The position numbers were made by a program, and so were the translations under genes. Shown here one piece after another: positions 1-31,663 of a stretch of 31,663 nt of DNA; within the stretch, counting starts at the first letter, position 1; each line of letters opens with the position of its first letter. This stretch comes from Armatimonadota bacterium (lineage in GTDB: Bacteria > Armatimonadota > Zipacnadia > Zipacnadales > UBA5352), in contig JAYENL010000186.1 of the NCBI GenBank assembly GCA_034722055.1, positions 1-31,663 on the forward strand, given 5' to 3'. The notes below the pieces were generated by a model, which saw only the letters and a program-made list of their open reading frames with translations, did not search any database and was not told the DNA's origin.

Positions 1-33
1 TGGTTGTGGGTTCGATTCCCATCGCCCACCCCA
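1..33 (+). tRNA. 3' part of a tRNA, probably tRNA-His (truncated by window edge)
   Basis: T-loop GTTCGATTC, acceptor strand CGCCCAC, C discriminator and encoded CCA at 31-33. C73 is typical of bacterial tRNA-His. The anticodon is outside the window. Confidence 0.75.
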
Positions 34-40
34 TCTAACG

Positions 41-164
41 TCAGATCACGGCAGATCACGGCAGATCACGGCAGACAAAGGCAGACAACGGCAGAATACG
101 GCAGACAAAGGCAGATAACGGCAGACAACGGCAGATAACGACAGCTAACGACAGAATACGGCAG
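41..164. repeat. Tandem array of 12 and a partial 10-bp units, consensus GCAGAnnACG
   Basis: Units: tcagatcacg, gcagatcacg x2, gcagacaaag, gcagacaacg, gcagaatacg, gcagacaaag, gcagataacg, gcagacaacg, gcagataacg, acagctaacg, acagaatacg, gcag. Confidence 0.95.
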
Positions 165-200
165 GCGAAGTGCAGGGCCTCGGTCACGAGGCAGCGCTGC

Positions 201-277
201 GCGCCCGTAGCTCAGTGGATGAGAGCAACGGACTTCGGATCCGTAGGTCGGGGGTTCGAATCCTCCCGGGCGCGCCA
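201..277 (+). tRNA. tRNA-Arg (anticodon TCG)
   Basis: Acceptor GCGCCCG/CGGGCGC; anticodon arm ACGGA-CTTCGGA-TCCGT (TCG at 235-237); GGTTCGAATCC; CCA end. Confidence 0.95.
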
Positions 278-300
278 CAGCATCTCGACGCGAGCGGCAC

Positions 301-329
301 TTGACAGCCGCGCACAGAAGCCATAGTCT
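301..329 (+). promoter_or_regulatory. sigma70-type promoter upstream of tRNA-Lys
   Basis: TTGACA-17 bp-TAGTCT, 14 bp before the tRNA. Confidence 0.7.
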
Positions 330-343
330 ATTGGCCCCTGCGT

Positions 344-419
344 GGACCGGTAGCTTAGCTGGCAGAGCAGGGGATTCTTAATCCCAAGGTCGGTGGTTCG
401 AATCCACCCCGGTCCACCA
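344..419 (+). tRNA. tRNA-Lys (anticodon CTT)
   Basis: Acceptor GGACCGG/CCGGTCC; anticodon loop TTCTTAA; GGTTCGAATCC; ACCA end; top anticodon-stem pair is a G:A mismatch. Confidence 0.92.
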
Positions 420-535
420 TCTAGCCTTCCATCGGTCAGGCGCGCTGCAGGCGGCGCGCCGAAACTGTATTGTGGGGGCCATCACCGTGGCACGCAGCTT
501 GCGGCGGCGCCTCAGCCCCCGGACGGGGGGGGAAC

Positions 536-620
536 GGGCGCGTGATGGAACTGGTAGACATGCATGACTTAGGATCATGTGGGGCAACCCGTGGGAGTTC
601 GAGTCTCCCCGCGCCCACCA
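536..620 (+). tRNA. tRNA-Leu (anticodon TAG)
   Basis: 85 nt; CATGA-CTTAGGA-TCATG arm; long variable arm GGG-GCAA-CCC; ACCA end. Confidence 0.95.
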
Positions 621-749
621 CCCCACCGATTACGAGTCCCGGGGCGGCGTGGCCGGCCCTGCACAGTACTGCTGCAGCCACACCGAGAACGACGCGATCA
701 ACGGTGCTCGCGGCTCGGCGCTGCGTGCACTGCATGGGAGCGATGAGCC

Positions 750-2369
750 GTGGATGTTGACGTTCGAGAGCTCGGCGGCAGCCGAGTTGCCCTGCACGTG
801 AAGCTCAGCGCCGATGAGGTCAAGGGCGCCTTTGACCGCACCTACCAGTCCCTCTCCGACCGGGGAGGCATCCGGGGCTTCCGCCCCGGGAAGGTTCCTC
901 GCAAGATCCTGGACCGCTACTACGACTATGATCTCATCCGCGGCGCCACCTACGAGACGCTCGTTCAGGAGCGTCTCGAGGAGGCCCTCGACCAGGAGGG
1001 CCTGCAGCCCATCGAGCAGCTCAGCATCGAGACGGGCGCCCCGCCCGACGAGGAGGAGCTGGCGGCCGAGAGGATCAGGTCCGGGCTGGCTCAGGAGGAG
1101 GAAGCACAGCAGCCGGCCGACCCCGAGGAGCTCACTGACGAGGAGCTGCAGGAGGAGCTGAAGGACATCCCCCTCGTGGAGGGCGAGGCCTTCGAGTTCT
1201 ACTCCGTCTTCACAACCTGGCCCCGGCCGAAGCTGCCGGACATGGACGAGCTGTCGCTGAAGCGGCCGGTCACGCGGGTCAGCGATGAGGAGGTGGAGGA
1301 GCAGCTCGAGGAACTGCGCCGGCTCAACATCCAGGAGGTGGAGGCGGAGCGCGAGGAGATCGCAGATGGCGACCTGGTGGTTGCGGACGTAAAGGTGGTA
1401 GTGGAGGGCGAGGATCCCGCCGAGGTGGAGGCCACGGAGCAGGACATCGAGGTGGGCAACCGGGAGTACCTGGCGGATCTCGACCAGAAGCTCATCGGCC
1501 ACACCGCCGGCGATGTGGTGGAGGCCCAGTTCGAGTACGACCAGGATCACCCCGACGAGGACCTGGCCGGCAGGAGCGCTCGCATCATCGCGGAGATCCA
1601 CTCCTTCTCCGCGCGGGAGCTGCCGGAGCTGACGGATGAGTTCGCGCGCAGCCTTGGCGACTACGAGAGCCTCGAGGACCTGCGGCGGTCGATCCGTGAG
1701 CAGCTCCAGGAGCAGTATGATGAGCAGGCGGAGGAAGAACTGCGCGGGCAGGTTATGCGTTATGTAATGGAGGGCACTGAGATCGAGCTGCCCGAGCAGT
1801 TTGTGGAGGAGGCGGCTGAACGCAGCCACGATCAACTCCGCGATGAGCTACAGCAGATGGGCATGTCGGTGGACGAGCTGGCGGAGGCCGTGGAGCTCGA
1901 CCCCGAGGAGCTGCGCGAGAACCAGCGGGCCCGGGCGGAGAGCGCCCTGAAGCTGCACTTCGCGCTCGACGCGCTGATCGAGGAGTGGGGAGTGGAGGTC
2001 ACTGACGAGGACCTGACCGAGGAGCTGCAGCGGATCGCCGCGGAGAGCGGCAGCGGCCTGGAGTTCGTGGAGCAGGCGGCGGCGCTGCAGCCGGACTTCG
2101 CTGAGGAGACACGGGATCGCGTGGCGAGGCGCAAGCTCCTGGACGAGATTATCGCCTCCGCCGACATCGAGGAGGTCCCGGCGGAGGAGTACGCCGAAGC
2201 GGAGGGGACCGAGAGGGCTCCGGAAGAGCCACAGCCCGAGCAGGCGCCCCTGCCGATTGGGGAGCCCGAGGTCGCTGAGGAGTCTGACGAGGCACCGATA
2301 ACGATGGCGTCGAAGGACGTACGCCATGAACCTGACGAGGACACCGAGCAGGAGAGTGAAGTGAATTGA
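750..2369 (+). CDS. tig: Trigger factor
   Basis: GFRPGKVP ribosome-binding signature; follows tRNA-Leu and precedes clpP-clpX; acidic insertion and acidic tail. Confidence 0.95.
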
Positions 2370-2962
2370 GACTCATCCCGATGGTCATCGAGCAGACCCC
2401 GCGCGGGGAACGCTCATACGACATCTACTCGCGCTTGCTGAAGGAGCGCATCGTCATCCTGGGCACGCACATCGATGACGACATCGCCAACTCCATCATG
2501 TCGCAGCTCATCTTCCTGCAGGATGAGGACCCGCTGGAGCCCATATCCATGTACATCAACTCCGCGGGCGGGAGCATCACCGCCGGCCTTGCGATCTACG
2601 ACACCATGCGCTACATCCAGCCGGAGCTGCACACGTGGTGCATCGGACAGGCGGCCAGCATGTCCGCGGTCTTGCTGGCAGCCGGGGAGGAGGGCCATCG
2701 CTACGCGCTGCCCTACTCGCGGGTGATGATCCATCAGCCCTGGGGGCAGCTCGCGGGGGCGGCCGCCGATGTCCAGATCCAGGCCGAGGAGATGATCCGC
2801 CTCCGGAGCTGGATCAACGACATTCTGGCCCGACACACCGGGCAGCCGGTGGACAAGATCGAACGGGACACCGACCGGGACTACTTCATGACGGCGGAGG
2901 AGGCCCGGGACTACGGCATCGTGGACGCCGTGGTGGAGCGCCAGCCGGAGAGCGAGGAGTAA
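2366..2962 (+). CDS. clpP: ATP-dependent Clp protease proteolytic subunit
   Basis: IPMVIEQ...[15 protein letters not shown]; catalytic motifs AASM, MIHQP, DRDYF; TTG start overlaps the tig stop. Confidence 0.97.
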
Positions 2963-3060
2963 TGACGGCGCGAGAAATGCGGCGATGGGGTGATGATTCG
3001 CCCCGCTGTGGGTATGATGAAGGACGGGGGCGTAGGGAGGAGCCGTCAGGAGAGTGAACG

Positions 3061-4332
3061 ATGGATATTGATGGCCAGGGCAGGGACTCCAGGCCGCTGC
3101 GGTGCTCATTCTGTGGCCGCGAAAAGCCGCAGGTCAATGAGCTGATCGCGGGCCCGGGCGTTTACATCTGCTCGGACTGCGTGGAGCTGTGCAACCAGAT
3201 ACTCCAGGGGAAGGCGGAGAAGCAGGCCAAGGCCGCCGCGGCGGACGGCCGGGTCCCCACGCCGCGGGAGATACACCATTACCTCAACGAGTACGTGGTG
3301 GGCCAGGAGCGGGCCAAGCGCGTGCTCTCGGTGGCCGTGTACAACCACTATAAGCGCGTCCGGCTGGGGGCCATCGAGGCTGACGTGGAGCTGGACAAGA
3401 CCAATATCCTCCTGCTGGGCCCCACCGGCTGCGGCAAGACCCTCCTGGCGCAGACGCTGGCGCGGATGCTGGACGTGCCCTTCACCATCGCCGACGCCAC
3501 CTCCGTCACGGAGGCGGGGTATGTGGGGGAGGACGTGGAGAACATCCTGCTGCAGCTTCTGATCGCCGCCGGCGGGGACGTGGAGCGGGCCGAGCACGGC
3601 ATCGTCTACATTGACGAGATCGACAAGATCGCCCGCAAGGCCGATAACCCCTCCATCACCCGCGACGTGTCCGGGGAGGGCGTGCAGCAGGCGCTGCTGA
3701 AGATCCTGGAGGGGACGGTCGCCAACGTACCCCCGCAGGGCGGGCGCAAGCACCCCCAACAGGAGTTCATCCAGGTGGACACCACCAACATCCTGTTCAT
3801 CTGCGGCGGGGTCTTCGACGGGCTCCTCGACATCATCCGCCAGCGCACCCGCAGCCGCACCATGGGCTTCCAGGCCGGCGCCGCTGAGGGCAAGCGGCAA
3901 CTCAGCGACGACGAGCTGCTGGCCGAGGTGATGCCCCAGGACCTCATGAAGTTCGGGCTCATCCCCGAGTTCATCGGCCGCCTGCCCAACATCGCCACCG
4001 TCGATCACCTCGACAAGGACGCCCTGGTGCAGGTGCTCACGGAGCCCCGGAATGCGCTGCTCAAGCAGTACCGGAAGCTCCTCAATCTGCTTGACGGCGT
4101 GGAGCTGGTCGTCACCGACGACGCGCTGGAGGCCGTCGCCGAGAGGGCGTTGGAGCGCAAGACCGGCGCCCGGGCCCTGCGCTCGGTCATCGAGGCCGTG
4201 ATGCTCGACGTCATGTTCGAGATCCCCTCGCGGGACGACATCAACCACTGCACCATCACAGCCGAGACCATCCGGGAGGGCAAGCAGCCGCTGCTGGAGA
4301 AGGTGTCGGACGGTGATCGCGAGGTGGCCTGA
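3061..4332 (+). CDS. clpX: Clp protease ATP-binding subunit
   Basis: C4 zinc-binding domain (CSFC...CSDC), Walker [40 protein letters not shown]. Confidence 0.98.
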
Positions 4333-4355
4333 TCGTCAGGCCGCCCCGTGGCAGC

Positions 4356-6821
4356 ATGCATCTTGCCCGCGCAGGTGCGATCTCGATGCGCCGACAGCCC
4401 CCACTTGAGCCACCCGATGCCAACGGCCTGCCCGGACCCGGCCCCGAGCTCTGTGCCGCCGACTGGGTGGCACGGCCGGTGGAGGCCGAGGCGGCTGGAG
4501 GGGCATCGCTGCCGGTGCTTCCCGTCCGTGACGTGGTCGTCTTCCCCAGCACGGTCATCCCCCTGATCTTCGGCCGCGAGCGGAGCCTGCGAGCGCTGCG
4601 TCGGGCGCGCAGCGAGGACGCCATGGCCCTGCTCGTCGCCCAGCGGGACCCCGAGCACGACGATCCGGCGCCGGAGGACCTCTACCAGGTGGGCACCGTG
4701 GCCCGCTGTCTGCAATCGCTGGAGCTTCCTGACGGGACGGTGCGCGTGGTCGTTGAGGGCATGACCCGCGTGCGCATCGTTGAGATGCTGCAGACCGACC
4801 CCTTCATGGTGGCCGCCGTGGAGCCGGTCTCTGAGGTGCGCCCCGACCCCAGTCCGCACACCGAGGCCATCAAGCGCCGCACGCTCGATGAGTTCGAGGA
4901 GGCCACCGAGCTGTCGCGGCGCATTCCGCCGGAGGCTCTGGTCACCGCTCTGAACATCGACGATCTGGGCCAGCTTGCCGATATCATCACCTCCTGCCTG
5001 GACCTCGACCTCGGACATCGCCAGGCCCTGCTGGAGGAGTCTGACTGCGCCAGGCGGCTGCAGACCGTCGCCCGCTACCTGCTGGAGGAGTTGCGGGTGC
5101 TGCGTCTGGAGGAGGAGATGCGCGCGCGGGTCGAGGACGAGATTGACAGCTCGCAGCGCGAGTATTACCTCCGGGAGCACCTGCGGGCCATCCAGGACGA
5201 GCTCGGCCAGGTCGAGGGCGTCATGGGTGAGGCCTGGGAGTACCGGGAGCGGATCGAGGCCGCGGAGCTGCCCCAGCGCGCCCGGGAGGCGGCGGTGGAG
5301 CAGGTTGCGCGGCTGGAACGGATGCCCATGGCCTCCCCTGAGGTCAGCGTCATCCGCACCTATCTGGACTGGATCCTGGAGCTGCCGTGGGCCGGGGGGA
5401 CTGATGACCGGCTGGATGTGGAGCGGGCCCAGAGGATCCTCGACCAGGACCACTACGGGCTGACCAAGGCCAAGGAGCGGATCCTGGAGCTCCTGGCCGT
5501 GCGGCAACTGGTGGAGGAGGCCAAGGGCCCCATCCTGTGCTTCGTGGGACCGCCCGGGGTGGGCAAGACCTCCATCGGCCAATCCATCGCCCGGGCCATG
5601 GGCCGGGAGTTCGTCCGCATATCGCTCGGCGGCGTCCGTGACGAGGCCGAGATCCGCGGGCATCGCCGCACCTACGTGGGCGCCCTGCCGGGGCGGATCA
5701 TCCAGGCCCTGCGACGAGTGGGCTCCAGGAACCCGGTGTTCATGATCGACGAGGTGGACAAGATCGGCGCGGACTTCCGCGGCGACCCCTCCTCGGCGCT
5801 GCTGGAGGTGCTGGACCCCGAGCAGAACCACGCCTTCAGCGACCACTACCTGGAGGTGCCCTTCGACCTCTCGCGGGTGCTGTTCATCGCCACCGGGAAC
5901 ATCCTCGACACCGTCCCGCCGGCGCTGCGCGACCGCATGGAGGTCATCGAGTTCCCGGGGTACATCGAGGAGGAGAAGCTGCAGATCGCCCGCGACTACC
6001 TGGTCCCCAAGCAGCGGGAGGCCCACGGGCTGACCGGCCAGCACTTGCGCTTCCACCAGTCCGGCCTCCGGTCCCTGATCCGGCACTACACGCGCGAGGC
6101 GGGGGTGCGCAACCTGGAGCGCGAGATCGCCTCCATCTGCCGGAAGGTGGCCCGCGACGTGGCGGCCGGCAGCGACGAGACCGCGCAGGTGACCGCCCAG
6201 TTCGTGGAGGACGCGCTGGGCCCGGCCCGGCACACCTGGAACGGGGTGCGCGGGGAGCCGGCTGTGGGCGTGGCGACAGGTCTGTCCTACACGGACGCGG
6301 GCGGCGATGTGACCTCCATCGAGGTCAGCGTGGTTGAGGGCGATGGCGAGCTGCTATTGACCGGGCAGCTCGGCGAGGTCATGCGGGAGTCCGCCCAGGC
6401 GGCGCTCAGCTACGTTCGCGGGCGCACTGACAGGTTGGGGCTTCCCGCGAAGCACTTCTCGCGCCACGACATTCACGTGCACGTGCCGGCCGGGGCGGTG
6501 CCGAAGGAGGGCCCCTCCGCCGGGGTGACGATCTGCACCGCGCTGGTCTCGGCCCTGACCGGCCGGCCGGTGCGCTCCGAGGTGGCCCTGACCGGCGAGA
6601 TCTCGCTGCACGGCAGCGTGCTGCCCGTGGGCGGGGTGCGCGAGAAGGTGCTGGCAGCCCACCGCGCCGGCATCCGCACCGTGGTGCTTCCCGAGGACAA
6701 CGAGAGGGACATGGCCAACGGGGAGCAGTTCCCAGACGAGGTCTTCGAGGACCTGGAGTTCGTCTACGTCAGCGACATGCAGCAGGTGCTTGAGTGCGCG
6801 CTGGCTGACTCCGACTCGTAG
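4356..6821 (+). CDS. lon: Lon protease (LonA); start codon uncertain
   Basis: LON N-domain [35 protein letters not shown]; catalytic PKEGPSAG and GGVREK. Confidence 0.96.
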
Positions 6822-6937
6822 CGGCGGCCAAGGCGCCCGCATCGCAGAGAGAGCCGTGCATCAAACAGACCCGTGGATGGCAGGCTTCCTTGCCCGCCCG
6901 GCCGTTGCCGTCAGAGCGATCTCAAGTGCGTCGCCGA

Positions 6938-6976
6938 AACGACGCACGGACAGGAGTGTCCGTGCCACGGAACGGC
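6938..6976 (-). repeat. REP-like hairpin, family C
   Basis: Reverse complement matches 30228-30266 at 37/39 positions; the two differences are a compensatory stem pair. Confidence 0.9.
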
Positions 6977-7112
6977 GGGCGTTGCCGTTGTCGTCGGGGC
7001 GGGGCGCGGGCGGGGCTGTGGCCGTGGGAAGAGGCCCGCAGGCGCCTCCGGGCGGGCTCGCCCGCGCGTTCCCCTGAGAGCGCGAATCCGCACTCGCGCC
7101 GGTGCCGGCCGC

Positions 7113-7142
7113 TTGACGCCGCAGGCGGGCCTCAGTTATACT
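7113..7142 (+). promoter_or_regulatory. sigma70-type promoter of the valS leader
   Basis: TTGACG-18 bp-TATACT, about 25 bp upstream of T-box stem I. Confidence 0.7.
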
Positions 7143-7167
7143 CCCGCAAAACCTGTCGCGCTCTGCA

Positions 7168-7428
7168 GGCTATGACGGGGAGGAGTAGGCGGGTCGCGCC
7201 ACCGACAGAGAGCCGGCGGCGAGCTGAGAGCCGGCGGTCGCGCCCCGCACGAAGGTCGCCCCCGAGCCGCGGCTGCGAACGCCCACGCCGGTAGCAGCCG
7301 CCGACTGACGGCCGTTACCTCGTCCATGAGCGCCGGCGGACCGGGCTGAGGTCCGGCCCCGGAATGTGGGTGGTACCGCGAGAGAGATGCCTCTCGTCCC
7401 ATGGCGGGACGGGAGGTTCTCTGCTTTT
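7168..7428 (+). ncRNA. T-box riboswitch (Val specifier)
   Basis: Stem I with GA motif, AGTA bulge, AGAGA and GCTG boxes; GAA followed by specifier GTC (7255-7257); stem II GGCTGC/GCAGCC; CCGTTA; T-box GGGTGGTACCGCG (7368-7380) pairing with CGTCCC; lies upstream of valS. Confidence 0.93.
7390..7428 (+). terminator. T-box attenuator terminator
   Basis: CCTCTCGTCCC-ATGGC-GGGACGGGAGG (11 bp, one G:U) followed by TTCTCTGCTTTT; mutually exclusive with the antiterminator. Confidence 0.8.
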
Positions 7429-7493
7429 AACCTGGCCGTACCCGAGCAAGTGTGCCCTCCGCTGAGATATCCAGGATAGCGAGGAGCAATCCC

Positions 7494-10151
<2,658 letters not shown>

Positions 10152-10174
10152 GAGGCAACACGCCGGCCTCCCCT

Positions 10175-10235
10175 GCGACCGGGAGGTCGCCAAGCGACCT
10201 GGCGCGGTCGCTTTCCCCCTCCGTTCCGGAGGGGG
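10175..10235. other. Hairpin cluster downstream of valS
   Basis: GCGACC-N4-GGTCGC, GCGACC-N6-GGTCGC and a perfect 9-bp stem CCCCCTCCG-TTC-CGGAGGGGG; no U-tract. Confidence 0.55.
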
Positions 10236-10367
10236 CGACTGAGGCAGCACATCCGCGGCTGGCGGCGCGCCTCGTTGAGATGCTCTCCGGGAGGGAGAGG
10301 AGGGCCCGGAGGAGAGGCAGCTCTCCTGGCTCCTCCGCGAGCAACGCGACAGACTCGGAGGAAGCCC

Positions 10368-11324
10368 ATGGCGTCAGTGACCGTCTCCGGCTCCGCGATC
10401 GTCATCGACACCGACCTGCTGTCGGCGGAGGTACACACCGAGGGGTACGTGTCAGGCGTGGCCGGCGGGACGCTGCTGGATAAGACCACCGGCGCGCGCG
10501 ACCTCGGCTTCGGCCTGGACATCGCCGACTTCCTCCTGGAGCCGCAGTGGGATGCGCCCGGCGCCGACGTCCAGCATCCCTACCACGGACGCGACATGGT
10601 CCACGGCCACCTGCCGCACCGCTACGTGGAGGGCCCGCAGATCTGCACCCAGGCCGGCAGCCTCGACCACGAGATCATCGAGGGCGACGACTTCGTGGCC
10701 GTCCGGCAGTGGTACGAATGGCAGTGGGCAACCTATGGCCGCGCACCCGGCTCGCGGTGGGAGCAGCATCTTCTCTTCAGAGACGGGTGGCGGCACGTCC
10801 TGGCGCACGACCGCATCACCAGCGCCAACGACGTGGATGCGCTGATCTTCCGCCTCGACATGCCGGGGCATCTCAAGCACCGGCGCGGCGACAGCTTCGA
10901 GCGGATCTACCTCAGCTACCATGGCCTCATCGCCGCGAAGGAGTTCGTGGACGACTTCCCGCCCGACGCGCGCTTCCTCTACCAGCGCGATGACGGCGAG
11001 GTGCCGGAGACGATGATCCGGGCCTATCAGGTGACCATGCCCGATGGCTCGCCGGGGCCGTGGCTGGCGGGCATCACGCTGGACCCCGCGGTGGTGTACC
11101 AGGCCTGGTGCCACCAGCGTGGCTACGTGTGCTTCATCGAGGAGATCGGGGGGCGGCCGGTGAAGGCGGGGGAGAGCTTCGGCGCCGCCTACGCGGTGGG
11201 CTGGTTCGATGACCTCAGCGACGCGGAAGAGGTGGCGCGGACCTGGCGGGGCTGCCGGGAGCTGGACGTGCACGCGACGGGCTGGGACCTCAGGCCGCGA
11301 GACGACGGGCCAATGAGAGGCTGA
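10368..11324 (+). CDS. Hypothetical protein, His/Trp-rich, probably beta-rich
   Basis: GGAGG 6 nt before ATG 10368; strong GC3 codon bias like its neighbours. Confidence 0.85.
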   Translation: MASVTVSGSAIVIDTDLLSAEVHTEGYVSGVAGGTLLDKTTGARDLGFGLDIADFLLEPQWDAPGADVQHPYHGRDMVHGHLPHRYVEGPQICTQAGSLDHEIIEGDDFVAVRQWYEWQWATYGRAPGSRWEQHLLFRDGWRHVLAHDRITSANDVDALIFRLDMPGHLKHRRGDSFERIYLSYHGLIAAKEFVDDFPPDARFLYQRDDGEVPETMIRAYQVTMPDGSPGPWLAGITLDPAVVYQAWCHQRGYVCFIEEIGGRPVKAGESFGAAYAVGWFDDLSDAEEVARTWRGCRELDVHATGWDLRPRDDGPMRG

Positions 11325-11327
11325 CTG

Positions 11328-11828
11328 ATGGCGGGGCGCCCTCGTGGAATGACGGTGCTGAGCTACCTCACCGCGCTGACGGCCCTGTGCATCGCCATGG
11401 GCTATCTCGACGCGGTGACCAGCTTCTACCTGCACGGGATGCTCCAGGTGGCGCATGAGGGGGGGAAGTACGCCCGGGGCTCAGTTGAGGACATGTCCCC
11501 GCGCGTTCGCGTGCTGGAGCAGACCAGGCAGGCGGCGGTGGTGCTGGTGCTGCTCACCATCGGGATCGTGGCGGGGCGCAACGGCCTGCAGCAGGCGGGG
11601 ACCTTCGTCTTCGCGCTGGGCGGGTGGGGCCTGATGCGCTACGCGGCCATCCGGACCATCACCGACTGGCCCGGCTCGCTGAGCGACGCCGACGTGGTGC
11701 TGTACCTGCCCCGGGCGATCCATGCCCCCGTGTGGATGGTGATGATCGTGGCGCTGGGACTGAGCGTGCTGGGGGTGGCGCTGATCCGCGGGGGAGCCGT
11801 GGCGATGAGGCGCGCCCGCGCCGGGTGA
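11328..11828 (+). CDS. Hypothetical integral membrane protein (about 4 TM)
   Basis: Four hydrophobic segments; starts 3 nt after the upstream stop; host-like codon usage. Confidence 0.8.
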   Translation: MAGRPRGMTVLSYLTALTALCIAMGYLDAVTSFYLHGMLQVAHEGGKYARGSVEDMSPRVRVLEQTRQAAVVLVLLTIGIVAGRNGLQQAGTFVFALGGWGLMRYAAIRTITDWPGSLSDADVVLYLPRAIHAPVWMVMIVALGLSVLGVALIRGGAVAMRRARAG

Positions 11829-11831
11829 GGA

Positions 11832-11866
11832 GAGCGATGAGTTGCGAGCGACGAGCGTCGAGCTGA
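11832..11866. repeat. Short degenerate heptamer array (GAGynnn x5)
   Basis: gagcgat gagttgc gagcgac gagcgtc gagctga. Confidence 0.6.
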
Positions 11867-11943
11867 CGACGAACAACAGCGGCGGGCTGGCTGGGCAACC
11901 CGCCCCTCGGTACGACATGACAGTGGCTCGGTGCGCGTGATCG

Positions 11944-12072
11944 GCCGCCCGCTGGTAGCTCGCTGCTGACTGCTGGTAGCCGACCGCTGATAGCTGACCG
12001 CTGATAGCTGACTGCTGATAGCTGACCGCTGATAGCTGACTGCTGATAGCTGACCGCTGATAGCCGACCGCT
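11944..12072. repeat. Heptamer tandem array, about 18 units, with 14/28-bp higher-order period
   Basis: Alternating GCTGATA and GCTGAC[C/T]; ends just before the GAAGGAGGG RBS. Confidence 0.95.
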
Positions 12073-12090
12073 TCCGAAGGAGGGCTCCAC

Positions 12091-12927
12091 ATGGACGTGA
12101 CCACCATTCCGGCCGAGGACCTCGGGAGGGGCTCGCCGATCCGCACGGAGGTGCTGGAGACCGACCAGGACCTCTACCACGACATGGCCCGCACCATGCT
12201 CAACAAGGTGGCCGAGAACGAGGAGCTTGGCAGGCCGACTGTGTTCATCCTGCCGGTGGGGCCCGTGGGGCAGTACAGGCGCATGGCTCGCATCTGCAAC
12301 CTGGAGCGCATCAGCCTCAGGAACCTGGTGTGCTTCAACATGGACGAGTATCTGGACGAGGACGGCAACTGGCTGCCCATCGACCACCCCCTCAGCTTCC
12401 GGGGGCACATGAGGCGCAGCTTTTTGGACCTGATGGACCCCGAGCTGGCGCCCGAGCCGGACAACGTTATCTTCCCTGACCCCAATGACCTCAGGGCCGT
12501 GCCGGAGAGGATGGAGGCGCTGGGCGGGGTGGACATCTGCTACGGCGGCATCGGCATCAACGGGCACATCGCCTTCAATGAGCCGCCCGAGCCGGGGGAG
12601 GAGATGTCCGTGGAGGAGTTCGCGGAGCTGCCCACGCGGGTGCTGGAGCTCTCGCGCGAGACGCGGACCATCAACTCGGTCACCGTGGCGGACGGGAACA
12701 TCGCCCTGATCCCGAGGCTGGCTGTGACGGTGGGCATGAAGGAGTGCCTGTCCGCGCGCGAGATCCGGCTCTACGCCAACCGGCCGTGGCAGCGGGCTGT
12801 TATCCGGCGGGTGCTGCACGGCGAGGTGACGTCGAAGGTTCCCTGCTCGCTGGTTCAGAACCATCCCAACGCGTCGTTGACCATGACCGAGTTCGTGTCC
12901 CAGCCGCCGCGGCGACGGCTGGCGTAG
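12091..12927 (+). CDS. Glucosamine-6-phosphate deaminase/isomerase family (NagB-like)
   Basis: FNMDEY and GGIGINGHIAFNEP motifs; ILPVGPVG replaces the usual L[AP]TGxTP; strong RBS. Confidence 0.85.
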   Translation: MDVTTIPAEDLGRGSPIRTEVLETDQDLYHDMARTMLNKVAENEELGRPTVFILPVGPVGQYRRMARICNLERISLRNLVCFNMDEYLDEDGNWLPIDHPLSFRGHMRRSFLDLMDPELAPEPDNVIFPDPNDLRAVPERMEALGGVDICYGGIGINGHIAFNEPPEPGEEMSVEEFAELPTRVLELSRETRTINSVTVADGNIALIPRLAVTVGMKECLSAREIRLYANRPWQRAVIRRVLHGEVTSKVPCSLVQNHPNASLTMTEFVSQPPRRRLA

Positions 12928-13108
12928 GGGCCTCGGCTGCGGGCGGAGGCTGCCGGTCGCGGGCCGGGCCGTGGCTGTTGACGGAGACACCGAGATGCGT
13001 GTTTCGCCCACGCCCGCAGTCGAGGACGGCAGTGGGGGCGGGTGCCGGGGGAGGGCGGGCTCGCGGCCGACCGACGATCTCAGATCGTAACCGGAGCATC
13101 GGTCCGCC

Positions 13109-13138
13109 TTTCCATCGCCCGCGGCGCTGTGCTATAAT
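13109..13138 (+). promoter_or_regulatory. Extended -10 promoter of aroF
   Basis: TGcTATAAT at 13130-13138; weak -35 (TTTCCA). Confidence 0.7.
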
Positions 13139-13181
13139 CGTCCACACCTGATAGCCACTGTCCGTACCCGAGGCGCTTCCC

Positions 13182-14198
13182 ATGGTCATCATCGTCGAGA
13201 CGGGCGCAGACGAACAGACGATCCAGAACCTGATCGATAAGGTGGACTCCCTGGGGTTTACCCCGCACCCCATCTATGGCGTGGAGAAGACGGTCATCGC
13301 TGTCATCGGGCGCAAGACCCAGGAGAAGATCGAGGTCCTGGAGACGATGCCCGGCGTGCAGCGGATCGTGCCCATCCTCCAGCCCTACAAGCTGGTGGGG
13401 CGGGAGGTGAAGGCCGAGTCCTCGGAGATCGAGATCGCCGAGGGCCTGACCATCGGGGGACAACGCTTCATTGTCATGGCGGGACCGTGCGCGGTGGAGA
13501 GCTACGAGCAGTTCCTGAACATCGCCCGCTACGTCAAGGAGGCGGGGGCGCAGGCGCTGCGCGGGGGGATCTTCAAGCCCCGGACATCGCCCCACGACTT
13601 CCAGGGCCTGCGCGAGGAGGGCATCCCCATTGCCAAGTCCGTGAAGCAGGAGGTAGGGCTCCCGTTCATCACCGAGGTGGTGGACGTGCGGGACATCGAG
13701 ATGCTGCACGAGGTGGCTGACATCTATCAGGTCGGCGCCCGGAACATGCAGAACTTCGGGCTGCTGCGGGAGCTGGGGCACGTGGAGCGGCCGGTGATGC
13801 TCAAGCGCGGGATGAGCGCGACCGTGGAGGACCTGCTCCAGGCCGCGGAGTACGTGGTGGTGGAGGGGAACGATGATGTGATGCTGTGCGAGCGTGGCAT
13901 CCGGACCTTCGCGACGCAGACGCGGAGTACCCTCGATATCTCGGCGGTGGTGGCCCTCAAGCGCCTCAGCCACCTGCCGGTGGTGGTGGATCCCAGCCAC
14001 GCCTCCGGCAAGGACTGGATGGTGCCGGCGCTGAGCAAGGCCGCGGTGGCCGCCGGTGCCGACGGCCTGCTGGTTGAGACGCACTGGCACCCGCAGGAGG
14101 CGCTGGTGGACGGCCACCAGTCGCTGACGCCGTCGGTCTTCCGGGGTCTGATGGAGGAGCTGCCTGCCTTCTGCGAGGCGGCCGGCCGGACGCTGTAG
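13182..14198 (+). CDS. aroF: DAHP synthase, type I-beta, with N-terminal regulatory domain
   Basis: AGPCAVES, FKPRTSP, GARNMQNF, LKRG, CERGIRTF, DPSH motifs. Confidence 0.95.
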   Translation: MVIIVETGADEQTIQNLIDKVDSLGFTPHPIYGVEKTVIAVIGRKTQEKIEVLETMPGVQRIVPILQPYKLVGREVKAESSEIEIAEGLTIGGQRFIVMAGPCAVESYEQFLNIARYVKEAGAQALRGGIFKPRTSPHDFQGLREEGIPIAKSVKQEVGLPFITEVVDVRDIEMLHEVADIYQVGARNMQNFGLLRELGHVERPVMLKRGMSATVEDLLQAAEYVVVEGNDDVMLCERGIRTFATQTRSTLDISAVVALKRLSHLPVVVDPSHASGKDWMVPALSKAAVAAGADGLLVETHWHPQEALVDGHQSLTPSVFRGLMEELPAFCEAAGRTL

Positions 14199-14304
14199 CA
14201 CAGGCCACCGAATGGTGGGCTCTGACCGGCGGACGAGGGGCCTGCCGGGCTGATGTGTGCTCCCGCGCGAGGATACAATCGAGTACCCTGAGAGGAGCCT
14301 GGGA

Positions 14305-15192
14305 TTGCCGCACGATGACGGGAGATCAAGCGGCCGGCCGGGGCCGGTGCCCGATTGGCTGAAGATAAAGACCGGGAAGGCGGACCTGGCGCGCGAGACG
14401 CGCTCTCTCGTACATGACTGCGGTGTGCACACCGTGTGCCAGGAGGCCATGTGTCCCAACATCGGGGAGTGCTTCAGCAGGGGGACCGCCACCTTCATGA
14501 TCCTCGGCGACACCTGCACCCGCACCTGCCGGTTCTGCGCGGTGCAGCACGGGCAGCCGGGGGCGCCCGATGCGAGGGAGCCGGAGAGGGTCGCCGAGGC
14601 CGCCGCCCGGCTGGGGCTGGACTTCGTTGTGCTGACCTGCGTCACCCGCGACGACCTGCCCGACGGTGGGGCCGGGCAGTTCGTTGCGACCATGAGGGCG
14701 CTGCGCCGCCGACTGCCCGGCGCGGGCATCGAGGTGCTCACCAGCGACTTCCGCGGTCAGGTGGCGCCGCTGGAGACGGTCCTGGCGGAGCGGCCGACCG
14801 TGTTCAACCACAACCTCGAGACAGTGCGGCGCCTGCAGCCGACGGTCCGGCCGCAGGCGGACTACGACCGGTCCCTGGGAGTGCTGCGACACGCCGCGGA
14901 GATGGGTTCGGAGGCCATCATCAAGTCGGGCCTGATCGTCGGAATGGGGGAGAGTGAGGAGGAGGTGGGCCAGGCTCTGGGGGATCTGGCGGAGGTCGGC
15001 TGCAGCGTGGTGACCATCGGCCAGTACCTGCGGCCGTCGCCGAGGCACCTGCCCATCGACCGCTACGTCACGCCTGAGGAGTTCGCCCGCTACGAGGAGA
15101 TGGGTCTGGAGCGGGGCCTGCGCCGCGTGATCAGCGGCCCGTTCGTGCGCAGCAGCTATCACGCCCGCGAGACGGCCGCGGCCCTGAGTTGA
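14305..15192 (+). CDS. lipA: Lipoyl synthase
   Basis: CX4CX5C ([12 protein letters not shown]), CX3CX2C (CTRTCRFC), RSSY; GAGGAG 7 nt before TTG 14305 (ORF is open from 14257). Confidence 0.96.
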
Positions 15193-15248
15193 GACCACGT
15201 GCCGAATGATTCTGACGCAGAGCGGAGCATCTTGCGCCTGGGCAGATT

Positions 15249-18200
15249 ATGACGAAGCGTCTACTGACACTCGTGCTGCTGCTGGCGGCGACCATCGCCC
15301 TGCTCGCGGAGGCAGGGCGCTCGGTCACGACGCCCCAGGACCGGTGGCGGGAGTGGCTGCAACTGCTGACGGCCCAGCAGATCGCGGACACGCTCGGGCG
15401 GCAGGTGCGGCTGGGGCCGGTCAGCGACCTGGGCCTGGACGGCGTGGAGGTTACCGACCTGGCAGTGGCTGGCGGAACGTCGCTGGCTGAGGGCGCAGTG
15501 ATGCGCGCGGACCGCATACGCATCGACTTCGACCTGGTGGGCATGGCGCGGGGGGAGGTGGCGCCGGCGGCGGGCATCGACCGCGTCCGGGTCGAGGGCG
15601 CGTGGCTGCACGCCATCCGCGACGAGGCGGGGGAGCTGAACCTGCAGAAGATACTGCCGGAGGCGAAGCCCGCGCCGCCGGAGGAGCGCTTCCGGGGCGT
15701 GGTGGAGGTCGCGGACTCCGCGGTAGTCTACGAGGATTACGCAGTGCCCACGGCCCGTGGCGGACCCCTGAATCTGGAGCTGGTGGAGATCGACGCCGAG
15801 GTGGACATGCGGCGGCTGGGGTGGGCGCGGATCGAGGCCACGGGCCGCGAGCGGCTGGGGAAGGTCGGCAGCGTTGACCTGCTGGCGGACGTGGAGACGG
15901 ACAGCGGCTTCGCGTGGGCGCAGGCCAGCATCGACGGCATCGACGCGGCCTGGTGGTACGCGACCTTCGCGCCCACGCAGGACGTGGTGGTGGAGCGGGC
16001 GTGGCTGTCGGTGGACGCCTCAGTGGGCGTGATGCCCGGCGACGACGGGCAGATCGAGCCGTCGGTGTCGGGGCAGGTGCGCCTGCGCGACGCGGCAGTC
16101 CGGGTTGGCCCGTTGGGCGGCCGGCGGGTGGAGGCCGAGGCCGACGCCACCGTGACAACGGATGGCGTGGAGGTGCACTGGCTGCGCGCTCACAGCGGGG
16201 GCACTCGGGTGGAGGCCAGCGGGTTCGTGGGGGATCCCCAGGACCCGGTGGTGGACCTGACCTTCGATGGTGAGGTGCTGCGCCCCGAGGAGCTGCTGGC
16301 GCTGGCACCGCCGGAGGTGGCGCTGCCCGAGCAGGTCGAGAACGCGTCCATCGCCGGGCCGCTGCTGCTCTCGGGCCGGCTGACGGGGCCCATGGCGGCC
16401 GCGAACGTCAGCGCCCAGGTGGCGGTGCCCGGCGAGCTGCGCTACGCCAGCGCGGAGGTGGGGGAGTTCACCGCCGGACCGGTGGACCTGCGGGTCGATG
16501 TGCTGGACCTGTCGTCCCCGAACGTGCGTGGGCGCGCCGATATGGGCGAGGTAGTCCCGGTGGATACGCGCCCCCTGCAGGCCATGCTGCCCGAGGACGT
16601 GCGGAGGCCGGTAACGATCGCTCCACTCGAGAACGTTACGGCCGACGTGCTGTGGTCGGCGGAGACGCCCGTGGCTCAGACGCAGATCGCCCTGCCCCGA
16701 GCGGCGCTGGGGGAGATAGCCGTCGAGAATCTCAGCGCGAACGTGGCGATGGCGGGCGGTCTGCTGCGCGTCAGCGACATCTACGCAGAGCCGCTGGGGG
16801 CGACGCTCACCGCGGACGCCGTGGTGGGCGTGATGGGCGAGGACGCGCCGTGGGCGTATCTGGAGGGCGAGCTTGCCGACCTGGACCTGAGCCGGCTGCG
16901 AAAGCTGCCGGGCCTGGAGGCCACCGAGGGCCTGTCCGGGACGCTGTTCAGCAAGCTGGCGGGCACCTACGATGCGGATGGGCCGGAGGTCGTGGCGCAC
17001 GCGCTTCTCGCCCGGCCGGCGTGGCAGCAGTACGGTGCGGAGTCGCTGCGGGGGCTGGTCATCGTTGATGAGAACGCGGTGCAGGTCCGGGGGGCGAGCT
17101 TCCAGGATCGGCTGGGGGTGGGCTGGGCGCGAGGGGTGCTGCCCTTCGAGGGCGAGATGGCGGCCAGCTTCGCGGTGGCAGGGGTGGACCTGTCGCAGGT
17201 GGCGGAGCGGTTCGATCTGGAGGGGGTGGAGGACCTCCGGGGGGAGGGCTTCGTCTCCGGCGATGTCAGCGGGACGCTGCAGAGGCCTGCGGTCGATGCC
17301 ACCGTGCGGGCCTTCGGCGCCGGCTGGCAGGACTACGGCGTGGACGGGATGATCGCGGACATCAGCGGCGGGCTGGAGGAGGTACGGATCGAGCGGCTGT
17401 ACGCCTCCACCGGCCGGATCGTGGCGCGGGTCGAGGGCGAGCTGACTGAGATCGACCTGGAGGAGCGGGACGCGCGGCTGGGAGGCTCGGTGGTCGTGGG
17501 GGGGCCTGTGGACCGTCATGCGCTGGAGCTGGCGGAGCTGCAGGAGCGGGACATCACCGGGGCGGTGCGCGCCGAGATCGGCATTGGCGGGACGCTGAGC
17601 CGGCCTCTCGGGCGGGGGAAGCTGTACCTGGATTTCGCACGCCACGAGCGGATCGCCACCGACGACGCGGTCGCAACCATCACGCTGCACGGCGATACGC
17701 TGGAGATGGACGAGCTGCACCTGCCGATGGGCGAGGCTCTGGTGACCGGCCAGGCCAGCGTCATCCTCCACGACACGCCCATCGTCTCGGCGACTGTCAC
17801 CGCCGACAACGTAATGCTGCAGGATCTGGCGCCGCTGCAGGAGCTGGGGCTGCCGCTGAGCGGGCGGGTGGACCTGCCCTATCTGAGCCTGGAGGGCCCC
17901 GCGGACAATCTCAGGGGGCTGGGGCAGGTGGAGGCCACCGACGTGGTGCTGGGGACCGAGCGGATCGGAGCGGTCTCCGCAGTGGCGGCGCTGGATAAGA
18001 ACGCAATCCTGCTGCAGCCCACATCAGTGGCTCTGGCGGGCGGCACGCTGGACGTGGAGGGGCGGATGCGTCTGGATGAGCGGCGCATCCTGCCCTCGCG
18101 GATTGAGTTGGACGGGGTGTCGATCGCGAGACTCCTGCGGGTCGGAGTCCCCATCGCCAGGACCTTCGCGGACGCTCCTGCGGAGGAGCTGGCGGAGGGT

Positions 18201-20486
18201 CAGAGGCCGCTGTCGCGCCGGCTCGCCGCCCTGTCGATGCGCCTCGGCGGAGTGCTGGGCGGGAGCCTGACCGCGGAGGGCGTGCTGCCGGAGATCCCCG
18301 AGGGGGCCGGTAGCCAGGAGGCCGCCCGGAGGGTCCTGGAGGGGCTGTCGGGCGAGGTGAACCTGTCCGTCCAGGAGGCCACGTTCGACCGTAAGCCTCT
18401 GCCGGCCACCTCCGTGCAGGCGCGCGTGGGCGAGGAGCCCATGGTGGAGCTGTCGCTGAGGGCCAGCGAGGGCGATGCCCTGATCACCGCCGACGGCTCC
18501 TGGCGGCCGGATGGCGCCATCGACATGCTGGCGGAGGTCTCCGGGCTGGATCTCAGCCGGCTTCGCCCCTGGATGCCCCCGGGAGTGCCGTCTATGGGTG
18601 GGGGGCTGAACCTGACGGTGCTGGCAGAGGGCTCGGTGGACCGGCCGGAGGTGACCGGCTCGGTGGACATCATCGAGCCGGAGGTGCATGGCGCGCGCTT
18701 CGACCTGGTCAGCGCACCCATCATCCGCTACGATGCTCGCACGCTGAACATTGAGGACCTGGTCATCCGGGAGAGCGAGGAGGAGATCTACGTCACGGGT
18801 CACCTGCCCTTTGACTGGGAGACCAAGAGCGTGCCGCCCGACGGTCCGCTGGCGCTGGAGGCGGAGGCGAAGGGCACCGACCTGGGCATCTTCCCGCCCA
18901 TTATCGCCGATGCGCTGGCCGGCGCCGGGGAGGAGCCGGGGCCGATCGGTGACGTGGAGCCCACCGGGACGCTGGACGCCATGGTGTCGATCGGCGGCAC
19001 GCCACAGCAGCCGGAGCTGAATGGCACTGTGGAGGTAACAGCGCCCAGCATCCAGACGCCGTGGCTGACCAGCCCCATCGAGGACCTGGCCGTGAAGACG
19101 GAGCTCACCGGCGGGCAGGGGGTCACCGAGGTAAAGCTGGCCCGGCTGGCCGCCCGGGCAGAGAGCACCACGCTGGAGGCCGATGGCGAGGCGACGCTGT
19201 CGCAGTATGAACTCTCTCGCCTGCATGAGAATCGGTTCGACCTGAGGGCCAGCATCTCCGCGCCCCGGCAGACCTTCGCCGCTGGGCTGGTGGGGCGGCA
19301 GGTGCGCGGCACGGTGACCATGACGACCGCCGAGCCCGGCCGCCAGCTCGTAACGATTGAGGACCTGGGTGCGAACTTTGGTGATGGGAGCCTGACGGTG
19401 AACGGGACAGTTGGGCTGACCAGCTTCGAGCCATCGAGTCTGGCGGGCAACGACTTCGACGTCACCATCCGGGCCGCCAAGGCTCGGCCGCGCTACTCGA
19501 ACCTGTTCCTGGGCACCATCAACGGGACCATCACAGCCCGGAACCCGGAGCCGGATCAGCCCGTTCAGATCACCGGCGGCATGGAGGTCTCCCACGCGGT
19601 GCTGGGCGTGCCCAGGCCGGGGGGCGGGGCGGGCGAAGGGGAGCTGCAGGGCATGTCGGCGGACTTCCCGGCACCGGAGCTCGATGTGCGGCTGGCGATC
19701 GGGCCTGACGTGCGGGTGAGGACCACGGGCATGGCAGCGCCACTGCAGCCCACCGACCGAGCTGTGCAGATGCGGGGAACGCCGCAGCGCCCCGTGGTGC
19801 AGGGCCTCATCGAGGTCCAGGAGGGAGAGGCCAGCATACCAGGCGGGGTGCTTGACATCGAGACGGGCGGGGTGCACTTCCTGCTGGCATCGAGGCTGGG
19901 CACGCGGGGACGCAAGCCCCCGGTGCCGCTGGATCTGGAGGGGCGGGTGTGGGCCACGGCCACGCGGCGGATCGAGCAGGCCATGATCGACGGCCGCCAG
20001 ATGGGGCCCATCGACATCGATATGGAGGTCTCCGGCACGCTGCCCGACAACGTTCACGTGCAGGCGTCCTCCTCACCGCCACTGGCGGAGGAGCAGATCT
20101 ATGCGCTGCTGGGGATGGCGCCCTTCCAGGTGGCTGCGGGGGCGGAGGCGGCCGGCCTGCAGGATGTGATGACCGAGCAGTTCGTGACCGCCCTGGGGGC
20201 GGCCTTCCGCCACTACGTGTTCCAGCCCTTCCAGGAGGAGCTCAAGCAGCTTCTGGGGCTCTCGGTGCTGGAGGTGAGCTTCGCCTTCAACCAGCCCGTC
20301 TCGGTGCGACTGGGCGGTTATGTGGTGGAGGACCTGCTGGTCAACTACAGGACCTCGGTCACCGGCGGGACGGAGACCTATGATGTGGGGGTCTCCTACA
20401 AGGTGGACCGGCGTTACGAGGTGAGTTATCGGACCGACGAGACCGGCGACAACCGCATGTTTGTGGAGTACGTATACCAATTCTGA
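15249..20486 (+). CDS. tamB: TamB/AsmA-like bridge protein (1745 aa)
   Basis: N-terminal membrane anchor; repeated beta-rich segments (GTLxxPxxxG type); DUF490-like C-terminus SSSPPLAEEQIYALL...VEYVYQF; adjacent to an Omp85 gene. Confidence 0.8.
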   Translation: MTKRLLTLVLLLAATIALLAEAGRSVTTPQDRWREWLQLLTAQQIADTLGRQVRLGPVSDLGLDGVEVTDLAVAGGTSLAEGAVMRADRIRIDFDLVGMARGEVAPAAGIDRVRVEGAWLHAIRDEAGELNLQKILPEAKPAPPEERFRGVVEVADSAVVYEDYAVPTARGGPLNLELVEIDAEVDMRRLGWARIEATGRERLGKVGSVDLLADVETDSGFAWAQASIDGIDAAWWYATFAPTQDVVVERAWLSVDASVGVMPGDDGQIEPSVSGQVRLRDAAVRVGPLGGRRVEAEADATVTTDGVEVHWLRAHSGGTRVEASGFVGDPQDPVVDLTFDGEVLRPEELLALAPPEVALPEQVENASIAGPLLLSGRLTGPMAAANVSAQVAVPGELRYASAEVGEFTAGPVDLRVDVLDLSSPNVRGRADMGEVVPVDTRPLQAMLPEDVRRPVTIAPLENVTADVLWSAETPVAQTQIALPRAALGEIAVENLSANVAMAGGLLRVSDIYAEPLGATLTADAVVGVMGEDAPWAYLEGELADLDLSRLRKLPGLEATEGLSGTLFSKLAGTYDADGPEVVAHALLARPAWQQYGAESLRGLVIVDENAVQVRGASFQDRLGVGWARGVLPFEGEMAASFAVAGVDLSQVAERFDLEGVEDLRGEGFVSGDVSGTLQRPAVDATVRAFGAGWQDYGVDGMIADISGGLEEVRIERLYASTGRIVARVEGELTEIDLEERDARLGGSVVVGGPVDRHALELAELQERDITGAVRAEIGIGGTLSRPLGRGKLYLDFARHERIATDDAVATITLHGDTLEMDELHLPMGEALVTGQASVILHDTPIVSATVTADNVMLQDLAPLQELGLPLSGRVDLPYLSLEGPADNLRGLGQVEATDVVLGTERIGAVSAVAALDKNAILLQPTSVALAGGTLDVEGRMRLDERRILPSRIELDGVSIARLLRVGVPIARTFADAPAEELAEGQRPLSRRLAALSMRLGGVLGGSLTAEGVLPEIPEGAGSQEAARRVLEGLSGEVNLSVQEATFDRKPLPATSVQARVGEEPMVELSLRASEGDALITADGSWRPDGAIDMLAEVSGLDLSRLRPWMPPGVPSMGGGLNLTVLAEGSVDRPEVTGSVDIIEPEVHGARFDLVSAPIIRYDARTLNIEDLVIRESEEEIYVTGHLPFDWETKSVPPDGPLALEAEAKGTDLGIFPPIIADALAGAGEEPGPIGDVEPTGTLDAMVSIGGTPQQPELNGTVEVTAPSIQTPWLTSPIEDLAVKTELTGGQGVTEVKLARLAARAESTTLEADGEATLSQYELSRLHENRFDLRASISAPRQTFAAGLVGRQVRGTVTMTTAEPGRQLVTIEDLGANFGDGSLTVNGTVGLTSFEPSSLAGNDFDVTIRAAKARPRYSNLFLGTINGTITARNPEPDQPVQITGGMEVSHAVLGVPRPGGGAGEGELQGMSADFPAPELDVRLAIGPDVRVRTTGMAAPLQPTDRAVQMRGTPQRPVVQGLIEVQEGEASIPGGVLDIETGGVHFLLASRLGTRGRKPPVPLDLEGRVWATATRRIEQAMIDGRQMGPIDIDMEVSGTLPDNVHVQASSSPPLAEEQIYALLGMAPFQVAAGAEAAGLQDVMTEQFVTALGAAFRHYVFQPFQEELKQLLGLSVLEVSFAFNQPVSVRLGGYVVEDLLVNYRTSVTGGTETYDVGVSYKVDRRYEVSYRTDETGDNRMFVEYVYQF

Positions 20487-20513
20487 GCCACGCCTGCAGC
20501 GCGGGCGGGACGC

Positions 20514-20543
20514 GCAACTGGTCAGGGGGTGCGCTGTCTAAGT
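20514..20543 (+). promoter_or_regulatory. Putative ECF-sigma autoregulatory promoter
   Basis: GCAACT-16 bp-GTCTAA directly upstream of the ECF gene; near-twin at 23185. Confidence 0.65.
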
Positions 20544-20583
20544 GAACGGCAACGAGCCAGCCCATGCGCCTGGAGAGGCCGGC

Positions 20584-21162
20584 ATGCATGGTGCTGGCAG
20601 TCGTGCCAGCGGCCGGGCTCGCCCGCCCTTCACGCAGGTGGTGGCGGAGAACTACGAGCGCATCTACAATGTCGTCTACCGGCTGGTGAGCGACGAGGAG
20701 GTGGCCGCCGACCTGACGCAGGACACCTTCGTGGCCGCCTATAGGGCCTACGACCGGTTCCGGCACGAGGCGTCGGCCTACACCTGGCTGTATCGGATTG
20801 CCGTCAACCTCACCAAGAACCGCTTCGAGAAGCAGCAGCGCATGGACGGGCGGGAGGCCTACTCGCTCGACGAGCCGGTGCAGTTCGACAGCGATGAGGT
20901 CAGCCGCCAGGTGGAGGACTGGGCGCTGTCGCCCGAGCGGGTGGCCGAGAACGACCAGCTTCGAGAGATCGTGCTGAGTGAGGTCCGAGCCCTGAAGTAC
21001 GACTACCGGGAGGTGGTCGTGCTGCGGGACCTGGAGGGGCTGCGCTACAAGGAGATCGCACAGGTCCTGGGGTGCAGCGTGGAGGCTGTCAAGAGCCGAC
21101 TGTTTCGCGCCCGCAGCGTGCTTCGCGAGCGGCTGGAGGAGCTGCTGGAGGAGATTCCGTAG
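20584..21162 (+). CDS. ECF sigma-70 factor (RpoE/SigW-like)
   Basis: Region 2 DLTQDTF...TWLYRIAVN; region 4 LRDLEGLRYKEIA...VKSRLFRAR. ATG 20584 with GGAGAGG is preferred over GTG 20542, which abuts the putative -10. Confidence 0.92.
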   Translation: MHGAGSRASGRARPPFTQVVAENYERIYNVVYRLVSDEEVAADLTQDTFVAAYRAYDRFRHEASAYTWLYRIAVNLTKNRFEKQQRMDGREAYSLDEPVQFDSDEVSRQVEDWALSPERVAENDQLREIVLSEVRALKYDYREVVVLRDLEGLRYKEIAQVLGCSVEAVKSRLFRARSVLRERLEELLEEIP

Positions 21163-21193
21163 CGGCGGCGGGCGCCGCAATGAGGAGCAGGCG

Positions 21194-23107
21194 ATGCAGA
21201 TGAAGGCGACGGTCAGGATGCTGATGACGGGCGCGCTGGTGATGGCCGCAGCCATGCCGGTGCCGGCGCAGGAAGAGGAGGAGACCCCCATCATCGGTGA
21301 GGTGGTGGTGGAGGGCAATGACTTCGTGGCCCGGGAGCCCATTCTTGACGTGGTGAAGGACGTCCTGAAGGTGGGGGAGGAGCTGACTGCCACCAAGGCC
21401 GCGGAGGCCCGCCGCCTGGTGGACAAGATGGGCTACTTCGACGAGGTCAATATCTCGGTGGAGCGGCTGGAGGAGGGCGTACGGGTCGTCATCACCGTTG
21501 TGGAGAAGCAGCGGATCGAGCAGGTGATGTTCGCGGGCAACACCGTCATATCCGACCAGGAGCTGCAGGAGGCGATCGTCAGCCAGCCGGGACACATCGC
21601 CGACGATCAGACCGTCGCCCGAGACATGCGGCGCGTGGAGGACTACTACGACAGCCGCGGGTACATCGCCAATGTGCCGCAGGGGGTTGTGGACGACTTC
21701 GGGGTGCTGACCTTCGTGGTGGAGGAGGCCCGCCTGGAGGAGGTCAGAATCGAGGGCCTCAAGCGCACCAGGGAGTTCGTGGTGCGTCGAGAGCTGGACC
21801 TTGAGCCCGGGGAGATCTACCAGCGGAACCGCGTTACCACCAACCTCCGCCGCCTCTACGCCACGGGCCTGTTCGAGCAGAGGGAGGGCGTGAAGTCCGA
21901 GATCCGGCCGGGCGAGGAGAACCCCACGCGGGACGTCATCTTGGTCATTCAGCTCCAGGAGGCGAAGACCGGCCGGGTGGCTATCGCGGCCGGGTACTCC
22001 AGCCTCGACGACTTCGTGGTGATGCTCTCGGCCGCCGAGCACAATCTGCGCGGGCAGGGCGAGCAGGCCCAGGTGAGTCTGGAGATGGGCGGGAGGGAGA
22101 GCTATGAGCTGAGCTTCCTCGAGCCCTACCTGGATGCCAAGGGCTCCACCGTGGAGGTCAACCTCTTCGACACCGAGCGTCGGAGGCAGTTCATGGGCGC
22201 ACCGGCGTTCAGAATCGCCGAGAAAGAGTTCGACGAGCGGCGCACCGGCGGCAACTTCACCATCACCAGCCCTATTAGCGATCGGCGGAGCTGGAGCTTC
22301 GGCTTCCGCTCGGTGGAGGTGTCCAGCTCCTTCTTCCAGGGCACCACGTTCCTCCCGCCGGGCGTGGGCGTCGTCTCCGCCACGGGCGTGGAGAGCCTGC
22401 AGACTGGTGGCAACCTTCCGGGGTATGGGGAGGGCTCGCCCGTGCCCGACAACCCGGACCTGGAGCCCGACACCCCTGAGCCCGGCGACCTGATAACGCC
22501 GGTGCGGGTGGCGGCTCCGCTGCATCCGGGCGGCCGGGTCAACAGCGTGACGTTGGGCCTGATCGACGACACCCGAGACGTCCGCACCAACCCCTCGTCC
22601 GGGATCTACAGCTCGGCCACCTACGAGCAGGCCGGCGATTTTCTGGGCGGCAGCACCGACTTCGGCAAGCTGCTTGGCGAGCATCGCCGCTACCTCGACG
22701 TTGGCGATGACAATGTCCTGGCAGTGCGGCTGATGGGGGGCACCACCGTGGGCTCACCACCGTTCTATGAGACCTTCAGCGTGGGCGGCGCCAACACCCT
22801 GCGGGGCTACGAGGTGGATCGCTGGCGAGGTGAGAACCTGGCGCTGGTGAACGTGGAGTACCGGAAGTCGCTGACCGAGGCCCTGACGGCGGTGGGCTTC
22901 CTTGATGGGGGCAGCGCCTGGGGCGGGACGTTCCCCACTGTGGTTCCAGGCTTCCGCATCAAGGCCGACGACCAGGACTTCACCTCTCACTGGGGTGCCG
23001 GGGTGGGGCTGCGCGTGGATATCAGACCCCTTGGGCCCATCCGGCTGGACATAGGCGTCGGCGAGGACGGCACCCAGGCGCACTTCAGCTTCGGGCACAC
23101 ATTCTGA
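21194..23107 (+). CDS. bamA: Omp85/BamA-family outer membrane protein
   Basis: Signal peptide; about 3 POTRA repeats; barrel start KTG...AGYSS; LRGY motif; C-terminal FSFGHTF. Confidence 0.88.
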   Translation: MQMKATVRMLMTGALVMAAAMPVPAQEEEETPIIGEVVVEGNDFVAREPILDVVKDVLKVGEELTATKAAEARRLVDKMGYFDEVNISVERLEEGVRVVITVVEKQRIEQVMFAGNTVISDQELQEAIVSQPGHIADDQTVARDMRRVEDYYDSRGYIANVPQGVVDDFGVLTFVVEEARLEEVRIEGLKRTREFVVRRELDLEPGEIYQRNRVTTNLRRLYATGLFEQREGVKSEIRPGEENPTRDVILVIQLQEAKTGRVAIAAGYSSLDDFVVMLSAAEHNLRGQGEQAQVSLEMGGRESYELSFLEPYLDAKGSTVEVNLFDTERRRQFMGAPAFRIAEKEFDERRTGGNFTITSPISDRRSWSFGFRSVEVSSSFFQGTTFLPPGVGVVSATGVESLQTGGNLPGYGEGSPVPDNPDLEPDTPEPGDLITPVRVAAPLHPGGRVNSVTLGLIDDTRDVRTNPSSGIYSSATYEQAGDFLGGSTDFGKLLGEHRRYLDVGDDNVLAVRLMGGTTVGSPPFYETFSVGGANTLRGYEVDRWRGENLALVNVEYRKSLTEALTAVGFLDGGSAWGGTFPTVVPGFRIKADDQDFTSHWGAGVGLRVDIRPLGPIRLDIGVGEDGTQAHFSFGHTF

Positions 23108-23184
23108 CGGAGTGGTCGGAAGTGGCGCGTCGCGCGGCGTGGTGGGCGGCGCGCCCGCGATGCGTGAGCTCTCGACGTCGGTGA

Positions 23185-23214
23185 GAAACCACTTGTTGGG
23201 GGTACTGTCCAAGT
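23185..23214 (+). promoter_or_regulatory. Putative ECF-sigma promoter upstream of skp
   Basis: GAAACC-16 bp-GTCCAA; shares CTGTCyAAGT with 20534-20543. Confidence 0.6.
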
Positions 23215-23277
23215 ATCCGGGGACCGCGCGACAGCGCCGGTTCCCGGCATAGCTTCATACCGGGAGAGTCACAGTTA

Positions 23278-24114
23278 ATGGGTGCACTGACACGGGCGCC
23301 ATGGCGAGCGCTGTGCGCGGTCGCACTGGCCGCGCTGGCTGCCGTCATGGGATTCGCCCAGGACGAAGAGCAGGATGCCGCGGTGGTCCGGCGCGTGGCG
23401 GTCGTTGACATGCAGGGGCTGCTGTCGCAGTACGAGGCCTTCCAGGCCGAGAACGCCGACCTCGAGGAACTGAGGGCCCAGCGGGGTGCGTGGCTGAACC
23501 GCCTCCTGGAGTACGTCTTCCTCCCACAGGCTGACTTCGAGGAGGCCCTGGAGCTGCTGCGCAAGAACGGTGAGCTGACGGAGGAGGAGAAGCAGCGGCT
23601 GGAGGAGCTCAAGCGCATCTCCAAGGAGCGGGACGAGCAGTTCGCCGAGCTCCGGGCCAAGCCGGATCGGTCGGCCGAGGAGAACACGCAGTACAATACG
23701 CTCGACGAGATGGCGGACGCGCGGCTGGAGCAGATCCAGCAGATCAAGGCGGAGTTCGAGCAGGAGCTGACCGACCGCTATCAGACCAGCGCCGAGGGCC
23801 TCCGCGAGAAGGTGCGGCAGGCCATCATCGCCGAGGCGGAAGAGGGCGGCTACGACCTGGTCGTGGACGCCGACGCCGTATTCGTCGGCGGTGAGAACAT
23901 CACCGACAGGGTGGTTGAGCGGCTCAACAAGGCCACCGAAACTGAGGGCGGCGAGGAGGCCGGTGCCCAGCCGGAGGCCGGCGCTCAGCCCGAAGGCGGG
24001 CAGGCAGAGGGCGGCCAGGAGGAGGGCGCTGAGCAGGGAGGCGGACAGGAGGAAGGCGGCCAGCAGGAGGGCGGCGCCGAGGGCGGTGCTCAGGAAGGTG
24101 GCGGAGGGCAGTAG
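23278..24114 (+). CDS. skp: Skp/OmpH-family periplasmic chaperone with Gly/Glu/Gln tail
   Basis: Signal peptide; VAVVDMQ; coiled coil; GYDLVVD...GGENITDRVVERLN; lies between bamA and lpxD. Confidence 0.88.
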   Translation: MGALTRAPWRALCAVALAALAAVMGFAQDEEQDAAVVRRVAVVDMQGLLSQYEAFQAENADLEELRAQRGAWLNRLLEYVFLPQADFEEALELLRKNGELTEEEKQRLEELKRISKERDEQFAELRAKPDRSAEENTQYNTLDEMADARLEQIQQIKAEFEQELTDRYQTSAEGLREKVRQAIIAEAEEGGYDLVVDADAVFVGGENITDRVVERLNKATETEGGEEAGAQPEAGAQPEGGQAEGGQEEGAEQGGGQEEGGQQEGGAEGGAQEGGGGQ

Positions 24115-25237
24115 CAGGCACGTGGTGGCGGCGCTTGTCGTGGCCGTGGCGGCGGGATGCATCACGACCGGGTGCGGGCCGCGGACGGCCAGGAGCATCC
24201 CCCGGCCGAGGGAGCGCCGGGAGGGGTACGCCTACACCGCCATGCTCATGGTCCGGCACCCGCTCTATGAGGCGCTCGGAGAGCTGGAGAGCGCGCTGGA
24301 GGAGCTGGCCGACGGGGACTGGCAGCCGGTACTGGAACCAATAGGCGCGCGGTTCGAGCAGATGGCGCTGGCTGAGAGCTTCGCGTTCGCTGACCCGTCC
24401 CAGCGGCTCGTCCACCTGCGGCGGGGGTGGCGGGAGAGCTACCCGCAGGTGGAGATCGATCCTGAGAACCTGGCGGCCGATCTGCAGACGCGCATCCAGT
24501 GGGAGCGCCAGCAGGCCCGTCGCTACGTCGCCGAGCGCATGGCGGATGCGGAGGCCGCCGAGAGCCGGCGGATAGCGCAGCTCCGTGCCAGGATGGTCAG
24601 GCAGCAGCAGGAGCGGCTGCTCAACCTGGGCATCGAGGCCGCCAGCGCAGACCAACAGCTCTCCGAGCAGGCCCAGCGGGAGCGCCAGCGCGTCTGGGAC
24701 GCCATCGAGGCCCAGGTGGAGGCGGAGCGTCGTGCCGGACAGGAGGCCCTCGCGGAGCTGCGTGAGCAGTTGCAGGCCGAGGCCCAGCAAGGGGTGGATG
24801 ATGCCCTGGAGGACGCGCGGGCGATCATGGCGGGGCGAGAGACGGAGATGCGTACCGCGGGCTCTGAGCTTCATGCCGAGATGGCGCAGGAGATGTCCCG
24901 GCCCTGGCAGGGGGTTGCGCAGGCAGAGGTGATGGTCGAGTCGGACCCATCCGCGGCGAACGCCGCCTTGCGTGAGGCGGACAGCTTGCGGGTGCAGGCG
25001 GAACAGGCTCGGGAGGAGGCCGCTGAGCTGCAGAGGCGGCGGCTGCACAGCGCGATTGGCCGGCTGCGCGCGCAGATCAAATCCGGGACGGAGCGGGCGG
25101 CGCGCGTGGTGGCGTATCGCGAGGGGATCGACCTGCAGCTACTGCCTGGCGGATCGGCTCGGGGGGAGAACGTGACTGGCATCATTGCCCAACGCTTGGA
25201 GGCGTTCTGGAGCGTCTCGGAGGACCGAAGGAGTTGA
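24086..25237 (+). CDS. Elongated Skp/OmpH-like coiled-coil protein, probable lipoprotein (start uncertain: 24086, 24098 or 24122)
   Basis: Hydrophobic stretch ending AAGC/TTGC; long Q/E/R/A helices; C-terminus GIDLQL...GENVTGIIAQRL parallels that of the upstream Skp. Confidence 0.7.
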   Translation: MLRKVAEGSSRHVVAALVVAVAAGCITTGCGPRTARSIPRPRERREGYAYTAMLMVRHPLYEALGELESALEELADGDWQPVLEPIGARFEQMALAESFAFADPSQRLVHLRRGWRESYPQVEIDPENLAADLQTRIQWERQQARRYVAERMADAEAAESRRIAQLRARMVRQQQERLLNLGIEAASADQQLSEQAQRERQRVWDAIEAQVEAERRAGQEALAELREQLQAEAQQGVDDALEDARAIMAGRETEMRTAGSELHAEMAQEMSRPWQGVAQAEVMVESDPSAANAALREADSLRVQAEQAREEAAELQRRRLHSAIGRLRAQIKSGTERAARVVAYREGIDLQLLPGGSARGENVTGIIAQRLEAFWSVSEDRRS

Positions 25238-25243
25238 CACAGG

Positions 25244-26293
25244 TTGGGAGCGATCACGTACCGGCTCTGTGAGCTTGCCGAGCGAGTTGAGGGGGAGCTG
25301 CGCGGAAACGGGGACGTCACCATCACCGGCGTGGGGCACCTCGAAGACGCCAATCCCGGTGAGATCACCTTCGCCGATGGGCCCAGTCTGCAGTCTCTGG
25401 CCGAAGCCAGCAACGCCTCTGCGCTGATCGTGCCTCCGGACGTGGAGGTGACCGACAAGCCCTTCATCGTGACCGAGGACCCCAGGCTGGCCTTCTCCAA
25501 GGTCCTGGAGCTGTTCGCTCCTGAAATGCGTCCGGAGGCCGGCGTACATCCCACGGCAGTGATCGGCGAGAACGTGACCCTCGGCGAGGCAGTCAGCGTC
25601 GGCGCTAACGCCTACATCGGCGACGGCAGCATCATCGGAGACGGCAGCGTGGTGCACCCGCTGGCCTACGTGGGGCCGGAGGTGGTCGTGGGGCGGGACT
25701 GTGAGATCCATGCCCAGGTGTACATCGGCGCGCGGGTGCAGCTTGGCGACCGGGTCATCCTCCACGGGGGCGCGGCGGTGGGAGCCGACGGCTTCGGCTT
25801 CCTGCAGACTGAAGAGGGGCACCGCAAGATCCCCCAGATCAGCACCGTGATCCTCGATGATGACGTGGAGATCGGCGCCAACTCCACGGTGGACCGAGCC
25901 ACTGTGTCGGCCACGCGCATCGGAGCCGGCACCAAGATCGACGACCAGGTGCACGTGGCCCACAACGTGGTCATCGGCCGCAACTGCCTGCTGTGCGGCC
26001 AGGTGGGGATCGCCGGCAGCACCATCATCGGCGACAACGTGGTGATGGGCGGGCAGGCCGGCGTCAACGACCACGTGGAGGTATGCTCCGGCGCTGTCAT
26101 CGCCGCAAAGGCCGGGGTCATCGGCAACATCGACGAGGAGGGCATCTACTCCGGATACCCCGCGCGGTCACACCACGAGCAGTTGCGGGTGGCGGCTCAC
26201 GCCCGGAAGCTGCCGGAGCTGGTTGAGCGCATCAAGGAACTCGAGCAGATCGTGGCCGAGCTGCGCAGCCGGCTCGGGGAGCGCTCCGACTGA
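25244..26293 (+). CDS. lpxD: UDP-3-O-(3-hydroxyacyl)glucosamine N-acyltransferase
   Basis: Hexapeptide repeats; GADGFGF; EIGANSTVDRA; KIDDQVHVAHN. Confidence 0.96.
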   Translation: MGAITYRLCELAERVEGELRGNGDVTITGVGHLEDANPGEITFADGPSLQSLAEASNASALIVPPDVEVTDKPFIVTEDPRLAFSKVLELFAPEMRPEAGVHPTAVIGENVTLGEAVSVGANAYIGDGSIIGDGSVVHPLAYVGPEVVVGRDCEIHAQVYIGARVQLGDRVILHGGAAVGADGFGFLQTEEGHRKIPQISTVILDDDVEIGANSTVDRATVSATRIGAGTKIDDQVHVAHNVVIGRNCLLCGQVGIAGSTIIGDNVVMGGQAGVNDHVEVCSGAVIAAKAGVIGNIDEEGIYSGYPARSHHEQLRVAAHARKLPELVERIKELEQIVAELRSRLGERSD

Positions 26294-26313
26294 CGGTCCG
26301 CTACACCACCTTC

Positions 26314-28161
26314 ATGGCAGCCTCGCATCCCTCCCGTACCTGCGACATTCAGCCCCGCGCCCGCCCCATCGGCGGCCGCACGCGTGCGTGGCACGTGGCG
26401 GCCGTCGTCGCCTTCCTCAGCGCCGTCTCTCCCCCAGCGCATGCCGACCGCGTTTTGGCCTTCGGCACCGCCACCGGCGCCATCGGCGGAGTGGCCACGG
26501 CGGAGGTGCATGCCGACGGGCTGGTGCTCATGCGCCTGCGGTCACCGAGGGCGGACGAGCTGGCCCCGAAGGCCGAGCTCGTGGCCTCGCGGCTGACGGA
26601 CCTGGCCGTGGAGGGCCTGGCGCCCGGGGAGCTGGCGGTGCAGCAGGTGGCGGGGCAGTGGGCCGTCACCGGCGCGGGGGAGCTGATCGTCACCGCAGAT
26701 CCCGACACAGTGGCGGCGTCGGGTCTTGAAGCCAGAGACCTGTGCGAGAGCTGGCGCAAGCGGCTGGCGGAGGTGCTCCGCGAGCCCTACCTGGTCATCG
26801 AGCCGGCCGACACAGTGCTGGTTCCGGTCGGCGAGCGGAGAAGCGTGCGGGTGGGCGGGACGGTTGACGCCGGGCGGAGGGCGGAGTCCCTGGCTCCCGA
26901 CGTGGTCCGGGCTGCGTTCGAGGGCCGCAAGCTGGTGCTGCAGGGACGGAACACCGGGACGACGGTGGTGGCCATCAGCGCCGGAGAGCTGGAGCACGCG
27001 CTGACCGTGGAGGTCAAGCGCTGGGCGGCCAGGATGATCGACAGCGCCGCCGTGCGCACCGCCGGGGGCGGCCTGAGTGAGGCCATGGCCCGGGCGGCCG
27101 CTCTCAACGCGGCGCTGTTCAGCATCAGCCCCGAGCCCCAGGCGGTGGTACACCTCGTCAGCGCCAATCCCACGAAGGGGGGCTACAGCCTCGACCTGCG
27201 AGCCGGGGGGCCGGACTACATCCCGGTCAGCGGGCAGATTCTGGTGCGGTTCCGTGCGGGGCTGCCAGTGATTCCCCCCGCGCACGCGCTGCTGATGAGC
27301 AACTACCCGGAGAAGGTGGCGGGCGTGGGCGCCCTGATGCGCCAGCCGCTCGAGCGCGGGCATCCCGCCAGGCTCATGTGGCACCACAAGAACTACGCCG
27401 GCCATCCGCTGGTGATGGCGGTGCGGCTGATCAATAGGGGGCAGAGCCCCGCGCGGGTCCGGATAGGTTGGGCGGAGGCCGGGCCGGACCGCGACGAGAT
27501 ATTCGTGGGCTACAACGCCATGCTCCGCTACTGGCAGGCGGTGCGGGCGGGCTCGTGCTTTGAGGCCCGCATCCCCTCGTGCGCCAGCTTCGAGGCTGTG
27601 ACCACGCCCATCGGCTACCACGAGGTCGTCAGCGGCATGATGGACGTGGTGGCCGATGAGGGCGAGGAGGTCTACGTGGAGGTGGCAGCGCGCGACCGCC
27701 GGGACGTGCCGCGCGGCTTCGGCCGGGTCCCTCACCACGGCGACGAGATGCCCGTGACCCCCTTCGAGTTCCCGGCCTCACTCGACCGCGAGCTCAGCTA
27801 CGAGGTGGGCGGCCCGTACGGGCACCTGAGCATCGGGCGGGAGGAGGTCGTCAATGACGAGGGCGTGGCGCTGGCGGGGGCCTACGGTGTGATGCATAAC
27901 ATCCGCGTGGCCCTGGGTAACCCGGCCCGGGAGCCGGGGCGGGTGGAGCTGGCGGTGCGCGCCGGGGGCGGGGTGGCGCGGACCATCACCGCCGTGGACG
28001 GCGCCCTGACCTCCACCAGGCTCCTGCTGGCGGGGCAGGAGGAGGTCCTGGCCACTCGTGACCTGCCTCCGGGCGGCAGAGGGGAGCTGCGGGTGCAGAT
28101 GATGCCCGCGGCCGGCTCGAATCTGCCGCTGACCCTTGTGGTTCGCGGCCGCACCCGCTGA
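26314..28161 (+). CDS. Secreted multidomain hypothetical protein
   Basis: Signal-like segment ending AHA-D; Ig-like segment (VPVGERRSV...GTTVVAI); LLMSNYPE motif; host-like codon usage. Confidence 0.75.
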   Translation: MAASHPSRTCDIQPRARPIGGRTRAWHVAAVVAFLSAVSPPAHADRVLAFGTATGAIGGVATAEVHADGLVLMRLRSPRADELAPKAELVASRLTDLAVEGLAPGELAVQQVAGQWAVTGAGELIVTADPDTVAASGLEARDLCESWRKRLAEVLREPYLVIEPADTVLVPVGERRSVRVGGTVDAGRRAESLAPDVVRAAFEGRKLVLQGRNTGTTVVAISAGELEHALTVEVKRWAARMIDSAAVRTAGGGLSEAMARAAALNAALFSISPEPQAVVHLVSANPTKGGYSLDLRAGGPDYIPVSGQILVRFRAGLPVIPPAHALLMSNYPEKVAGVGALMRQPLERGHPARLMWHHKNYAGHPLVMAVRLINRGQSPARVRIGWAEAGPDRDEIFVGYNAMLRYWQAVRAGSCFEARIPSCASFEAVTTPIGYHEVVSGMMDVVADEGEEVYVEVAARDRRDVPRGFGRVPHHGDEMPVTPFEFPASLDRELSYEVGGPYGHLSIGREEVVNDEGVALAGAYGVMHNIRVALGNPAREPGRVELAVRAGGGVARTITAVDGALTSTRLLLAGQEEVLATRDLPPGGRGELRVQMMPAAGSNLPLTLVVRGRTR

Positions 28162-28285
28162 GCTTCCGCGGCAGTCCGTCCTCTTCGTAGCGAACTCAAG
28201 CCGCTGCCGCCATCCTGTGCGCCGCGAGGCCGGCCTCCGTGGATCGTGCCAGGTGCCGTTGCGCGGGTCGGGCGCAGTCCGGCGC

Positions 28286-28314
28286 TTGCCAATCGGCCCT
28301 CCCCGCGGTATCAT
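28286..28314 (+). promoter_or_regulatory. sigma70-type promoter of murJ
   Basis: TTGCCA-17 bp-TATCAT. Confidence 0.6.
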
Positions 28315-28324
28315 CTTCGCTGAC

Positions 28325-30028
28325 ATGGATGACGCAACGCCCGCGGGGGAGGATTCCCCGCAGCAACCCGGTGGCGCGACCTCCTGGATGGCCGATGCGG
28401 CCATCCTGATGATGTTCGCGACCCTCATGAGCGCCATCACCGGCCTGCTGCGCGAGGCGGCCATCGGCCATCAGTACGGCCGCGGGTACATCACCGACGC
28501 CTTCTACAACGCCCTGACGATCCCGGACTTCCTCTACTTCCTGGTCGCCGGCGGGGCCCTGCGTACCGGCTTCGTGCCCGTCTTCACCGAGCTGATGGCG
28601 CGGGGACAGGAGGACCGCGCCTGGCGGACCTTCAGCACCCTCTTCTGGCTGCTGGCCATGGTCTCGGCCCTGCTGGCCGGGGCGGGGATGCTGCTGGCCG
28701 AGCCGCTGGCGCACCTGGTGAACCCCGCCTGGGCCGGGGAGAGCACGGCACCGACAGTGCGATCGATCCTCACCACGCTGGGCCTCATCGCCCCCGGGCA
28801 GGAGGGCAATCCCGAGCCCCTGGCGCTGTGCGCGGCCATCATGCGCCTGCTGTTCCCGGCGCAGATCTTCTTTCTGCTCGGCGGCCTGCTGATGGGCACG
28901 CTCAACGCCCGCAGGCACTTCTTCTGGCCCGCGATGGGGCCCATCATCTACAACCTGGCGATCATCACCGCCGCCCTGGTGGCGCCGCTGCTGCTGGGAC
29001 CGACCACGCTCGGCTACGGCGCCCTGGCCGGGGCGATGGTGGGGAACTTCGCCGTCCAGATGGTGGCGCTGCGCAATCGCGGCGGGCGGCTGCAGCTCAG
29101 CCTCGCGCCCACCGGAACCGGCGTGCGCCGGGTGCTGCTGCTGGCCTTCCCGGTGATGCTGGGGCTGGCCATCGCGGAGATCAACTTCGTGGTCACCAAG
29201 GTTCTCGCCAACGTGGTGGACGAGGATGGCGGCGTCTCCACGCTCAACTACGCGAATCGCCTCTGGAAGCTGCCCGCGCGGGTCATCGGCGCCGGTATTG
29301 CCATCGCGCTCTTTCCGGCCCTGGCGGAGCATTACGCGCGCGACGACCCCGACCAGTTCCAGAGGGACTTCTCGTTCGGCATCCGGAACGCGGTCTTCTT
29401 GACCCTCCCGGCCACGGCGCTTATCATGATCCTGGCGGAGCCTTCGGTGCGGTTGTTGTGGCCGCGGTTCACCGATGAGGGCGTGTGGGCGGTGGCGGTC
29501 ACGCTCCTGTGGTTCAGCGCCGGTATCGTCCCCCTGTCACTGGTGTACATCGCCGCCCGCGCCTTCTACGCCCGCCACGATACGATGACGCCGGTGTGGA
29601 TCGGCGCCATCTCGGTGGCCGCCTGCATCACCGCCGCGGTCACCCTGGACGGGCCCTACCGGGTTGCCGGCCTGGCGATGGCGACCTCCATCAGCGGGGT
29701 CATCAACGCCACGCTGCTGCTGGTGATGCTGCAGGTTCGGGTCGGGGGCCTGGGCGGCCGGGAAATCGCGCGCTCCATTCTGCGCATGATCCCGCCCACG
29801 GCGCTGCTGACGCTGGTGGCCTGGGGGAGCCTGGCGGCCCTCGAAGTGGTCCTGCCGGGCGGCGGAATGGGCGGGATGCTGGAGCGCCTGCTGGTGGTCT
29901 TCGTGCCGATGGGCCTGGGAGCGCTGGCCTTCATCGCCCTCGCCCGCACCATGCGCCTGCGCGAGCTGCAGAGCGCGTGGCGGATGATGGCGCGGCGGTT
30001 CAATCGCGGGGGTCAGCAGCCACGCTGA
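28325..30028 (+). CDS. murJ: Lipid II flippase MurJ/MviN
   Basis: GLLRE...TDAF...IPD; GGAL...FVPVF; LNYANRLWKLP; RAFYARHDTMTP; about 14 TM segments. Confidence 0.95.
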   Translation: MDDATPAGEDSPQQPGGATSWMADAAILMMFATLMSAITGLLREAAIGHQYGRGYITDAFYNALTIPDFLYFLVAGGALRTGFVPVFTELMARGQEDRAWRTFSTLFWLLAMVSALLAGAGMLLAEPLAHLVNPAWAGESTAPTVRSILTTLGLIAPGQEGNPEPLALCAAIMRLLFPAQIFFLLGGLLMGTLNARRHFFWPAMGPIIYNLAIITAALVAPLLLGPTTLGYGALAGAMVGNFAVQMVALRNRGGRLQLSLAPTGTGVRRVLLLAFPVMLGLAIAEINFVVTKVLANVVDEDGGVSTLNYANRLWKLPARVIGAGIAIALFPALAEHYARDDPDQFQRDFSFGIRNAVFLTLPATALIMILAEPSVRLLWPRFTDEGVWAVAVTLLWFSAGIVPLSLVYIAARAFYARHDTMTPVWIGAISVAACITAAVTLDGPYRVAGLAMATSISGVINATLLLVMLQVRVGGLGGREIARSILRMIPPTALLTLVAWGSLAALEVVLPGGGMGGMLERLLVVFVPMGLGALAFIALARTMRLRELQSAWRMMARRFNRGGQQPR

Positions 30029-30043
30029 CGATGCTATTTGCTA

Positions 30044-30266
30044 AGCCGTCTCGAGGGGCGCGACTACGTTCGCGCCCGGCAGTTGCCGTTCGCCGTCCGG
30101 AAGGACGCATGTTCACATGCGTCCGTCGTTGATGTGGTCGTTGTCGTTCGCCGTTGCCCAGCCGTCTGGAGGGGCCGGCCTCCGTTCCGGCCCGGCCGTG
30201 TGGCGTTGTCGTGAGCCGTTGCCGCAAGCCGTTCCGTGGCACGCACACTCCTGTGCGTGCGTCGTT
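30044..30266 (+). repeat. Left REP-like mosaic: hairpin modules A', B, A, C joined by GCCGTT-type linkers
   Basis: A' CGAG-GGGCGCGA-N6-TCGCGCCC; B GGAA-GGACGCATG-TTCA-CATGCGTCC; A GGAG-GGGCCGG-N8-CCGGCCC; C GTG-GCACGCACA-CTCC-TGTGCGTGC. Confidence 0.9.
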
Positions 30267-30324
30267 GCTCGTGAAGCCGTTGGTCTTGGGCCTCGCGCGG
30301 TCGCAGGAGGCACGCGAAGGGGGC

Positions 30325-31566
30325 GTGTGGTTGTTCCGAGTATGTGTGCAAGACGCAACGACCTGGGACTGGACATTTGAGGGCAAAGAGAGGAAAGCCG
30401 AGGAGATGGCAGAGTGGTGGCTAAGAGTTCCCTTGCACAATGTGCCACTTCCGACTGACTCGGACGTGCAAGACATTCAGCTTCGGCCGCGTCTCCCGTG
30501 GTACGAGGCCCGTAAGGCGATAGAGGACGCGAAGCACAAGGGTAGGCCGTTTGTTCCTACAGCCGATGCGATCGTGGAAGTGGGTGCTTCGGACCAGCGG
30601 CCAGACAACCCCTGGGACGACCTAGAGAGATGCGGGTTCTGGGACCTCCGTGACGCGCTGCAGTTCATGCTTCAGCGCGACATCCCTGCGTGCCACGTTT
30701 ACTTGCATCAGACACCGGACTGCTCCGACGAGGGCATTGGGCCGAGTAGTCGCCTCACCATCAGCATGGTACCATATGCGTCACACATCCAGGTGCTGGG
30801 CTGGGCGGAGTGCCTCCGTGACGCGACGAGGGCCTGGGCGAATGATGACCTCGACGCGAGAACTGATTTCCGGTACGCAGCCAAGTTCCAGCATGTGGCG
30901 AAGATACCCACGATACCCCTGGAGTCGATGTTCATCCAGCAGTGGATCGCGTTCGAGCTCCTTTTCAACCGATGGTGTGAGGTGGAGCCCGATGCGCCAC
31001 GGGACCTGAAGATCAGCGAGGGCACTGTCAGGCGTGAGGTGCGGCCAGCAATCGAGCAGGCCCTCCGTCCTCTGGTGAACTCGGGGCATATCACGGAAGT
31101 AGAAGCTGAAGCTCTGGTCTGCGACGTGCGTCCTAAGGTCTTCGAGCGCGCGCAAGTGAAGGCGGTGGCGTTCCTGGACAGTCTCCGGATCGACGATGTC
31201 CCTGCGGATTGGCTCAGGTGGTGCATCAGAATACGCAACACACTGGTCCACGGACGCAGCTGGCGCGAGCTCTATGCAGATGAACGGGGTGATGTGGAAG
31301 ACCCCCTTGTTGACATGAGTACACGCGTGCAGCAAACACGCATGCTGGTCAATCGCGCGATAATGAGCTTCTTCGGGTACGAGCCGGAGGGGTGGCACTT
31401 CAATCAGGTGCGTCCGGGCCGCTACCGCCGGGCCGGCCAAGTACTGGGCATGCGAACGGAAGAGTCCAGTGAGTGTCGCGACACAACTCACGGCAAACGG
31501 CGCACGCACAGGAGTGTGCGTGCCACGGAACGGCGAAGGGCAACGGCAAACGGCCGACGCATGTGA
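30325..31566 (+). CDS. Hypothetical protein with putative C-terminal HEPN (Apea/MauJ-like) domain; start GTG 30325 or ATG 30406
   Basis: FIQQWIAFELL helix and RNTLVHG (R-x4-H); visibly more A/T-ending codons than flanking genes. Confidence 0.65.
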   Translation: MWLFRVCVQDATTWDWTFEGKERKAEEMAEWWLRVPLHNVPLPTDSDVQDIQLRPRLPWYEARKAIEDAKHKGRPFVPTADAIVEVGASDQRPDNPWDDLERCGFWDLRDALQFMLQRDIPACHVYLHQTPDCSDEGIGPSSRLTISMVPYASHIQVLGWAECLRDATRAWANDDLDARTDFRYAAKFQHVAKIPTIPLESMFIQQWIAFELLFNRWCEVEPDAPRDLKISEGTVRREVRPAIEQALRPLVNSGHITEVEAEALVCDVRPKVFERAQVKAVAFLDSLRIDDVPADWLRWCIRIRNTLVHGRSWRELYADERGDVEDPLVDMSTRVQQTRMLVNRAIMSFFGYEPEGWHFNQVRPGRYRRAGQVLGMRTEESSECRDTTHGKRRTHRSVRATERRRATANGRRM

Positions 31567-31663
31567 ACATGCGTCGCTCCGGACGGCAACGGCAGACGGC
31601 AAACGGCCGGGCCGGGACGGAGACCGGCCCCTCCAGACGACTGGGCATACGACAAGGGCCGGG
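31491..31663 (-). repeat. Right REP-like mosaic, inverted: C, B, A, and possibly another A cut by the window edge
   Basis: 31501-31534 = rc of 30228-30261 (34/34); 31555-31587 vs 30092-30124 (30/33); 31603-31647 vs 30155-30199 (42/45). Confidence 0.92.

Follow-up and report, generated by a model that had tools for sequence, protein, structure and literature searches.

What does it mean that a single gene of foreign composition, downstream of the conserved murJ gene, is enclosed by two facing arrays of hairpin repeats, in the way in which a RAYT gene (rayt/tnpA-REP) lies between two inverted REPs in a REPtron (PMC2817692 and PMC3333891, in their accessible parts)? The stretch analysed here (the window) is the entire contig C186, 31,663 nt in length, of an Armatimonadota genome of 6.14 Mb, 330 contigs and 68% GC (G000). 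A sequence-only reading had proposed that it contains a REP-bounded, integron-like slot for gene capture or exchange, in which a HEPN-like gene stands in place of the transposase. The explanation favoured in the current work, at a probability of roughly 0.4, is that the HEPN gene sits in a turnover slot of fixed position, in the middle of a nested REP array whose paired arms are involved in exchange.

Layout of the cassette and its flanks

The features of the locus are as follows (positions in the window).

28328..30028, + strand: murJ, conserved left flank of the slot (Pfam MurJ, E 1.4e-85); lepA is the next gene in relatives
30038..30083, + strand: REP module A', tag degenerate; 34 non-overlapping matches in the genome
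30092..30130, + strand: left REP module B, tag degenerate; 35/39 relative to right B; class flanks RAYT at C256 and in relatives
30155..30206, + strand: left REP module A, tag GGAG at 30168; 47/52 relative to right A; 231 genome matches; class flanks RAYT at C30
30228..30261, + strand: left REP module C with its GTGG tag at 30236, forming the left half of the identical inner pair; its class borders the RAYT at C324
30406..31566, + strand: predicted ApeA-like HEPN gene, 386 aa from the ATG at 30406; 12 homologues, PF18739 in 3/13 family members, AF2 model and HEPN fold matches
31234..31251, + strand: HEPN motif RxxxxH, with the same R and H in 13/13 aligned proteins
31501..31534, - strand: right REP module C, forming the right half of the identical inner pair, within the read-through tail of the ORF
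31549..31587, - strand: right REP module B, tag GGAG at 31580
31596..31647, - strand: right REP module A (GGAG tag at 31634), in an array that extends to the contig end at 31663

All seven modules were located as the sequence-only reading had described them, those on the left being on the + strand and those on the right on the - strand, and its claim that the innermost module C is identical on both sides was confirmed (34/34, with 35/39 for B and 47/52 for A across the HEPN gene). Because the C 34-mer has only 9 exact copies among the approximately 1069 REP elements of the genome, this match exceeds what is expected by chance. The coding spacer between the inner C arms measures 1240 nt. The tags had been described as being of the GTAG/GGAG type: GGAG is indeed carried by A and right B, whereas GTAG is not found, C having GTGG and left B and A' having degenerate tags. 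The view that the two arrays were assembled independently is only partly right, as two homologous cassettes show a mirror-nested module order.

The end of the contig carrying lepA (C67) holds further A, B and C modules, located before lepA and in the same polarity as the right array. The order is therefore very likely murJ, REPs (+), HEPN gene, REPs (-), lepA, with the junction of C186 and C67 deduced rather than assembled; the site thus sits within the murJ-lepA gene order and not simply at the end of a housekeeping operon, as had been suggested. Inward of left module C, positions 30283-30330 look on visual inspection like a degraded member of the REP class which forms the inner pair of a relative (G011), and the same class is also present after murJ in G009; this copy may be an old resident of the murJ-lepA site.

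REP identity of the modules, and their cognate RAYT genes elsewhere in the genome

Mapping of the modules across the genome by iterated profile searches yielded 517 non-overlapping matches, 231 of them to A, 194 to C, 58 to B and 34 to A', which form 312 clusters spread over 140 contigs, and a broader detector returned 1069 REP elements of many classes. The hairpins of the modules are imperfect and GC-rich, with folding energies of -11 to -13.5 kcal/mol and a GGAG/GTGG tag located 5'. The genome has six matches to PF01797 (RAYT), none of which is on C186, in agreement with the earlier statement that the enclosed ORF has no HUH/Y1 motif. Class A flanks the RAYT gene at C30, class B the one at C256 and class C the one at C324, although the class-C stems at C324 differ in sequence from the C modules of the HEPN cassette. 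The combination of tags and hairpins, high clustered copy number and RAYT genes flanked by the A, B and C classes identifies the modules as REPs in the sense of PMC2817692, and the cognate rayt genes that had been anticipated elsewhere in the genome are thereby found.

Across the family, 60 RAYT matches were retrieved from 17/18 genomes, at many different loci. For seven RAYT loci of relatives, the two flanking genes are direct neighbours in G000, and four of these gaps are REP-free and 13-71 nt long; RAYT units in this family thus look mobile, although precise loss in G000 would give the same picture. The RAYT locus at G000:C30 (with L133, L142, L143 and L149) is common to five genomes and carries a different REP variant in each, and this series, which resembles the 'orthoswitch' (PMC3686654, as far as its accessible text goes), indicates that REP class can switch in place.

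The enclosed gene encodes a predicted ApeA-like HEPN protein

The database call for the ORF (P0002) starts at 30346, while the ATG at 30406 agrees with the starts of its homologues. Its last approximately 40 codons run into the right REP array, so that right module C lies inside the ORF, and the homologues end earlier. The gene is present in single copy and, as had been claimed, is of atypical composition (GC 0.61, GC3 0.72 versus 0.93 for murJ), its codon usage placing it with the ~1% most atypical of the 4288 genes that were called by script.

A search of 1.84 billion representative sequences retrieved 12 homologues at E<=1e-30, the closest of which is labelled Candidatus Zipacnadia and another Armatimonadota; family members are 314-406 aa in length. 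Carriers amount to 4/79 genomes of the class and 4/401 in the phylum sample, each with one copy. The query itself has no match in Pfam, PADLOC or NCBIfam, and a PF18739 search of the 18 family genomes returned zero matches; PF18739 (HEPN_Apea) does match 3/13 members of the homologue family, the query not being among them (best E 9e-5). The two residues of the RxxxxH motif, R297 and H302, are invariant in the alignment. The AF2 model (pLDDT 86.5) retrieved HEPN domains on top in the VIA fold search, with 2hsb at Z 8.6 (rmsd 3.3, 118 aligned), a modest Z for a helical bundle, and 5yep (HepT) at Z 8.5; Foldseek returned nothing at E<=0.001, and a profile search of PDB sequences nothing below E 0.48. 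Among the nearest Atlas clusters, the best two (0.95) are unnamed and the next (0.94) carry ApeA_NTD1/HEPN_Apea in 11-34% of their members. No sigma-70-like promoter was found, and Rfam gave nothing meaningful (three matches, E 0.5-0.9). The HEPN-like assignment made at the outset is accordingly retained, as a predicted ApeA-like HEPN fold with an invariant RxxxxH and fold matches, encoded by a gene of foreign composition, and the product is a putative defence factor of the abortive-infection tRNase type.

ApeA proteins are anti-phage HEPN proteins that cleave tRNA and have a C-terminal helical HEPN domain with RxxxxH (bioRxiv 10.64898/2026.01.26.701840). The present protein is predicted to share this domain; its family shows weak PF18739 matches, and HepT (5yep), which stands among its top folds, is reported as a fold match of ApeA too. 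It differs in having approximately 345 aa and two domains, compared with the three domains (an N-terminal one, Mid and HEPN) of Ec2ApeA, which exceeds 580 aa (bioRxiv 10.64898/2026.01.26.701840).

The murJ-lepA site is variably occupied in relatives

Among 17 family relatives, 11 were readable (murJ and lepA on one contig) and six were not. Seven of the 11 have an empty site (G003, G004, G005, G009, G010, G012 and G016), two hold a homologue of the HEPN gene (G011 and G015) and two hold unrelated cargo, this being one ORF in G008 and three other genes in G014. Comparison of the murJ-downstream locus thus revealed the empty and differently filled alleles for which such a comparison had been proposed, and vertical conservation of the ORF in repeat-free relatives was not observed. 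RAYT is absent from the murJ-lepA site in all 11 readable relatives; the HEPN gene is therefore placed like the transposase of a REPtron in terms of architecture, while replacement of a transposase at this site is not shown.

The empty site of G005 is occupied by a 931-nt array in which + heads are followed by - heads, as is likewise the case in G009 and G016. In all three HEPN alleles (G000, G015 and G011) the gene stands where a mirror REP array changes from + to - and is enclosed by an exact inner inverted pair, of 34 nt and class C in G000, 33 nt and class A in G015, and 23 nt and a third class in G011. The 23-mer of the G015 pair occurs three times in its genome (both arms and one copy beside its RAYT gene) and that of G011 twice (the two arms), these counts being from incomplete genomes (87% for G015, 91% for G011) with under-assembled repeats. 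In the nine genomes tested in which murJ-lepA holds other genes, G008 and G014 included, no inverted match is longer than 9 nt.

This variability also fits an explanation in which the REPs are bystanders, the murJ-lepA site being an ordinary defence hotspot whose content is exchanged by homologous recombination in the conserved flanks, with REPs colonising it and becoming matched later in place by local copying or conversion. Cargo without REPs is present at the site in other families, where Fic, YfbU, DUF3800, nucleoside hydrolase or arylsulfotransferase genes are found, as well as in G008; approximately 1069 REP elements are available in the genome, and the in-place change of REP variant at the RAYT locus of five genomes points in the same direction. 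The nearly private arm variants of G015 and G011 argue against it.

Some further observations concern the cargo at this site. The G008 ORF (L070:2077-2970, ~300-340 aa) is unrelated (probability 0.11); it has no Pfam/NCBIfam match, has one hairpin on its right side only, and by eye possibly contains a PD-(D/E)XK-like motif. At the murJ-lepA site of L097 (G413, ~900-1893) and L068 (G021, ~2440-2660), a conserved structured non-coding stretch of ~130 nt precedes a DUF3800 gene, which is intact in G413 and a remnant after YfbU in G021; stretch and gene together look like an RNA-protein pair of the toxin-antitoxin type.

Ancestry of the enclosed gene

The cargo of G015 is 53% identical to that of G000, which belongs to another genus, versus 31% to that of G011 from its own genus, whereas in a host tree of murJ and lepA from 15 genomes G015 and G011 form one clade with support of 99. 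A clade of G015 and G011 cargoes is rejected by an AU test (p 2e-75), as obtained on a quick tree and for a group chosen from host taxonomy after the first tree had been viewed. The GC3 values of the three cargoes (0.72/0.72/0.64) are below those of the host murJ genes (0.93/0.94/0.76). This conflict between cargo and host trees, together with the low GC3, argues for separate acquisitions or replacement, and the HEPN gene is taken to be horizontally acquired. That it was instead present once at murJ-lepA in the family ancestor and then evolved fast and was lost repeatedly is very improbable, given the same tree conflict and unameliorated GC3, the interspersion of the seven empty alleles in the host tree, and the homologue that a second family carries at a different locus.

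How unusual is the bracket?

The sequence-only reading had implied that atypical genes should be enriched genome-wide between convergent mosaics. This expectation was largely disappointed: G000 has 161 atypical islands, of which, RAYT genes apart, only the HEPN cassette lies in a convergent bracket, and 147/161 are free of REPs. The latter figure is also a point against bystander REPs, while the former speaks against a general capture system. Four of the 23 convergent intervals of G000 are of low GC, namely three RAYT units and the cassette; low-GC intervals at C53, C76, C38 and C266 were discarded as runs of N. A gene-level enrichment (2/105 atypical versus 6/3455 typical genes) was likewise dropped, one of its two atypical genes (C209) being a REP array miscalled as an ORF.

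Matched arms were found by the tag-based detector in 6/23 convergent gene-sized intervals, comprising the HEPN cassette, one RAYT and four intervals around ordinary genes, compared with 4/81 in other orientations. Exact pairs of at least 20 nt surround ordinary genes in 4/20 of the other convergent gene-sized intervals, an interval-level background which supersedes earlier, too lenient estimates (1/24 typical genes; 5.5% of random windows). Against it, the 3/3 matched HEPN alleles give a Fisher p of 0.02, with the alleles being non-independent; this difference argues against bystander REPs, whereas the matched convergent pairs around resident genes (4/20 versus 4/81 in other orientations) argue for them. 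Two such pairs were followed in relatives: at C59 the left-side gene order is kept in 4/4 relatives with a match, and at C294 the neighbours are kept in G001 and on one side only in G010. Matched arms can therefore form without relocation and do not prove movement. Nor are they simply inherited from an empty doublet, since none of 128 short empty convergent doublets in G000 has arms identical over at least 20 nt (8/128 are of the same class).

At RAYT loci, an exact inverted match of at least 20 nt is present in 15/30 cases and, in a second set, in 19/45, the latter after removal of five loci with no detected HUH motif and eight at contig edges. In the roaming Mod-Mrr family, used as a control, such a pair occurs at 1/27 complete loci (30 loci, three at edges). 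A 13-nt head pattern was scanned in G015, G016, G003 and G011, one of these scans covering 100 of 206 matches; among the matches listed, four G015 candidates were inspected, G003:C58 and G016:C96 being left out. Two of the four are chance coding matches, one is a 26-nt pair around a sulfatase-like gene of typical GC3 and a second gene, and the last is a 20-nt pair around a Mod-Mrr gene.

Several side observations were made on repeat-associated genes. Convergent REP pairs of G000 that are 0.3-4 kb apart match exactly in 6/23 cases, versus 4/81 in other orientations and 0/128 short doublets, a pattern hinting at concerted copying over kilobases or at loss or non-assembly of perfect hairpins. A Mod-Mrr fusion gene in G015 (L184; G015:C19:6933-8817) lies between four + and one - class-B REPs with an inner pair of 20 nt, and its flanking genes are adjacent in G000, parted by a 750-nt REP array. 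Three relatives hold an extra gene, which we take from its sequence to be transaldolase-like, at the place of the REP array of G000:C59:9452-9818, and G010 lacks both. Three genes for small helical proteins (G000:C29:26921-27295, C303:~1470-1847 and C115:24495-24941), presumably akin to 'four helix bundle'/IVP proteins, each lie within inverted runs of 7-nt tandem repeats and constitute a second kind of repeat-bracketed gene in G000. Finally, a lower-GC membrane-protein gene at G000:C242:106773-107394 lies between direct repeats containing both the upstream gene's end and a REP, an arrangement like a diverged tandem duplication.

Homologues at other loci

In a genome of another family (G244), contig C45 carries a homologue and a truncated methylase downstream of argB, between a REP pair of 16 nt exact identity which is located at a contig edge and whose REP flanks a RAYT in G025. 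The outer junctions are those of an empty doublet on G244:C161 and of collapsed copies in G025 and G419. In G145 the argB locus is occupied by a full-length Mod-Mrr gene together with another gene, of 396 aa, and it differs again in G202 and G417. As the argB of G244:C45 is 88% identical to that of G145 versus 75% to that of C161, C45 may be a co-binned contig foreign to the G244 bin. The presence of the HEPN family inside a REP pair at this second locus is a further point against bystander REPs. On balance we hold the bystander explanation to be unlikely, though it is the strongest competitor of the favoured one. Among five homologue termini of sufficient length, the N-terminus of P0007 and the C-terminus of P0011 agree with translated REPs of the polarity predicted, while the other three have no match; a metagenome scan gave one locus (L036), with only ~50 nt of left flank and no REP on its readable right side.

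In a further explanation, REP, gene and REP together would form a non-autonomous REPtron, moved as a whole unit by RAYT in trans and preferring the centres of existing REP arrays. Its anatomy is that of RAYT units, with which it shares the low-GC convergent intervals (4/23); RAYTs occur at many loci (60 matches, 17/18 genomes), including the seven between G000-adjacent genes and the four REP-free gaps of 13-71 nt described above, and the REP next to the RAYT of G015 has the same sequence as the G015 arms. Such movement is nonetheless doubtful, and less probable than bystander REPs: there is a single copy per genome in 4/79 genomes, no cassette turned up at a naive site free of REPs, the spacing between REP and gene varies (147/60, 38/36 and 61/23 nt), and the inner flanks beyond the REPs match neither one another nor RAYT flanks. 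Even the E. coli REPtron has been argued not to transpose (PMC3333891, accessible part).

Comparison with known systems

Integron cassettes are variable slots that contain single defence-type genes with hairpin-forming boundaries; their attC sites are directly repeated, and they are organised in cassette arrays associated with an integrase. The present locus resembles them in its variable slot, its single defence-type gene and its hairpin-forming boundaries. It differs in that the boundaries are inverted REPs rather than direct attC sites and that each filled HEPN slot has one gene, with lepA next, and no integrase was found among the six ORFs scanned from 23278 to 31566. Of the proposed REP-bounded, integron-like capture slot, the variable alleles and the RAYT genes in trans hold up, while a general capture system does not (1/161), matched pairs being present also around resident genes.

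The likeness to a REPtron lies in one gene between inverted, near-identical tag-and-hairpin REPs (inner pair 34/34) of a genome-abundant class, in a flanking REP class that changes between genomes (orthoswitch, PMC3686654), and in empty alleles that retain repeats, as after precise tnpA-REP loss in E. coli B2 (PMC3333891). The difference is that the gene has a HEPN fold with no HUH/Y1 match, and that the relatives examined have no RAYT at the site. In the accessible part of PMC3333891, E. coli tnpA-REP is either lost precisely, leaving BIMEs, or replaced along with its BIMEs by hicAB; unlike in that replacement, the foreign gene here retains a matched REP pair. Inverted same-class doublets and mosaic arrays are shared with REPINs and BIMEs (PMC3337134, accessible part), the empty argB allele being such a doublet, whereas the spacer here is coding and 1.24 kb in length rather than short and hairpin-forming, and most short doublets in G000 combine different classes (8/128 same). 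In the main texts covered, largely of openly accessible papers, no report was found of a non-transposase gene held between matched cognate REPs.

Discussion

The HEPN cassette is a RAYT-less, REPtron-shaped passenger in a turnover site, and not a genome-wide integron-like platform. The turnover-slot explanation draws on the identity of the modules as REPs, RAYT in trans, empty and filled alleles, the position at the polarity switch, matched arms that change class, and the tree conflict; three of the four bracketed HEPN cases are at one locus and hence not independent. Slot content would be swapped by recombination at or between paired REP arms, probably assisted by nicking by RAYT enzymes encoded elsewhere. 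TnpA-REP nicks single-stranded REP DNA at a site chosen through the tag (PMC8266576, accessible part), and RAYT nicks would give recombinogenic ends at both arms. A part of the REPs in exchange is likely; we infer that RAYT acts on the cassette arms and that REPs direct gene entry or exit.

Why bacteria retain RAYT and hundreds of REPs is a long-standing question. Should Armatimonadota REPtrons still be mobile, RAYT might also move transposase-free REP-gene-REP units, a lineage-restricted HEPN gene being so carried, taking the REP class of its last mover and landing mid-array; this is improbable on present evidence but, if true, the host-beneficial role of a domesticated transposase would be the delivery of defence genes. 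If the REPs are bystanders, the locus would still document a class-wide hotspot of defence genes ahead of lepA, together with a new HEPN family of small size and with convergent REP pairs that often become matched in place over kilobases. Returning to the turnover slot, the cassette, which occurs in nature in occupied and unoccupied form at two loci and with a REP class that varies from genome to genome, provides defined substrates for tests of RAYT/REP-mediated capture or exchange.
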